This document shows, one piece after another, positions 1 through 64,000 of a DNA stretch of 64,000 nt. The stretch lies in assembly GCA_965198945.1 (NCBI GenBank), contig CBDAQI010000012.1:83964-147963 (forward strand), written 5' to 3'. Numbering within the stretch: the stretch's first letter is position 1; each line of letters opens with the position of its first letter. This DNA comes from Thermodesulfobacteriota bacterium. Its GTDB lineage: Bacteria > Desulfobacterota_D > UBA1144 > Nemesobacterales > Mycalebacteriaceae. Below the pieces are notes generated by a model. It made no database searches. It saw only the letters and a program-made list of their open reading frames with translations, and had not been told where the DNA came from. Both the position numbers and the translations under genes were made by a program.

Positions 1-633
1 CACAAAGAGGCTCCCGGAGGGGAGATGTTGAAATGGGTTGAGACTGAGTCCCCGGCCACGGGTGTTCTGGTTTATGAGATTTTCAGAGAATTCGCATCGC
101 CTTTTTCACGCGACAGCGCAACATGCATTTTCGCCGCGATTGCCGGTGACACGGGTTCTTTCAGATTTAATGCGACGGCACAGTCTTTTGCCATAGCGTC
201 CGAAATGGTTTCATCCGGAGCCGACCCGCAGAAAATTTCAAGCGAGATTTATGAGAATAATTCCGTCCGCAAACTGAAGCTGCTGTCCCGGGTTCTTGAA
301 ACTCTGAAAACAGACAAGACCGGGAAAATAGCGTGGGTTCGCATTGACGCGGATATGTTTGAATCAACCGGAACATCAGCGGAAGACAGCGAGGGAATGG
401 TTGACATTCCAATGAGTCTGGCAGGGGTGGAAGTGGCGATGCTTTTCAGGCGGCAGTCCACTGAAGCAAAATCTTTCTGGAAGGCGAGCATAAGGTCGCG
501 CGGGGATATTGACGTATGCGCGGTGGCAAACACTTTTGGCGGGGGAGGCCATAAAAATGCTTCGGGTTTCACATTTGAGAGTGATTTTGACGGGACGATT
601 GAGAAAATAGTGGACAGAATAAAGCGGGCATGA
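1..633 (+). CDS. nrnA: DHH/DHHA1 family phosphoesterase (NrnA-like), 5' end cut by window edge
   Basis: Frame is open from base 1. Motifs GDTGSFRF, SIRS and GGGGHKNASG; located directly upstream of truB. Confidence 0.85.
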   Translation, partial: HKEAPGGEMLKWVETESPATGVLVYEIFREFASPFSRDSATCIFAAIAGDTGSFRFNATAQSFAIASEMVSSGADPQKISSEIYENNSVRKLKLLSRVLETLKTDKTGKIAWVRIDADMFESTGTSAEDSEGMVDIPMSLAGVEVAMLFRRQSTEAKSFWKASIRSRGDIDVCAVANTFGGGGHKNASGFTFESDFDGTIEKIVDRIKRA

Positions 634-1544
634 ACGGAATAGTGGTAATTGACAAACCGGATGGCATAACCTCAAGCGGGGTTGTGAACAGAGTCAAAGG
701 GATTCTCAAAATACGAAAAGCCGGACACACCGGAACCCTTGATAAGTTTGCCACCGGGGTTCTTCCCGTCTGCCTTGGAGAAGCCACCAAGGCTATTCCC
801 TATCTTGACGAGTCTTTCAAAGAGTATGAGGCTACAATGAAAATGGGCGAGGCCACAGACACTTTTGACCTTTCCGGCAAGATCACCCGCACTGGCGGCA
901 TTGGAAAAGTTTCCCGGAATGATATAATCTCGTGTTTCAGAGAAAACACCGGAACTTTTTTGCAGGTTCCGCCCATGTTTTCCGCCGTCAAGAAAAACGG
1001 GGTAAGGCTTTCAAAGATTGCCCGACTTGGCAGGGAGGTTGAAAGGAGCGCCAGAAGGATAACGGTTGAGAGGCTTGACTTGCTTGCATTTGCGCCGCCG
1101 CTGGCGGATTTTTTTGTTAAATGTTCGCGCGGCACATATGTCAGAGCTCTGGCGTCCGAAATGGGGGAAAGTCTCGGCTGTATGGCTCATCTGGTGCGGC
1201 TCCGGCGTGTCAGCAGCGGAGCGTTTTCCATGGAACAGTCATCCACTCTTGAAGATTTGGAGTCCGGGGATTACAAGTTGATAAGTGTTGAAGAAGCCCT
1301 TTCTCATATCAAATCGGTTTGTATCAGCCGGCGGGCCGCGCATGTTGCGTGTAACGGCGGGAAGTTATTGGGAAAGCATTTTAAGGGTTGCGGAGTTTCG
1401 GATTTGCAACAGGGTGAAACGGTCAGGCTGACATATTCGGGCAAGGCGGTTTCAATGGCAAAGTGTCTGGCTGACGGCGGCTCATTTGAAACTTTAAAAG
1501 AGGAACCGGTTTTCAAACAGACCAGGGTGTTCGGTTCTCACTAA
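630..1544 (+). CDS. truB: tRNA pseudouridine(55) synthase
   Basis: Motifs IDKPDG, GHTGTLD, QVPPMFSAVK and CSRGTYVR; 4-nt overlap with the upstream gene. Confidence 0.96.
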   Translation: MNGIVVIDKPDGITSSGVVNRVKGILKIRKAGHTGTLDKFATGVLPVCLGEATKAIPYLDESFKEYEATMKMGEATDTFDLSGKITRTGGIGKVSRNDIISCFRENTGTFLQVPPMFSAVKKNGVRLSKIARLGREVERSARRITVERLDLLAFAPPLADFFVKCSRGTYVRALASEMGESLGCMAHLVRLRRVSSGAFSMEQSSTLEDLESGDYKLISVEEALSHIKSVCISRRAAHVACNGGKLLGKHFKGCGVSDLQQGETVRLTYSGKAVSMAKCLADGGSFETLKEEPVFKQTRVFGSH

Positions 1545-1564
1545 AAAAATCGGAGGATAATGAT

Positions 1565-1834
1565 TTGCCTTTAGACAAAGATGAAAAACGCAAAGTTATA
1601 GAGGAATTTGCGGAGAAGCCCGGAGATGTGGGCTCTTCAGCTGTGCAGGTTGGCATACTTTCCAGACGCATAGAGCAGATATCCGCTCACACGGCCGTTA
1701 TGAAAAAGGATTTTCATTCGCGCAGAGGTCTTGTCAGGCTTGTGGCGAAAAGAAGAAAACTTTTGAATTACATGAAGGGGACGAACCCGCGCAAATACGC
1801 CGAACTGATTAAGAAGCTCGGCCTCAGACATTAA
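1565..1834 (+). CDS. rpsO: 30S ribosomal protein S15 (TTG start)
   Basis: 89 aa with DVGSSAVQV, KDFHSRRGL and LIKKLGLR; GGAGG upstream; truB-rpsO-pnp gene order. Confidence 0.96.
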   Translation: MPLDKDEKRKVIEEFAEKPGDVGSSAVQVGILSRRIEQISAHTAVMKKDFHSRRGLVRLVAKRRKLLNYMKGTNPRKYAELIKKLGLRH

Positions 1835-1850
1835 AATTTATCGGGGGATA

Positions 1851-3959
1851 TTGAATTTGTCACAAAAAACAGTTGAGAAGACCCTTTTCGGGTCAAAGTA
1901 TAAAATAGAAACCGGAAAGGTTGCCAGACAGGCGGGCGGCGCTGTTCTTATGAGCTGCGCGGACACGGTTGTTCTTGCGACGGTCGTGGCGTCGGATGAA
2001 AAAATCAAGGAAGACTTTCTTCCGCTTACGGTTAACTATCAGGAAAAAACATATGCCGCGGGGAAAATTCCGGGAGGTTTTTTCAGAAGGGAGGGAAGGC
2101 CCAGTGAACATGAGATTCTGACTTCAAGACTCATAGACCGCACAATCAGGCCGCTCATAACAAAAAAGTTCACTTATTCCACTCAAGTAATGGTTACCGT
2201 TCTTTCGGCTGACATGAAATCAGACCCCGGTGTGCTTTCCATAACGGCGGCTTCGGCGGCCCTTGCTCTTTCCGATGTGCCGTTTGACGGCCCGGTTGCC
2301 GGAGTGAAAATCGGAAAAATAGGCGGACAGCTGGTCTGTAATCCCGGATATGAAGATCTTGAGTCAAGCGACATGGATATAGTGGTTGCGGGGACGAAAG
2401 ACGCGGTTGTGATGGTGGAAGGCGGAGCGAAGCAGGTTTCCGAACCGGACATGATTGAAGCGCTTATGTTTGCCCATGATCGCATAAAAGAGCTTATTGA
2501 AATACAGGATGAACTCGCCTCCGGCATAGCTCCGGCAAAACGCATTCCTAAAGAATGGGATGTTTCTCAAAAACAGGAGATCTCCGCCGCGGTAAGAGCG
2601 TTTGCTTCCGCGCCGCTTGAGAATTCGATCGTCAAACCCTCCAAGGAGATGCGTCGGGAAGAAATATCAAAACTGCGCGCTCAGACTTTTGAAGAAGTGG
2701 GTCGGAATTTTCCCGAAAGCGAGTCCGCCATATCGGACGCTTTTGAAAGTTTGACCAAAGAAGTTGTGCGTTCTCTGATTGTGAACAAAGGCGTGCGTCC
2801 CGACTCGCGCGATTACAAAACAATCCGTGACATAGATTCCGAGGTCGGCATTCTTCCCCGCTCCCATGGTTCAGCGCTTTTTACGCGCGGCGAAACACAG
2901 GCCCTTGTCGCCACCACTCTCGGAACTTCCTATTACGAGCAGAGAATAGACTCTCTTGAGGGCGATTTGAAAAAGAGTTTTATGCTTCACTATAACTTTC
3001 CCCCTTATTCCGTGGGTGAGACAAGCAACCGCCTCGCTCCGGGCAGGAGGGAGATAGGGCACGGCGCTCTTGCCGAAAGGGCGGTGAAGCCGCTCCTGCC
3101 GTCAAAAGAGGATTTTCCCTACACAATCAGGGTTGTTTCTGAAATTCTGGAGTCAAACGGTTCGTCCTCCATGGCTACGGTTTGCGGCGCTTCAATGTCT
3201 CTTATGGACGCCGGTGTCCCGCTTCGTGCCGCGGTGGGCGGAATTGCTATGGGTCTCATCAAGGAAGGGGACAAACTTGTGGTTCTGTCCGATATTCTCG
3301 GAGATGAAGACCACTTGGGCGATATGGATTTCAAGGTTGCCGGCACGGAAAACGGAATTACCGCACTGCAGATGGACATTAAAATAGACGGCGTTACAAA
3401 GGAAATTTTATCTGACGCCCTTAATCAGGCAAAAACCGCGCGTCTTCATGTTCTGGCTGAAATGGGCAAAACAATCGCCGCTCCGGAAAACGATATTTCC
3501 GCACATGCTCTGCGCATAATGTCAATGAAAATTCATCCCGACAAGATACGTGATGTGATCGGTTCGGGCGGCAAGGTTATAAACAAACTTATTGAGGAAA
3601 CCGGCGCCCAGATAGACATTCAGGATGACGGCAAAGTGCTCATTTCCTCTCCGGATAAAGAGTCGTGTGAAAATGCGATGAAAAAGATAGGCAAAATTGT
3701 AGAGGAAATAGAACCGGGCAAGATATATTTCGGTAAGGTCAAAAGGCTTCTTGATTTCGGGGCAATTGTGGAAATGGATAACGGAAGGGACGGGCTTGTT
3801 CACATTTCAGAACTGGAAGAGGGCAGGGTTGAGAAGGTTGCCGATGTGGTGAATGAGGGTGATGAACTTCTGGTCAAATGTATTTCAAAGGAGAGAGACG
3901 GCAAGATAAGGCTCAGCCGCAGGGAAGCTCTCGGGGAAAACATAGAGGACTACAGATAA
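1851..3959 (+). CDS. pnp: Polyribonucleotide nucleotidyltransferase
   Basis: Motifs AAGKIPGGFFRREGRP, RREIGHG, SNGSSSMA and GDMDFKVAG, followed by KH and S1 domains. Confidence 0.98.
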   Translation: MNLSQKTVEKTLFGSKYKIETGKVARQAGGAVLMSCADTVVLATVVASDEKIKEDFLPLTVNYQEKTYAAGKIPGGFFRREGRPSEHEILTSRLIDRTIRPLITKKFTYSTQVMVTVLSADMKSDPGVLSITAASAALALSDVPFDGPVAGVKIGKIGGQLVCNPGYEDLESSDMDIVVAGTKDAVVMVEGGAKQVSEPDMIEALMFAHDRIKELIEIQDELASGIAPAKRIPKEWDVSQKQEISAAVRAFASAPLENSIVKPSKEMRREEISKLRAQTFEEVGRNFPESESAISDAFESLTKEVVRSLIVNKGVRPDSRDYKTIRDIDSEVGILPRSHGSALFTRGETQALVATTLGTSYYEQRIDSLEGDLKKSFMLHYNFPPYSVGETSNRLAPGRREIGHGALAERAVKPLLPSKEDFPYTIRVVSEILESNGSSSMATVCGASMSLMDAGVPLRAAVGGIAMGLIKEGDKLVVLSDILGDEDHLGDMDFKVAGTENGITALQMDIKIDGVTKEILSDALNQAKTARLHVLAEMGKTIAAPENDISAHALRIMSMKIHPDKIRDVIGSGGKVINKLIEETGAQIDIQDDGKVLISSPDKESCENAMKKIGKIVEEIEPGKIYFGKVKRLLDFGAIVEMDNGRDGLVHISELEEGRVEKVADVVNEGDELLVKCISKERDGKIRLSRREALGENIEDYR

Positions 3960-4885
3960 AAGCCGGGGTCGGGCAAAAACGTATTGTCGCAGTTGTCGGG
4001 CCCACAGCATCGGGGAAAACCGATTTCGGATTGCGTCTCGCCTCCGAAGTGTCCGGGGCCGTGGTGGGCGCGGACTCTCTTCAGGTTTATAAATATTTTG
4101 ACATAGGAAGCGCCAAACCGCCCGCCGAACAGATGGGTGCGATCTCCCATTTTATGACTGACATAGTCGAGCCGGGTGAGGATTTTAACGCGGGCATATA
4201 CAAGGCCCGTGCGGAACCCATAATTGAAAAACTGTTTTTGGAAAAAACACCTCCGATTGTAGTAGGCGGCACTTTTCTTTATGTTCGCGCTCTGCTTGAG
4301 GGGCTTATTGAAAGCCCGTCCGACCCTGAGGTCAGAAAAAGTATTGAAGGCGAGGAGAGAAAATACGGAACCCGCTGGCTTTACGAAAAATTGGAAGACA
4401 TGGACGCGGCTTCGGCCTCAGAAATTCACCCCAATGATTCCGTGCGCATAAGGCGGGCGCTTGAAATCTGCCATTTGTCTGGCTCGCCGGCTTCCGAGGT
4501 AAGGCGCGCTCACGGTTTTTCCGGCTGCGGATTTGACTGCCTGAAAATCGGCATTGCCACGGAAAGGGACGCGCTTGTTGAGAGGATAAACGTCAGAACA
4601 CGGGAGATGTTTGAGGAGGGTATTGTGGAGGAGACTGAAAAAATCCGTGATATGGGGTATTCAAGCGATATTAAGCCGATGAAGGCCATAGGTTATCGTC
4701 AGGCGAATCTTTTCATTGACGGAGAGATCACCGGGCCCGAAGCGGTTGAGACAGCCGCCAGAGACACAAGACGCCTTGCCAAAAGGCAGATGACATGGCT
4801 GAGAAAAGAAAAAGACATACAATGGTTTCCGGCTGAAGGTCTTAGCGAAGCGGTTGATCAGTGCCGAAGGTTTTTTGGACTATAG
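3956..4885 (+). CDS. miaA: tRNA dimethylallyltransferase (start uncertain; ORF track starts at 3878)
   Basis: Motifs GPTASGKT, DSLQVY, DIGSAKP, VGGTFLY and AKRQMTW. Confidence 0.93.
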   Translation: MKAGVGQKRIVAVVGPTASGKTDFGLRLASEVSGAVVGADSLQVYKYFDIGSAKPPAEQMGAISHFMTDIVEPGEDFNAGIYKARAEPIIEKLFLEKTPPIVVGGTFLYVRALLEGLIESPSDPEVRKSIEGEERKYGTRWLYEKLEDMDAASASEIHPNDSVRIRRALEICHLSGSPASEVRRAHGFSGCGFDCLKIGIATERDALVERINVRTREMFEEGIVEETEKIRDMGYSSDIKPMKAIGYRQANLFIDGEITGPEAVETAARDTRRLAKRQMTWLRKEKDIQWFPAEGLSEAVDQCRRFFGL

Positions 4886-4943
4886 GCGTGTTTTATCCAC
4901 AGATGTGCCGGATTGCCGTCGGTGTCGATTTTCCGGATTACCG

Positions 4944-5306
4944 CTACTTTGTGTTTCTGCGAACAAATAGTGTTGCAAACACCACTCCGGTAATGACGGC
5001 CGCAAGCGGAAGCAGCCAGGCGACCAGGCTGAATCCCTTCATCGGCGGTTCTGCGAGTATTGTGTCTCCGTATTTGCTCTGAAACCATAGAATTATTTCC
5101 TCGTCCGACTCTCCGTTCCGAATTTTCTTTTTAATTATTTTCCGCATATCCCGCGCGAGGTCGGAGTTTGATTCGGCGACGCTCTGCCCGGCGCAGACCG
5201 GACACATCAGCTGTCTTGCAATCGCGTCTGTGCGTTCCGTTACCGTTTCAGCAAACGCTGGAGTGGCAAGGAGTAGAAAGACTGAAAGAATTGTGAGAAT
5301 TTTCAT
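4944..5306 (-). CDS. ccmH: Cytochrome c biogenesis protein, CcmH/NrfF (CcmL) family
   Basis: Signal peptide, LMCPVCAGQSVAESNS motif, YGDTIL and a C-terminal transmembrane helix. Confidence 0.88.
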   Translation of the reverse strand: MKILTILSVFLLLATPAFAETVTERTDAIARQLMCPVCAGQSVAESNSDLARDMRKIIKKKIRNGESDEEIILWFQSKYGDTILAEPPMKGFSLVAWLLPLAAVITGVVFATLFVRRNTK

Positions 5307-5369
5307 TTAGTTATTTATAAGTTCACAGTTTAACGGGGAGTCCTGATGTTTTCTCCGTTTTATCCGGGG

Positions 5370-7289
5370 TCAAAGCCATTTTTCTTTCCACATCTGAAAC
5401 ACGAGAAGGTTCCATATTCTTTTACCGTCAAACGAGTGCTTATAAAACTTATCCATCCACTCGGATACCGTTGCGGGGTTGAAAATGTTCTCCCGTTTCA
5501 GAGACTCTTCGCTCAGATAATCTTGAACAAGCGGAAGCAGTTTTCCTCTCATCCATGAGTCTATGGGTGAGCCGAAACCCATTTTTTTTCTGTCAAACAA
5601 CTCTCTGGGCAGATGTTTTTCCAGAACCTTTTTCAGAATGTATTTTGACTCCCCGTTTCTGTATTTATATTCGGAGGGAATTCTTGCGGTAAATTCCATA
5701 AGCCGGTGGTCAAGAAGCGGTTCCCTTGATTCAAGCCCCACGCTCATTGTTGCCCGGTCAACCTTTGTCAAAATGTCATCGGGAAGCCAAACTGCAAAGT
5801 CGGCGGCAAGCATCTGGCTCATCAGGTCTCTTTTTTCAACCTCTTCAAACTGTTCGGAAAAAGTATTGTCGTTAAATTTCCCCGTATGGTTCAATATTCC
5901 GTCAATTTCTTCATCCAGCCATGTTCCGATTGAATATTTGAACATCCCCGCCATGTCGCCTTTGTTCATAAGGAGAAATGCTCCGCGCCTCTTGACATAT
6001 CCGCGCCTGAGCCGCTTTATGCGGTCAACTCCCGTCATGTTTACGGCTCTCTCAAACCGTTCAGCGTTGAGGGCGTTTAGTCCGGCACATATCAAATTGC
6101 GTAAGAGACCGGGGATTCTTAAAGATTTGTCCGCAATCTTCAGATAGGAAGTGTAGTGGTTGTATCCGCAGAAAAGTTCATCTCCCCCGTCTGCGGAAAG
6201 CGCCACCTTCACATCACGGCGTGCTATCTGCGAAACAAGAAGAGTAGGTATTGTGGAATTGTCCGCGAAGGGTTCATCATAGATATCAGGAAGCTGCGGA
6301 ACTATTTCCAGCGCTTCGTCTTCAGATATGTAATGCTCGGTATGGTCGGTTCCGAGGTGTTCGGCGATTTTTTTTGCATGATGGGCTTCATTGTGTTTTG
6401 TGCTGTCAAACCCGATTGTAAAGGTTTTAATCGGCTCCGAGACATTTCTCTGCAAAAGCGCGGCGACTATGCTTGAATCTATTCCGCCTGAGAGGAAAAG
6501 ACCCACCGGCACATCGGAAACAAGCCGATATTTGAAAGAATCAACAAGTATTCTCTCAAGTTCTTCGGTTATTTCCTCTTCGGAACCGGAATGAGGAGTC
6601 ATATTGTAATAGTCGGCTATATTCCAATATCTGTGTTTTTTAATCTCTCCGTTTTTGACGCTCATCCAGTGTCCGGGTTCAAGCTTGAATGTATCTTGAA
6701 GAATTGTGCCGGGGCTTTTTATGTAATCATATCTCAGGAAAAGGGCCAGTCCGTCGCTGTCTATCCGTTTGGGAAATGCCGGGTGTTTCATTATTGATTT
6801 CAACTCCGATGCGAACAGAAAAAGCCCGTTTTTGCGGTAGTAATAAAGAGGTTTTACTCCGGCTCTGTCCCGCGCGAGAAAGAGTGTTTTTTTCCGTGCA
6901 TCCCAGATTGCAAGAGCAAACATTCCTATAAATTTGTGGAGGCACTGCATTCCCCACTGTTCGTAGGATTTGACGACAACCTCGGTGTCAGAATCGCTCA
7001 TCAATGAGTGTCCTTTGCCTTCCAGTTCTTTTCTGATTTCGCGGTAGTTATAGATTTCACCGTTATAGCTCACCGTTATGGTTCCGTCAGAGTTTGACAT
7101 CGGTTGCTTTCCTCTCTCTGACAGGTCTATGATGGAGAGCCGTGTGTGTCCGAGACCCACATTGCTTTGCGCGTCCACGAAAAAGCCCGAATCGTCCGGC
7201 CCTCTGTGGATTAGAGCCTCCGTCATTTCTGAAAGGACGGACTGCTCAATCCTTTTCCCGGTGCTGTAAATGCCTGCTATGCCGCACAT
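5370..7289 (-). CDS. asnB: Asparagine synthase (glutamine-hydrolysing) family amidotransferase
   Basis: N-terminal MCGIAG; motifs HRGPD, RLSIIDL, LSGGIDSS and KVDRATM. Confidence 0.93.
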   Translation of the reverse strand: MCGIAGIYSTGKRIEQSVLSEMTEALIHRGPDDSGFFVDAQSNVGLGHTRLSIIDLSERGKQPMSNSDGTITVSYNGEIYNYREIRKELEGKGHSLMSDSDTEVVVKSYEQWGMQCLHKFIGMFALAIWDARKKTLFLARDRAGVKPLYYYRKNGLFLFASELKSIMKHPAFPKRIDSDGLALFLRYDYIKSPGTILQDTFKLEPGHWMSVKNGEIKKHRYWNIADYYNMTPHSGSEEEITEELERILVDSFKYRLVSDVPVGLFLSGGIDSSIVAALLQRNVSEPIKTFTIGFDSTKHNEAHHAKKIAEHLGTDHTEHYISEDEALEIVPQLPDIYDEPFADNSTIPTLLVSQIARRDVKVALSADGGDELFCGYNHYTSYLKIADKSLRIPGLLRNLICAGLNALNAERFERAVNMTGVDRIKRLRRGYVKRRGAFLLMNKGDMAGMFKYSIGTWLDEEIDGILNHTGKFNDNTFSEQFEEVEKRDLMSQMLAADFAVWLPDDILTKVDRATMSVGLESREPLLDHRLMEFTARIPSEYKYRNGESKYILKKVLEKHLPRELFDRKKMGFGSPIDSWMRGKLLPLVQDYLSEESLKRENIFNPATVSEWMDKFYKHSFDGKRIWNLLVFQMWKEKWL

Positions 7290-7389
7290 TGTTTATTTTG
7301 GAAAACAAAAATTGGAGTATTTAATATATAATACACAAAAGGGTTTCCGGTTTATATGCTCTTTTGTCTTTGTTCCGAATATTGACGTA

Positions 7390-8700
7390 ATGCGAGAACA
7401 CCAGGACGAAACAAAAAGTCTGAAAAAAGACGCTCTGACGCTTTTTGCCGGAGGCATGGGCGGGGCGGTTTTTACCGCCATAGAACTTGTTCTTATCGCA
7501 CGTTTTCTCGGTCTGGAACAGTTTGGTGTGTTCACTCTTGTTTTGTCTTACGTGACCCTTGTTAATACCTTTATTGATTTCAGAATAAGGGAGGCCTCAG
7601 TCAAATATGTCTCGGAGTATTTTGAAAAGGGAGATAGAGAATCCGTGCTTTCATTTATCAAATTTTTCTATTTGATAGATTTTCTCGGTGGAATTCTGTC
7701 GTTTGCAGTCTGCATTGCTCTTGCGGGAATTGCAAATGAATTTTTTATTAAATCTGAAAATAGTTTTCAGTATGTTTTCATACTGTCTTTAAGTCTTTTT
7801 GTTCTTACCGTCAACCAGAATTCCAACTCCATACTTCAGGCTTTGAAGAAATTCAGAGAATCCGCTTTTCTTAAAGTCATGGACTCTTTTGTCAGGCTTG
7901 TGCTGATTGTGTTTTGTTTCGTTCTGGGATTTGGCTTGAAGGGCTTTTTTGTCGCCTATGTTGTTGCGGCGGTTATAAATTTTGCCATCCTGCAATTTTA
8001 TGTAAATAAAATTTTGAAACTTGAGAGGATGAATGGTTGGTTGTCATCCAGTATCATGAGAATCAGAGGGAAGATGCGCGAAGTGCTCTGGTTTGTTATG
8101 AACATCAATGCGACCGGTTTTGTTTCTTTTTCATTCTCCATACATGTTCCTATTCTTCTTCTTGGTTATTTTTGGGGCAGTGAGGCATCGGGACTTTACA
8201 AAGTTGCAAGAGGAGTGGTTTCCGCGGCAAACAAGATAACGGGACCCGTTTATTCCGTGCTCTATCCCGCTCTTGTGCGTCTTGAGACAAGAAAATCCTA
8301 CGAGGAATTTGGGCGTCTCATAATCTATTCAGTCAGGGAAATAATGAAGTTTTTATTGCCTGTTTGTATTTTTCTTTTTGTATTTGCATATGAATTTATA
8401 GAAATTGTTTTCGGTAGCGAGTTCACTCAAGCAGCTGGCGCGATGATGGTTTTTGCGGGTGCCGCGGCTTTCGGTAATGTCTGCAAATGGTCGGATTATG
8501 CACTGTTGGCCTTTGGAATGCCGGGAGTCAAAACTGTTCTTTCAATTTTATTTGCATGCATATCATTGTCATCCATGTTTATTCTTGTGCCTGATTATTC
8601 ATATCTCGGAGCGGCATGGGCGGCTTTTATAACTGAGTTTTTGACTATTTTTGTGGGTGTTTTTGTGTTTGTGCATATTCGCGCAATGGAGAGAAGATAA
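7390..8700 (+). CDS. Wzx-like oligosaccharide flippase
   Basis: Polytopic membrane protein with ARFLGLEQFGVF, GLYKVA and YSYLGAAWA, typical of polysaccharide exporters; adjacent to glycosyltransferases. Confidence 0.8.
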   Translation: MREHQDETKSLKKDALTLFAGGMGGAVFTAIELVLIARFLGLEQFGVFTLVLSYVTLVNTFIDFRIREASVKYVSEYFEKGDRESVLSFIKFFYLIDFLGGILSFAVCIALAGIANEFFIKSENSFQYVFILSLSLFVLTVNQNSNSILQALKKFRESAFLKVMDSFVRLVLIVFCFVLGFGLKGFFVAYVVAAVINFAILQFYVNKILKLERMNGWLSSSIMRIRGKMREVLWFVMNINATGFVSFSFSIHVPILLLGYFWGSEASGLYKVARGVVSAANKITGPVYSVLYPALVRLETRKSYEEFGRLIIYSVREIMKFLLPVCIFLFVFAYEFIEIVFGSEFTQAAGAMMVFAGAAAFGNVCKWSDYALLAFGMPGVKTVLSILFACISLSSMFILVPDYSYLGAAWAAFITEFLTIFVGVFVFVHIRAMERR

Positions 8701-9608
8701 TGACAAATAATAATTTGCCTTTGGTGAGTGTTATCATTCTTTCGTACAACAGAAAGAATTGGTTGAGGCAGAGTTTGGATTCAATATTAGGTCAGGATTA
8801 CCCAAATATTGAAATAATTGCTTGTGATGATGCTTCCACAGACGGAAGCCAGGATGTTTTGCGTGAGTATAAAGAGAAAAATTCCCACAGAAGGTTTGTT
8901 CTGTCTCTTTCACCTCAAAACGATGGAATCACGGCAAATCAAAACAAAGGACTTTCTCTTTATCAGGGCAAATATGTTGTTTTCTCTGCGGATGATGACA
9001 TTATGCTTCCGAGTAAAATTTCCAAGCAAGTTCAATTTATGGAGAATGACCCCGACTGTTCAATTTGTTACCACAATATGGAAGTTTTTTATGATAACAC
9101 AAATAAAATTTTGAAGTTTTTCAACAATAAAAAAAACAGCCACGAAGGCGGCGTGGAACTTGCTATAAAATACGGGATGTTTTGCGGAGCTCCTTCATGC
9201 ATGTTCAGGGCTGAAAAAATTCCCGACGATGGCTGCAATCCCATAATTACCAATGCGTCTGATTGGCTTCTTGTGATAGAAGTTTTAATAGGGGGAGGCA
9301 GTATACGCTACATTGACGAAATTCTTGTGAGATACAGGAGACACATTAACGCCGATTCCATGAAAACCTATGACATGAATCCCGGCGATTTGGATACCCT
9401 GAATATATGTAACATTTTAATTACAAAATATCCTCATCTTTTCAATGAGGCAATTTATGCATATTCAAGATCCCTTGAAAAACTCAGAAATAAAAAAGGA
9501 ATTAATTATATGTCCGCTCTAATATCCAGCCTGCGACTGAGATTCAGGCTGAGTGCATTTGTTAGATTGCTTGCCTGTCTTTTTTCATTTGGCAGATTTA
9601 AATCTTAA
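8700..9608 (+). CDS. Glycosyltransferase family 2
   Basis: Motifs PLVSVIILSYN, DDASTDGS and ADD. Confidence 0.9.
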   Translation: MTNNNLPLVSVIILSYNRKNWLRQSLDSILGQDYPNIEIIACDDASTDGSQDVLREYKEKNSHRRFVLSLSPQNDGITANQNKGLSLYQGKYVVFSADDDIMLPSKISKQVQFMENDPDCSICYHNMEVFYDNTNKILKFFNNKKNSHEGGVELAIKYGMFCGAPSCMFRAEKIPDDGCNPIITNASDWLLVIEVLIGGGSIRYIDEILVRYRRHINADSMKTYDMNPGDLDTLNICNILITKYPHLFNEAIYAYSRSLEKLRNKKGINYMSALISSLRLRFRLSAFVRLLACLFSFGRFKS

Positions 9609-9617
9609 AAGACTTTT

Positions 9618-10742
9618 TTATAGACCAACCTTCTCAAAAATTCTCTGGGATCTTTCCGCCATTTTTTCAATGTTGAAATTTTCCGCGTGTTTTTTTGCGG
9701 CCCCGCCCATTTTTTTTGCCGTCACTTTATCCTCAATAAGTCTCAATATCGCCCCTGCCATTGCCTTTGGAGAATTCACCGGAACTAAAAGACCGCTTGC
9801 GCCGTCTTGAATAATTTCATCCGCTCCGAATGGGTGGTTTGTTGACACAATCGGCATTCCAAGCACGGCGGCTTCAATCAGCGAGTTTGAAAACCCCTCC
9901 TGTTCGGACGGGCAGACGAACACATCGCACTTCGCGGTAAATCTGTGCGGATTTTTTTCCCGTGACAGAAAATCTATTTTGTCAGAGATTCCGATTTCCC
10001 GCGCATGAGCCATGAGCTCTTTTTTGGATTTCCCGTCTCCCAGAACCAGAAGACGCACGGATTTTTTCTCGTTCACTATTTTCAGCGCTTCAATCAAATC
10101 TCCAACCCCTTTGTGAGGCGCAAGGCGGCAGACTGATATTATCAGCGGCGTTTCCGCTCCAAACCATTTGTGCTCGGCATTTTCACTTGATTTGCTCTCT
10201 ATTCCTTTTGTGTCTATGCAGTTATAAGCGATTTCGGGAGTCTTTTTCAGTTTATACATATCCCGAATTTCATCGGCGAGACCTTTTGAATTCGCGGTTA
10301 TCAAATCCGCATGGCTTACGGCAAGACGGTGCGCAAGAAACAGAAGCGGATTTGTTTTTTTCAAAAACATTGCTCCGTTTCCCTCACTCCAGACAGTTCT
10401 TATTCCAAAAAATTTCCCGATTATAACATTCGGGATTTTCGTCCAATGCCTTGAGTAGAGAATGTCCGGTTTTTCTTTTGACACCGAACGTGCAAGGGCG
10501 AAAATTCCCCAGATAACCGACAGGAAACGGAACTTTTTAATAAACGAAGGGTGGCATGGGCTTGCAACTTTGACTGCAGAGTGGATTTCATTGTCAATTT
10601 CTCCGCGTTCAAGCGTGAAAATTAAGCACTTTACACCTCTTCTGGAAAGACCGTTTGCGATTGCAACCGTCTGTTTTTGGGCGCCGCCGAGGCTGAGGTT
10701 GGGCAGGGAAAGAAAAACTGAAAAATTTTTTCTGTCACTCAT
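9618..10742 (-). CDS. Glycosyltransferase family 4
   Basis: Motifs GGAQKQ, RLAPHKG and EGFSNSLIEA. Confidence 0.9.
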   Translation of the reverse strand: MSDRKNFSVFLSLPNLSLGGAQKQTVAIANGLSRRGVKCLIFTLERGEIDNEIHSAVKVASPCHPSFIKKFRFLSVIWGIFALARSVSKEKPDILYSRHWTKIPNVIIGKFFGIRTVWSEGNGAMFLKKTNPLLFLAHRLAVSHADLITANSKGLADEIRDMYKLKKTPEIAYNCIDTKGIESKSSENAEHKWFGAETPLIISVCRLAPHKGVGDLIEALKIVNEKKSVRLLVLGDGKSKKELMAHAREIGISDKIDFLSREKNPHRFTAKCDVFVCPSEQEGFSNSLIEAAVLGMPIVSTNHPFGADEIIQDGASGLLVPVNSPKAMAGAILRLIEDKVTAKKMGGAAKKHAENFNIEKMAERSQRIFEKVGL

Positions 10743-10814
10743 AACTCTTACGGGTCAGAATACTTTTGCGGAAGCGTATTCTTATCAGTCTCAACGGGCA
10801 AGCGCTTTGTCCGC

Positions 10815-12023
10815 TCACTCATGTCTCAACGCTTCCACAGGATTCATTATTGACGCTTTTCTTGCGGGATAAATTCCGAAGAAAACACCCACAAGGGCGG
10901 AAAAACCGCAAGCGACCAAAACCGCTGAAAACGATATTTCAGCGGGCCAGCCCGTGAACAGAGAGGCGGTTTTTGAGATTGCGGCTCCAAGTATTATTCC
11001 CGCAATTCCCCCGACGAGTGAAAGCGTGAGAGATTCAACGAGAAATTGCCTCATTATGTCTTTCCGCCTTGCTCCGACAGCCATTCTTATTCCTATCTCC
11101 TTTGTCCTTTCGCTGACCGAAACCAGCATTATATTCATAATTCCCACACCTCCCACTATAAGAGATATTGACGCGATACTAATAAGCAGAATTTTCAAAA
11201 TCTGTGTTATTTCGGCTATTCGTTCAAGATTCTGCGAGTTGTTCCTGATGGCAAAATCATCTTTGTCTTCAGTTCCTATTTTATGATTCTTTCTCAAAAC
11301 AATGTTAATCTCCGCAATCGCCTCCATTATCCTGTCCGCGCTTCTGACCGCAAGAGAGATTTTTTCAATGTTTTTTTCCGAAAGCACTCTTTTTTGCAAG
11401 GTTGAATAGGGCATCAGAATTATATCGTCCTGGTCTATTCCGTTCGGTTTTACTCCGAGTTTCTGCATAGTTCCCACAACCTCACAGGTAAGATTGTCTA
11501 TTCTTATTTTTCCACCCATCGCAGATAACGTTCCAAACAGTTTTTTCTCAACGGTTTTACCCACCACACAGACCGGACGCGAATTTTCCGTATCATCGGA
11601 ACTGAAAAAAGTTCCGCTTACGGGGAACCAATCATTGATAAAAGTAAAATCCCGCGAAACTCCGACAATTTTTGTGTCCCACTGGTTTTTACCGTAAACG
11701 ACCGTTTTCTGCGTTCCGATGATTTCAGAAACAAATTCAACACTCGGCAGCCTCCTTATTGAATCCGCGTCCCGAACGGTAAGGGGTTTGCCGCCCGAAA
11801 ACCTGAACGGATTCCCGCTCGGACGCACCGTGCTTATAAGCATTGATTTCCCGCCCAGGCGCTCAAATTGCTCGCCTATCATCCTGCTCGCCCCTTGAGT
11901 TGTGGACACAAGCGACACCACAGCGGCGACTCCGATTATCACTCCGAGAGAGGTGAGCAACGAGCGGGCTTTGTTTGACATAATTGCCCTGTAGGCGATT
12001 GTTAAAGATCTGAAAGGCGGCAT
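10815..12023 (-). CDS. MacB/FtsX family ABC transporter permease
   Basis: Motifs RSLLTSLGVIIG, VGGVGIMNIMLVSVSERTKEIGIRMAVGA and PVEALRHE. Confidence 0.9.
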   Translation of the reverse strand: MPPFRSLTIAYRAIMSNKARSLLTSLGVIIGVAAVVSLVSTTQGASRMIGEQFERLGGKSMLISTVRPSGNPFRFSGGKPLTVRDADSIRRLPSVEFVSEIIGTQKTVVYGKNQWDTKIVGVSRDFTFINDWFPVSGTFFSSDDTENSRPVCVVGKTVEKKLFGTLSAMGGKIRIDNLTCEVVGTMQKLGVKPNGIDQDDIILMPYSTLQKRVLSEKNIEKISLAVRSADRIMEAIAEINIVLRKNHKIGTEDKDDFAIRNNSQNLERIAEITQILKILLISIASISLIVGGVGIMNIMLVSVSERTKEIGIRMAVGARRKDIMRQFLVESLTLSLVGGIAGIILGAAISKTASLFTGWPAEISFSAVLVACGFSALVGVFFGIYPARKASIMNPVEALRHE

Positions 12024-12114
12024 GGCTTTTGCCTGATTATAATACAGAAAAGGGCTTTGCGTCCGCAAATTTAGAGTTCAGGCGGCAAAAAGCCGCACGT
12101 GAGCGGGGCGGCTT

Positions 12115-13707
12115 TCAGTCAAAACTTCTGTAACGCCCCTTTTGAATTATCACTACCGCCAGCAGGCGAAGTGCGAGCCCCAGGGCGCACGCCGTTATAA
12201 GAAGCATTCCAAGCTCCGAATAGTTCGCTGCGGTTTGTATGATTTGAGTCGCTCCGTTTCTGATTTCGCGCGTTACGACAAAGATTTCATTCATATATTT
12301 TGTTCCGAGGCTGCTTGCCGACAGTGAAATGTTTGAAAATGACGCAAAGACTGCAAAAAAGGTCGCTTTGAGGTGTTCCGGGGCGTTTTTTGCTATCCAT
12401 GCAAGCATTGGTATCATCGCCACCTGTCCGAACGGGGATTCAAGAGCCGTGTTTACGATCGCTATGAACTTTGCATCCACGACTCCGTTTGTGTGTGCGG
12501 CGGTCCATTCATGAATTCCGTAAAAAAGCCCGATTCCGGGAAGCGCCATAACCGCATCAAGAATTGATAAAAACAATATGATGCCCACTATGCTGACCCT
12601 GCTCATCAGCGGCAGAGAGACCATCATTCCCACAAGCGTGAAAACGGAAACTATCAGATACAGATAAGACAGAAATTGCTCGTCAAACCCGAGTTCGTCT
12701 ATTTGAAACCATCCCTCTCCCGGTCCCACTCCCGGAACGGCACGAAAAACAAAAATGATCACCGCCGTTCCTATGAGTGTCGCTCGTGATTTGTCCGGCA
12801 GTTCGGCAATCAGTTTTCTCATAAGGAAGATGATGATTGCCATTGAACCCGCAAAAACTATTTCCTGGGAATAGGCTATTCCCGAAAGTCCCGTTCCGAT
12901 TGTGAACGCCACAAAAATCATGCTTCCGCCGAGAATCCACCAGTTGACCGAAATATTGGAATTTTCTCTTTCCCTGCTTATTCTGCCCTTCCTTTTAAGA
13001 AATTCGGCGAAAACAACTCCAATTATGGAGACAAGAGGAATTGCAAGCGCCATAAGATAGATATTGCCGTAAGTGATGACTTTCTGTTCCTCGCTCAGTT
13101 CTGAGACTCCGCTGAAAGCTATGATATTGATTATTGAAACCAGAACGGTGCCTCCGATAATCGCTACTCTGCCGAGAGTCTGCATTGTGGTATGCATGGA
13201 TTTCAGGGTTTTTTCATCAAATTTTTCACCGTTTTCATCTTTTTCGGGAACTGCCTCAACGGTCATCGCGTCTGCAACCACATCCTGAAGCATGTATCCA
13301 ACCGGGCTTATAATTACGCTCAGAATAAACCAGCTTGAACCCGACATGAACTGTTTCATATAAGCGGTGTGCGCTATCAGACCGTAGACAATCAGAAGTC
13401 CCGCCGAAATCAGCGCCGCCCCTAAGAAAATCAGTATGGATTTCCAGCGCCATATCAGGTCAACAATGTGTCCGATTGGCATTTTCAGAGCCCACGGAAG
13501 GCCCGCCCAGAAGCCCAGTCCCGCGAGGAAAGCGGCCGACAGATCAAGGTAGTCTTTGATAAAAAATGTGCCGACAATTCCGGTAATTCCCGATATTCCG
13601 GCCGCCAGATACACCATGAGCGGCGGGATGTAGCTAAGCCGCATCTGTCTGAAAAGATTTATGAGATCGGTTGCGAAGGATATGAAATTGCGGATTAGTC
13701 TATTCAT
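12115..13707 (-). CDS. BT1/folate-biopterin-like MFS membrane protein
   Basis: About 12 hydrophobic segments; LPWALKMPIG, DVVADAMTVE and ATFFAVFASFSN resemble BT1 family motifs. Confidence 0.6.
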   Translation of the reverse strand: MNRLIRNFISFATDLINLFRQMRLSYIPPLMVYLAAGISGITGIVGTFFIKDYLDLSAAFLAGLGFWAGLPWALKMPIGHIVDLIWRWKSILIFLGAALISAGLLIVYGLIAHTAYMKQFMSGSSWFILSVIISPVGYMLQDVVADAMTVEAVPEKDENGEKFDEKTLKSMHTTMQTLGRVAIIGGTVLVSIINIIAFSGVSELSEEQKVITYGNIYLMALAIPLVSIIGVVFAEFLKRKGRISRERENSNISVNWWILGGSMIFVAFTIGTGLSGIAYSQEIVFAGSMAIIIFLMRKLIAELPDKSRATLIGTAVIIFVFRAVPGVGPGEGWFQIDELGFDEQFLSYLYLIVSVFTLVGMMVSLPLMSRVSIVGIILFLSILDAVMALPGIGLFYGIHEWTAAHTNGVVDAKFIAIVNTALESPFGQVAMIPMLAWIAKNAPEHLKATFFAVFASFSNISLSASSLGTKYMNEIFVVTREIRNGATQIIQTAANYSELGMLLITACALGLALRLLAVVIIQKGRYRSFD

Positions 13708-13866
13708 TTTTTAGGAAGGCGGGTTTTGAAGCCAAGAGGGTAATTTATTGGATGTTTTTTGCAAATTGGCTTGGTAGGAGGGAGTGAAAATTTTCCGTAG
13801 TTAAGTTTTTCTTCCTGAAAAGATTTCAGGTTGTGATTTTTTGCCGACAATTACATTATGAATACT

Positions 13867-13989
13867 GGATTCCCGTTTGCAAGGGAATGACGATGGGGAG
13901 TTTTTCCCGCAATTCCCATTTTCCCGTCATTTCCGCAAAAGCATGTCCCCGTGAAAGCTTGTCCTCATGAAAATGGGGACGGCAATTCA
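13867..13989. repeat. REP-like palindrome cluster (CGTC-tagged, dRS3-like)
   Basis: ATTCCC-N8-GGGAAT at 13869-13888, plus a nested hairpin element starting with CGTC at 13925. Related copies occur at 61141 and 62851-62969. Confidence 0.75.
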
Positions 13990-14093
13990 GAAGGCATGGG
14001 GAGCAAAACATAGCAAGCGGGACACCAAGTCATATTTCACTCAGTTCAAACAGAAGTATGAACAGGGGGGTGAGCGGAGCCGAACCCCGAAAC

Positions 14094-14393
14094 GTTGTGA
14101 ATTGAGGGCAGGTTTCAGTCAGTTACAATTCCTTGAGTTGTCCACAATTTTCAACACTAGTTGTGAATTGAGGGCAGGTTTCAGTCAGTTACAATCTGGG
14201 AGCAAAGCGAATGGGGGGCGAAACAGTTGTGAATTGAGGGCAGGTTTCAGTCAGTTACAATTCCTTGAGTTGTCCACAATTTTCAACACTAGTTGTGAAT
14301 TGAGGGCAGGTTTCAGTCAGTTACAATCTGGGAGCAAAGCGAATGGGGGGCGAAACAGTTGTGAATTGAGGGCAGGTTTCAGTCAGTTACAAT
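14094..14393 (+). CRISPR. CRISPR array, 5 repeats and 4 spacers, type II-C
   Basis: Identical 36-nt repeat GTTGTGAATTGAGGGCAGGTTTCAGTCAGTTACAAT at 14094, 14160, 14226, 14292 and 14358, with 30-nt spacers. Spacer 1 = spacer 3 and spacer 2 = spacer 4. Orientation inferred from the tracrRNA. Confidence 0.98.
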
Positions 14394-14443
14394 AGCTATC
14401 CCTCAAATGCAATGGTGGCAAGGGGTTATGGCTCTCCGGCAAA

Positions 14444-14773
14444 TCAAAAAAGAGTGATTTGCTGGGGAGTTGTCTCCGCCTTCTTCCGTTTCTTCCCATA
14501 AAACACCTGCATTCGTCCGAACTGTTTGTCCGTAATAATAATCACCCGCACTTCTCCTTGCGGAGGCAGCCACTCTCTCACTCTTCCCGAATGAACAAAT
14601 GCATTTTCTTCACTTGCGCAATGTCTGGCATATACGGAGAACTGCATCATTATAAATCCGTCCCGCATAATATGCTTTCTAAATCTTGCGTAGTCTTTCC
14701 GTGCCTTCTTCGTGTCTGTTGGAAGGTCAAACATCACTATTACCCACATAGTTCTGTATCCTCCGAAAGCCAT
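14444..14773 (-). CDS. cas2: CRISPR-associated endonuclease Cas2
   Basis: Motifs MWVIVMFDLPT and GFIMMQFSVYAR; lies next to the array. Confidence 0.97.
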   Translation of the reverse strand: MAFGGYRTMWVIVMFDLPTDTKKARKDYARFRKHIMRDGFIMMQFSVYARHCASEENAFVHSGRVREWLPPQGEVRVIIITDKQFGRMQVFYGKKRKKAETTPQQITLF

Positions 14774-14775
14774 TT

Positions 14776-15684
14776 CTAAACCTCAATTCTCATTTGTCTG
14801 TTTTCAATCAGTTCCGGTATTTTCAAACACTCAACCCCTTCTGAAAAAGCTTTCTTAAGGCTCGCCGCCATATGCTGGTTTGCCACCATCATCGGCAGTT
14901 TCTTTCCTTCAAACAGAACATCTTCTGAAAGAAGAGACAGCAATGACATTTTTGTTGTAGTATCAATCTCATTTCTCCCATGCTCGTTCAGTTCATAAAC
15001 ACGTCTGTCAACAAGAGGACGCAACGGTTCAATAAGGTCGTCCGCAAGGCACATCGGGTTATATTGGTTGTGGTGATGAATCCCGAGCGCCGGATGAAGC
15101 CCCGTTCCGCACAAAGCACGGGCGACGGATGCTCTGACGATGCTGTATCCGTAGTTGAGTAGAGAGTTGATTCCTTCTTCTTTGTAATTTCTGGAAAACT
15201 GTTTTCCAAACAGTTTTGACCAGTATACCCTCGCCGCCTGCGCCTCAATATTTCTCGTGTCACCGCTTAAGACTCTTTTTTTGAATCCGGGAAGAGGGGA
15301 GGGGTCTTTTTTGAAAAAAAGCAGTGTCCGAATCTGTGCTTCTGTTTTGGCAATTATGACTTTCTGCCAGAGTCGTTTTTTTAGAGGTTTTTTGACGCCC
15401 GTCTGTAAATTGAGGACTTTGCTGTGGGTTGAATTGCCGGAAAGGGGTAGCAAAACGGAAACCGGAAGATGGCTCCGGTCACAAAAAACTATTATGCAGT
15501 TGTTTTTCTGACATTCGGCTATGAGGCTCTGAGAGATTGAAATTGCGGGATTGGCAAGTATGAGAATTCCCATGTCTTCTACGGGAATACTGCTTTCTTT
15601 TTCACCGTCTTTTTTGATAATCATCTGATAATCTTTCAGATGAAGATATGCAGGGTTGCTGACTTCAGTGATTCGCTTGATCAT
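14776..15684 (-). CDS. cas1: CRISPR-associated endonuclease Cas1 (type II)
   Basis: Motifs EAQAARVYW, NSLLNYGY, LGIHHHN and LADDLIEPLRP. Confidence 0.97.
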   Translation of the reverse strand: MIKRITEVSNPAYLHLKDYQMIIKKDGEKESSIPVEDMGILILANPAISISQSLIAECQKNNCIIVFCDRSHLPVSVLLPLSGNSTHSKVLNLQTGVKKPLKKRLWQKVIIAKTEAQIRTLLFFKKDPSPLPGFKKRVLSGDTRNIEAQAARVYWSKLFGKQFSRNYKEEGINSLLNYGYSIVRASVARALCGTGLHPALGIHHHNQYNPMCLADDLIEPLRPLVDRRVYELNEHGRNEIDTTTKMSLLSLLSEDVLFEGKKLPMMVANQHMAASLKKAFSEGVECLKIPELIENRQMRIEV

Positions 15685-15690
15685 TATGGA

Positions 15691-18600
15691 CTAAATTGTG
15701 TTTGTAAGGCTAAAACCTAAAGAGTTAATGGACTCTTTTTGCAATTTGTATTTAGTCATTAGGATGGAAATTGTCCTGCTTAGTTTTTCTTCATTATTAT
15801 CGAGCGTGGCGGCGGAGTGAAGTCTTAGCCATAGTATTTCTCCTTCTCTTTGGAATTTTTGCACTCTGTAAAATCTTCTTTCTCCTTTTTCTTCTACACT
15901 TACCGTATCATTTATGCACAAGCTCATAATAAATTTCCAGTCTTCTCCATGGTCAGTTTTAACAATCGGTTCTCTTGTAATTCTTACTTTTTTTTGCGGC
16001 TTCCATTGTGGTTACAAAAACACCTTTGGATCTGTTTGTTTTTTTATTCTTGATTATTTCTACATGGTGGCTGTTTCCATAAATCATTACACTTAATATT
16101 TTGTTACTGTTTTTCTTGGGTTTAAGCCAGTAATTTTTTTCACTAAACTCATTAGTTACCCAAACTTTTGCCCGTCTGACAATATCTCCGGTTTTTGGAT
16201 GCTTAAAAGCTTCTTCTTGCAGTTTTTTTTGAGCGCTTTTTAAGCCTCCTCTCATATTTACATATTGTTCAAATCCTTCTCTGATTGCCGGACATACTAT
16301 ATTTCTCAAATTTTTGTCCGTCATACCAGTCAGATTTTTGCTAACGACGATTCTCTTTTTACCATTGTCTTCTTTTATTCCATATGCGGTATCTTCATGG
16401 AATGCTCCCGTCAGTTTTCTATTTGTCGCGTGAGAGACAATCATTTTATTTGTCGCGCTTTCCAACTCATTCCTAAGGTTTTCAAGCACCTGCGGTATTT
16501 CCAATCCCGATTCTGGAGATATGGAATCATCATCCGCTTTTGAAGCGAGATGTACCACCTTTTGATATAGGCTTCTGTTTGTAAGGGCAATGACCGTTGC
16601 GTCAATCGCGTGATGCCTATGGTCGTTACGGTTTTTCTCTCCCGTATCTCCAAGGATGTTGTTCAGTCCCCATTGTCTTCGGAGCCAGCTTGTTATTCCG
16701 CCTTTGGTGAAAGTTACATCACAGCCGAGTGTTCTAATGTAATTTCCCGTTTCTTTTGCGATATAGCGGGCGTCTGATAACTGGCTGTTGATGAAATCTT
16801 CAATTCCATCCAACTTTTTTGTCAGAATTTTTCTGCGTTTTGCTTCGGGATAATTCTTGAGTTTTGCTATGGCTTCAATATTTTCCCATTGCTCTGTATT
16901 ACCAAATGCTTCCCATGGTGTTCTGTTGCCTTTCTTCCTATTTTCCTCCGCAAGACAGACCGTCTTGTTCATATAGTAATTATCAAGACTCCTGCTGTAT
17001 GGGAGTATGTGGTCTATTTCAACATCAGCAGACCAGAGTTGTGTCAGTCCTATAGGTTTCCCACTGTATAAACATTTACCTTCATTTTCTTTCCAGAGTC
17101 TGTATTTCTGTTTGTCCTGATGGCTTATGTATGTTTTCAACTGCAGGCCGGGTTCCTGCTCTTTTATGCTGTTGTATTTTTCTTCCGCTTCTTCATTTTC
17201 TTCTGTGTTTTTCTTTTGTCTTTCCAGTGCTTTTCTGTATTTCTCCGTATTCATTTCCAAATCACGAGACATTTCTATTCGTATCGCGGTTGGTTTTCCA
17301 TATTCTTTGATAATTGCATTTACGACACGGCGAACTTCATATAACGCCTTTGTAACAATGGGGTTTGGTATAAAGGGAATTTCTCCAAGAGTTTCTTTGT
17401 TTCCGGTTTCCGGCGTTGTAATATCTTCGTAACCGGCAATTTGAACCGCTCCTTTTTCTTCTTCTATGTCACTTTCTCGGCTGTAAACCCTGCCTTGCTT
17501 AAGGTGAGGCAGAATTTTGTTTATTGCTTTCAGGGACAGATTTCCGTGTCCCTTTTCCAATTCAAGAACCGCAAGTTTTGTTGCTTTTTCCGAGTCAATA
17601 TCCGGGTAGTTTTGAAGACGTTTTTTCAGTCCCTTTTTGGATTCGTATGAAATCAGATCTTCCACAAGCTGTTTTTGTTTTTTCTCATCAAAGGAGTCCC
17701 ACAAGTCTCCAATTATTTCTCTGATTCCACAGGCGGTTTTGTTTCCCTGAATGCCTTTTCTGCTTTTTCCTTCAACTTTGTACAAATTGAACTTTGTTTT
17801 CTTATTCAGGTTGAGGATTTCTTTTCCTCTGATCTTTGCCCATGTCAGATTTCTGTTTTTTTTCAAGTGCTTCGGCAATCAGTTTTTTCTGATCTGGCGA
17901 GGGTTTTGCATCTTTTTCTCCCGTTTCAGTGTCATCCCAACTTAAATTGTTTATGTCCTGCCAGTAACGGAATTGCTGAAACTCAAGTCGTCCCATATCT
18001 ACTCTTCTCTTTTTTGGTTCAAGAGAGCAGTTTCCTATGGTTTTCTTGTCCCAGGTTACGGGACGTTGGTGAAAGATAATTTTCTCAATTGCGCTTCTTA
18101 CATCTTCAGTGTAAATCTTCGGGTTTAGTTCGGACTGTTTACGGAAGATTTTTTCAAACTCTTCCTGATACATTCTGCGGTCTGTTCTGAGGTCATGAAG
18201 TTCTCCTCTGTTGCGTTTTCGGGGCAGGGTTGCAAGATACTCACCGAGAGTCCTTTTCCCATTTTCGCTTATCTTCTCTCGGAGCTTTTTAATATCTTCT
18301 TTGAATTTGCCTTCATCTTTGTCGGTTTCCGCGGCTTCGTCTTCAATTTCAAGGATTTCCCGCGCTTCCAAATCTTCACGCAAGTTTCCAAATCCCGTTT
18401 TGCGGTTGCTTAAAAATCCCCGTCGTGTTCCCAGATGCATTATTGCGCGTCCAAACTCATGTGGGGTCAAAATATCATCTAATCCTTTCGCTCTTATCTG
18501 ATATGGATCTCCAAGCTTATTAAATTCCGATTCCAGGTTTGGCTCGTCTTTGAGCGTCTCCGGCAGAAATCCCCTGCTTATAAGGTAGTTGCGAAGACGC

Positions 18601-18830
18601 AATTTACGTCTGTGCCGCCGTTCAATGACACGCCTTAAAAGACGTTTTGCTCTGCGGTGTTGGTTTTTCGGAGTGGGTGTTTTGTCTTCAACGGAGCGTA
18701 TGAATATACGGCTTCCACAATCAATAAAATTTTTCGGTTTGCCTTGTTCTTCCTCAATGACGCTCCAGCCGATTGAGTTTGTGCCCATATCAAGACCAAT
18801 TGCATATTCAGATAGTTTTGTCTTTTTCAT
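15691..18830 (-). CDS. cas9: Type II-C Cas9, frameshifted twice as sequenced (ORFs 17802-18830, 15959-17878, 15691-15927); 1045 aa if rejoined
   Basis: RuvC-I GLDMGTNSIGW, Arg-rich bridge helix, RuvC-II IEMSRD, HNH IDHILPYSRSLDN...NKTV...N and RuvC-III RHHAIDA. No csn2 or cas4 in the locus. Confidence 0.95.
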
Positions 18831-18841
18831 TTTCTCATCCC

Positions 18842-18873
18842 TTGACAGAATTTTTTCTGTAGTATAGTAATAT
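18842..18873 (+). promoter_or_regulatory. Putative sigma70 promoter for the tracrRNA
   Basis: TTGACA at 18842-18847 followed by AT-rich -10-like hexamers (TATAGT 18863-18868); spacing is not ideal. Confidence 0.45.
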
Positions 18874-18879
18874 TAGTAT

Positions 18880-18999
18880 ATTATAATTGACTGAAACCTG
18901 TCCAAGCATTTTTTCTATTCATAACAAGAAACTAATGTTTCGCAGGATAACCAGGGTAAACCTAATCGCCTCTCGCCTTAGGGCAGGGGCGATTTTTTT
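18880..18999 (+). ncRNA. tracrRNA
   Basis: ATTATAATTGACTGAAACCTGTCC...ATTCATAAC is complementary to the CRISPR repeat. It is followed by AAG, a GAAAC-taat-GTTTC hairpin and a terminator, and is divergent from cas9. Confidence 0.9.
18964..18999 (+). terminator. Rho-independent terminator of the tracrRNA
   Basis: AATCGCCTCTCGCC-ttag-GGCAGGGGCGATT stem followed by a T run. Confidence 0.8.
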
Positions 19000-19039
19000 A
19001 TCTTCTTTCAAGTATGTAAACTCACTTCCGTAGCAAAAA

Positions 19040-20473
19040 ATGAAAATCCCTCTCCAATTTCAATCCGATTTCCCCCCTGCGGGCGAGCTTGAAGTCACAA
19101 CCCCTTTTAACGGTCAAGTTATCGCAACTGTGGAAACGGCCGGGGAAAAACATCTGGACGGTCTTTTTGAAACCGCAAAAAAACTTTATGAAAACCGTGA
19201 GGGCTGGCTTACCGTTCACCAAAGGGCGCAAATTCTGGAACGGGCTTCTTCAATAATCACCGAACGCATGGACGATTTGATAATTCAGGCGGCGCGTGAG
19301 GGTGGAAAACCCTATAACGATTCAAAAGTGGAAATTTACAGAGCGGCGGACAGCGCAAAAATCGCCGCGGAAACAATTCGCACCGAAGCGGGAAATGTTA
19401 TTCCGATGGGCGGTGATCTTTACAGCGCGAACAGAGCGGCTTTTACACAAAAAGAGCCGATTGGGGTTGTCGTTGCGGTCAGCGCTTTTAATCATCCGCT
19501 TAACCTTATAGTTCATCAGGCGGGCGCCGCAATTGCCGCCGGATGTCCGGTTATCATCAAGCCCGCGAGTGAAACGCCGCTTTCATGCATATCCTTCAAA
19601 AACATACTCGTTGAAGCGGGGCTGCCGCCCGACTGGTGTCAGGTTGTTGTTACCGATTCAAACGAAACGGCTCAACTGCTCGCAACCGACAGGAGGACGG
19701 CGTTTTTCAGTTTTATAGGAAGCTCGCGGGTCGGCTGGATGCTGCGCTCCAAACTCGCTCCGGGAACACGCTGCGCCCTTGAACACGGCGGAGTGGCGCC
19801 GGCGCTTGTGTATGAAGACTCGGATATTGAACGCACCGCGTCTCTGCTTGCCAAAGGAGGCTTCTATCACGCGGGGCAGGTTTGCGTTTCCACCCAGCGC
19901 GTCTATGTGCAAAAAAATATCGCACCGAACTTTCTCTCATTTTTCCGCAGCGAAGCGGAAAGTCTTAAAGTCGGAGACCCCGCGCTTGAATCAACTCAAG
20001 TGGGGCCGCTTATCCGCCCGTCGGAAGTCAGGCGCGTTCACGAGTGGGTTTGTGAGGCCGTCAGCGAGGGAGCTGAACTTGTCTGCGGCGGAAACATTCT
20101 GTTTGACAGATGTTACGAACCGACCATTTTGCTCAACCCTCCGGATGCCGTTCGCGCCAGCCGTGAGGAAATTTTCGGTCCCGTGGTCTGCGTTTATGAG
20201 GTTGACGACATGGAAGATGCGATTGCGCGCGCGAACGGTCTTGGCATGGCGTTTCAATCTTCGGTTTTTACAAAAAATCTTGACACCGCTCTTGCCGCCG
20301 TGAAAAAATTGAGCGCTTCAGGCGTTATGGTGAATGATCACACCGCGTTCCGCATAGACGGAATGCCCTTCGGAGGGCTGAAGCAGTCCGGCCTCGGAAC
20401 CGGCGGCATTCCGCACACAATCAGAGATATGAGCATGGAGAAAATGGTTGTTTTCCGCTCAGACGCGATTTAG
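19040..20473 (+). CDS. NAD(P)-dependent aldehyde dehydrogenase family protein
   Basis: Motifs FNHPLN, IKPASETP, FIGS, LEHGG, AGQVCVS and EEIFGPV. Confidence 0.93.
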   Translation: MKIPLQFQSDFPPAGELEVTTPFNGQVIATVETAGEKHLDGLFETAKKLYENREGWLTVHQRAQILERASSIITERMDDLIIQAAREGGKPYNDSKVEIYRAADSAKIAAETIRTEAGNVIPMGGDLYSANRAAFTQKEPIGVVVAVSAFNHPLNLIVHQAGAAIAAGCPVIIKPASETPLSCISFKNILVEAGLPPDWCQVVVTDSNETAQLLATDRRTAFFSFIGSSRVGWMLRSKLAPGTRCALEHGGVAPALVYEDSDIERTASLLAKGGFYHAGQVCVSTQRVYVQKNIAPNFLSFFRSEAESLKVGDPALESTQVGPLIRPSEVRRVHEWVCEAVSEGAELVCGGNILFDRCYEPTILLNPPDAVRASREEIFGPVVCVYEVDDMEDAIARANGLGMAFQSSVFTKNLDTALAAVKKLSASGVMVNDHTAFRIDGMPFGGLKQSGLGTGGIPHTIRDMSMEKMVVFRSDAI

Positions 20474-20483
20474 TTTTTCCGTT

Positions 20484-21263
20484 TTACAAGTTTCCGCCGC
20501 AAACCTTTTCCGCATATCGCTCGGCGGCCTCGGCGATTTCCGGAAGCGGTTTGTTCAGTGAAATTCTCACCAGTTCCGCGCAGGCGGACTTCAAGTCTCC
20601 GGTTCTCACTTGAGCGTCCGCCAGATTCAGCCGGGCTTCATTGTATCCCGGAGCGAGTTCCAGAGCCGATTTGAACTGTTTTACGGCTCTTTTTCCCTTG
20701 AAAGTTTTACAAGCAGTTTCCCGTATTCGTTTCTGGAATAAATATTTGACGGCTCAAGTCTGATTGATTGTTTGAAAAAGCGCTCGGCGGAAACCGGATC
20801 ACCTTTCATTTCATACCCTCTTGCAACGTTGACAAGCGCAGCGTAACGAAGAGGATAGCCGATGTCTTGTGTTACAATCAGGCATTGCTCAATTGCTTCA
20901 TCAAATTTGCCCGTTTTAATATACAAACCGCAAAGGTTGTATCGGGCTTTTGCATAGTCGTTTTTAATCTCAAGAGCTTTTTTGTAGCTCATTTCCGCGG
21001 CGGCAAATTCCCGCAGACCGAAATACGCTATCCCCTTTATCAAATACAGTTCGGGATCGTCTTCGTTTTGGACTTCAGCTTTTTTCATTTCTGTTATGGC
21101 CCCCGTAAAATCCCCTCCCCGCACATATGAAGCGGCGAGATTTTTACGGTTGCGCAGAGTCATGGGAGCGTTTTTTTGCGGCTCCTCCGCAGGAACAAAA
21201 AAGCAGCGGAAGGGCGAGAAGCGCTGAAAAAAAGCCGAACTGTTTTTTCCCATTAAAACGCAT
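20484..21263 (-). CDS. TPR lipoprotein (PilF/PilW-like), two indels as sequenced
   Basis: TPR repeats lie in ORF 20681-21271. A lipoprotein signal MRFNGKKQFGFFSALLALPLLFCSC starts at 21263 in another frame, and a TPR continuation (AVKQFKSALELAPGYNEARLNLA) runs to a stop at 20484. Confidence 0.7.
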
Positions 21264-21277
21264 TGCCGCAAGCGGGG

Positions 21278-22180
21278 TTATATTTGAGACATCCTGAAAA
21301 AGTCGCCCAGACGGCTTTCAAATTGGTCTTTTTTCAGGTTTTTTATGCTTTCAGTTCCGAGTTTTTCCACCGTGAAAGAAGCAAGCACTGAGCCGTGAAT
21401 AACGGCTCTTTTCAGATTTTCATGACCGTTATGTCCGTTTTCACTCAAATATCCCATAAACCCGCCCGCAAAAGTGTCTCCGGCTCCGGTCGGGTCAACC
21501 GCCCGCTCCACCGGATATGCGGGTGAGCAGAACATTCCTTTGTCAGAGACCATCATGCAGCCGAATTCCCCTCTTTTGATTATGACAATTTGCGGCCCCA
21601 TTTTCCTTATCGCGCGCGCCGCCGCAATCGTGGAAGACTCTCCGCTCAGAGACAGCGCTTCGGAATTATTTATTATCAGTATGTTGACCATTTTCAGAGT
21701 TTTTTTAAGGTCCGGCAGGCTGTTGTCTATCCAGAAGTTCATCGTGTCACAAGCGACAATGCGCGGTGATTTCATCTGTTTGATAATTTCCATCTGTATT
21801 ACCGGGTCCATGTTTGCAAGAAACACGGACTCCGCATTTCTGAGACGTTCAGACAGATTCGGTCTGAAGTTTTCAAACACATTGAGATTGACGGAAAGCG
21901 TCTCCGGATCAGGTATGTTTCCGGAGTATCTGCCTTTCCAGCGGAAAGTTTTTCCGTCCGCGGTTTCAAGGCCCCGTGTGTCAACTCCGGCTTTCCTGAG
22001 AAGGTCTGAGTGCGGAGCCGGAAAGTCTTTTCCTATCACCGCCGAGATGCTCACTTTTGTGAACAGAGACGCGCCGAGGCATGAATACACCGCGGAGCCG
22101 CCGAGGACTTCCTCGCCTCTGTCAAGCGGTGTTTCTATGGAGTCAATCGCCACCGTTCCCACTATCAAAAGTTTGCTCAT
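21278..22180 (-). CDS. PfkB family sugar/nucleoside kinase
   Basis: Motifs LGGSA and VDPTGAGDTFAGGF. Confidence 0.92.
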   Translation of the reverse strand: MSKLLIVGTVAIDSIETPLDRGEEVLGGSAVYSCLGASLFTKVSISAVIGKDFPAPHSDLLRKAGVDTRGLETADGKTFRWKGRYSGNIPDPETLSVNLNVFENFRPNLSERLRNAESVFLANMDPVIQMEIIKQMKSPRIVACDTMNFWIDNSLPDLKKTLKMVNILIINNSEALSLSGESSTIAAARAIRKMGPQIVIIKRGEFGCMMVSDKGMFCSPAYPVERAVDPTGAGDTFAGGFMGYLSENGHNGHENLKRAVIHGSVLASFTVEKLGTESIKNLKKDQFESRLGDFFRMSQI

Positions 22181-23034
22181 TTGGTAAACCTCTCTATTAT
22201 TATTCCGAGCCTTTTTTTCGCATCGTCACTGATGGCTTCGGGCGGAGTGATAATTGCGTTTTCAAGAGCGCAGTCACAGGCGCAGTCTCTTGTTTTTCCG
22301 AGCTTTTCCAGAGTTTTTTTGATGATTTTTTTTGCGGTTTCAACATTGCTTGAGAGAATCTCTATCACATCTTCCACGGTTACCGCATCGTGCCCCTCCC
22401 GCCAGCAGTCATAGTCGGTCGCCATTGCGAGGGTTGCGTAGCACATCTCGGCCTCTCTTGCGAGTTTTGCTTCGGGCATGTTTGTCATGCCTATTATGTC
22501 AACTTCCCAGTTTTTGTAGAGAATGCTTTCAGCGCGTGATGAAAACTGCGGGCCTTCAATGCAGATGTATGTTCCACCTTCGTGTGTTGCCGCTCCGGCG
22601 CCGGACGCGGCTCCGAGAAGCTCCGCCGCAAGTTCCCCGCAAACCGGCTCCGCCATTGATATATGAGCCGCGACTCCGTTTCCGAAAAATGAGTTTTCTC
22701 TTTTTTTTGTATGGTCTATGAACTGTGACGGGACGACAACATCTCCCGGTCTGATGTGCTCTCTCATGCTTCCCACGGCGCTGACGGAGATTATTCTCTC
22801 CACTCCCAGACTTTTCAGCGCATAAATGTTTGCCCTGTAGTTTATTTCGGATGGAAGAACCGTGTGGCTGAGTCCGTGACGGGGAAGAAACGCCACATTT
22901 GCGTCTCCGACCGTCCCGGTCATTATGGGAGCCGAGGGTTTCCCCCAGGGAGTTTCCGGATTTACGGGCTCAATGTTTTCAAAGCCGGTCATTTCATAAA
23001 GTCCGCTTCCCCCTATGATGCCCACAGTTTTCAT
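22177..23034 (-). CDS. mtnP: S-methyl-5'-thioadenosine phosphorylase
   Basis: Motifs GIIGGSG, PRHG, EGPQFSSRAES, GMTNMPEAKLAREAE and TDYDCW. Confidence 0.94.
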   Translation of the reverse strand: MKTVGIIGGSGLYEMTGFENIEPVNPETPWGKPSAPIMTGTVGDANVAFLPRHGLSHTVLPSEINYRANIYALKSLGVERIISVSAVGSMREHIRPGDVVVPSQFIDHTKKRENSFFGNGVAAHISMAEPVCGELAAELLGAASGAGAATHEGGTYICIEGPQFSSRAESILYKNWEVDIIGMTNMPEAKLAREAEMCYATLAMATDYDCWREGHDAVTVEDVIEILSSNVETAKKIIKKTLEKLGKTRDCACDCALENAIITPPEAISDDAKKRLGIIIERFTK

Positions 23035-23693
23035 TTCCGCCTCTCTCTCAGTTTTTCAAGACCCAGTATGAACCGGCTTTGCCCGCTTACGGGAAGCTTT
23101 AATTCATCGGTCATTTTTATGGTTGCGAGCCCGCGTGGAATCATCCGTTTTTCTTTCTCCCACTGCCTGGCGCCGTCTTTGCCTTTCATAATCAATACCA
23201 TTCCGCCGCATTTTACAAGAGGCATTGCAATGCGCACCATTTCCGGGGTTGCCGCGACCGCGCGCGAGACGGCAATATCAAAACCGCCGCCGATTTTTTC
23301 GTCTTCTTTTCCCGCTCTCGCCTTTACGGCGCGGGTTTTTTCAAGGCCGAGCGTCCTGATAGCTTCTCTCATGAAAAACACCCTTTTTCCCCGCGCGTCC
23401 ACAAGAACCGGACTGATTGAAGGAAGGCATATTTTAAGAGGTATGCCGGGCAGTCCCGCCCCGGATCCGATATCAAGCACCGAGCTTTGCGGGGGTATGT
23501 GGCGCAGCAGCGTAAGGGAATCTATAAAATGCGTAACCGCTATTGACCGGGGGTCTTTTATTGAAGTCAGATTTATTTTGGACGCCCATTTTATTATCAG
23601 TTCGCAGTAGATCTCAAACTTTTCAACCATTCCCGGATCAAGCTCAATGTTGAGGTGCCCGCATCCGGACGCGAGTGTTTCCCTGAAATTCAT
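23031..23693 (-). CDS. rsmG: 16S rRNA m7G527 methyltransferase
   Basis: Motifs INLTS, HFIDSL, DIGSGAGLPGIPL, SRAV and MKG. Confidence 0.94.
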   Translation of the reverse strand: MNFRETLASGCGHLNIELDPGMVEKFEIYCELIIKWASKINLTSIKDPRSIAVTHFIDSLTLLRHIPPQSSVLDIGSGAGLPGIPLKICLPSISPVLVDARGKRVFFMREAIRTLGLEKTRAVKARAGKEDEKIGGGFDIAVSRAVAATPEMVRIAMPLVKCGGMVLIMKGKDGARQWEKEKRMIPRGLATIKMTDELKLPVSGQSRFILGLEKLRERRK

Positions 23694-24523
23694 CCTTCAA
23701 GATGTATTGAAAAGGGGTGTCTGATTATGATATTCGGTCTGCCGCGATACATTGACGCTCTGCCCGTAATCAGGACGTTTTTATTATTGTAGTATTCTAA
23801 CGGGTTGATTCCAAAGTGTCTGAAATTCTCAACTGAGCTGCCGAAAATCACAACTTCAACGCCGCCGTCCGTTTTAAGTATTATGATTCCGCCGCTTTTT
23901 TTCATGGCGTCCATGATTTTTGCCCGCACGACAATTCTTTGCCCCTCCATCTCCGCCATTTTGTTTTGCGGAACAGCAAATCTGTTATTTTGTTCGGACG
24001 GCTCAAAATTTCCGTCTCCGCTCCACAGACCGATACGCTTTTTCATTGCGCTTTGCTGAGCGTTTGTCAGCTCCTCCATCATCTCCGGGTTCTGTTTTCC
24101 GATTTTCAGAACGGTGGCCAGGCCCGCGCTCACAATTTCTCTGTTCACATTTTCACCGTCCGTAAAAACAAAACCGAGAAGCCGTCCATACCTGTCATAT
24201 TTTTCCGTGCCGAAACGTACTCGCACCGTTTTGTTTTTCACAAGTTTTGAGTTCAGCTCGGTCGCCTCTTTGGAAAACGGGTCTCCCGGAGAGTCGTCTC
24301 TGCCCTTTTCCGGGCAGTCAATTCCCTCGTATCTCAAAAGACGGCTGCGGCCTTTTTTGTCTGTAACGCGTATTGTGTCGCCGTCAATGATTTTTCTCAC
24401 ACGGAAGGTTTCATCCGTCTGTGCGCCCCGCGTCAGGTCCCGGGCGATGCCCGTGTAAGCGGTGACCGCCGCGAGAACCAGAGTGAGAACAAGCCATTTC
24501 AGGTGGTTTTTTGAATTTCTCAT
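23690..24523 (-). CDS. Thermonuclease (SNase) family protein with N-terminal signal/anchor and probable C-terminal OB fold
   Basis: Motifs IDGDTI, GIDCPE, DRYGRLL and A...RIGLW. Confidence 0.85.
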   Translation of the reverse strand: MRNSKNHLKWLVLTLVLAAVTAYTGIARDLTRGAQTDETFRVRKIIDGDTIRVTDKKGRSRLLRYEGIDCPEKGRDDSPGDPFSKEATELNSKLVKNKTVRVRFGTEKYDRYGRLLGFVFTDGENVNREIVSAGLATVLKIGKQNPEMMEELTNAQQSAMKKRIGLWSGDGNFEPSEQNNRFAVPQNKMAEMEGQRIVVRAKIMDAMKKSGGIIILKTDGGVEVVIFGSSVENFRHFGINPLEYYNNKNVLITGRASMYRGRPNIIIRHPFSIHLEG

Positions 24524-25656
24524 GTTTTTGTTCCCTCTCCCGTTCCGTGCTCAAAAATTTGAAAAAACACAAAACCCGCGAACACAACCAGACCCGCAAG
24601 CGCATACATGGCTCGAAACCCCATGCTTTCGGCGATTATTCCGAGAGGAAACGCCGCGTAGTTTATTCCGAGACTGAAAGACGAATTGAAGGCGCCCATT
24701 GCTTTGGCCATCCCGGTTTTTGTTTTGTCAGCCACCATGGCTCCGAGCGCAGGATACATAATTCCGTAGCCGGCGCTGAACAGAAAACAGAACAGCGCCG
24801 CCTGCATCCCGGACTGTGTCCGTGACAACAGCACGAGGGCGGCCGCCGCAACAAAAATCGCGGGAGACGCAATTTTTTTTCTTTCGGTTTTGTCGGCGAG
24901 TTTTGAGAAAAAAATCCTCACAACTATCACCGTTAAGGCATATGTGAGGAAAAAGCGTGAAGCGGGGAATCCGTTTTCACGCGCGAACACCGCAAAAAAA
25001 TTGAGGAGGCTTCCCAAACCGACCGCCACCGCAAGGTTGGAAAACAGAATGACTCCGTATTTTCTTGTAACAAAAAATTTGAAAAAAGAGCCGAACGATT
25101 TTTCGTCGTCTCTCTTGAAATTTTCTTCCCGCACAAACAATGAAACGGCAAGGGAGATGAGCCCGCACGAGGCGGCGTAGAAAAACAGTCCGTTTTTTCC
25201 AAATAAGTCCGTAGCCCACTCTCCGACGGGCGGTCCCACCGCATATGAAAATATCGTGAATGCCCCGAAAAACCCCAGCCTTTCGGCAATGCGGTTTTTT
25301 TCCGCCATTTCCGACACGGCCGTTGCGGCCGCAGTGAAAAAAGCGGCGAAAGCAGCTCCCTGAGCAAGTCTCAGGGCGTAAATAAAAGGGCCTAAATTTT
25401 CCACAAAAATAAAACACACCGAAGATGCGGTCATAAGCGAAGCCCCGGCTATCATAAAAATTTTGCGTCCGTGGCGGTCGGCGAGTGTTGAGAAAAAGGG
25501 AATGCAGAGAAGTGAAGTTATGCCGAAACTTCCCATAACATAACCGATTTGAGACTCGCCCCCACCCATGTCTTCTATGAGAACGGGAAGCAGAAAAAAC
25601 GAAGAAAAATTGCAGAAAAAAAAGAAGTTCGCCAGCGTTACAAAAATAAAATTCAT
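24520..25656 (-). CDS. MFS transporter
   Basis: About 12 transmembrane segments; LADRHGRK motif A. Confidence 0.85.
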   Translation of the reverse strand: MNFIFVTLANFFFFCNFSSFFLLPVLIEDMGGGESQIGYVMGSFGITSLLCIPFFSTLADRHGRKIFMIAGASLMTASSVCFIFVENLGPFIYALRLAQGAAFAAFFTAAATAVSEMAEKNRIAERLGFFGAFTIFSYAVGPPVGEWATDLFGKNGLFFYAASCGLISLAVSLFVREENFKRDDEKSFGSFFKFFVTRKYGVILFSNLAVAVGLGSLLNFFAVFARENGFPASRFFLTYALTVIVVRIFFSKLADKTERKKIASPAIFVAAAALVLLSRTQSGMQAALFCFLFSAGYGIMYPALGAMVADKTKTGMAKAMGAFNSSFSLGINYAAFPLGIIAESMGFRAMYALAGLVVFAGFVFFQIFEHGTGEGTKT

Positions 25657-25786
25657 TTGAGAATTGCCGTCAGTTTCCCGAAATTAAAGGTGTGCGGATT
25701 TTACACCATTTTCAAAGCCGCCCGCGGCACGGCGCGCCTCCGTGTGTTTGAACATCCGCAATTTGTGTTATGATTGTCCCCCTTGG

Positions 25787-25860
25787 GAGCCGTTAGCTCA
25801 GCCTGGTAGAGCAACTGCCTTTTAAGCAGTGGGTCGCAGGTTCGAATCCTGCACGGCTCA
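25787..25860 (+). tRNA. tRNA-Lys(TTT), CCA not encoded
   Basis: GAGCCGT/ACGGCTC acceptor stem, anticodon loop CTTTTAA, GGTTCGAATCC T arm. Confidence 0.96.
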
Positions 25861-25872
25861 CTTTCAAGTCCG

Positions 25873-25947
25873 GTCCCCGTCGTCTAGCCTGGCCCAGGAC
25901 ACCGCCCTTTCACGGCGGCAACAGGGGTTCGAATCCCCTCGGGGACG
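25873..25947 (+). tRNA. tRNA-Glu(TTC), CCA not encoded
   Basis: GTCCCCG/CGGGGAC acceptor stem, CCGCC-CTTTCAC-GGCGG anticodon arm. Confidence 0.96.
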
Positions 25948-25952
25948 ATAAC

Positions 25953-26537
25953 TTAAACACCCGCGGTCTTCAGAATACGCTTTGCCGCGGCGCAAATGTC
26001 CGTTTCAACAAAGTCCGCCTTTGTTTTCATATCCGCGCCTTCCCGGCTCAGCAGGATGGTTGAAAAACCGCTCCGCCGTCCGGCGATTACGTCTTTTGTC
26101 ATATCCCCTATCATCCATGAAAATTCCGGGTTGACGCCGTGCCGGCAGACTATTTTTTCTATCATGCCCGTTCCGGGTTTTCTGCACTTGCACGGTATGT
26201 TGTAAGGCGCAACGGTTCCGTCCGGGTTGTGAGGGCAGTAATGGAAGCCCGAAAACCGGACGCCGCGCTTTCTGAAATACGAGTCCATTTCCAAGTGAAC
26301 TTCTTTCACATCTTTTTCTCCGAGAAACCCTTTCGCCACTCTCCCTTGATTTGTGGCGATAAAAAGCAGGTATCCGGCGGACTGAAGCTCAAAAAGGGCT
26401 TCCGCATAACCGTCCGGAATGTGGAAATCTCCCACTCTGTATATGTAGGCGCCCTTCCTTGCCGGCATCAAAACCGTTTTGTCGCGGTCAAACACAACAC
26501 ATTTTGCGCCTTGTCCGTTTGCGTTTTCAAAAGGCAT
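25953..26537 (-). CDS. gmhB: HAD-IIIA phosphatase, D-glycero-D-manno-heptose bisphosphate phosphatase-like
   Basis: Motifs FDRD, TNQG, CPH, CKCRKPGTGM and MIGD. Confidence 0.8.
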   Translation of the reverse strand: MPFENANGQGAKCVVFDRDKTVLMPARKGAYIYRVGDFHIPDGYAEALFELQSAGYLLFIATNQGRVAKGFLGEKDVKEVHLEMDSYFRKRGVRFSGFHYCPHNPDGTVAPYNIPCKCRKPGTGMIEKIVCRHGVNPEFSWMIGDMTKDVIAGRRSGFSTILLSREGADMKTKADFVETDICAAAKRILKTAGV

Positions 26538-27219
26538 ATTTCAAAATCACCCACAATATCTTCACGCCCGCTTTTGCGCTTCCCGCAAAAGTGCCGCTTA
26601 TCTTTGAAACCCCGGTTCTTTTTCTGTAGCGCACCGGAATTTCAACGCACCTTAAACCTTTCTTTACGGCTTTGATTTGCATTTCAACCGTCCACCCGTA
26701 GCCCTCATCGCTCATTTGGAGGGCTTCAAGGCTTGAAAACCTTATCGCTCTGAACGGGCCCAGGTCTGTGAACTTAACTCCGAACATTGCGCTCAGGACG
26801 GTTCCCGCGAGTTTGTTTCCGAACACCGTGTGGGCCGGCATCGCGTCGCTTGTGCGCCGCCCTGATATCCTTGAGCCGACAACAAAATCGGCCCGGTTTT
26901 CCAGTATGGGTTTAATCAGAAGCGAAAGTTCCGAGGGATAGTCAGAGTAATCCGCATCCAGAAACACAACAATATCAGGGGGTGGGTGGGCATTGCGGGA
27001 TATGTGCCTGATTCCGGCAAGGCACGCTCTGCCGTATCCGCGAACGGGTTCGTCCACCACCGTAGCCCCGGCGCTCATTGCTTTTTCCGCCGTCAAGTCA
27101 GTTGAGCCGTTGTTGACCACGACTATTTCATCAACCGCCCCGGAGGGAATTTCCCCCACCACTTTGCCGACAGACCGCTCCTCGTTCAAAGCCGGAATGA
27201 TTACCGCCACGGTTTTCAT
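26527..27219 (-). CDS. Glycosyltransferase family 2 (polyprenyl-phosphate glycosyltransferase-like)
   Basis: Motifs IIPALNEE, NNGSTD, FLDADYSD and TDLGPFRAIR. Confidence 0.88.
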   Translation of the reverse strand: MKTVAVIIPALNEERSVGKVVGEIPSGAVDEIVVVNNGSTDLTAEKAMSAGATVVDEPVRGYGRACLAGIRHISRNAHPPPDIVVFLDADYSDYPSELSLLIKPILENRADFVVGSRISGRRTSDAMPAHTVFGNKLAGTVLSAMFGVKFTDLGPFRAIRFSSLEALQMSDEGYGWTVEMQIKAVKKGLRCVEIPVRYRKRTGVSKISGTFAGSAKAGVKILWVILKYAF

Positions 27220-27228
27220 TTTTTCCCC

Positions 27229-30200
27229 CTAAACACTTTCCATTCGTCCCGATGGAAGAAAGAAAATATATCTTTCAACCGGTTTTTTTCCGCTGATTTT
27301 TTCAACGGCCTCACAATAGGTCTGAATCTGCGCCGCGTATTTCCCCGTATCAAAGATGTCCGTGTATTTGTAGTCAACAATGACGGTTCTCTCTTCGGTT
27401 TCCATCAAAAGGTCTATTCTTCCGTTGACGAAACGCTTTGTGTTTTCAGAGGTTTTTTCAATTGTAAAATCATATTCTCTCCGGAGCCGTGAGGCGTTTC
27501 GTGCCATTTCGGCAAGGGGCGACCCAAGCGCATTTTCCGCGCTCCGTATTATTTTCCCCCTTATCCGTTTTTCACGGATAAATCTCTCCGCCGCCACAAA
27601 GTCCGCAAGTTCTTCAACTGATTCGGGAGAAAAATCCCACATCTCGAAAAATCTGTGCATAATCTCTCCTTCCTCCGTCTTTGTAATTGTACGGAACCCG
27701 TCTGCCATTGCGTCGTCTTCGGGGTTTTCATCCATTGTGTAAAGCGGAGAAAGACTCTTGAGGGTGGGCACTGCCGGGCCGCAACCGCCGCCGGTTCCAG
27801 ATTCCCGCTTTTTTTTCAATGCGGGGCCGGGATGTCCGCCCGCCGCATCTTTGAAATCAGGCAGTTTCACAAGAGCGCTTTCAATGATTCCCGCAAGGCT
27901 TGAGCGGCGGGGCTTTTCGTGCCGCTGCGTGAACACGGCGTCCGCCGCTCTGGTCATTGTAACATACAGTATCCTCTTTTCTTCTTCACTCCGTCCCGAC
28001 TCCTCAATTTGTTTCCATTTTCCGATTCCGCAACGATCATGACATGCCATGACGCCGTGTTCGGGGCTGACGGTTATTTTCCCCCGCTCCCGCGCCTCCG
28101 AATAGTTTGTGTCCGCGATGAATACAACGGGGAATTCAAGGCCTTTTGCCCCGTGGCTTGTTATCAGAGTTACGGAATCTTTGTCTCCGTCCGTTCCGGA
28201 GTCTTCAAAAGGAAGAGGCTCCCGGTTGAAAAATTTCACGGCGTCATGGAGCCCCGCTCCTTTTTCCGCGAGAGCCGCGGACATTTCCGTGAATTTTATA
28301 ATGTTTCCACGAATTTGTTTTCCGTTCGGCAGCGCGAGCGCCGCCGCCGCGTAGCCGAGATTGAAAGCCGCGAAACGCGCGGTTTCAAGTGGCGAGGAAA
28401 AATTGACCCTCTCTCCGCTCTCAACAATGGAGAGCAAGTAACGCGCCGCCGCACAGTGCTCGCCTTTATCTTTTGACAAAAGTTTCAGAAAACCGCCGAA
28501 AGAAGACGCTTTTGTCTTCCGCTTTTCCGAGAAATACCGCGCAAGGCCCGTGTCTGATATGCCGAAAAACGGCGATCTCAAAACTGCCGCCACGGCAGTT
28601 TCGTCAAGAGGATTTGCAATGAATCTCATCATTGAAACCATGTCTCTGATTTCCGCAAGACCGGAAAATTCCGTCTCACCCGTCCTCTTGAACGGCAGTT
28701 TTGCGCGACGAAGAGCCCGCTCATAGATTTGAATATTTTTTGATCTTCTGAATATCAGCGCGATGTCGGAATATGAATAGCCGGTTTTCTCAGTCAGCTC
28801 TGATATTTTCTCCGCTATAAAAACCGCTTCGCTCAGTCTCGTTTCTTCGGAGTTTTTCCCTTCCGCCGCAAATGCCTGAAACGTTCCGCCGCTTTCCCTC
28901 ACGGCTTCCATCCGTGTGTAATCATCAAAAACATTTTTGAAAACATTGTTGATAAAATCCGTCAGTCCGGAAGAGGTTCTGTAGTTTTTCCGGAGACGGA
29001 ATTTTTCAAAATCCCGTGACTCAAGTATTTTGCGAAAAATTTTCGGCTCCGCGCCCCTGAAACTGTAGATTGACTGCATGGTGTCGCCGACAACCATAAT
29101 TTTTGTTTTTTCTCCGCTGAGAAGGCTGATGATTTTATTCTGGGTGGAGTCAGTGTCCTGAAACTCATCAACCATAATCAGCCCGAACCTTTTACGGTAG
29201 TTTGAAAGCGCCGGGTGATTTTTCCGCAGAATCTGAAGAGCGTTTGTAAGAAGGTCTCCGTATTCAACGGCCGAATTCCGGGCCTTTATCTCCTCGTAGC
29301 ATTTCATCACTTCTTCGGCAACCGGAAGATAGAGTTCCGTCAGCCTTGAGTTCAGCAAATCCACCGCCCGCTCAGCGTGCGCCGCGATCGCCCGCGCGGC
29401 CTCTTTCTCTTCCGGGCTCGCCGTTTTCATTTCCCATATTTTTGTGATTTCCCCGATGGTGTTTTTCAACTCACGGCACACAAGCGCGGCGGAACCCCCG
29501 GTCTGCATTTTTTTTGCCTTTTCAAAACGTTTTCGCGCACTGTTTGAGCGGAAAACCGCGTCATTTTCCCCAAGCATTTTTTTTACACTTTCAGGCGCGG
29601 CCGGTTCCCGCGCGGGGCGGACGAACCCGGACAAGGCAAGAGGGCGCGGCAGATGCTTTTCCATGGAGCCGCGGACTATCAGCGCGATATTCTTCATAAC
29701 CGCATCCAGATTGAACAGTTCGTTTTCCAGCAGCCCGTTAAGCGCTTCGGACTCAGGTCCTTTGCCCGCGCGAAGTTTCAGAACCGTCTCAAGAATTGCG
29801 GTATTCAAATACTCATCCGCTTCTCCGGCCCCCGCTATTTCAAATCCCGCGGGAAAACCGGTGTCAAAAAGGTTTTCCCTGATTATTCTCGCCGCAAGGC
29901 CGTGGATTGTGCTCACCTGAGCCGTGGAAACTTCTCCGATGGTTTTTTGTGTCAGATTTCCGCGTTCGCCGAACTTTTTTATGTAGTCGCCGATGCTTTT
30001 TGCAATCCGCTCTCTGATCTCGGTCGCCGCGTTTTCAGTAAAGGTTATGGCGGCTATTGAATCCATTCCCGCTTTGCCCGATTCAAGTTCCGAGAGACAG
30101 CGGGCGACTATAAGGCGCGTTTTCCCCGACCCGGCTCCGGCGCAAACGGCGATGCGGCTCGCGTCCGACCTTATGATTTCGGCCTGCTCTTCATTCAGAT

Positions 30201-30276
30201 TTAAGAGATGTTCTATTCTTTCAGTCAATTCCTCGTCCTTGCGGCTCTGCGTAAGGTTCCGTTTTTTATTCTGCAA
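27229..30276 (-). CDS. addA: AddA-like UvrD helicase with C-terminal PD-(D/E)XK nuclease
   Basis: Motifs AGAGSGKT, TIHG, VDEFQDT, QSIYSFRGA, HGAKGLEF, YVTMTRA and GRIDL...VDYK. Confidence 0.88.
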   Translation of the reverse strand: MQNKKRNLTQSRKDEELTERIEHLLNLNEEQAEIIRSDASRIAVCAGAGSGKTRLIVARCLSELESGKAGMDSIAAITFTENAATEIRERIAKSIGDYIKKFGERGNLTQKTIGEVSTAQVSTIHGLAARIIRENLFDTGFPAGFEIAGAGEADEYLNTAILETVLKLRAGKGPESEALNGLLENELFNLDAVMKNIALIVRGSMEKHLPRPLALSGFVRPAREPAAPESVKKMLGENDAVFRSNSARKRFEKAKKMQTGGSAALVCRELKNTIGEITKIWEMKTASPEEKEAARAIAAHAERAVDLLNSRLTELYLPVAEEVMKCYEEIKARNSAVEYGDLLTNALQILRKNHPALSNYRKRFGLIMVDEFQDTDSTQNKIISLLSGEKTKIMVVGDTMQSIYSFRGAEPKIFRKILESRDFEKFRLRKNYRTSSGLTDFINNVFKNVFDDYTRMEAVRESGGTFQAFAAEGKNSEETRLSEAVFIAEKISELTEKTGYSYSDIALIFRRSKNIQIYERALRRAKLPFKRTGETEFSGLAEIRDMVSMMRFIANPLDETAVAAVLRSPFFGISDTGLARYFSEKRKTKASSFGGFLKLLSKDKGEHCAAARYLLSIVESGERVNFSSPLETARFAAFNLGYAAAALALPNGKQIRGNIIKFTEMSAALAEKGAGLHDAVKFFNREPLPFEDSGTDGDKDSVTLITSHGAKGLEFPVVFIADTNYSEARERGKITVSPEHGVMACHDRCGIGKWKQIEESGRSEEEKRILYVTMTRAADAVFTQRHEKPRRSSLAGIIESALVKLPDFKDAAGGHPGPALKKKRESGTGGGCGPAVPTLKSLSPLYTMDENPEDDAMADGFRTITKTEEGEIMHRFFEMWDFSPESVEELADFVAAERFIREKRIRGKIIRSAENALGSPLAEMARNASRLRREYDFTIEKTSENTKRFVNGRIDLLMETEERTVIVDYKYTDIFDTGKYAAQIQTYCEAVEKISGKKPVERYIFFLPSGRMESV

Positions 30277-33068
30277 ATGTCCGAATAGGAGCAGAAATCA
30301 CACGGCCGTCCGGTTTTGCCGAGACTCATTTCAGATTTATATGGAAATCCTTCAGGTTTGCGAACCGGAACCGGTGAGAAAAAACCGTCTTTTATAAGAT
30401 TGATATTGCTTTCGGCAAGCTCCGCCGCCCGGTCAATCTCAATTCCCTTTTTATCGCCGCCAGTTCGCTCATTCATTTCCCAGGGGCGTTCCACTGAAAT
30501 ATAAGCCCCCGCAGACGGCGACATTCCGGTCTCCCGTGAAAACGCCGCCAGATAGAGCGGAATCTGCAGGCTTTTACGGTCACAGAAAGTTTCCGGCAGC
30601 GCACCCTTTTTGTAGTCAACCAGACGGATTCCGCCTTCCCCGTCCGTATCAATTCTGTCAATTCTTCCCCTGATTTCCGCATTTGCGATTACCAAACGTA
30701 TCTCTCTTTCAAAAAACTCCGGTTTGAATTTTTTCTCCCTGATTCTCTTTTTTTCAAAGTCAATAAATCTTCCGAGTATCAGCCGCGCACGTTCTTTTTG
30801 AATCTCCCACACCCCGTCGGAAAATTTGCAGTAACGCTTTTTTGTTTCCTCACCATCAAGAAAATTCCGGAGAGCCGTGCCGGTTTTTCCACCGCTTGAA
30901 AAGACATGCCTGAGCGCTTCGTGGTAAAGGCTTCCGGTGTCACGAGCGGTCGGGATTTCCGTGTTTTCCTCTTTTTCTCTGATTCCGAGAACGTTTGAGC
31001 AGAAAAACATGAAAGGGCAGGTCCCGAATTTTTCAATGTCCGTAACGCGCAGTTTTTCCCACCAATGATCCTCTGATTCATCAACCACTCCCTCAAAACG
31101 ACCGAACACACCCTCGGTCTGAAGCCTTTCATTTTCGGCGGCGGTTCCCCGTTCGGCCGCCTCCGCGAGACTTGAAAACGGGTCGGTTTGTGCGAGCAGT
31201 TTTTTTGTTTCTTCGGAAATTTTCCGGTTGAGCGCGAAATCCCTCGCCCTGACGGCCTCTGTGGAATAGGGGTTTGGCGGAATCTCCGCTTGTTTTCTGT
31301 CCCATATTATGGAGCTTTCCGGGATTTCCTGAATGAAAAGAGAGCGGTTTTGAGAGCCCCTTCCCTTCCCGTTTTTTGAAAATGAGATATGCAGCCGCTC
31401 TTCCGCACACGCAACCGCGCCGCACCAGATAAGACGTTCGTCGCTCAGATATACCGCGTCTGTCGTAAGCGCGGGGGTTTTGCAAAAGCGGTTTATAAGT
31501 TCTTTTTCTTCGTTGTTGAAAATCGCGCTTTCCCGCGGCCGTCCCGGAAACGAACGTTCCGTGCAGCCGAGAATAAAAACCACCGGATACGAAGTTCCTC
31601 TTGACTGAAGAGCGCTCATGACCGGGACGCCTGAACCTGCGGAGGGTGTTTTGTATGAACAGCGGCGGTTTGCGAGAAGCTCTGAAACAAAATCCGAAAG
31701 CTCTTCGGATGAAGAGAATTCTTCATTCCATTTTTGTGACAGAAAAGACGCCTCTCTCAATAAATTCCTTGTTTCTTCAAGCGAGTTGTCCCGCCCCCGT
31801 GCTTTGTATGTTTCGGTTTTGTCAACAATTTCTGAAAGACTTCCAAATATTGCGGCCGCTTTTTTTGTTTCGCCGTCCGCAATTGAAATTTCTGAGAGCA
31901 TATTTTTCAGTTCGGCAACCTTTTTCAGGCAGGCGGTGAAATTCCGGTTTTTGTGCAGAGGCCCGGTCATTGCGTCAAAAAGAGCGTCTTTTTCAAGCCG
32001 CACTCCGTTTTTAACAGCTTCGGTCTCCATTGCCGTCGCGACCTCAAGAATGTTTCCGGTGTTCCGGAAGAACGGTTTCAGCATGGGATTTCTGATAAGG
32101 CGTATAAAACCGTCTCCTTCCCGGTCGTGTGCGGCCGCAAACAAATCTTTCAGAAAAACCGATATGCCCGAAGCCGCTCCGAGCCTCATGCCGGACTGGA
32201 TTGTCACCGGCACCCCGCCTCTCTCAAAAGCATTGGCGATTACGGGCGCAGACGAAGTCAGGTCACGGACAATTACGGCAAAGTCCGCCAGGCTTCTCCC
32301 TCCGTCAATCATACTTCTGATTTGTGAAGCGGCAAAGTCCGCCTCATTTGTCAGAAAATCAAACGAAGAAAGACAGACTGCGGGCGTTTTTGAAGAGTCT
32401 TGTTTTTTCTCCGGTTTGCCGGAACAAAGCCGCAGGATTTTTATTCCCTTTCTCTCCGCCGCTTCCAGAACCCGGATATGTGAAGGCGTGAGTCTGTGGA
32501 AGCCCGCGGCGATAATTCTGCGGAATTTCCCGTTTATGATATCCGCCTTTCCCCGTTCAACCGCTCCCGCAAGTTCAATAAGCGCGCTTGTGTCGTCCGT
32601 CATTGCGGATTCCCTCATCCGGTCTTCAAAATTTTTCAGCAAGGGCTCAAGCGCGGCTAGTTTTTCAATAATTTCCTCCGGCAGTTTGTCTCCGCTTTTT
32701 TTTATTATTTCCCCGGGGCTTGTTCCGCTCTGTTTGAAACCCGTGTTCAGTTCAAGCAGTTCCGCAACCGGGTGTCCGCCGTCTTTTCCGTTGAGAGCAA
32801 CGTCTCCGGCGGTTTTGTGCATTAAAATTTCTCTTCCGGTTCGTGAAAGTATCAGTTTGCGCCCGGCCGTGCGGCAGTGCGTGTGCGACAGATCACCGAA
32901 GGTGGTGACAAACGGAGCTGAGTCCGAGCCGGCAAAAAGTCTTCGCGCCCGCCACACCGCGGGTGTGTCCGGCAGAACAAACAGGTCTTTTCCGGGCGCC
33001 GGTTCAACCTTGAATTTTTTAAGAATGCCGCTGTCTAAAAGCGGTCCCGCGAAGGAAACCGTTTCCAT
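30225..33068 (-). CDS. addB: AddB-like PD-(D/E)XK nuclease subunit
   Basis: TCPF, GRIDRID, VDYK and QIPLY motifs with a terminal CDFC...C Fe-S staple; paired with addA. Confidence 0.82.
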   Translation of the reverse strand: METVSFAGPLLDSGILKKFKVEPAPGKDLFVLPDTPAVWRARRLFAGSDSAPFVTTFGDLSHTHCRTAGRKLILSRTGREILMHKTAGDVALNGKDGGHPVAELLELNTGFKQSGTSPGEIIKKSGDKLPEEIIEKLAALEPLLKNFEDRMRESAMTDDTSALIELAGAVERGKADIINGKFRRIIAAGFHRLTPSHIRVLEAAERKGIKILRLCSGKPEKKQDSSKTPAVCLSSFDFLTNEADFAASQIRSMIDGGRSLADFAVIVRDLTSSAPVIANAFERGGVPVTIQSGMRLGAASGISVFLKDLFAAAHDREGDGFIRLIRNPMLKPFFRNTGNILEVATAMETEAVKNGVRLEKDALFDAMTGPLHKNRNFTACLKKVAELKNMLSEISIADGETKKAAAIFGSLSEIVDKTETYKARGRDNSLEETRNLLREASFLSQKWNEEFSSSEELSDFVSELLANRRCSYKTPSAGSGVPVMSALQSRGTSYPVVFILGCTERSFPGRPRESAIFNNEEKELINRFCKTPALTTDAVYLSDERLIWCGAVACAEERLHISFSKNGKGRGSQNRSLFIQEIPESSIIWDRKQAEIPPNPYSTEAVRARDFALNRKISEETKKLLAQTDPFSSLAEAAERGTAAENERLQTEGVFGRFEGVVDESEDHWWEKLRVTDIEKFGTCPFMFFCSNVLGIREKEENTEIPTARDTGSLYHEALRHVFSSGGKTGTALRNFLDGEETKKRYCKFSDGVWEIQKERARLILGRFIDFEKKRIREKKFKPEFFEREIRLVIANAEIRGRIDRIDTDGEGGIRLVDYKKGALPETFCDRKSLQIPLYLAAFSRETGMSPSAGAYISVERPWEMNERTGGDKKGIEIDRAAELAESNINLIKDGFFSPVPVRKPEGFPYKSEMSLGKTGRPCDFCSYSDICRIKNGTLRRAARTRN

Positions 33069-33131
33069 AAATGTTCCCTTTTAAGAGTATAAAACAAACC
33101 GCCGGATATTAAAACCGCCGGTTTCTTTTTG

Positions 33132-33208
33132 TGGCGTCCCCGGAGGGATTTGAACCCCCGACCCCGGGATTAGGAATCCCGTGCTCTATCCTGCTGAGCT
33201 ACGGGGAC
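33132..33208 (-). tRNA. tRNA-Arg(CCT)
   Basis: Reverse complement reads GTCCCCGTAGCTCAG...CGGGA-TTCCTAA-TCCCG...CGGGGACGCCA. Confidence 0.96.
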
Positions 33209-33307
33209 GTTTGCGGGGCGTATTTTAACCGTCCGCTGATTTTCTTCAAAAAAGGAAACCGGAAAAATTAGTCTTGGCGCACTTGTTTTTTAACCTCTGT
33301 TCATATA

Positions 33308-33329
33308 TAAATTAGCCATGCCTAATTTA
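33308..33329. promoter_or_regulatory. DtxR/MntR-type operator
   Basis: Perfect inverted repeat TAAATTAG-ccatgc-CTAATTTA, 10 nt upstream of the DtxR-family repressor gene. Confidence 0.75.
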
Positions 33330-33339
33330 GCGGTGCCCC

Positions 33340-34041
33340 ATGTTTAATCAGACAACCCAGGACTATTTGAAGGCGATTTACAAGCTTGGAGAAAGTTCGG
33401 AGAGGGTTACCACCAAATCCATAGCCGAGAGACTGAAAGTTTCTCCCCCTTCCGTTACGGGAATGACGAGAAAGCTTGCCGCAAAAAAGCTGCTTGTTCA
33501 CAAGCCGTATCACGGCGTCAAGCTGACAAAATCGGGAGAAAAAATCGCGCTTGAAATGATAAGGCACCACAGGCTGATAGAGCTTTACCTGAGAGAGGCG
33601 CTTGGAATTCCGTGGGACAAGGTTCATGAGGAGGCAGAAAAATGGGAGCATTTTATCTCCGAAGATGTGGAGAACAGAATGGATGAGAAGCTCGGATTTC
33701 CCAAACTTGACCCGCACGGGGCGCAGATACCCACGCGCGAAGGTGTTTTGCCGATAAACAGAAAGTGTGAAACCCTTGACACGCTTGAGACCGGAGACAA
33801 AGGGGTTGTTGCGGAAGTCAGTGATCATGATTCACAGTTGCTCCATTATTTCGCCGGTATAGAAATTTTTCCGGGCAACGGCATTGAGGTGGAAACCGTG
33901 GAGCCGTTTGACGGACCGATGACCGTAAACATCAAGGGGCGTAAAAGCGCCATAGGCAGGAACGTGGCGATGTATGTTTCCGTTACGGACATAGAGAGGG
34001 GCTCTTCGGAACAAAAAAGAATTTCAGGAGGAAAAAAATGA
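33340..34041 (+). CDS. mntR: DtxR/MntR family metal-dependent repressor with FeoA-like domain
   Basis: Motifs QDYLKAIY, VSPPSVTGM, RHHRLIE, EAEKWEH and DPHG. Confidence 0.92.
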   Translation: MFNQTTQDYLKAIYKLGESSERVTTKSIAERLKVSPPSVTGMTRKLAAKKLLVHKPYHGVKLTKSGEKIALEMIRHHRLIELYLREALGIPWDKVHEEAEKWEHFISEDVENRMDEKLGFPKLDPHGAQIPTREGVLPINRKCETLDTLETGDKGVVAEVSDHDSQLLHYFAGIEIFPGNGIEVETVEPFDGPMTVNIKGRKSAIGRNVAMYVSVTDIERGSSEQKRISGGKK

Positions 34042-35030
34042 GACGGTTTTTAATTTTTCTGGCGGTTATTCTCTTTTTTAACCCGGCTTTCTCTTCAGCC
34101 CACGAGGCTTCTTTCAGGCACTGGCACGTTCCAATCAATGTTGTTTCTACAACCGGGATCATCAATGACATTGTAAAAAGTGTGGGGGGAGACAAAATTT
34201 CGGCCAAATCCCTTATGGGGCCCGGGGTTGACCCTCATGTTTATAGGGCGACTGCGGGAGACATGGGAACGCTTGCCTCCGCAGACCTTATTTTCCATCA
34301 CGGGCTTCATCTTGAGGGGAAAATTTCCGATGTGATAAGCGGTATGAAGTCAAGGGATATACAAACAGTCGCCGTCACGGACGATATTCCGAGACCCATG
34401 CTGATTCCGGTGGGCGGAGACGGCAATTATGACCCGCATGTCTGGTTTGACCCGGCTCTGTGGACATATGCAGTCAGAGCCGTGGAACAGTCGCTTTCAG
34501 AGATTGACCCGGTCAATGCGGATTATTACCGCAAGAACGCCCGCGCCTACATCGCTGAGCTCTCAGAACTTGATGAATATGCCAGAATAATGTCTTCGGG
34601 CATTCCCGAGGAAGGGAAATTTCTCGTAACTTCGCATGACGCCTTTCTGTATTTCGGAAAGGCCTACGGTTTCAAAGTGCGGGCGCTCCAGGGTGTCAGC
34701 ACGGTTTCGGAGGCTTCAATTTCTGATGTTGACCGTGTGGTGGAATTGATAGTGCGCAAAAAAATTCCCGCCATTTTTACCGAGTCTTCCGTTTCGCCGC
34801 GTTATATCAAATCGGTAAAAGAGGCTGTGGAGGCTTCCGGCGAGTCGGTCAGAATAGGCGGCGAACTTTATTCCGACGCTCTTGGAAGTGAGGAATCGGG
34901 GCATGGAAACTTTCCGGGAATGTTCAAACACAATGTTGAGGTGATTTTTTTGTCACTTTCCAACGGAGACGAACGGGAGCTTGCGACCGTTAATGAAAAC
35001 GGCCCCGGCCCCGAACAATACCTCAGATGA
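34038..35030 (+). CDS. Mn/Zn ABC transporter substrate-binding protein (TroA/MntA-like)
   Basis: Motifs PGVDPHVY, DPHVWFDP, SHDAFLYF and LYSDALG. Confidence 0.92.
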   Translation: MRRFLIFLAVILFFNPAFSSAHEASFRHWHVPINVVSTTGIINDIVKSVGGDKISAKSLMGPGVDPHVYRATAGDMGTLASADLIFHHGLHLEGKISDVISGMKSRDIQTVAVTDDIPRPMLIPVGGDGNYDPHVWFDPALWTYAVRAVEQSLSEIDPVNADYYRKNARAYIAELSELDEYARIMSSGIPEEGKFLVTSHDAFLYFGKAYGFKVRALQGVSTVSEASISDVDRVVELIVRKKIPAIFTESSVSPRYIKSVKEAVEASGESVRIGGELYSDALGSEESGHGNFPGMFKHNVEVIFLSLSNGDERELATVNENGPGPEQYLR

Positions 35031-35779
35031 AGGCGGCTTTGAAAATGGGAAATCCTCTTGATATTTATGGACTGACTGTTTCTTATTCCGGAGAAGTGGC
35101 TCTCTGGAATGCGTCGCTTTCATTTGACAGGGGCGCTCTGGCGGCGGTGGTGGGCCCGAACGGGGCCGGGAAAACGACTCTTATAAAAGCGGTTCAAAAC
35201 CTCGTGCCTAAATTTTCCGGAAAAGTTCTGATATTCGGACGCAGTTACGAAAGCATAAAAGAATCGGTCGCATATGTGCCGCAGCGCGGCAATGTTGACT
35301 GGAACTTTCCCGCGAGTGTGGCCGATGTGGTGCAAATGGGAACTTATTCGTCTCTCGGATGGATAAGGAGGCCGGGAGCGCGTGAAAGACGCAAAACTTT
35401 TGATGCGCTGGAGAGAACAGGCATCGCGGAATTTGCCGACCGCCAGATAGGCGAACTTTCCGGCGGGCAGCAGCAGAGGGTCTTTATAGCCCGCGCCCTT
35501 GCCCAGGAAGCCGATTTATATCTGATGGATGAGCCATTTCAGGGGGTTGACAAGATTACCGAGGCGGCGATAGCGGGTGTTATGCGCGAGATGAAAGGCG
35601 AGGGGAAAACCATTGTGGTGGTTCATCATGATCTTCAGACCGTGCCTGAGTATTTTGACCGGGTAACTCTTTTGAACGGGGAGGTTGTGGCGAGCGGAAT
35701 GGTGGAAGAGGTTTTTACCGATGAGAACATCAGCCGCACATATGGCCGCCCGCCCGCATTTTGCGAAAGCCGCATTTGA
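35027..35779 (+). CDS. Metal ABC transporter ATP-binding protein
   Basis: Motifs GPNGAGKT, LSGGQQQR, DEP and HHDL. Confidence 0.93.
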   Translation: MKAALKMGNPLDIYGLTVSYSGEVALWNASLSFDRGALAAVVGPNGAGKTTLIKAVQNLVPKFSGKVLIFGRSYESIKESVAYVPQRGNVDWNFPASVADVVQMGTYSSLGWIRRPGARERRKTFDALERTGIAEFADRQIGELSGGQQQRVFIARALAQEADLYLMDEPFQGVDKITEAAIAGVMREMKGEGKTIVVVHHDLQTVPEYFDRVTLLNGEVVASGMVEEVFTDENISRTYGRPPAFCESRI

Positions 35780-35786
35780 GAAATAG

Positions 35787-36647
35787 ATGTGGATTCCCGC
35801 CGAACTGTTCCCTAATTATACGGTTGCCGTTGTTGTTCTGGGTTCCGCGCTTCTCGGTCTGACTGCGGGCGCCTGCGGAACGGTTGTTTTCCTCAGAAAG
35901 GAAAGTCTCCTTGCGGACACCGTTTCCCACGGCTGCCTTCCGGGGATAGCGCTCGGGTTTCTGGCGGCCGGAGGCAGGTCTCATGAAGCGCTTTTGCTCG
36001 GAGCTTTTGCAACCGCTTTTATTACTTTGGGATTTATACGCCTCGCGCGTTCGGTTCCGACAATCAAGACTGACAGCGCTCTTGCCATGGGCGTGTCAAT
36101 CTCTTTCGGTGCCGGCATTGTTCTGCTTACGGTAATACAGTCGGGCGGCGCTTCGGGACAGGCCGGTCTGGACAGGTTTCTGTTCGGTCAGGCGAGCGCA
36201 ATGTCTTTGAGCGATGTAAAGACTATTTTTTTCGTCGGAACGGTTTGCGCGTCTTTTCTCGCGGTTTTCTGGAAGCAGGTCAAGATGGTCTGTTTTGACG
36301 GCGAGTATGCCCGAAGCGCGGGTTTCAGAACGCGCGCGGCGGGTTTTCTAATCAATGCGGTTCTGGTTGCGATAACCGTTGTGGGAATTGAAACGGTCGG
36401 CGTCGTGCTTATGTGCTCAATCCTGGTCGCTCCGGCAATTGCGGCAAGGCATTTGACCGGCAAAATGGGGATGATGGTTGCCGTCGCGGCATTTATCGGT
36501 GCGGTGTCGGGAGCCGTGGGTTCGGTTGCAAGCTGGAAAATCATAAATCTTCCCACGGGCCCCGCCATTGTTGTCTGTGTTACGGTTGCCGCGCTTGTCT
36601 CCGTTTTGTTTTCTCCACGCAGCGGGATTTCCGGAGGAAGTCGTTAG
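35787..36647 (+). CDS. Metal ABC transporter permease
   Basis: SLLADTVSH and LFGQ motifs; ABC-3 type hydrophobic pattern. Confidence 0.9.
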   Translation: MWIPAELFPNYTVAVVVLGSALLGLTAGACGTVVFLRKESLLADTVSHGCLPGIALGFLAAGGRSHEALLLGAFATAFITLGFIRLARSVPTIKTDSALAMGVSISFGAGIVLLTVIQSGGASGQAGLDRFLFGQASAMSLSDVKTIFFVGTVCASFLAVFWKQVKMVCFDGEYARSAGFRTRAAGFLINAVLVAITVVGIETVGVVLMCSILVAPAIAARHLTGKMGMMVAVAAFIGAVSGAVGSVASWKIINLPTGPAIVVCVTVAALVSVLFSPRSGISGGSR

Positions 36648-36650
36648 AAT

Positions 36651-37745
36651 TTGAGCCACGGGATTGAAATACAAATAATCGCCTCTCTGGTTTCCGTCTC
36701 CTGCGCAACAGTCGGGATTTTTCTCGTTTTAAGGGGAAAGGCCATGATAACGGATTCGGTGAGTCACTCCATCCTTCCGGGAATTGCGGCCGGGTTTCTT
36801 TTTACCGGCAGTTTAACTTCGCCGTTTCTTGTTGTCGGGGCTTTTGTCGCGGCTTTTGCAAGCGTTATTTCATCCGAAGCGCTGTCGCGCGGCAGGCTGA
36901 TGTCAAACGACTCGGCCATTGCATTTGTCTATCCTTTTCTCTTCAGCATAGGAGTCATACTGGTTTCGGGATATACGGACAATGCGCATCTGGATGTTGA
37001 TTCCGTCCTGCTCGGAGAGATAGCGTTTGCCCCTCTTGAAAGAGTGGTTTCAGGCGGAAAAGACCTGGGGCCTTTTTCATTCTACTCTTCGGGCGCCGTT
37101 GTTCTTATTAACACCGCTTTTATCGCTCTTTTCTATAAAGAGTTGAAGCTTTTAACCTTTGACCCCGTTGCAGCCAAAGCCGCCGGGTTGTCAAACTCCG
37201 CGCTTTCCGCTTTTTTTTCAGCCGTGGTCTGTATTACATGCATTGTTTCTTTCGGCGCCGTCGGGTCAGTTTTGCTGATAGCCCTGATTGCCGCTCCCCC
37301 CTGCTGCGCCCTGCTTTTGACCGACAGGCTTGGGCGGGCTCTTGTTTTGAGCGCTTTGTTCGCGGTTGCGGCGTCCGTTGCGGGATTTCATTTGGCGGTC
37401 GCGTGGAACACAAACATAGCGGGAGCCGTAACAACCGTTTTGGGAGCGGTGTTTCTGTTTGTTCTCATATTTGCGCCGCGCAAAGGAGTCGTTTCCGGCA
37501 TGCTTGAGAAACGCAGGCGTTCGGGGGAGATTCAAACCGCTCTTTTGCTGGAATACTTGGCCGGCGGAGACGGAAGTGAAAGTATTGAGAAACTTTGTCA
37601 CGCGATGATGTGGAAGCAAAGTTCGGTTGTTAAAACTTTGCGGCGGGCGGAGAAAAAAGGTTGTGTGGAAACTGACGGGCGGAGCGTGAGGATTATGGCT
37701 TCCGGGAGAAACGCGGCCGGAAGTTTTGCCTTGCGGCCACGGTGA
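36651..37745 (+). CDS. Metal ABC transporter permease with C-terminal winged-helix-like extension
   Basis: DSVSHSILPG, HLDVDSVLLGEI and KELKLLTFD motifs, then an ~80-aa soluble tail. Confidence 0.88.
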   Translation: MSHGIEIQIIASLVSVSCATVGIFLVLRGKAMITDSVSHSILPGIAAGFLFTGSLTSPFLVVGAFVAAFASVISSEALSRGRLMSNDSAIAFVYPFLFSIGVILVSGYTDNAHLDVDSVLLGEIAFAPLERVVSGGKDLGPFSFYSSGAVVLINTAFIALFYKELKLLTFDPVAAKAAGLSNSALSAFFSAVVCITCIVSFGAVGSVLLIALIAAPPCCALLLTDRLGRALVLSALFAVAASVAGFHLAVAWNTNIAGAVTTVLGAVFLFVLIFAPRKGVVSGMLEKRRRSGEIQTALLLEYLAGGDGSESIEKLCHAMMWKQSSVVKTLRRAEKKGCVETDGRSVRIMASGRNAAGSFALRPR

Positions 37746-37805
37746 TACATCCGCTCAACGTTCTTGCGTTCACACGCTTTGCTGTTAGTCTAAACCCCGG
37801 AGACA

Positions 37806-38102
37806 ATGACCAGATCAGATATCAGCAGAAACCTGTCTTACGGATTCGGACTTTCGGGCGAGGATGCGGACAGGGTTCTTGACACCATCATAGAAAGCAT
37901 GTTTTCGGCCGTTAAATCGGGCTCGCGCGTTGAAATAAGAGGATTCGGAAGTTTCTATGTCCGTGAATGCGAGTCATACACGGGAAGAAATCCCCGTACC
38001 GGAAAGAGCGTTGAAGTAAAAGCGAAAAGACTTCCCTGCTTCAGACAGGGAAAAGAAATCAGGGATTTTTTCAAAAAGATGTCCGGGTCAAGTCCTTCTT
38101 AA
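37806..38102 (+). CDS. ihfB: Integration host factor beta / HU family DNA-binding protein
   Basis: Motifs RVEIRGFGSF and GRNPRTG. Confidence 0.85.
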   Translation: MTRSDISRNLSYGFGLSGEDADRVLDTIIESMFSAVKSGSRVEIRGFGSFYVRECESYTGRNPRTGKSVEVKAKRLPCFRQGKEIRDFFKKMSGSSPS

Positions 38103-38117
38103 ATACAAAGGGCGAAA

Positions 38118-38705
38118 ATGTCTCCGCTGAAAATCCTTGTCTATCCGCATCCGGCTTTGAGAAAAAAAAGCGTCCCCGTGGGCGATGTTGACGAGCATAT
38201 CGGTCTGCTTCTTGATAATATGCTTGAGACAATGCGCGACGCGCGGGGAATAGGGCTTTCCGCCCCGCAGGTCGGCGAAAACATAAGGGTCGTCATTGTT
38301 TGCGACGCGCGCGCTTTTGAGGCTTCCGAAGACCAAAGCGAAGAAGAGCGCGAGGAAGACGCGGGCTGCGAAGCCGAACAGATGCCGGTGATAGAGATGA
38401 TTAACCCGGTCATAAAAAAATCTTCCGGCTCTGAATATCAGACTGAGGGATGCCTGAGCATTCCAAACTTTCTTGCGAAGGTGAAAAGAAAAGACAGTGT
38501 TGAGGTTGAGTGGACGTGCAGAGAGGGAAAAAAACACCGGATGTTTGTCCGGGGACTGACTGCGAGAATAATACAGCATGAAATTGACCATCTTGACGGC
38601 ATTCTTTTTGTTGACCGGCTTAGTCGGCTGAAAAAAGAGATGATGTTTAAAAAAATGGACAAGGTTTTTACCGCACCGGAAGGCCGGGAGTCTGAAAGCG
38701 TTTGA
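38118..38705 (+). CDS. def: Peptide deformylase
   Basis: Motifs GIGLSAPQVG, EGCLSIP and QHEIDHLDG. Confidence 0.96.
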   Translation: MSPLKILVYPHPALRKKSVPVGDVDEHIGLLLDNMLETMRDARGIGLSAPQVGENIRVVIVCDARAFEASEDQSEEEREEDAGCEAEQMPVIEMINPVIKKSSGSEYQTEGCLSIPNFLAKVKRKDSVEVEWTCREGKKHRMFVRGLTARIIQHEIDHLDGILFVDRLSRLKKEMMFKKMDKVFTAPEGRESESV

Positions 38706-39865
38706 AAAATCCTTTTTCCCGCAGAATCAAACTTTCCGGGCTCACAGACGGGCTTGCCCCTTTCTATGTTATGGAAACCCTTGAAAGGGCGAAGCGGATG
38801 GAAAAATCGGGAGCTGATGTGATTCATTTTGAAGTCGGTGAGCCCGCCCTGCCGACTCCGCCCGAGGTCTGCCGTGCGGCTATTGATGCCATTGAACGCG
38901 GGGAAACTTTTTATTCTCCAAGCCTCGGGCTGGACTCTCTCAGGGAGAAAATAGCGGGGGCATACAATTCAAAATACGGGCTGGATGTTTCGGCGGATAA
39001 CGTTCTTGTAACTTCGGGCAGTTCACCCGCTCTGCTTCTTGCAATGATGTCCGTTGTCAATCCAGGCGATGAGGTTGTCATCACATCTCCTTATTACGCC
39101 TGTTATCCGGGAGTTATCAAATCTTCGGGAGGCGTGCCCGTTACGGTTCCCGTTTACGCCGAAGAAAACTATCAGATAGACGCCGCGAGACTGAAGAAAA
39201 AATTGAGTCGCAAAACCAGGGCCGTTATTCTCAATTCTCCCGCCAACCCCACGGGCGCGGTTCTTTCTGACGACACATTGCGGGAGATCTGCTCGCTTGG
39301 GGTTTTCGTCATATCAGACGAGATATATCACGGTCTTGAATACGGCGTGAGGTCAAAGTCCGTTCTTAACCACACCGGATTTGCCGCGGTTGTGAACGGG
39401 TTTTCAAAACTGTTTTCAATGACCGGCTGGCGGCTCGGATATATGATAGCCCACGGGGAATTGATACGCGCCGCGCAGAAGCTTCAGCAAAATCTCTTTC
39501 TGTCGGTCAACACATTTGTTCAGCGCGGCGGAGAGGCGGCGATTTCATATCTGTTTCCGAGGTCAGACGCAATCGCCGCCATGTATTCGGAGCGCAGAGA
39601 CACGATGATAAAGGCCCTTGAGAACATGGGATTTTCTCCGTGCGGAACCCCGCAAGGGGCTTTCTATCTTTTTGTAAAATGGCACGGAAACGGGGTTGAC
39701 TCCCGCCGCCTCGCGTTTGATATTCTTGAAAAAACTCGCGTTGCGGTAACTCCGGGAATTGATTTCGGGAGTGAAGGCCACTTGCGCTTTTCATATGCGG
39801 CGGGGGTTGATAAAATTGAGGAGGGCGTGGAAAGAATAGGGCGCTACTTGCGAAATTTTTCTTAA
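38702..39865 (+). CDS. PLP-dependent aminotransferase class I/II
   Basis: Motifs NSPANPTG, SDEIY and FSKLFSMTGWRLG. Confidence 0.93.
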   Translation: MKNPFSRRIKLSGLTDGLAPFYVMETLERAKRMEKSGADVIHFEVGEPALPTPPEVCRAAIDAIERGETFYSPSLGLDSLREKIAGAYNSKYGLDVSADNVLVTSGSSPALLLAMMSVVNPGDEVVITSPYYACYPGVIKSSGGVPVTVPVYAEENYQIDAARLKKKLSRKTRAVILNSPANPTGAVLSDDTLREICSLGVFVISDEIYHGLEYGVRSKSVLNHTGFAAVVNGFSKLFSMTGWRLGYMIAHGELIRAAQKLQQNLFLSVNTFVQRGGEAAISYLFPRSDAIAAMYSERRDTMIKALENMGFSPCGTPQGAFYLFVKWHGNGVDSRRLAFDILEKTRVAVTPGIDFGSEGHLRFSYAAGVDKIEEGVERIGRYLRNFS

Positions 39866-39902
39866 AAGGCGGCCGTTCCCGCCCGAAGCCTCCCGCATAG
39901 CA

Positions 39903-40646
39903 ATGAGAAAAAAACTGATTGCCGCAAACTGGAAGATGAACAAAACCCGGCGCGAAGCGGCGGATTTTGCCCGTTCCCTTACGGAAAGAATTGGCGATTT
40001 CAGTCACAAAATTGCTCTGTTCCCGCCTTTCACCGCTATTGAGACCGTGGCAAAAGAGGCGGAAAACTCAAAATTGATTGTGGGGGCGCAGGATGTTTTT
40101 TATGAACGGAAAGGCCCTTACACGGGGGAGGTTTCCTGTGAAATGCTTTCCAACCTCGGATGTGAGATGGTTATTGCGGGGCATTCTGAAAGACGGCATT
40201 TTTTCGGTGAGAGCGACGAGGTTGTGGCGGCCAAAACGAGGGCGGTTCTGAACAACGGCATGAGCGTTGTTCTGTGTGTGGGCGAGACTGAAAAACAAAG
40301 GTCGGACGGGGTTCAGAACGATGTCGTCCGGTCGCAGCTTGCGGCTTCACTTGCGGCGGTTGATTCTCAAAAAATAACGGTTGCATATGAGCCCGTCTGG
40401 GCAATTGGAACGGGAAGAAACGCCGGTCCCGAACAGATTGGAGACATGCACGCATTTATAAGAAAAGAGCTTTCAGTTCTTCTGGGGGAAACATCCGAAC
40501 AGATACGCATCATATACGGCGGCAGCATAAACCCCTCAAATGCGGCGGAGATTTCCCGGACTGAAAATGTGGACGGCATGCTTGTCGGAACGGCAAGTCT
40601 TGAATTGGAATCGTTTGTTGGTATCATAGAAGGTTCGGTGGACTGA
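39903..40646 (+). CDS. tpiA: Triosephosphate isomerase
   Basis: Motifs ANWKMN, GHSERR, AYEPVWAIGTG and YGGS. Confidence 0.98.
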   Translation: MRKKLIAANWKMNKTRREAADFARSLTERIGDFSHKIALFPPFTAIETVAKEAENSKLIVGAQDVFYERKGPYTGEVSCEMLSNLGCEMVIAGHSERRHFFGESDEVVAAKTRAVLNNGMSVVLCVGETEKQRSDGVQNDVVRSQLAASLAAVDSQKITVAYEPVWAIGTGRNAGPEQIGDMHAFIRKELSVLLGETSEQIRIIYGGSINPSNAAEISRTENVDGMLVGTASLELESFVGIIEGSVD

Positions 40647-40649
40647 AAA

Positions 40650-40961
40650 ATGGAAATTTTACTCCCTTTTCTTAAAGTGATTCACATCTGCGTCGCTCTG
40701 ATAATGATAGCCGTCATTTTGATTCAGCCGGGCGGCAGCGATGAGCTGGGAACGGTATTTGGCGGCGGCGGGTCTTCGGATTCGGTCTTCGGAGCGAGCG
40801 GGGCGACGACTTTTCTGTCAAAAGCGACAAGGTTTATGGCGATAATTTTTGTTTCAACCTCGCTTCTGCTGGGGTATATTTCATTCAAGCAGTCGTCTTC
40901 ATCCGTGTTTGACAGCCGCGTCATTGAGGCTCCCGCTGAAACGGTGGCTCCGGAAAAATAA
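40650..40961 (+). CDS. secG: Preprotein translocase subunit SecG
   Basis: Two transmembrane helices around a Gly-rich loop; tpiA-secG gene order. Confidence 0.9.
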
Positions 40962-41001
40962 AGCGGAAGTCGCGGTAAAAAATCAAAAAGGAGGTGTGTA
41001 T

Positions 41002-41268
41002 ATGCCATATGTAATAGCCGAGCCGTGCATTGATGTTAAAGACAAGTCGTGTGTTGAAGCGTGCCCCGTAGATTGCATATATGAAGGGGAGATGCAGCTT
41101 TATATTGAGCCGAACGAGTGCATTGACTGCGGAGCGTGTGTTGACCCATGCCCGGTTGACGCTATTTTCCATGAAGACGAAGTCCCTGAAAAATGGCAGA
41201 GGTTTATCAAAGAAAACAGCGATTTCTTTGAGGGTAAAGAAAATCTCACCCCCGCCACAAAAGACTGA
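41002..41268 (+). CDS. 7Fe-type ferredoxin (FdxA-like)
   Basis: [26 protein letters not shown] and [18 protein letters not shown] ribosome-binding site. Confidence 0.93.
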
Positions 41269-41908
41269 AATTTCCGAATCGCTGAAGGAAAAAGCCCTCG
41301 GCATATTATCTTTTCTTGAAGACCGGTATCCGCGCGCACGGTGTCATTTGAATTACGGTTCCGCTTTTGAGCTGCTTATCGGATCAATTCTTTCAGCTCA
41401 GTGCACGGATAAAAGGGTGAACACAATCACTCCGGGGCTTTTCAGGAAATATCCCTTCCCCGAGAGCTTTGCCCGGGCCCGGCAGTCAAGTCTTGAAAAG
41501 GATATTTTCAGCGCGGGCTTCTATAAAAACAAAGCGAGATCCATAATCAAATGTTCGGATGTTATCGTGCGTGAATACGGCGGTCAGGTTCCCCGAACCA
41601 TGGGCGAGCTTTCCTCTCTTCCGGGAATCGGCAGAAAAACCGCCAATGTTGTTCTTGGAAACTGGTTCGGAAAACCCGGAGTAATAGTTGACACTCATAT
41701 AACGAGGCTTTCAAGGAGACTTGGAATGACCTCAGGAAAAACCGCCGAAGGCATAGAAAAAGACCTGATGGGCCTTGTGCCCTGCGAGAAATGGACATTT
41801 TTTTCCAATGCGCTCGGCGATCACGGCAGAGAGGTTTGCAAAGCTAAAAAGCCTCTTTGTCAGCAGTGCGGAGTTTACGACCTTTGTGTGTGGGAAGGGA
41901 AAGAATGA
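41228..41908 (+). CDS. nth: Endonuclease III (start uncertain)
   Basis: Motifs [21 protein letters not shown] and the C-x6-C-x2-C-x5-C Fe-S motif. Confidence 0.93.
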
Positions 41909-42816
41909 GCGGCGGTGAGAAAAATCAAAAAGGCCCGGCACAGGAGCTTATATCAATTCCCACAAAAGGCGGCAATGTAAACGCGCTTTTCTACAAATGC
42001 GGAGAAACTGAAGACAAAACAAAACCGATTGTAATCCATGTTCACGGGTTTCTCGGAAATTTTCTTGAGGGAAGTCAGAGATTTCTGCCTCCGGTTCTCG
42101 CAAGAGCCGGATATTCCTCTCTGGCAATTAACACCCGTCTTTCCAACTTCAGTCTGTTTTTCGGCTACGGAATGGTGGACAGCACAATTCCACAGATAGA
42201 CGGTGTTATAAATTTTTTGCGCGAACTCGGTTATGAAAAAATCATAATATCCGGTTACAGCCTCGGCGGCTGCATAGCCGTCAGATATGTGTCGGTGAAA
42301 CATGAGACCGGGGGCGCGGATTCTGTTTCAGGAATGATAGCCATAGCCACCCCGTATTCAATGCCGGACTCCGTAAGAAGAAGATGGGACAAATGGCAGA
42401 GCATTCCCTCTTATAACCAGATTTACGAGGAAGCCCGGGAAATTCTCGGAGATGACCCGATGAATTCATCCGAAGACCGCACTATCATAATACGTAAGGC
42501 TCGCGGAGACAGTTTCAGCCCTGAGCATTGCGAAATATACACTTACAAAACATGGTGGTTTCTCGCCGGTCCCGAAGCGGTGAGCACAAAAACCTACAAA
42601 CAGATAGAAAACGTGAAGGTTCCGACGCTTCTGATACAGGGATGGGACGACAAGGTTGTATTCCCGAATGAAACGCATGACCTGTCTCAAAGGGCAATAG
42701 AGGCCGGAAACAACGATGTTTCGGCTTTTTTTCTCAACGCCGGGCACACGCTTGAAGGCAAGGAAGAAGAGCTCGGGGAAATTATCACAAACTGGATGCA
42801 GAGAAGAATAAAATAA
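41905..42816 (+). CDS. Alpha/beta hydrolase
   Basis: HVHG, GYSLG nucleophile elbow and AGH; ATGA overlap with nth. Confidence 0.8.
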   Translation: MSGGEKNQKGPAQELISIPTKGGNVNALFYKCGETEDKTKPIVIHVHGFLGNFLEGSQRFLPPVLARAGYSSLAINTRLSNFSLFFGYGMVDSTIPQIDGVINFLRELGYEKIIISGYSLGGCIAVRYVSVKHETGGADSVSGMIAIATPYSMPDSVRRRWDKWQSIPSYNQIYEEAREILGDDPMNSSEDRTIIIRKARGDSFSPEHCEIYTYKTWWFLAGPEAVSTKTYKQIENVKVPTLLIQGWDDKVVFPNETHDLSQRAIEAGNNDVSAFFLNAGHTLEGKEEELGEIITNWMQRRIK

Positions 42817-42819
42817 CCG

Positions 42820-43716
42820 ATGTCTTTTCAACGGCGGCAGATTCTTCACTACAGCGCACGAGACGGTTTTGCCATTGATTCTCTTCTCACAACCCCCGGA
42901 GCCGCAAGCGAGTATGAGTTGCGGCGTATTCCGGTCATAATCAACATACACGGCGTGCTCGGCAACTTCCTTGCGCGCGGCACCCCGAAAATTTTCCCTT
43001 CTGTCATGCTTGAAAAGGGGCATTCAACATTTTCAATTAACACGAGAATGGCCTTTCTGGGTCAGATCACCGGAACGGGCATATTTCACAAGGCGGCGGA
43101 TGATATTGAGTGTTCGGTTGAGATTTTGAAAGAGGAGGGTTTTGAGAACATCTACATACTCGGCTACAGCATGGGAGCAAACATAGCTGTTGACTATATG
43201 ACAAAACGCCCGGACTCTCCAGTGAAGGGGCTGATACTTGAAGGGTGTTCGCCTTCTCTGCCGGACTCTCACAGGGCGCGGCTTGACAGATGGCAGAGCA
43301 TTCCGAGCTACGAAGAAATCCACAGAAAGGCCAAATCGGTTTTGAAGCCCGACCCCGAAACTTCCAGAAACGACCAGGTTTTTGTGGTTTACAAAGCCTG
43401 GGGAAAATCTTTCAATCCTTCGGATGTTGAAATTTTCACTTATAAAACATGGTGGTTTATGAGAAGCCCCGATGCGGAACGTGCGAAAACCCGTGACATC
43501 ATACATGACATCTCCGTGCCGGTGCTCTTCATCAACGGAGCCAATGATGACATAGTTTTCAGGGGTGAGCCTGAAAAATTGAAGGAGATTTTGAATAACG
43601 CTGGCAACCGCAAAGTGGAAATTGAATACATACCGGACGCGGGTCATGACTGTCTTGATAACCCGGAATATTCGGCGGACATTATAGACCGGTGGATAAG
43701 GAAAATTGAGGGATAG
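42820..43716 (+). CDS. Alpha/beta hydrolase, paralog of the upstream gene
   Basis: NIHG, GYSMG and AGH; shares WQSIPSY and TYKTWWF with the upstream gene. Confidence 0.8.
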   Translation: MSFQRRQILHYSARDGFAIDSLLTTPGAASEYELRRIPVIINIHGVLGNFLARGTPKIFPSVMLEKGHSTFSINTRMAFLGQITGTGIFHKAADDIECSVEILKEEGFENIYILGYSMGANIAVDYMTKRPDSPVKGLILEGCSPSLPDSHRARLDRWQSIPSYEEIHRKAKSVLKPDPETSRNDQVFVVYKAWGKSFNPSDVEIFTYKTWWFMRSPDAERAKTRDIIHDISVPVLFINGANDDIVFRGEPEKLKEILNNAGNRKVEIEYIPDAGHDCLDNPEYSADIIDRWIRKIEG

Positions 43717-43878
43717 GCTTTGACAAGGATGAAGAACGGCTTTCCGTTTTGTTTTTAATTGTTAAAATATGTTGAAAAACTGTCTTTCATAATATATTTT
43801 CTTCGCCTCAATGGCGGATTTGCCATGAGACAGTTTTTATTTGGCTGAATATAAACGGACACCCCGATTTCGTCCGCT

Positions 43879-45441
43879 ATGGTTACAAAGACTAAAACAA
43901 GCGTTTCAGCGAAAGTTCTTTCCGCTCACGGCATCAAGACTTCGGGACGGGTGATGGTCAACCTTTCCGTGCCCGAGCTCTATGAAGAGTCCATATCCAG
44001 AAATGAAGCGGAAATAGCATGCGGCGGCGGTCTTGTGGCCAATACGGGAAAGCACACCGGCCGTTCTCCGAACGACCGTTTCATAGTCAGGGATTCATAC
44101 ACAAAAGATTCGGTGAACTGGGGCAGGGTGAATCAGCCGCTGACCGCCGGCGCTTTTCAATCACTCTACCGGAAAGTTTCGGACTACCTTTCAGACAAGG
44201 ATCTGTTTGTGAAAGACCTCGCAGTTTGCGCTCATCCGCAATACAAATCTTCAATCAGAGTAATAAATGAATTTGCGTGGCACAATATATTTGCGAACAA
44301 CCTCTTCATCAGGCCGAAAGACGGGAGTTTTTCCGGTCAAAAGCCCGATTTTACCGTAATCTGTGCGCCCGGTTGCAAAGCAAATCCCTCCGAAGACGGC
44401 ACAAACTCTGAAACTTTCATAATCCTGAATCTTAAAAAGAGGATTGCTCTCATAGGAGGAACCCGATACGCCGGGGAGATGAAAAAATCCATATTTACGT
44501 CACTGAACTTCCTTCTTCCCGAAAAGGGGGTTTTCCCGATGCACTGTTCGGCAAATGTCGGAGCAAAAGGCGATTCCGCTCTTTTCTTCGGTTTGTCCGG
44601 GACGGGCAAAACCACCCTGTCCGCAGACCCCGAGCGCAAACTCATAGGAGACGATGAACACGGCTGGTTTGACGGCGGAGTGTTCAACTTTGAAGGCGGC
44701 TGCTATGCGAAGGCGATTCGTCTCAATCCCGAAACCGAGCCCGAAATCTATTCCGCATCCATGCGCTTCGGTTCAATACTTGAAAACGTTGATATTGACG
44801 AGAGGACCAAAAAGATAGATTTTGACAGCGCCAGATACACCGAGAACACAAGGGTTGCATACCAGATAGACTCTCTTCCTGAAATAGTGGAGAACGGAGC
44901 CGGGCCGGCCCCGAAAAATGTCTTCATGCTGACATATGATGCCTTCGGTGTTTTGCCTCCCATATCAAAACTGACCCCTAAACAGGCGATGAAATTCTTT
45001 CTTCTCGGATATACGGCAAAAGTTGCCGGTACCGAGCGCGGAGTCAGCGAGCCTCAAATGACTTTCAGTTCGTGTTTCGGCGCGCCGTTTCTGCCCCGTT
45101 CTCCGCATTTCTACGCAGACATGCTGGAAAAAAGAATGAAAAAAGCCGGGGCGAGAGTCTGGCTTCTGAACACCGGAATATCAGGAGGGCCCTACGGTGT
45201 CGGCAAAAGAATGCCTCTTCCTCAAACCAGAGCCATGGTCAAAGCCGCGCTTAACGGGACAATTGAGAAAGGCGGCTTCACTGAAGTTCCCGTTTTCGGA
45301 CTCCGCGTTCCGAAGTTGTGTCCCGGGGTTCCGCAAAAACTGCTTCAGCCGAGAAAGTGCTGGAAAAGCGTCAAACAGTATGATTTGAAAGCCGCCGAGC
45401 TTCAGGAAAGATTTGAAAAGGAACTTCTCAATTACAAATAG
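43879..45441 (+). CDS. pckA: Phosphoenolpyruvate carboxykinase (ATP)
   Basis: Motifs TGRSP, YAGEMKK, GLSGTGKTTLS, IGDDEHGW and EGGCYAK. Confidence 0.98.
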   Translation: MVTKTKTSVSAKVLSAHGIKTSGRVMVNLSVPELYEESISRNEAEIACGGGLVANTGKHTGRSPNDRFIVRDSYTKDSVNWGRVNQPLTAGAFQSLYRKVSDYLSDKDLFVKDLAVCAHPQYKSSIRVINEFAWHNIFANNLFIRPKDGSFSGQKPDFTVICAPGCKANPSEDGTNSETFIILNLKKRIALIGGTRYAGEMKKSIFTSLNFLLPEKGVFPMHCSANVGAKGDSALFFGLSGTGKTTLSADPERKLIGDDEHGWFDGGVFNFEGGCYAKAIRLNPETEPEIYSASMRFGSILENVDIDERTKKIDFDSARYTENTRVAYQIDSLPEIVENGAGPAPKNVFMLTYDAFGVLPPISKLTPKQAMKFFLLGYTAKVAGTERGVSEPQMTFSSCFGAPFLPRSPHFYADMLEKRMKKAGARVWLLNTGISGGPYGVGKRMPLPQTRAMVKAALNGTIEKGGFTEVPVFGLRVPKLCPGVPQKLLQPRKCWKSVKQYDLKAAELQERFEKELLNYK

Positions 45442-45503
45442 TTTCTTTCAGCGGATTGGAAAGTTCCCCGCCGGGTTGTAGAATAGGTTTACGGTCTTCT
45501 TAA

Positions 45504-47039
45504 ATGAGAGTCTACGCTCCCGAACAAAAAAGGCACATCCACAGTTTTCCGGTTTTTCTTCTATTTGTTTTTTCATTCATGCTCTCTGCCGGAGAGGCAA
45601 ATGCGGCGGATGATTCTTCAATAAAAAAATCAATAGTGCGAATCCATGTTCAAAAAACCGTTCCGTCATACAAACAGCCGTGGATAGTCAACAACCCGTC
45701 TTCCGGATTCGGTTCGGGCTCCATAATTTCCGATTCTCATATCCTTACAAGCGCGCACGTGGTTTCCCACGGGACTTTTATTCAGGTCAGCAGATTCGGA
45801 GACCCGAATAAATACACTGCGGATTTGCTTTTTATTTCACACGAGGCCGACCTCGCAATTCTTACCGTCAAGAAAAAAGAGTTTTTCAAGGGAACAAAGC
45901 CGATTCAACTGAGCCGCAAACTTGTGCGCACGCAGGAAGAAGTCAGCGTCTACGGGTTTCCCATAGGCGGCGAGACTTTGAGCGTTACAAGGGGGATTGT
46001 GTCGCGCATTGAGCATGAGATTTACTCTCACAGCGTTTACAGGCTGATTATGGCTCAGGTGGACGCCCCGATCAATCCGGGAAACAGCGGCGGCCCGGTT
46101 ATCGTAAACGGGGAAATTGTCGGTGTTGTAATACAGAAACTCGCGATGTCTGAAAATATCGGCTACATGGCTCCCACGCCCGTGATAGACCATTTTCTTG
46201 ATGACATTAAAGACGGTTCATATGACGGATTCCCGGTTCTCGGCATCGTAACTCAGGTTACCCAGAATCCTGATTTAAGAGAGAAAAAACTTGCTTCCGA
46301 TGATGACGGGGGGGTTCTTGTGACAAAGGTGGTTGCCGGTTCCCCGGCTGACGGCAGCATTGTGAGGGGTGATGTTATTGTTTCAATTGACGGCACGGAG
46401 ATATTTTCAGACGGCACGGTTAATTTCAGGGACGGGGAAAGAACCAGTTTCTCTTATCTTATTGATTCACATCAGATAGGGGACAAAATCAAGGTCGGGG
46501 TTTTGAGAAACGGAGAGAAAATGGATTTTGAAATAACCCTGACAAAAGGTGTAGGAGAATTGCGGCTTGTTAACACAAACTATGATAATCCAAGCTATTA
46601 CATATTTGCCGGCTGTATTTTTTCACCGCTGACTTTCAACTATTTGAGAGAATGGGGCCCAAGGTGGTTTGTGAATGCGCCCAGCACCCTGCTTTCAAAA
46701 CTTGCCCAGAATGTCAGGGAGTTTCCCGAACAAGAGGTTGTCGTTCTTGTAAAAGTCCTGCCTTCGGAGGTTAACTACGGTTATCACGGAACGTTAAACT
46801 GGGTGCTGGAAAAAGTGAACGGAATCAAGATAAAAAATATGAAACATCTTGTAAGAGTTGTTGAGACCGAAGCGGCAAAGGGCGGGTTTGTAACCTTTGA
46901 AAATACATATGGGGAGGAGATTGTTTTTTCAGCGCGGAAAGCCGCGCAGAGCGGGGCTCCGCTTCTTGCCACTTATCAGATAAGCAAAGATAGGTCTCCC
47001 GACCTTGTGGTTCCCATTCTTGAATCCATAGAGTTTTAG
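45504..47039 (+). CDS. Deg/HtrA family serine protease with PDZ domains
   Basis: Signal peptide; LTSAHVV, DLAIL and INPGNSGGP catalytic motifs; PDZ region. Confidence 0.92.
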   Translation: MRVYAPEQKRHIHSFPVFLLFVFSFMLSAGEANAADDSSIKKSIVRIHVQKTVPSYKQPWIVNNPSSGFGSGSIISDSHILTSAHVVSHGTFIQVSRFGDPNKYTADLLFISHEADLAILTVKKKEFFKGTKPIQLSRKLVRTQEEVSVYGFPIGGETLSVTRGIVSRIEHEIYSHSVYRLIMAQVDAPINPGNSGGPVIVNGEIVGVVIQKLAMSENIGYMAPTPVIDHFLDDIKDGSYDGFPVLGIVTQVTQNPDLREKKLASDDDGGVLVTKVVAGSPADGSIVRGDVIVSIDGTEIFSDGTVNFRDGERTSFSYLIDSHQIGDKIKVGVLRNGEKMDFEITLTKGVGELRLVNTNYDNPSYYIFAGCIFSPLTFNYLREWGPRWFVNAPSTLLSKLAQNVREFPEQEVVVLVKVLPSEVNYGYHGTLNWVLEKVNGIKIKNMKHLVRVVETEAAKGGFVTFENTYGEEIVFSARKAAQSGAPLLATYQISKDRSPDLVVPILESIEF

Positions 47040-47449
47040 CTCAAAACCTCAAACTCTCTGCCTTTGAGCACGTTCTTCAATTTTATAAACTTCAGATATT
47101 TTCTCTCTTTATAAAACCTTCCCCTTATGCTCAGCCTGTCTCCTTTTTTCAGGGTGTCATGGGTTCCCCTTAAATAAACAAGCATTACGGTGCCGCCGCC
47201 GTCCGCTCCTTTCATTTTGAATACTGTGTAGTCTTTTCCTTTGAAACGTCTCGTTTCCACCTCTGATGATATGTTTCCCTCAGTCTTTATAACCTTTCTG
47301 TGGTAAACGTCCGCGTTGTCAGTTACATGATCCACCGAAAGCGGGGTTTCATCAGTTTTTTTCTCCTCCGCATCCGGGGCGGTGGTTCCGAAAACGGAAA
47401 ACATCAAGACAAGGGCGGGGAATAAAAGAAACGGTTTTTTTGTTTTCAT
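47036..47449 (-). CDS. Exported hypothetical protein, possible OB fold
   Basis: Signal peptide and beta-rich pattern; 4-nt overlap with the fumC stop. Confidence 0.6.
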   Translation of the reverse strand: MKTKKPFLLFPALVLMFSVFGTTAPDAEEKKTDETPLSVDHVTDNADVYHRKVIKTEGNISSEVETRRFKGKDYTVFKMKGADGGGTVMLVYLRGTHDTLKKGDRLSIRGRFYKERKYLKFIKLKNVLKGREFEVLS

Positions 47450-48855
47450 CTTTTTTTGCCTTGCGTTGTTCCGGTCATTGTGCGCGGGTCAAGCAGCGCG
47501 TCAAGTTCTTTGCGGGGCAGAATTTCTCCGCTTTCAGCCGTCTCCCTGACGGTTTGATTTTTTTGATAAGCTTCTTTGGCAATCGCGGCGGCCGCGTCAT
47601 ATCCTATGACGAGAGCCAGGCTTGTGCACATTGCGAGGCTTTTTTCCACGGTTTCCCGGCACCTGTCTTTGTTTGCCTCCATGCCGTCCACACATTTTTC
47701 GGCAAACGCGCCGCACGCTCCGGACAGCAGTGAAATTGAGCTCAGAAGGTTGTTTGCAATCATTGTCATCATAACGTTCAGTTCGAAATTTCCGCTCTGG
47801 CCGCCGATTGTTATGGCCGTGTCGTTGCCGATTACCTGTGCGCAGACCTGAGTGAGGGATTCAGCCATAACGGGGTTGACTTTGCCCGGCATGATGGATG
47901 AGCCCGGCTGAACCGCCGGAAGGTTGATTTCCCCGAAACCGCAGCGGGGCCCGCTGCCGAGCCAGCGTATGTCATTTGCGATTTTCATAAGACTCACCGC
48001 CAGAGTTTTCAGCGAGCCGCTCATCTCCACCGCCGCGTCTTTGGCCCCCTGAGCCTCAAAATGGTTTTTTGCCTCAACAAAACGCGTTCCCGCGAGGCGG
48101 CTTATGCGTGCGGCGGTTTTTGAGCCGAATTTTTTGTGAGTGTTGATTCCCGTTCCCACGGCCGTGCCGCCGAGCGCGAGTTCTCTGAGACCTTCGCACG
48201 ATGACTTGATGTCGCGCGTTCTCTGGGAAACCATCGCGGCATACCCGCCGAATTCCTGTCCCAGAGTTATGGGGGTCGCATCCTGAAGATGGGTTCTTCC
48301 TATTTTTACGATTGCCCCGAAGGCGCGCGATTTGCGAGCGAGCGATTTCTGAAGTTTGGCGAGCGCGGGCAGCAGATTTTTCTGTATGCCGATCACCGCC
48401 GCAATGTGGATCGCCGAAGGGATTACGTCGTTGCTTGACTGTCCCATATTTACATGATCATTCGGATGAACGGGCGATTTGTCTCCGATTTTGCCGCCCA
48501 GAATCTCGTTGGCTCTGCTTGCCATCACCTCATTGGCGTTCATGTTGGTTGAAGTTCCCGAACCGGTCTGAAAAACATCCACTACAAAGTGTTCGTTTAG
48601 TTTGCCGTCCACCACATCTTTTGCGGCTTTTTCAATCGCCTTGCCCTCTTTTTTGCCAAGCAGACCCAGTTCCATGTTTGTCTGTGCCGCCGCGAGTTTT
48701 ATCATTCCGACCGCGGCCGTAAATGTGTCGGGAAGAGTCTCACCGCTTATTGGAAAATTCTGCACCGCTCTTGCCGTCTGCGCTCCGTAGTAAGCGTCCG
48801 CGGGAACGCTCATTTCTCCCATTGAGTCCGATTCTATTCTTGTTTTCCGGTTCAT
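47446..48855 (-). CDS. fumC: Fumarate hydratase class II
   Basis: Motifs QTGSGTSTNMN, HPNDHVN, GRTHLQDA and GSSIMPGKVNP. Confidence 0.97.
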   Translation of the reverse strand: MNRKTRIESDSMGEMSVPADAYYGAQTARAVQNFPISGETLPDTFTAAVGMIKLAAAQTNMELGLLGKKEGKAIEKAAKDVVDGKLNEHFVVDVFQTGSGTSTNMNANEVMASRANEILGGKIGDKSPVHPNDHVNMGQSSNDVIPSAIHIAAVIGIQKNLLPALAKLQKSLARKSRAFGAIVKIGRTHLQDATPITLGQEFGGYAAMVSQRTRDIKSSCEGLRELALGGTAVGTGINTHKKFGSKTAARISRLAGTRFVEAKNHFEAQGAKDAAVEMSGSLKTLAVSLMKIANDIRWLGSGPRCGFGEINLPAVQPGSSIMPGKVNPVMAESLTQVCAQVIGNDTAITIGGQSGNFELNVMMTMIANNLLSSISLLSGACGAFAEKCVDGMEANKDRCRETVEKSLAMCTSLALVIGYDAAAAIAKEAYQKNQTVRETAESGEILPRKELDALLDPRTMTGTTQGKKR

Positions 48856-49003
48856 TAAATGTTCCCCCGTGCGCAAGCCGCGCCGCATAAGGCCGTAGAT
48901 TACTGGAATGTGTGCCGCGCCGCAACACTTAGAGGAGCCTGGGCTCTTGACAGTCGCCGTTTGGAAATTACATTACTCATCATCACAAATACGGAGGATA
49001 TTG

Positions 49004-49333
49004 ATGCCTGAAGATAATGTTATTGAACTGAAAGATTCTGTTTTTGAAAGCGAAGTTATTAAGAGTGATATTCCCGTGCTTGTTGATTTCTGGGCTCCGT
49101 GGTGTGGTCCCTGCAAGGCAATCGCGCCGTCGGTCAGCAGAATATCCGAAGATTTTGCTGGCAGAGTAAAAGTTGGAAAAGTCAATGTGGATGAGAATCA
49201 GCAGACTTCCGTTCAATTTGGAATCAGAAGCATCCCCACTTTGCTTCTTTTCAAGAACGGTGAGATTTTTGACCAGATAATAGGCGCGGTTTCACACGGT
49301 GACCTTGAGCAGTTTGTTAACAAGGCGCTTTAA
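49004..49333 (+). CDS. trxA: Thioredoxin
   Basis: WAPWCGPC motif; GGAGG ribosome-binding site; TTGACA (48947) and TACATT (48969) upstream. Confidence 0.96.
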   Translation: MPEDNVIELKDSVFESEVIKSDIPVLVDFWAPWCGPCKAIAPSVSRISEDFAGRVKVGKVNVDENQQTSVQFGIRSIPTLLLFKNGEIFDQIIGAVSHGDLEQFVNKAL

Positions 49334-49352
49334 TTCACAAGGTTAGAACGGG

Positions 49353-49637
49353 ATGGGAAGATACATAATGCTCAGCTCTTTGACTGACGAAGGGCGCAAA
49401 ACGGTTAAAATGCGCCCCGAAAGAATCAAAGAGGTTAACAAGGAAATAGAGAAAATGGGGGCTAAGGTTATCGCTCAATACGCCGTGCTGGGTCTTTATG
49501 ACTTTGTAAACATTATTGAGGCTCCGGACAATGAAACAATAACAAGGATCTCAATTGAACTGGGTTCGCGGGGCACGGTTCAGCTTCTTACCCTCTCGGC
49601 AATCACGATTGACAGTCTTGAAGAGAAACTTTCATGA
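49353..49637 (+). CDS. GYD domain protein
   Basis: LGLYDFVNIIEAPD in a 94-aa protein. Confidence 0.8.
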   Translation: MGRYIMLSSLTDEGRKTVKMRPERIKEVNKEIEKMGAKVIAQYAVLGLYDFVNIIEAPDNETITRISIELGSRGTVQLLTLSAITIDSLEEKLS

Positions 49638-49659
49638 CGCCCCGCATTTGAAGCGTTTT

Positions 49660-51096
49660 TCAGAATCGCACCTGAAGTTCCGCGATAACGGTTTTTGCTA
49701 TGTTGTCGCCGTCGGCGCCCGAAAAGGGTATCTGCAAAGCCACGGAAGGGGATATGAAGTTGCCGAAGCGGATTCCCGAAGTGAAGTAAGCGTTATTCTC
49801 AGCTCCTTTTTTCAGTGAGAAAAACCTCTTGCCCAAAATCTCCGCCGACACTTTTGTCTTGATGCTAAGGGGAAGCCGCATACTGAGAGCGGCTCCGTAT
49901 TCCAGTATTGTTTCAGATTCGTCTCCCTCAAGGGCTTCGGCTTTTTTCATAAGAGTAAATCCCGCTTTTGTCTCAAGCGAGATAAATTTCAAATTCACAC
50001 CGGAACCGATAAACGGAGTGAAAGCGTAGGCATCATTGAGGTAAACGGGAAGCTCCCGTCTGTAGAGGGATTTTATCTTCTCAAGTCGTTTTACATTATC
50101 TTTATAGATTGTCGGCAGATGGGACTCGAATCCCAGAGAAACCCAGTATGAAGGCGTTTTGACAACCGCAATTTTCCCTCCGAGCTGGAAGTTGGAAAGC
50201 TCATATCCGTCTCCGGGCACTCCTCCCGGAAGGTTGTTGACTCCGGACTGATTGAATATCACATACAAGCTTTTCCGGTAGTCTAGCGTAGGCATCTCAG
50301 CCCTCAGATTGTAGATGATAATCTGCCCGCCGCCGTTTTTGAGTCCCGAAACCTCAATCCGGGCTCCGGCGTATCCTTCCGGCAGCGCTGATATGAAAGA
50401 GTGCGGGTCGGACTTTTCAATGGAGAGGTTTTTCCACGGAACATGTGATATGTCAAAACTCTGTGTGTATTCAAAACTGCCCTGAAGCGGATTTATCAGC
50501 GCGACTCTCCTGTCATTCACAAAGTTTCTCATCGGGTTTGCCAGATGGGCGAGGACGGTGGTTACGGGATGTTCAAATTTGATCAGAAAATCCGATATGT
50601 TTTCCGCCGCAAAGCCAACCGCGGTGCCGAACACGGGAGTGGAAATAAGATCGGGCAGAGAAGGGGTCTCAACAAGACCCTCAACCGTGTATTCAAAAAT
50701 GGCGCTTTGAAAAGCCGAACCGAAAGCGGAGCCCCAGAATCCGTATCCCATCTCCCGGTAATAAAGATAGGAAATATAGCCCGCGAACGGGTGCACAATA
50801 TAGTTTGTGAAAAACTCATCCCCGTCATCACTTTCCGGCTTTTTTGTTATGTTGTCCCACCATTTGGACAGCGATGTGTCGTATATCCTTTCATTTTTGT
50901 TACGCACATAGAAAAACCTGAAAGCCCATATTGAGCCGTAATAGATGCCGCTGTCTTTCAAAAACTGACTGCTTAATACTTTTTTCGTCTCTGCGGGCGG
51001 TGTCTCCGTCTCCGCCGCGGCTCCGGGGGAAAGCACGGCTGCGAGTCCGAAAAACAAGGCGGCGGCGAAAAATGATTTTCTTTTTCCGGAAACCAT
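49660..51096 (-). CDS. Probable outer membrane protein, DUF3943-like
   Basis: Signal peptide, DGDEFFTNYIVHPFAG, FEYTVE, PSLPDL and a terminal Phe. Confidence 0.65.
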   Translation of the reverse strand: MVSGKRKSFFAAALFFGLAAVLSPGAAAETETPPAETKKVLSSQFLKDSGIYYGSIWAFRFFYVRNKNERIYDTSLSKWWDNITKKPESDDGDEFFTNYIVHPFAGYISYLYYREMGYGFWGSAFGSAFQSAIFEYTVEGLVETPSLPDLISTPVFGTAVGFAAENISDFLIKFEHPVTTVLAHLANPMRNFVNDRRVALINPLQGSFEYTQSFDISHVPWKNLSIEKSDPHSFISALPEGYAGARIEVSGLKNGGGQIIIYNLRAEMPTLDYRKSLYVIFNQSGVNNLPGGVPGDGYELSNFQLGGKIAVVKTPSYWVSLGFESHLPTIYKDNVKRLEKIKSLYRRELPVYLNDAYAFTPFIGSGVNLKFISLETKAGFTLMKKAEALEGDESETILEYGAALSMRLPLSIKTKVSAEILGKRFFSLKKGAENNAYFTSGIRFGNFISPSVALQIPFSGADGDNIAKTVIAELQVRF

Positions 51097-51097
51097 C

Positions 51098-52276
51098 TCA
51101 GTTTTCCAAACCTTGTTTTTGCCGCCGTTTCTCATAAACAAAAGAAAGGATTTTTGAAACTCTTTTTTCCCATGTGTATTCACGGACTTTTTCGCGGGAG
51201 CGTCTGGCGATTCTGCGCGAAAAATCAGGGTCATCAAGACAGCGGCGAACCGCCTTTGCAAAACCCGCAAAGTCTCCGGGGGCGGCCATCACTGAGTCTT
51301 GCCCGTCTTTCAGTATTTCAAGCACTGTGGGAATCGCCGTTGCCGCTATCGGTTTTGCCGCCGCCATATATTCAAAAAGTTTTATCGGAGAAGTAAAATC
51401 TGCGGCTCTGGTTCCCCCTTTTATTGTTATGCATTTCGTATAAGGAAGAGCGAGAACATCAGAAGCAAGCAGATAAAGAGGGACTTCTGAGTGCGGGACA
51501 AAACCTTTTACCAAAAAGTTATCAAGACCTTTTTCCCGTGCCGCCTCAATATGGGGCGCATTGTCACCTTCTCTTCCTCCCACCACAAGAAAAAGCGCAT
51601 CTCTCATTTCAGCGGCAAGCTCAACAAGGGTTTCAATTCCTCTGCCCGGATATGTGTTGCCGCAATAGCACACAATTTTTTTATCCGCAGGAAGGTTCAG
51701 CTGTTTTCTGATCTCCGTGCGGGGCGGCCGGTTTTCAAAATCTCCGGTTGCGGCTCCGTTGTGAGCCACAACGGTTTTGCCGTCATCAAGTCCGCCCCGG
51801 AGGTATATCTTGCGCAGTCCGTCGCTGTTGAATGAGACGGCGTCAAGGAATGCCGAATTTTGAAAAGATTGAAAAAGCAGTCTTGCGGCGCGGTTCACCG
51901 GAGGGTGATGGGCGTCATAAACGGTTGAAATGCCTGACTTTATCAAAATGGAGGCGCAGATCAGGTTCCGGGTCAAAACAAAGTCAAAATTCTTTCTGTT
52001 TAATAAAGCGTAGAGAGCGGAGCAGATGCCGTGAGCAATTTGCCTTCCCGTGTATTTTGTGAGCGGGAGGGATTTGAGTTTGAACGGTTTTCGCACTCCG
52101 TAGTATTCAAAAATGTCCTTTTTGGCAAAACGCCCCGGAAAGACGGCTTCAAAATCAATCCCCAGTTTGTCAAGAGCTTTGCACATCTCAACGGCATGAA
52201 CTCCGTAAGCGCCTTCTGAGAAAAGTTCGGGGCTGGCTATGTAGCAAACCCGGTCTGAATTTGAAGTTTCGCGCAT
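51098..52276 (-). CDS. Glycosyltransferase family 4
   Basis: SPIKLFEYMAAAKPI motif and terminal YTWEKR. Confidence 0.88.
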   Translation of the reverse strand: MRETSNSDRVCYIASPELFSEGAYGVHAVEMCKALDKLGIDFEAVFPGRFAKKDIFEYYGVRKPFKLKSLPLTKYTGRQIAHGICSALYALLNRKNFDFVLTRNLICASILIKSGISTVYDAHHPPVNRAARLLFQSFQNSAFLDAVSFNSDGLRKIYLRGGLDDGKTVVAHNGAATGDFENRPPRTEIRKQLNLPADKKIVCYCGNTYPGRGIETLVELAAEMRDALFLVVGGREGDNAPHIEAAREKGLDNFLVKGFVPHSEVPLYLLASDVLALPYTKCITIKGGTRAADFTSPIKLFEYMAAAKPIAATAIPTVLEILKDGQDSVMAAPGDFAGFAKAVRRCLDDPDFSRRIARRSREKVREYTWEKRVSKILSFVYEKRRQKQGLEN

Positions 52277-52376
52277 TGAATGAAAAGGATGGAAAAATTG
52301 GCGCCTCTTGGATTTTACCGCTATAATCAAAAGCGGTCAAACCGTCTTTAGGGTCGGACAGTCCCCTTTCTGCCAG

Positions 52377-53666
52377 ATGTCAAAAACCGGCGTTAAATCC
52401 ATCAAAGGCTTTGTTGATATTCTTCCCGAACGCGGGCTTTTATGGAATTTTATTGAACGGACCGCAGCGAGGGTGTTTGAGCTTTACGGTTTTTCTCAAA
52501 TAAGAACGCCCGTTCTTGAATTCACCGGTCTTTACTCAAGGGGGGTAGGAGAATCAACCGATATTGTGGAAAAAGAGATGTATTCTTTCCGCGACAGAGA
52601 CGGGTCTGAAATCACACTCCGCCCTGAGGGAACGGCCGGAGTTGCGAGAGCTTTTATTGAAAACTCTCTGCACAAATCCGCCCGTGTTCACAAACTTTAC
52701 TATTCGGGTGAGATGTTCAGGCATGAGAGGCCGCAGAAGGGAAGGATGAGGGAATTTCATCAGATAGGAGCCGAATTTTTCGGTTCCGACTCCGCTTCGG
52801 CCGATTCCGAGGTTATTGCGATGCTGTGGCATTTTTTCACCGAGGCGGGCATTGCGGAGGGTCTGGAGCTGGAAATAAACTCCATGGGAACCCCCGATGA
52901 CAGAAACAGTTTCATGAAGGCTTTAACCGAGTTTCTGGAGCCCGTTTCGGACAAACTGTGCGGTGACTGCCTGAAAAGAGTGCGAAAAAATCCGCTCAGG
53001 GTTATTGACTGCAAAAAAAGTGAATGCTCGGAGGCGCTGGAAGGCGCTCCGTCAATAGCCAGATTTCTTTCCCCTGAGAGCAGTCTCCATTTTGACGAAG
53101 TCAAAAAGCGGCTCCGTGCTCTGTCGGTTCCGTTCACCGTGAATGAAAAAACGGTCAGAGGACTTGACTACTACACGCGCACGGTTTTTGAGGTGAAAGC
53201 CCGTGAGGGTCTCGGTGCGCAAAACACTGTTGCCGCGGGAGGCAGGTATGATTTGCTGGTTGAGACTCTCGGAGGCTCGCCGACTCCGGCGACGGGGTTT
53301 GCAATCGGGGTTGAGAGGGCGGCCCTTTTGCTTGAAAAAGCCCGGTCGGTGCCCGCGGCTCACGAAGCGGAGGTTTTTGTGGGCTGGCTTGGCAGCGAGG
53401 GTTTTGATGTCGCGTTTGCGCTGTCAGCCGGTTTGAGAAAGCTCGGCGTTAAAGCATGGGTTGAACACTCTGAATCCTCAATCAGAAGCCAGATGAAGAA
53501 GGCGGACAAAATGGGGTCGCCGTTTATGGCGATTGTAGGCCCGGATGAGGCCGGTAAAGGGCTTGTTAAAATCAGAAATATGAAAACCGGAGAGGAAAAA
53601 AATCTGCCTTCCGCGGGAGCCGCGGATGAGATTTCCAAGTTTGCGGAGTTCGCCGCCGGAGTTTGA
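52377..53666 (+). CDS. hisS: Histidine--tRNA ligase
   Basis: Motifs LRPEGTA, FRHERPQKGR, RGLDYY and GGRYD. Confidence 0.98.
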   Translation: MSKTGVKSIKGFVDILPERGLLWNFIERTAARVFELYGFSQIRTPVLEFTGLYSRGVGESTDIVEKEMYSFRDRDGSEITLRPEGTAGVARAFIENSLHKSARVHKLYYSGEMFRHERPQKGRMREFHQIGAEFFGSDSASADSEVIAMLWHFFTEAGIAEGLELEINSMGTPDDRNSFMKALTEFLEPVSDKLCGDCLKRVRKNPLRVIDCKKSECSEALEGAPSIARFLSPESSLHFDEVKKRLRALSVPFTVNEKTVRGLDYYTRTVFEVKAREGLGAQNTVAAGGRYDLLVETLGGSPTPATGFAIGVERAALLLEKARSVPAAHEAEVFVGWLGSEGFDVAFALSAGLRKLGVKAWVEHSESSIRSQMKKADKMGSPFMAIVGPDEAGKGLVKIRNMKTGEEKNLPSAGAADEISKFAEFAAGV

Positions 53667-54943
53667 AAATGCCTTTCAGAAACATTCATTACGGCTGGAT
53701 TATTGTTGTCGCGGCATTCTTTCTCATATTTCTTGACGGCCTTCTTCTCTATACCTTTGGCGTTTTCAAACCGTATTTGAGCGAAACGGTGCGTCTTACG
53801 GAGACGGCTGTCGCGTCAATTTTTTCTCTGCGCTGCGTTACCCTTGCCATATCAATGCCGATTGCCGGCAAGCTTGCCGAAAAATACAGACCCAGATACC
53901 TGATTGTTGCCGGCGGGGTGATTGCGTCTCTCGGTGTTTTTCTTTCCGGATACGCTGACAGCCTTTTTGAACTCTATTTTTACTACGGTTTTATGGTGGG
54001 TCTCGGAGACGGCGCGTTTTACACTCTTCCGGTGGCAATAATAAGCAGGTGGTTCAAAAAGAACAGGGCGCTTGCAATCGGCATAGCCACAACCGGCCTG
54101 CCCGTAAGCGGTTTTGTTCTCTCGCCTTTGAGCGCATGGCTGATTCATTCCTTTGGCCTGAGGGAAGCCTTTTTTGTGGTGGCGGCGATGATAATGGCCA
54201 TCTCGCTCTGCGGGCTTCTTTTAAGAAAAGATCCCGCTGAAATGCGACAGGTTCCGGTCGGGGGGAACTCAGGAGGCGCCGCGCCGGACCTTGACGCCGG
54301 AAGCACAAGAGCGATGGACGCGATTCGCCACCGTGATTTCTGGATACTGTATTTTGTTTTCTGGGCGGGTTTTAATACATTCCTTATAGTGGTTATAAAC
54401 CTGTATCATTTTTCACTGGACTCCGGGCTTGGTTCTTATACGGCGCTCAACTTCGGTTTGTTTTCAATGAAAACCACAAAGGCGGCGATTCCTCCGGCTT
54501 TAATTGGTGTGGGCAGTGTTTTCGGGCGAATATTCTTTTCGGGATATGTGCTGAGGTTTTTTCAGGAAAAAAGGGTTTTGCTAATCTGTTACGCTTTTCA
54601 GGCGGCGTCGGTTCTGCTGGTTCTCTTTTTTGCAGCCGAATGGGCGTTTTATCTTTTCGGATTTCTTTTCGGATTTTTCTACAGCGGGTGGGTTCCAATC
54701 TTCCCGATAGTTCTCGGAAATCTCTATGGGCTGAAAGAACTCGGAGCCATATTCGGATTTTTCGGCAGCGGTTTTTCTCTTGCCGCATTCACCGGGCCAA
54801 TAACCGCCGGACTGCTTCGCGACAGTCTCGGGGGCTATGTCCCCATGTTTGTGGCGGCGGTTGTTTTCTGTCTGTTCGCCGCAGCGATGACTTTTCTTAT
54901 AAGACCGGTTCCTCAGAAAAACCCTATGGGGGAGGGCGCATAG
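53663..54943 (+). CDS. MFS transporter (monocarboxylate/OFA-like)
   Basis: HYGWIIV and WFKKNRALAIG motifs; about 12 transmembrane segments. Confidence 0.85.
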   Translation: MKMPFRNIHYGWIIVVAAFFLIFLDGLLLYTFGVFKPYLSETVRLTETAVASIFSLRCVTLAISMPIAGKLAEKYRPRYLIVAGGVIASLGVFLSGYADSLFELYFYYGFMVGLGDGAFYTLPVAIISRWFKKNRALAIGIATTGLPVSGFVLSPLSAWLIHSFGLREAFFVVAAMIMAISLCGLLLRKDPAEMRQVPVGGNSGGAAPDLDAGSTRAMDAIRHRDFWILYFVFWAGFNTFLIVVINLYHFSLDSGLGSYTALNFGLFSMKTTKAAIPPALIGVGSVFGRIFFSGYVLRFFQEKRVLLICYAFQAASVLLVLFFAAEWAFYLFGFLFGFFYSGWVPIFPIVLGNLYGLKELGAIFGFFGSGFSLAAFTGPITAGLLRDSLGGYVPMFVAAVVFCLFAAAMTFLIRPVPQKNPMGEGA

Positions 54944-54944
54944 C

Positions 54945-55193
54945 ATGTTCGGCATAGGTCTCGGAGAGATGCTTGTCGTGTGTTTGGTGGGGCTCTTTTT
55001 TTTCGGTCCCGATGATTTTGTTAAACTTGCGCGCTTCGCGGCGAGGGGTTTGAGAGAGTTCAGGGTTTTCAAACAGGAGATAAAAGACGGTCTGGAAAAA
55101 TTTGACGGTTCTCCGCCGCACACCTCTTCACGCCTTAACCGCGAGGGCGGTGGCCCGCCATTTGAAAGCGGCAAACAGAAAGAAAACATTTAG
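54945..55193 (+). CDS. TatA/TatB family translocase subunit
   Basis: MFGIGLGEM, a transmembrane helix, FGP hinge and an amphipathic helix. Confidence 0.8.
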   Translation: MFGIGLGEMLVVCLVGLFFFGPDDFVKLARFAARGLREFRVFKQEIKDGLEKFDGSPPHTSSRLNREGGGPPFESGKQKENI

Positions 55194-55246
55194 CGGGGGC
55201 CGCTCAACCGATCGCAGTTACAAGCAAGCTCGAAGCTTTCAAACCT

Positions 55247-58200
55247 CTAAAAGTTCAAATTCAAGCTTCCGCCGCCTTGTTTTGAGTCTGCGGAGTCAAA
55301 ACCGGAGAATCCAAACCTTCCGGTAACAAAGACGGCAATTTTTTCAGTCTCGGCAACTTTTACCCCGATTCCTGTGGCAAAAGCCGTTTCGCTATCCGAG
55401 TATCCGACTCCCGCTGAAACTGAAAATCTCTTGTCGCCATGCGAAAGCAGGTTGAGAGATGAAAGTGCCGAAGATACTGCAAGTCCTCGTTTAATTTTTG
55501 TGTCCAGCGCGCTGATTTTCCCTTCCGTGCTCTGAACACTTTTTTGGAGGTCTTCCTGCAATTGCGTAACATCGTCTTGAATCTCCTTAACGCTGCTTCG
55601 AATTTCTGTAACACTGCTTTCAATTCGGTTGACTTTGGTGTCAAATCCGGGGGCAATGACGTACTGCCCGTCTTCAATCGGATCCCCCTCCGCTATTATC
55701 ATCAGTGATTGAAGCGCCATAAGTTCTCCGTTTTTCTTTACACCAACAAGCCTTTCTTCGTCCTCCGGCGCGTCGGGTGATGTGTCGGCAAGAGGCTGCA
55801 CAACAACTTTTTGGTTTGTGTCGCCGATAATCACCTGATTCTCCTCGGTTGTGGAAACTCCCGAACCTATCGCTATTGAGTTTTCATGCATCGCGGTTGT
55901 TTTCTGGCCTATTGCCACCGCCTTTAATTGAATCGCCGCGGAATTCTGCCCGATTGCCACGGCTGCTCTGCAGCCCGGTATTTTCGTTCCGTCTTCTTCG
56001 GCACAGGCCCCTTGCCCCCTTCGCCTATCGCAACACTGTGTGAACCGTTGACATGAGTGTTGTCTCCTATGGCGATGCTGTGATCCGCTCCGACAATGCT
56101 TCTTCTTCCTATTGCCGTGTCTCTGGGCCCGACGACTCTTGCGCCATCGCCGATTTGGACTTGAGATCTCGCACCACCACCATTACTTGTAAGTCCTTGC
56201 TGCTGTAGTTCTTCTATCGCTTCCCAAACTGTGCCTTGATGTTCATCATCTCTTTCACCAACCGATGAAATGATTTCTCTCTCTTCGTTTGTCAAAGCCT
56301 CTGCCTCATCCAATAAACCTCTTCGGAGAGCTGCCTGTGCCTCGGGGCTTATGTCTTGAAGAGTAATAGTTCCATCCAATATCTTTTCGTTTGTTACCGA
56401 ATCGTTTGCCAGCGCCTGTCTTCCAACGGTGCCCGCCTGCAGGAAGCTGCCCGGCAGTCCGCCCGCCCGCAGATAGTCCCAGACTGTTTGTCCAACACCA
56501 CCGGGTCTGGTTCCTAGTGTTGCCACTGATGTGGCTTGCTCGCGGGACAACAGAGACTCATTTGCAAAAGCGGTTTTAACCTCATCTGATATGTCCGCAA
56601 GGGTTATGGTTTGATCCACTATTTTTGCGCTTGTTATACTGTCATTTTCCAGTTTGTCTCCGGTCACACTTGCGTCAACCAGAAAGCTCCCTGGCAGGTC
56701 GGTTGCGCGGGTCAATTCTCCCGATGCGTCCACGCTGACAAGACCTTCGCCGCCGCCACCGGCGGCAAGGGATGGAACGAAAACTCTATGAGCGGTCGTT
56801 CCGAGAACTATCTGGTTATCCAGTGTCGCTTTCGCACTCGCACCCAAAGCCACCGAGCTGGTTCCGGATGCATTTGCCTGCGCACCCACAGCCGTTGACG
56901 CTTCACCGGACGCCAAAGCCTGCTCACCCAAGGCGGTTGATTGTATACCGGAAGCGTTGGCTCCCTCTCCAATCGCAACAGATCCCGTGTTTGCAAAAGC
57001 TTCGGTGTCAGACATATTGGCTATTTTTATAAACCTTGCAAACTGGGCCGTTGTAACGCCGCCTCCGCTCCCTCCGCCACTTCCAAGCGCCTGCCTTGCC
57101 GCAAGCGAAATATCCCTAAGTTCTATGGTCTCATCCGCTATCTTCTCACTCGTTACGGCATCGTCCGAAAGCTTGGGACCTGTTACTGCACCGTCTGCAA
57201 TCACACGAGTGATTACAGCACCATCTGCCAGATAGCCGCTTGAGAGCCGGTTTATGCGGCTGAGGTCGCCTTCAGCTTCCACACTCACAAGACCGTCTCC
57301 GGAACCGTCAGAAAGATGCGGAACTCTAACCCTGTGGTCTGATGTACCGAGAACTATCTGATTATCCTGTGTCGCTTGAGCGCCCGCGCCTATTGCTATT
57401 GAATTATCAGCAATCGCAGCGGCTCTGTGCCCCAGAGCCGTTGAATTAATTCCACTCGCTCGCGCAAATGAACCCACGGCCGCTGAATTGGAAGCAGTCG
57501 CTTGTGCTGCCACCCCCAGAGCCGTTGAGTTGGAAGCGCCCGCGTTTGCACTTGCTCCCACGGCCGTTGAATGGGCCGCAGTCGCTCGCGCTCCCGCGCC
57601 CAGAGCCGTTGACTTCATAGAGTTCGCTTCTGCACTCCGGCCAAAAGCCGATGAGTTTTCCGCAGCCGCATTCGCAGAAAAACCCACTGCCGTTGCAACT
57701 TTTCCACTTGCCTTTGCCCTTGCGCCAAGAGCCATGCTGTCAATTCCTTCTGCTCTCGCAAGTTGGCCGAAGGCGGACGCATTTTGGGCCCGTGCACTCG
57801 TGTAGCTGCCCACAGCTGTTGAACTTTTGCCGTCCGCGACTGTGGCGAAACCCAAAGCTATCGCTTCGTCCCCGCGCGCACGTGTGCCTTCTACACCTAA
57901 AACGGTTGATCTGTTTCCGGCCGCCTCCGCCTGAAAGCCTAAAGCTATTGCCGAATCTCCCCTCGCAGAAACGCCACTGCCTATGGCCGTGGAGTGTTCC
58001 CCTTCCGCATTGGCGGAGAATCCAATAGCAGTTGCTCTGAAATTTGATGCGTTTGCACTGTCACCCAAAGCGGTTGAGCTTTCAGCAGTCGCTCTTGTTT
58101 CAGTTCCCACAGCAGTTGATTTTTCTCCGATTGCATTTGCATCCGCGCCTAATGCGGTTGATTCTTCCCCTCTCGCTTTTGCATCAATGCCCACAGCAAT

Positions 58201-60783
58201 TGAATAATGGCCTCTCGCTTTTGATGACGAACCTATGGCTATTGCATCATCTCCGGACGCTGATGCGTCTACTCTCACATCTTCTTCATCAGTGTTGATT
58301 TTTATAAATCTTGCAAGTGGTGAAGCCTGAAGTTCCTCCTTTGCCATCTGTGAAATGTCGGCAAGCTCTATGGTGCCGTCTAATATTTTTTCGCTTGTTA
58401 CCGAATCGGTTGCCAGCGCCTGTCTTCCAACCGTGCCCGCCTGCAGGAAACTGCCCGGCAGACTGTCCGCCTGCAGATAGTCCCAGACTGTTTGCCCGGC
58501 AGAAGCACCGGGTCTGGTTCCGAGGGTTGCCACTGATGTAGCTTCATCGCGGGACAACAGAGACTCATTTGCAAAAGCGGTTTTAACCTCCTCTGATATG
58601 TCCGCAAGGGCTATGGTTCTGTCTTCTATCTTTGCGCTTGTTACGGAACTGTCTGCCAGTTTATCTTCTGTCACGGCGAGGTCCCGGATTTTATCCGTGG
58701 ATACACTGTCCGCCGCCAGTTTGGGTTCTGTCACGGCGTCATTTTCCAGATAGTCGCTTGAGAGCTGGTTTACGCGGTCGAGGTCGCCTTCAGCATCCAC
58801 ACTCACAAGACCTCTTCCGACGCCGGAAAGGTGAGGAACTCTAACCCTGTGGTCTGCCGTTCCGAGAACTATCTGATTGTCCATTGTCGCTTCCGCGCCC
58901 ACGCCCAGAGCAACTGAACTGGCCCCGGAGGCATTTGCGCCCGTTCCCAGAGCCAGGCTGTCAATTCCGGTCGCCTGTGCGACCCGGCCGAAAGCCGATG
59001 CATTTTGAGCGGCCGCATTTGTAAAAACACCCACGGCCGTTGCCGCCACACCGACCGCATTCGCGGTGGCTCCCACTGCCGTTGCCGCCTGGGCGGTTGC
59101 AAGAGATCCCTGACCCAAGGCTGTTGTGCTTAACTGGGTGGCTGCCGCCTTGGCTCCCAGGGCGGTGGCCGCCTGTCCGTATGCATTTGCGCCCGCGCCC
59201 ACCGCTGTTGCGCTTTGGGCTTTTGCATTTGCGCCCGCGCCCAGAGCCGTTGCGCTTGCAGCAGTTGCATTTGCCAGCACACCCACCGCCGTTGCACTTT
59301 GAGCAGTTGCATTTGCAAGAAATCCCACCGCCGTTGCAGCGTCGGCGCTTGCCTGAGCCGAGTCGCCCACCGCCGTTGCGCTTTCACCTGACGCCACAGA
59401 GCTTTTCCCTACCGCCGTTGCGCTTAAACTGGATGCTTCTGCGGCGCCTCCCAGCGCTGTTGAACTTCTGCCGGAAGCGTTTGCCAGCACACCCATGCTT
59501 ATGGCAGAATTGGCCAGAGCGGTCGCTTCATAACCCACGGCGGCTGAATTTATACCCGCCGCGTTTGCCGCTTCTCCTATTGCAATAGACCTCGTGTTTG
59601 CGAACGCTTCGGTGTCTGATGCGTTGGATATTTTTATAAATCTCGCAAACGGAATTTTATCTAATACGCCCTGTTGCTGAAGAAAACTGCCGGGAATTCC
59701 ATCTGTTCTCAGATAGCCCCAAACCGTTCCGGTTTCACCTACCGGTCTGGTTCCAATGGTTCTCACTGATGCAAGTTCAGCGGGAGTCAGCTCCGGCGCA
59801 TTTGAAAAGGCGGCCTTGACATCATCGGAGATGTCAACAAGCGCTATGGTTTTGTCAACTATTTTTACGCTTGTTACGGATCTGTCCGCCAGTTTTGCTT
59901 CTGTCACGGCGAAATTTTGAATTTTTCCTGTGGATACACTTCCGGTTGCAAGCGCGCGTGTGGAGACGGACATGTCTCCGAGTTTTGTTTCAGTCACGCT
60001 GCCGGCCATAATCGCGCGTTCCGTCACACTGTCATTGGCAAGCTTCGGCCCGGTCACGCTTCTGGCGGCCAGGTATTTGCTTGTCAACTGTTCTAATCTG
60101 GTAAGCCGTCCCTCGCTGCTTAAGCCCACAAGCCCGTCATCTGTGCCCGAATTGTCTCTGAGATTCGGAACCAGAACTGTGTGAGTGGCCGTTCCGAGTA
60201 CTATCTGGTCGTCCGCGGTCGTCCGCGCGCCGTAGCCGATTGCCACTGAACGCAGATGGGAAGCGGAAGCGTTTCGTCCAATCGCTACGGCGCCAAGACT
60301 TGTAGCGCTTGCGTTGAATCCGAGCGCCACCGCATGATCGGCCGAAGTGGTTGAATGTGTTCCCACGGACACACTGTCAGCGCCGTAGCCGTTTGCTCCC
60401 TCACCGAGAGCCGTTGAATGGTCTCCTGCCGCACGCGCGCCGCGACCAAGAGCCGTTGAGTCTTCTCCGGAGGCGTGGGCAGACTCGCCCACAGCCGTTG
60501 CTCTGGCGGCTGCTGCCTGAGCAAGCCTTCCCACGGCAGTTGCAGAATCTCTACTGGCTAAGGCTTGGAAACCGATGGCAGTTGTCCGAGTATTTTCCGC
60601 TCTCGCCCCCCTACCCAGGCATAGCGCCTCAATGTTATGCACTTGACATGTTACAACATTATTAGGCTGTTGCTGCCGAAGTTGCCCCTCCGCGCTGTTT
60701 GCGGAAAACAAAACCGCAAATAAAAAGATTGAGAGCGGTCGGAAAAGTTTTTTTTGAATATTGATATTATGAGATTCAATCAT
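55247..60783 (-). CDS. Giant YadA-family trimeric autotransporter adhesin, frameshifted near 56010 as sequenced (about 1844 aa if rejoined)
   Basis: GGAG RBS before ATG 60783, signal peptide, many 14-aa AxAxG head repeats and neck motifs. ORF 55247-55960 supplies the coiled coil and beta-barrel anchor ending in Phe. Confidence 0.9.
56378..58644. repeat. Internal direct duplication in the adhesin (about 56378-56636 and 58382-58644)
   Basis: The two ~260-bp blocks align with few mismatches; both encode VKTAFANESLLSR...QTVWDYL...LPGSFLQAGTVGRQALA. Confidence 0.85.
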
Positions 60784-61140
60784 AAAAATACTCCTTTGTT
60801 TCAAGCCAATCCAAAATGTAATCAAATTCAGTAAACACAGGTGATTTTAATTACTTTATTCTGCTATTGAAATAGTTAATTTAGTAAGTTAGCCGTCTTA
60901 TTAATTGTTGCCGTCTGTCCTCTCTGATACGTTTTCGCCTTGTCTTTCCCATGCCACCCCATTTCAAACGGCGGAAAAAACCGGAAGGAACAGAGTTGTC
61001 ATTATAAGGCACGGAACTGAAAGTTGAAAACGGCTTTAGCCTGATACGGCCCGCCGGGCGCGTCGGCGATCAAATTCCTCACTTTTTATCACCATCCTCT
61101 CCCTGAGTAATCATTGCTCAGTGCAGACAGTATCGCTTCC

Positions 61141-61207
61141 CGTCATTTTCGCATAAGCTTGTCTCCATGAAAGCATGTCCCCATGAAAATGGGGATGGGG
61201 GTGGGAA
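61141..61207. repeat. Triply nested REP-like palindrome
   Basis: CGTCATTTTCGCATAAGC[TTGTCTCCATGAAAGC[ATGTCCCCATGAAAATGGGG]ATGGGG]GTGGGAA. Confidence 0.7.
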
Positions 61208-61301
61208 AGGGGACGGCGGAGGCAGCGTCCGGAAATCAGACGGTATTCACCCATCTTCCATTACAAGAGTGTTTTTCGTATAATTCAGTGATTAAAGGCA
61301 A

Positions 61302-62387
61302 ATGGATCCCATTTCACAAGCAGTGCTCGGCGCCGCGGCGGCGCAAAACATAGCAGTGCGGCAAAAACATCTTGGGCTTGCGGCTCTGCTCGGCGCTTTG
61401 TCAGCAATGGCGCCGGATTTGGACATTTTAATCAGTTCCTCCGAAGACCCTTTGCTGTCCATGGAGTATCATCGCCATTTCACACACTCGCTGATATTCA
61501 TTCCCGCGGGCGGGGCGGTCTGCGCCTTGCTTCTTCATCCCATTGCAAGGCGGCTCTCTGAAAATGGCATCTCTGCGCGCCGGACCTTTCTCTATTGTAT
61601 TGCCGGTTATGCAACCCACCCGTTTCTGGATGCCTGCACCTCATATGGAACTCAGTTGTTGTGGCCGTTCTCAGATATGAGGGTTGCCTGGGGAAACATT
61701 TCAATAGTTGACCCTTTGTTCACAATACCCCTGGTTTTTCTGGTAATTGCCGCTTCCTTCTCAAAGATGGGCTATGCGCGCGCGGCGGCTGTTTGGGCGG
61801 CGGTGTATTTATGCTTCGGTTTTGTTCAAAAGGAACGCGCCGAAGCGGCCGTGCTTGGAATGGCTTCGGGACTCGGAGATAAACCGGAGAAAGTTTTCTC
61901 AACACCGCGACTTGGGAACATGTTTCTGTGGCGAGTTATTTATGAAAAAGAGGGGGGATTTCAAACAAATACGGTGCGGGTTGTGAGAGACAGCACGGCA
62001 GTTACGAGCGGCCGTGTGGAAAAAACGATTGTTGCACGCGACTTTCCATGGTTGTGGCCGGATTCTCAGCAGGCGCGCGACCTTGAAAGATTCCGCTGGT
62101 TTTCCGGAGGCTTTATCGCATCTCACCCGGACTATCCGGACAGTGTAATAGATGTGCGCTATTCGGCTCCGCCGCAAAAAACCGTGCCGCTCCGTATTAT
62201 AAGCCTTAACCCCCGGGCGGCGCCCGGCGAGCATGTCCAATACAGATGGGTAAGATTTGAAAATTTCACTGTGCGGGAAATAATCTCGGAGTGGTGGAAG
62301 ACAATAACGGGAAAGCGCCCGCCGGAGGAAGAAATGCATCTTCAAATCGGCGCGGAAAACAAAAAAACCGCGCCCGTGTTAAAATAG
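61302..62387 (+). CDS. Membrane-bound metal-dependent hydrolase (YdjM/DUF457-like)
   Basis: Motifs MDPISQ, PDLD, HRHFTHSL, HPFLDACTSYGT and IVDP; TATAAT at 61279. Confidence 0.85.
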   Translation: MDPISQAVLGAAAAQNIAVRQKHLGLAALLGALSAMAPDLDILISSSEDPLLSMEYHRHFTHSLIFIPAGGAVCALLLHPIARRLSENGISARRTFLYCIAGYATHPFLDACTSYGTQLLWPFSDMRVAWGNISIVDPLFTIPLVFLVIAASFSKMGYARAAAVWAAVYLCFGFVQKERAEAAVLGMASGLGDKPEKVFSTPRLGNMFLWRVIYEKEGGFQTNTVRVVRDSTAVTSGRVEKTIVARDFPWLWPDSQQARDLERFRWFSGGFIASHPDYPDSVIDVRYSAPPQKTVPLRIISLNPRAAPGEHVQYRWVRFENFTVREIISEWWKTITGKRPPEEEMHLQIGAENKKTAPVLK

Positions 62388-62391
62388 CGGA

Positions 62392-62763
62392 ATGAAATTC
62401 TGCACCGCCATAAACTGTATGGACGGAAGAGCTCAGTTGCCCGTCATTGACTATCTGAAAAAACGGTTCGGCGCCGATTATGTTGACTGTGTAACCGAGG
62501 CCGGGCAAGACTTGATTGTGTCTGAGCATGACCCCAGGCGTATTGAAGCGACTCTCAGGTGTGTTCAAATCTCAGTTGACAGACACGGGTCAACACAAAT
62601 TGCAATCGCCGGGCATCACGACTGCGCGGGAAATCCGGTTTCGGAAGAAAAGCATATGGAACATATAAGAGAAGCGGTGCGGTTTTTAAGAACACATTTT
62701 GCCGGCAAGGAAATCATCGGTCTGTGGGTTGATGAAAACTGGGAAGTAAAAGAAGTTGCATGA
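62392..62763 (+). CDS. Small putative carbonic anhydrase (beta-CA-like)
   Basis: CMDGR and GHHDCAG match the CxDxR...HxxC zinc ligand set. Confidence 0.7.
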   Translation: MKFCTAINCMDGRAQLPVIDYLKKRFGADYVDCVTEAGQDLIVSEHDPRRIEATLRCVQISVDRHGSTQIAIAGHHDCAGNPVSEEKHMEHIREAVRFLRTHFAGKEIIGLWVDENWEVKEVA

Positions 62764-62850
62764 GGGAAAAACAAGGCGCTTAACCGCTAAGAGCGAAGGC
62801 GGAATCAGTTCTGCTGTTTCTTTAAAAAAATCAAGACTGGGAAACCCCTT

Positions 62851-62992
62851 GTCATTTCCGCGAAAGCCTGTTCTCGTGGAAACGGGGCGGGAATCAAGAA
62901 TAGTGATGAGAATGCCTTTCTTTCCAGTCATTCCCATCTTTTCCGTCATTCCCACGAAAGTGGGAATCCGGCATGACTATGAGAATGCCTTT
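62851..62992. repeat. REP-like palindrome pair with a 14-bp direct repeat
   Basis: Nested copy at 62851-62895 and simple ATTCCC-ACGAAAGT-GGGAAT at 62948-62967; each is followed by ATGAGAATGCCTTT. Confidence 0.78.
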
Positions 62993-63976
62993 TTGACACC
63001 GGAGCAGCAGCAAGCCCTTTTATCTCTGGGTCAGAGACCGGGAGATCTGGAAGAAACCACTGTTTGGGAAGCCATACAGGAACTGAGAGATGAGGGCCTT
63101 GTAAGCGATGGCATGGGTTCCTGGGGCCAACTCCAAATCGGTGAAAATGCGGCTTCACAACCGGGAAGTCTTTCACTGGGGAAAAGCAGTGTTGTCGGAG
63201 CGGAGAGAGGCACGGCCGTAGGAGACAACACTTTTGTCAACGGTTCGGAAAGTGTCGCAATAGGGCAGGGAGCGCGAGCCTGTGCCGCTGAAGAAGGAGG
63301 TGAAATTCCGGGTTGCAGGGCGGCAATAGCTCTTGGACAAAACGCTGCGGCTATTCAGTTAAAGGCAATAGCGATAGGCCAGGAAACAACTGCGATGCAC
63401 GAAAACTCAATAGCGATAGGTTCGTGCGTTTCCACAACCGCGGACAACCAGGTTATTATCGGCGATGAAGACCAGCATGTTGTTCTTAAACCGCTCGCCG
63501 ACTCATCGGCTGAAGCGCCGGAACACAGGCTCGTCACGGTGGCAAAGACGGGAGAACTTGTGGCGCAGGAGTCATTTCAAATCAAAACGGTGGTGGACCC
63601 GAGCGAGGGAGACTATATCATTTCCACAGGGCTGGACGCCAGAATTGCGGGGGTTGAAAGCGATATTGACAGTCTTCAGAAGGGACTTCAGAACACTGAC
63701 GGGAAAGTCAGATCCCTGGAAACAAAAATTAAACGGGGATTGGCGGTATCTTCGGCGCTTTCATCGCTCAAATTCTTCTCCGAAGAAGACAAGAGGTTTT
63801 CCGTTTCAGCCGGAGTCGGATACTCGGACAGCGAAACGGCTTTCGGTGTGGGGGTCGGAGCCAAAATCGCGGGGACGGAGAAAGTAAGCGTTTATCTTAC
63901 GGGACAGTTTGGTTTCTCAGGGTTTGAATCGGATGATTCAAAACAAGGTGGCGGAAGCCTTAACTTTAACTTCTAG
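62990..63976 (+). pseudogene. 5'-truncated YadA-family adhesin 3' cassette (last head, neck, coiled coil, anchor)
   Basis: Collinear with the last ~350 aa of the large adhesin (TVWEAI, IPGCRAA, KIKRGLAVSSALSSL, DSKQGGGSLN). No signal peptide; the upstream part of the ORF is REP-derived. Confidence 0.75.
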
Positions 63977-64000
63977 GGGCCGGGCCATATACACGGTGTA

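Follow-up and report, generated by a model that had tools for sequence, protein, structure and literature searches.

Cme2Cas9, a thermostable enzyme with the PAM NAGNGC, was described from a compost metagenome and belongs to clade IX of Gasiunas et al. 2020 (PMC7606464, supplementary files 6, 7, and 9). Its RNAs resemble those of the CRISPR-Cas9 locus found in the 64,000-nucleotide stretch of DNA analysed here (the window). The 36-nt repeat of Cme2Cas9 begins GTTGTG.ATT..GGGCAGG and equals the window repeat at 25 of 36 positions, counted by eye. The two tracrRNAs, again compared by eye, share a CAUAAC-AAG-hairpin-UUCGCAGGAUA...GGGUAAACC core with a GC-rich terminal hairpin after it. Cme2Cas9 and the window Cas9 are visibly alike in the N-terminal RuvC-I motif and in the arginine-rich helix, and the N-terminal motif of Cme2 was present in none of the homologues compared. 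From this by-eye comparison with the RNAs given in the cited files, the repeat and tracrRNA module is of the Cme2 (clade IX) type. The two Cas9 proteins are also of similar size (1008 aa in Cme2, 1045 aa in the window). The systems differ in the bulge of the tracrRNA, which is longer in the window (10 nt) than in Cme2. Moreover, Cme2 comes from compost, whereas the nearest named relatives of the window locus carry Candidatus Dadabacteria names.

Among solved structures, Nme1Cas9, GeoCas9, and ThermoCas9 (6jdq, 8uza and 8jtj, 9ar4) match the sequence best, over RuvC, bridge helix, REC, and HNH, with E values from 1e-24 to 8e-59. The alignment to Geo and Nme Cas9 passes through the RuvC-I Asp, and the loci have the same cas9-cas1-cas2 gene set as the window. 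In fold, too, the C-terminal third of a relative comes closest to these three enzymes, with a structure-based identity of 15–21%, while the last 260 residues of the window protein have no detectable sequence similarity to them. Type II-C repeats of Neisseria carry a −10-like box at the 3′ end, and each repeat of the window can be likened to them in this respect. Unlike in the Nme1, Geo, and ThermoCas9 loci, the window has its tracrRNA upstream of cas9, in divergent orientation.

Relatives of the window Cas9 are also found in metagenome-assembled genomes (MAGs) of Dadabacteria. The protein is 73.0% identical over 1042 aligned residues to P0002, annotated in GenBank as a Dadabacteria Cas9, and intact public relatives are 68–73% identical, one of them being listed in GenBank as the Cas9 of Candidatus Mycalebacterium zealandia. 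The locus of this organism and those of other Dadabacteria MAGs (names from the sources of P0002 and P0008) belong to the same clade and have the same locus order, the same tracrRNA position, and the same repeat family as the window. The Dadabacteria-clade Cas9 proteins compared here are uncharacterised, and a literature search found no publication on Dadabacteria Cas9 or on Mycalebacterium. An earlier note on this DNA had suggested a novel ortholog. In view of the public relatives at 68–73% identity and of a repeat and tracrRNA of the Cme2Cas9 type, that novelty was overstated; the window adds one more uncharacterised Cas9 ortholog to a clade already in public MAGs, and its biological weight is small.

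The locus is a genuine, ordinary small type II-C Cas9 immune system of a Dadabacteria-like bacterium with a genome of 1.39 Mb. Between 14094 and 18999 it holds a five-repeat array, cas2, cas1, cas9, and a divergently transcribed tracrRNA, that is, all the parts which the earlier note had listed. Gene content, protein families, and catalytic motifs were observed directly, as were RNA complementarity, covariation, and synteny (see below). The cas2 gene (14444..14773, minus strand, 109 aa) matches Pfam CRISPR_Cas2 over positions 1–74 of 74 with E 3e-18 and scores 73 bits against TIGR01573 (cut-off 24.5). The cas1 gene (14776..15684, minus strand, 302 aa) is of the type II kind (TIGR03639 cas1_NMENI, 286 bits, cut-off 120), and its product is 79–84% identical to Cas1 of the six closest loci (L020–L025). 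Both genes adjoin cas9, and neither csn2, as in II-A, nor cas4, as in II-B, was found in the ORF list for 12000–22000 or among the profile matches. Only 50 nt separate cas2 from the array, and the neighbour genes of the locus are a transporter and an aldehyde dehydrogenase, which bears out the claimed absence of csn2 and cas4. The claim of a complete type II-C system with every guide part readable is thus supported.

The array (14094..14393) has the ~36-nt repeats and ~30-nt spacers of a CRISPR array, namely five identical 36-nt repeats, GTTGTGAATTGAGGGCAGGTTTCAGTCAGTTACAAT, and four 30-nt spacers, and it is the sole array in the genome. Its orientation, with crRNA transcription predicted from the plus strand, is fixed by the strand of the tracrRNA. 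The spacers are of two kinds only, since a 132-nt repeat-spacer-repeat-spacer unit occurs in two copies: spacer 1 lies at 14130-14159 and again at 14262-14291, and spacer 2 at 14196-14225 and again at 14328-14357, all on the plus strand. In a promoter consensus scan, a promoter-like TTGAGG-16-TACAAT ended at the last base of the repeat in five of five repeats, and the final bases of the relatives' repeats keep the TAnnnT form. Sequencing run X1 gave no contig on the window's spacers and repeat-only contigs at depths of 99 and 43 against 13–15 for the flanks, while in run X2 a contig with spacer 1 reached depth 4.6 where the flanks had 2; the array parts without cover in these runs bear neither on other spacers in X1 nor on the reality of the duplication. 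An exact 30-nt scan of viral contigs and metagenome contigs with both spacers returned no match outside the window's own array. Likewise, a blastn search of 50,697 phage records with the whole array and a search of 120 genomes of the phylum with both spacers, at up to three mismatches, gave no protospacer, and blastn-short found no self-target in the window's own genome. These searches covered the two spacers of this array and yielded no protospacer from which a PAM could be read.

The tracrRNA of ~120 nt (18880..18999, plus strand, with a predicted 5′ end) ends exactly where the earlier note had ended the locus. Along the plus strand it comprises anti-repeat helix 1 (18880-18903), a bulge (18904-18913), anti-repeat helix 2 (18914-18925), a nexus-like hairpin (18928-18941), a second small hairpin, and, from a terminator scan, a terminator (18973-18992) followed by a T7 run (18993-18999). 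The anti-repeat is complementary to the CRISPR repeat, with pairing at 34 of 36 positions in the window and at 29–35 of 36 in 11 relatives, where compensatory changes are seen; two-sided pairing changes are many, for example in L025. For L026 the second-ranked anti-repeat match was used, since its place upstream of cas9 agrees with that in the other loci, the top-scoring one being beside a second array. In 12 of 12 related loci the tracrRNA is conserved, upstream of cas9 and in antisense orientation to it. Compensatory change is found in 7 of the 15 pairs of the three tail hairpins, and the tail has a folding energy of −27.8 kcal/mol (z −3.7). A search of 13500-19500 against Rfam, at E up to 1, was negative. 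The putative tracrRNA promoter has a −35 box TTGACA at 18842..18847 (plus strand), read from the sequence 32 nt upstream of the anti-repeat, and 8 of the 11 loci for which the correct upstream stretch was compared have TTGAC at the corresponding position. The consensus promoter scan did not list this site because its −10 is imperfect. A minus-strand tracrRNA was considered and rejected, as only 52 nt lie between the anti-repeat and the cas9 start and no terminator is present there; the terminator and the conserved hairpins are on the plus strand, which was preferred.

The cas9 gene (15691..18830, minus strand) is spread in the window over three frames, 18830-17802, 17878-15959, and 15993-15691, of 342, 639, and 78 aa, and as written the window encodes no full-length Cas9. 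Dropping one base from each of two T8 runs of the plus strand (15988-15995 and 17856-17863) yields a single ORF, which reproduces the 1045 aa reported earlier for the rejoined protein, and no in-frame stop or further lesion was found in the 1045 codons. The translations contain IGLDMGTNSIGW, IRIEMSRDL, EIDHILPYS...NKTVC...N, and DHRHHAIDA, which are the RuvC and HNH catalytic motifs. Their retention, as claimed before, is backed by Pfam matches to HNH_4 (1–54 of 54) and RuvC_III (4–178 of 179), and the protein has the split RuvC-like nuclease with an inserted HNH nuclease of a Cas9 effector. Of the 1070 positions of TIGR01865, the first piece covers 1–326 and the second 317–957, with 226 and 402 bits, respectively (cut-off 100). 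Conservation against the relatives is even along the protein. Decay of cas9 does occur in the phylum: the gene is disrupted in three relatives, by an extra A in an A8 run in G059, by a frame change without a long run at the site in G025, and by a 1.8-kb insertion with a UPF0236 transposase-like ORF in G060.

Both frame breaks of the window, the first at 17856..17863 and the second at 15988..15995 (minus strand), fall in coding-strand A8 runs with one base too many. The match to homologues changes frame at each of them, and intact homologues of 1040–1062 aa align straight through both. A contig of run X1 (record 4, 3631 nt, depth 13.4) spans 14365-17997 and differs from the window only by two one-base gaps, at 15988 and 17856, with no letter changed; this contig is without both extra bases of the two +1 breaks of the window, and with those bases removed the ORF is of 1045 aa. 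X1 is an independent assembly of a public run but may be the source sample of the window, so that independence of the sample is not assured. In run X2 two contigs of depth 2 end and begin inside the run 15988-15995. Breaks of the same kind were observed in dnaE, the PHP domain of which is split at the A9 run C1:157911-157919 into profile positions 1–54 and 49–163, and in a Mur ligase gene, where Mur_ligase_M is split at the A9 run C10:110934-110942 into 1–115 and 111–199; both genes are presumably essential. The downstream frame is +1 in all four breaks. Since X1 lacks both bases and dnaE and the Mur ligase are broken alike, the two cas9 breaks most probably come from the assembly and not from real damage. 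Over-called homopolymers are common in assemblies. The present assembly seems to over-call long A/T runs, and the broken cas9, dnaE, and Mur ligase should not be called pseudogenes without a read check. The error, if it is one, is not systematic, because a third A8 run in cas9 (16223-16230) is alike in both assemblies and most A8 runs within long open frames leave those frames unbroken. Genome-wide, frame-switch signatures were seen in 13 of 594 strand instances at runs of 8 and in 39 of 2016 at runs of 7, which is no clear enrichment at the longer runs. Of 17 candidates at runs of 8 or more, 14 were tested with Pfam; the cas9 site, C5:78530 (same junction as C5:78572), and C4:91436 (downstream frame of only 34 aa) were dropped. 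The tested ones comprise two split domains, three plain gene junctions with different families on each side, and nine without assignment.

We consider it highly probable that the window holds a working type II-C CRISPR-Cas9 adaptive immune locus, long resident in a small Dadabacteria-like genome, and that the cas9 breaks are single-base over-calls of A7 runs. Alternatively, cas9 could have been truly inactivated by two slipped-strand insertions, leaving a remnant in decay, in which cas1, cas2, the tracrRNA, and a minimal array are retained. The window sequence itself has both breaks, the array has only two distinct, duplicated spacers while the relatives' arrays have 3–41 unique ones, roughly 200 across the clade, and cas9 is broken in G059, G025, and G060 as well. 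Nevertheless, such a remnant is improbable in view of the X1 contig, which is uninterrupted and shows otherwise no difference in 3.6 kb, of the 1045 codons free of stops or other lesions, and of the even conservation of Cas9; moreover, the same kind of break in dnaE and the Mur ligase would be lethal if real. Polymerase slippage that restores frames on A tracts has been reported for insect endosymbionts. Here the extra A's at both cas9 sites, in dnaE, and in the Mur ligase would be real in the chromosome and tolerated, function being kept by slippage of RNA polymerase on A8–A9 runs that restores the frame in some transcripts, and cas9 would be low-dose or phase-variable. It would suit this idea that the four breaks all shift the frame by +1 within A8 or A9 runs, that two hit presumed essential genes, that the genome is small, and that cas9 of G059 has the same kind of break. 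An uninterrupted form of the DNA exists in run X1, however, and over-calls of homopolymers are commonplace in assemblies, so that slippage is very unlikely. If true, a streamlined bacterium would run essential genes and Cas9 at a reduced or switchable dose, and the A8 break in cas9 of G059 would be a second instance.

A long residence of the locus is indicated by its surroundings. The earlier note had taken the AT-richness of the locus and the REP-like elements at one border as a suggestion of import. Both observations hold: the GC content of cas9 is 0.36–0.42 against 0.45–0.55 in the flanks and 0.479 in the genome, and the spacer region 13855-13990 matches 42 other places of the genome on both strands. 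The conclusion drawn from them is not supported. The REP-like element is a genome-wide dispersed repeat, and a low GC content of cas9 (0.39–0.42) was found in six of six loci measured, whatever the GC content of the flanks. Of 120 genomes of the phylum, 16 have a Cas9 relative, and within the genus four of the five other genomes do. In two genomes of the genus, G028 and G025, the locus is likewise bordered by the transporter and the aldehyde dehydrogenase genes, whereas G024 and G026 each share a single flank. Because genomes of the genus have it between the same housekeeping genes, the locus was not imported recently. Divergence of the flanking proteins is on a par with that of the Cas proteins; for instance, in the closest genome, G028 (L020), flank proteins are 71–81% identical and Cas proteins 68–84%. 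A recently imported island would fit the cas9 GC content of 0.40 against 0.479 for the genome, and also the Cas9 of other families (G089, G019), which are 70% identical against 70–72% within the genus while the flanks differ. With the insertion site shared, the neighbours about equally diverged, the REP-like element at 42 other sites, and no integrase or transposase ORFs in the ORF list of the locus, it is scarcely credible. The similarity of the G089 and G019 sequences hints at older transfers within the phylum.

For the resident locus the following mechanism is proposed, in which transcription starts, processing, activity, and PAM are inferred. Cas1 and Cas2 would put 30-nt spacers into the array. 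The crRNAs would be transcribed from the plus strand, towards cas2, and probably start from the −10-like TACAAT box ending each repeat, so that their predicted 5′ ends lie within the spacers, a few bases beyond the box. In type II-C systems of Neisseria and Campylobacter, crRNAs are made from repeat-internal promoters, independent of RNase III. The tracrRNA would be transcribed from its own plus-strand promoter, divergent from cas9, and would pair with the repeat in helices of 12 bp and 24 bp with the 10-nt bulge between them on the tracrRNA side. The 1045-aa Cas9 is predicted to bind the nexus-like hairpin and the two 3′ hairpins of the tracrRNA and to cut spacer-matching DNA adjoining a PAM. 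This Cas9, with its fully defined crRNA:tracrRNA pair, is of modest practical value.

No solved Cas9 matches the C-terminal 260 residues in sequence, in agreement with the earlier remark that this region is unlike well-known orthologs, and the PAM therefore cannot be read off a known ortholog. The motifs taken as a sign of novelty, HHVEI, FVTTMEAA, LCIND, and YRVQK, turned out to be consensus residues of the clade. The fold was examined on the relative G026, which is 66% identical to the window protein over the last 250 residues. In a model of its last 330 aa (pLDDT 84.6), the structure agrees with the C-terminal parts of Nme1, Thermo, Geo, Hpa, and Sa Cas9 at a probability of 1.00. Judged from this model of a relative, the C-terminal WED and PAM-interacting domain is present and is predicted to have the usual Cas9 fold. 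Over the last 250 residues the window protein is only 57–66% identical to its clade relatives, so that a third or more of the PAM-interacting region is different even in the closest of them and the PAM may differ even within the clade.

The locus comprises, on the minus strand, cas9 (15691–18830; TIGR01865 of NCBIfam), which occupies three frames in the window, cas1 (14776–15684; 302 aa), which scores 286 bits with cas1_NMENI against a cut-off of 120 as a type II Cas1, and cas2 (14444–14773; 109 aa), named as Cas2 by both Pfam and NCBIfam. A gap of 50 bases separates cas2 from a CRISPR array (14094–14393), in which four 30-nt spacers alternate with five identical 36-nt repeats. Neither csn2 nor cas4 was found at the locus, the neighbours being a folate/biopterin-type transporter and an aldehyde dehydrogenase. 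This set of genes corresponds to subtype II-C. The kind of system claimed in the earlier note, type II-C CRISPR-Cas9, and every item observed there (cas9, cas1, cas2, array, tracrRNA, absence of csn2 and cas4) were right.

Both frame changes of cas9 lie within A8 runs of the coding strand (T8 runs of the plus strand at 15988–15995 and 17856–17863), and seven intact homologues of 1040–1062 aa align straight through them. The downstream frame is +1 at each break, which means one base too many at each. Contigs from two public sequencing runs, X1 and X2, were aligned to window 14000–19100. The X1 contig (3631 nt, depth 13.4) spans 14365–17997 without a single substitution and differs from the window only by two gaps, one base missing at 15988 and one at 17856; removal of those two bases leaves a single ORF of 1045 aa, the very length that had been proposed for the rejoined protein. 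The X2 contigs (depth 2) are broken inside the run at 15988, and the third A8 run of cas9 (16223–16230) is the same in the window and X1 assemblies. Real variants are the less likely reading of the extra bases. In the whole assembly, a frame-switch signature was found at 17 places with runs of at least 8; 14 were tested with Pfam, giving two single domains cut in two, three ordinary gene junctions and nine undecided cases. The two cut domains are the PHP domain of DNA polymerase III alpha (profile 1–54/49–163; A9 run, G000:C1:157911–157919, locus L031) and the Mur ligase middle domain, Mur_ligase_M (1–115/111–199; A9 run, G000:C10:110934–110942, locus L041), G000 being the window's own assembly. 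In both, the halves abut and the downstream frame is +1, probably through homopolymer over-calling in the assembly. Because such breaks occur in genes which we take to be essential, and because of the X1 contig, assembly over-calls are the best reading of the cas9 breaks as well.

Interrupted cas9 genes were also seen in relatives. The gene is in two frames in both G059 and G025: in the former (L015 ~1500–1520) the frame switches at an A8 run that immediately precedes the DHRHH motif, and in the latter (L024 ~9198–9295) there is no long run at the switch. The cas9 of G060 (L030 5996–7802) carries a 1.8-kb insertion after about residue 120, coding for a DUF6788 protein and a UPF0236 (transposase-like) fragment.

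The read-through Cas9 is 73.0% identical to P0002, a public homologue, 67.5–71.6% to six other close relatives and 45–48% to the next tier. By source name, the closest public relatives are the Cas9 of Candidatus Mycalebacterium zealandia and that of Candidatus Dadabacteria; no paper linking Dadabacteria with Cas9, and none on Mycalebacterium, was found in the literature searches. The suggestion of a novel ortholog was therefore too hopeful, and these identities place the protein as a further ortholog within a clade already public. The C-terminal motifs quoted in the earlier note are consensus residues of the clade. Over the last 250 residues, identity is lower, at 57–66% to close relatives and 34–40% to the next tier. 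The best matches among solved structures are type II-C Cas9s (ThermoCas9 9ar4, GeoCas9, Nme1Cas9), which cover the N-terminal and nuclease parts only; for the last 260 residues no sequence match was found among solved structures. The C-terminus is thus unlike the solved orthologs in sequence, as had been remarked, but probably not in fold. A model of the C-terminal 330 residues of the intact G026 relative (54-row alignment, pLDDT 84.6) has fold matches, with probability 1.00 and at 15–21% identity, in the C-terminal parts of Nme1, Thermo, Geo, Hpa and Sa Cas9, suggesting a fold usual for Cas9 with diverged sequence. Sequence divergence is normal in PAM-interacting domains.

Import of the locus, which the earlier note had proposed, was not supported by comparison with related genomes. 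Among 120 genomes of the phylum, 16 (the window's included) have a Cas9 relative, as do four of the genus's five other genomes. The locus has this transporter and this dehydrogenase as its two neighbours in G028 and G025 too; in G024 the dehydrogenase flank is conserved and the contig stops at the array, and in G026 the transporter flank alone is conserved. The seven loci of other families have no flank gene in common with the window. In G028, the closest genome, flank proteins are 71–81% and Cas proteins 68–84% identical, and the locus has therefore diverged together with the chromosome. As cas9 GC is constant (0.39–0.42 in all six loci measured) while flank GC varies (0.41–0.57), the low GC is a trait of the cas9 gene lineage. 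The REP-like repeat at 13855–13990, with inverted core GGGAATGACG/CGTCATTTCC, is dispersed, with 42 further matches on both strands of nine contigs (C1, C4, C5, C6, C9, C10, C11, C12 and C13), often clustered, as at C10:17793–26610 and C13:237549–241951. Taken together, these observations lend no support to recent import. Exchange within the phylum at an older date is possible, since other-family Cas9 is as similar (70%) as same-genus Cas9.

Upstream of cas9, 24 nt of the plus strand (18880–18903) match the reverse complement of the repeat's 3′ two-thirds; after a 10-nt bulge, another 12 nt pair with the repeat's first 12 nt, and in all 34 of the 36 repeat positions are paired. A TTGACA box precedes the anti-repeat by 32 nt, and the downstream tail holds a nexus-like hairpin, then another small hairpin, then a terminator whose T7 run ends at 18999. 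All 11 related loci compared, from genomes of the same phylum, have the same RNA in the same position and strand, with 29–35 of 36 positions paired and many two-sided changes; in L025, six repeat positions are changed and the anti-repeat is changed to match. RNAalifold returned three tail hairpins, 7 of 15 pairs being maintained through two-sided changes. This pairing and covariation point to transcription of both crRNA and tracrRNA from the plus strand, opposite the cas genes. All five repeats terminate in TACAAT, preceded by TTGAGG at a spacing of 16 nt, and the repeats of relatives retain a TAnnnT form at this end. Repeat-internal promoters are known in Neisseria and Campylobacter, and the TTGAGG-16-TACAAT arrangement is consistent with putative promoters of this type. 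A promoter-like TGGACA-18-TATACT on the minus strand (18875–18904) faces cas9 from inside the anti-repeat region, and thus the cas9 and tracrRNA promoters may overlap back to back.

The compost-metagenome Cme2Cas9 is a 1008-aa protein of clade IX with PAM NAGNGC (PMC7606464). Its repeat has 25 of 36 positions in common with the window repeat, counted by eye, and the two tracrRNAs have a common core, CAUAAC-AAG-hairpin-UUCGCAGGAUA...GGGUAAACC. From this likeness of guide RNAs, Cme2Cas9 appears to be the closest characterised ortholog.

Only two of the four spacers are distinct, because a 132-nt repeat-spacer1-repeat-spacer2 unit is present in two perfect copies (14094–14357); the duplication could be due to unequal recombination or an assembly loop. 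No protospacer for either was found in any collection searched, so the search by which the PAM was to be inferred gave none, and the window genome contains neither a self-target nor a second array. Among 11 arrays of relatives, all spacers are unique in eight and 16/18, 24/25 and 41/42 in the remaining three. A further block of the same repeats lies 2.8–4.3 kb from the main array in G048 (L026), G062 (L028) and G060 (L030).
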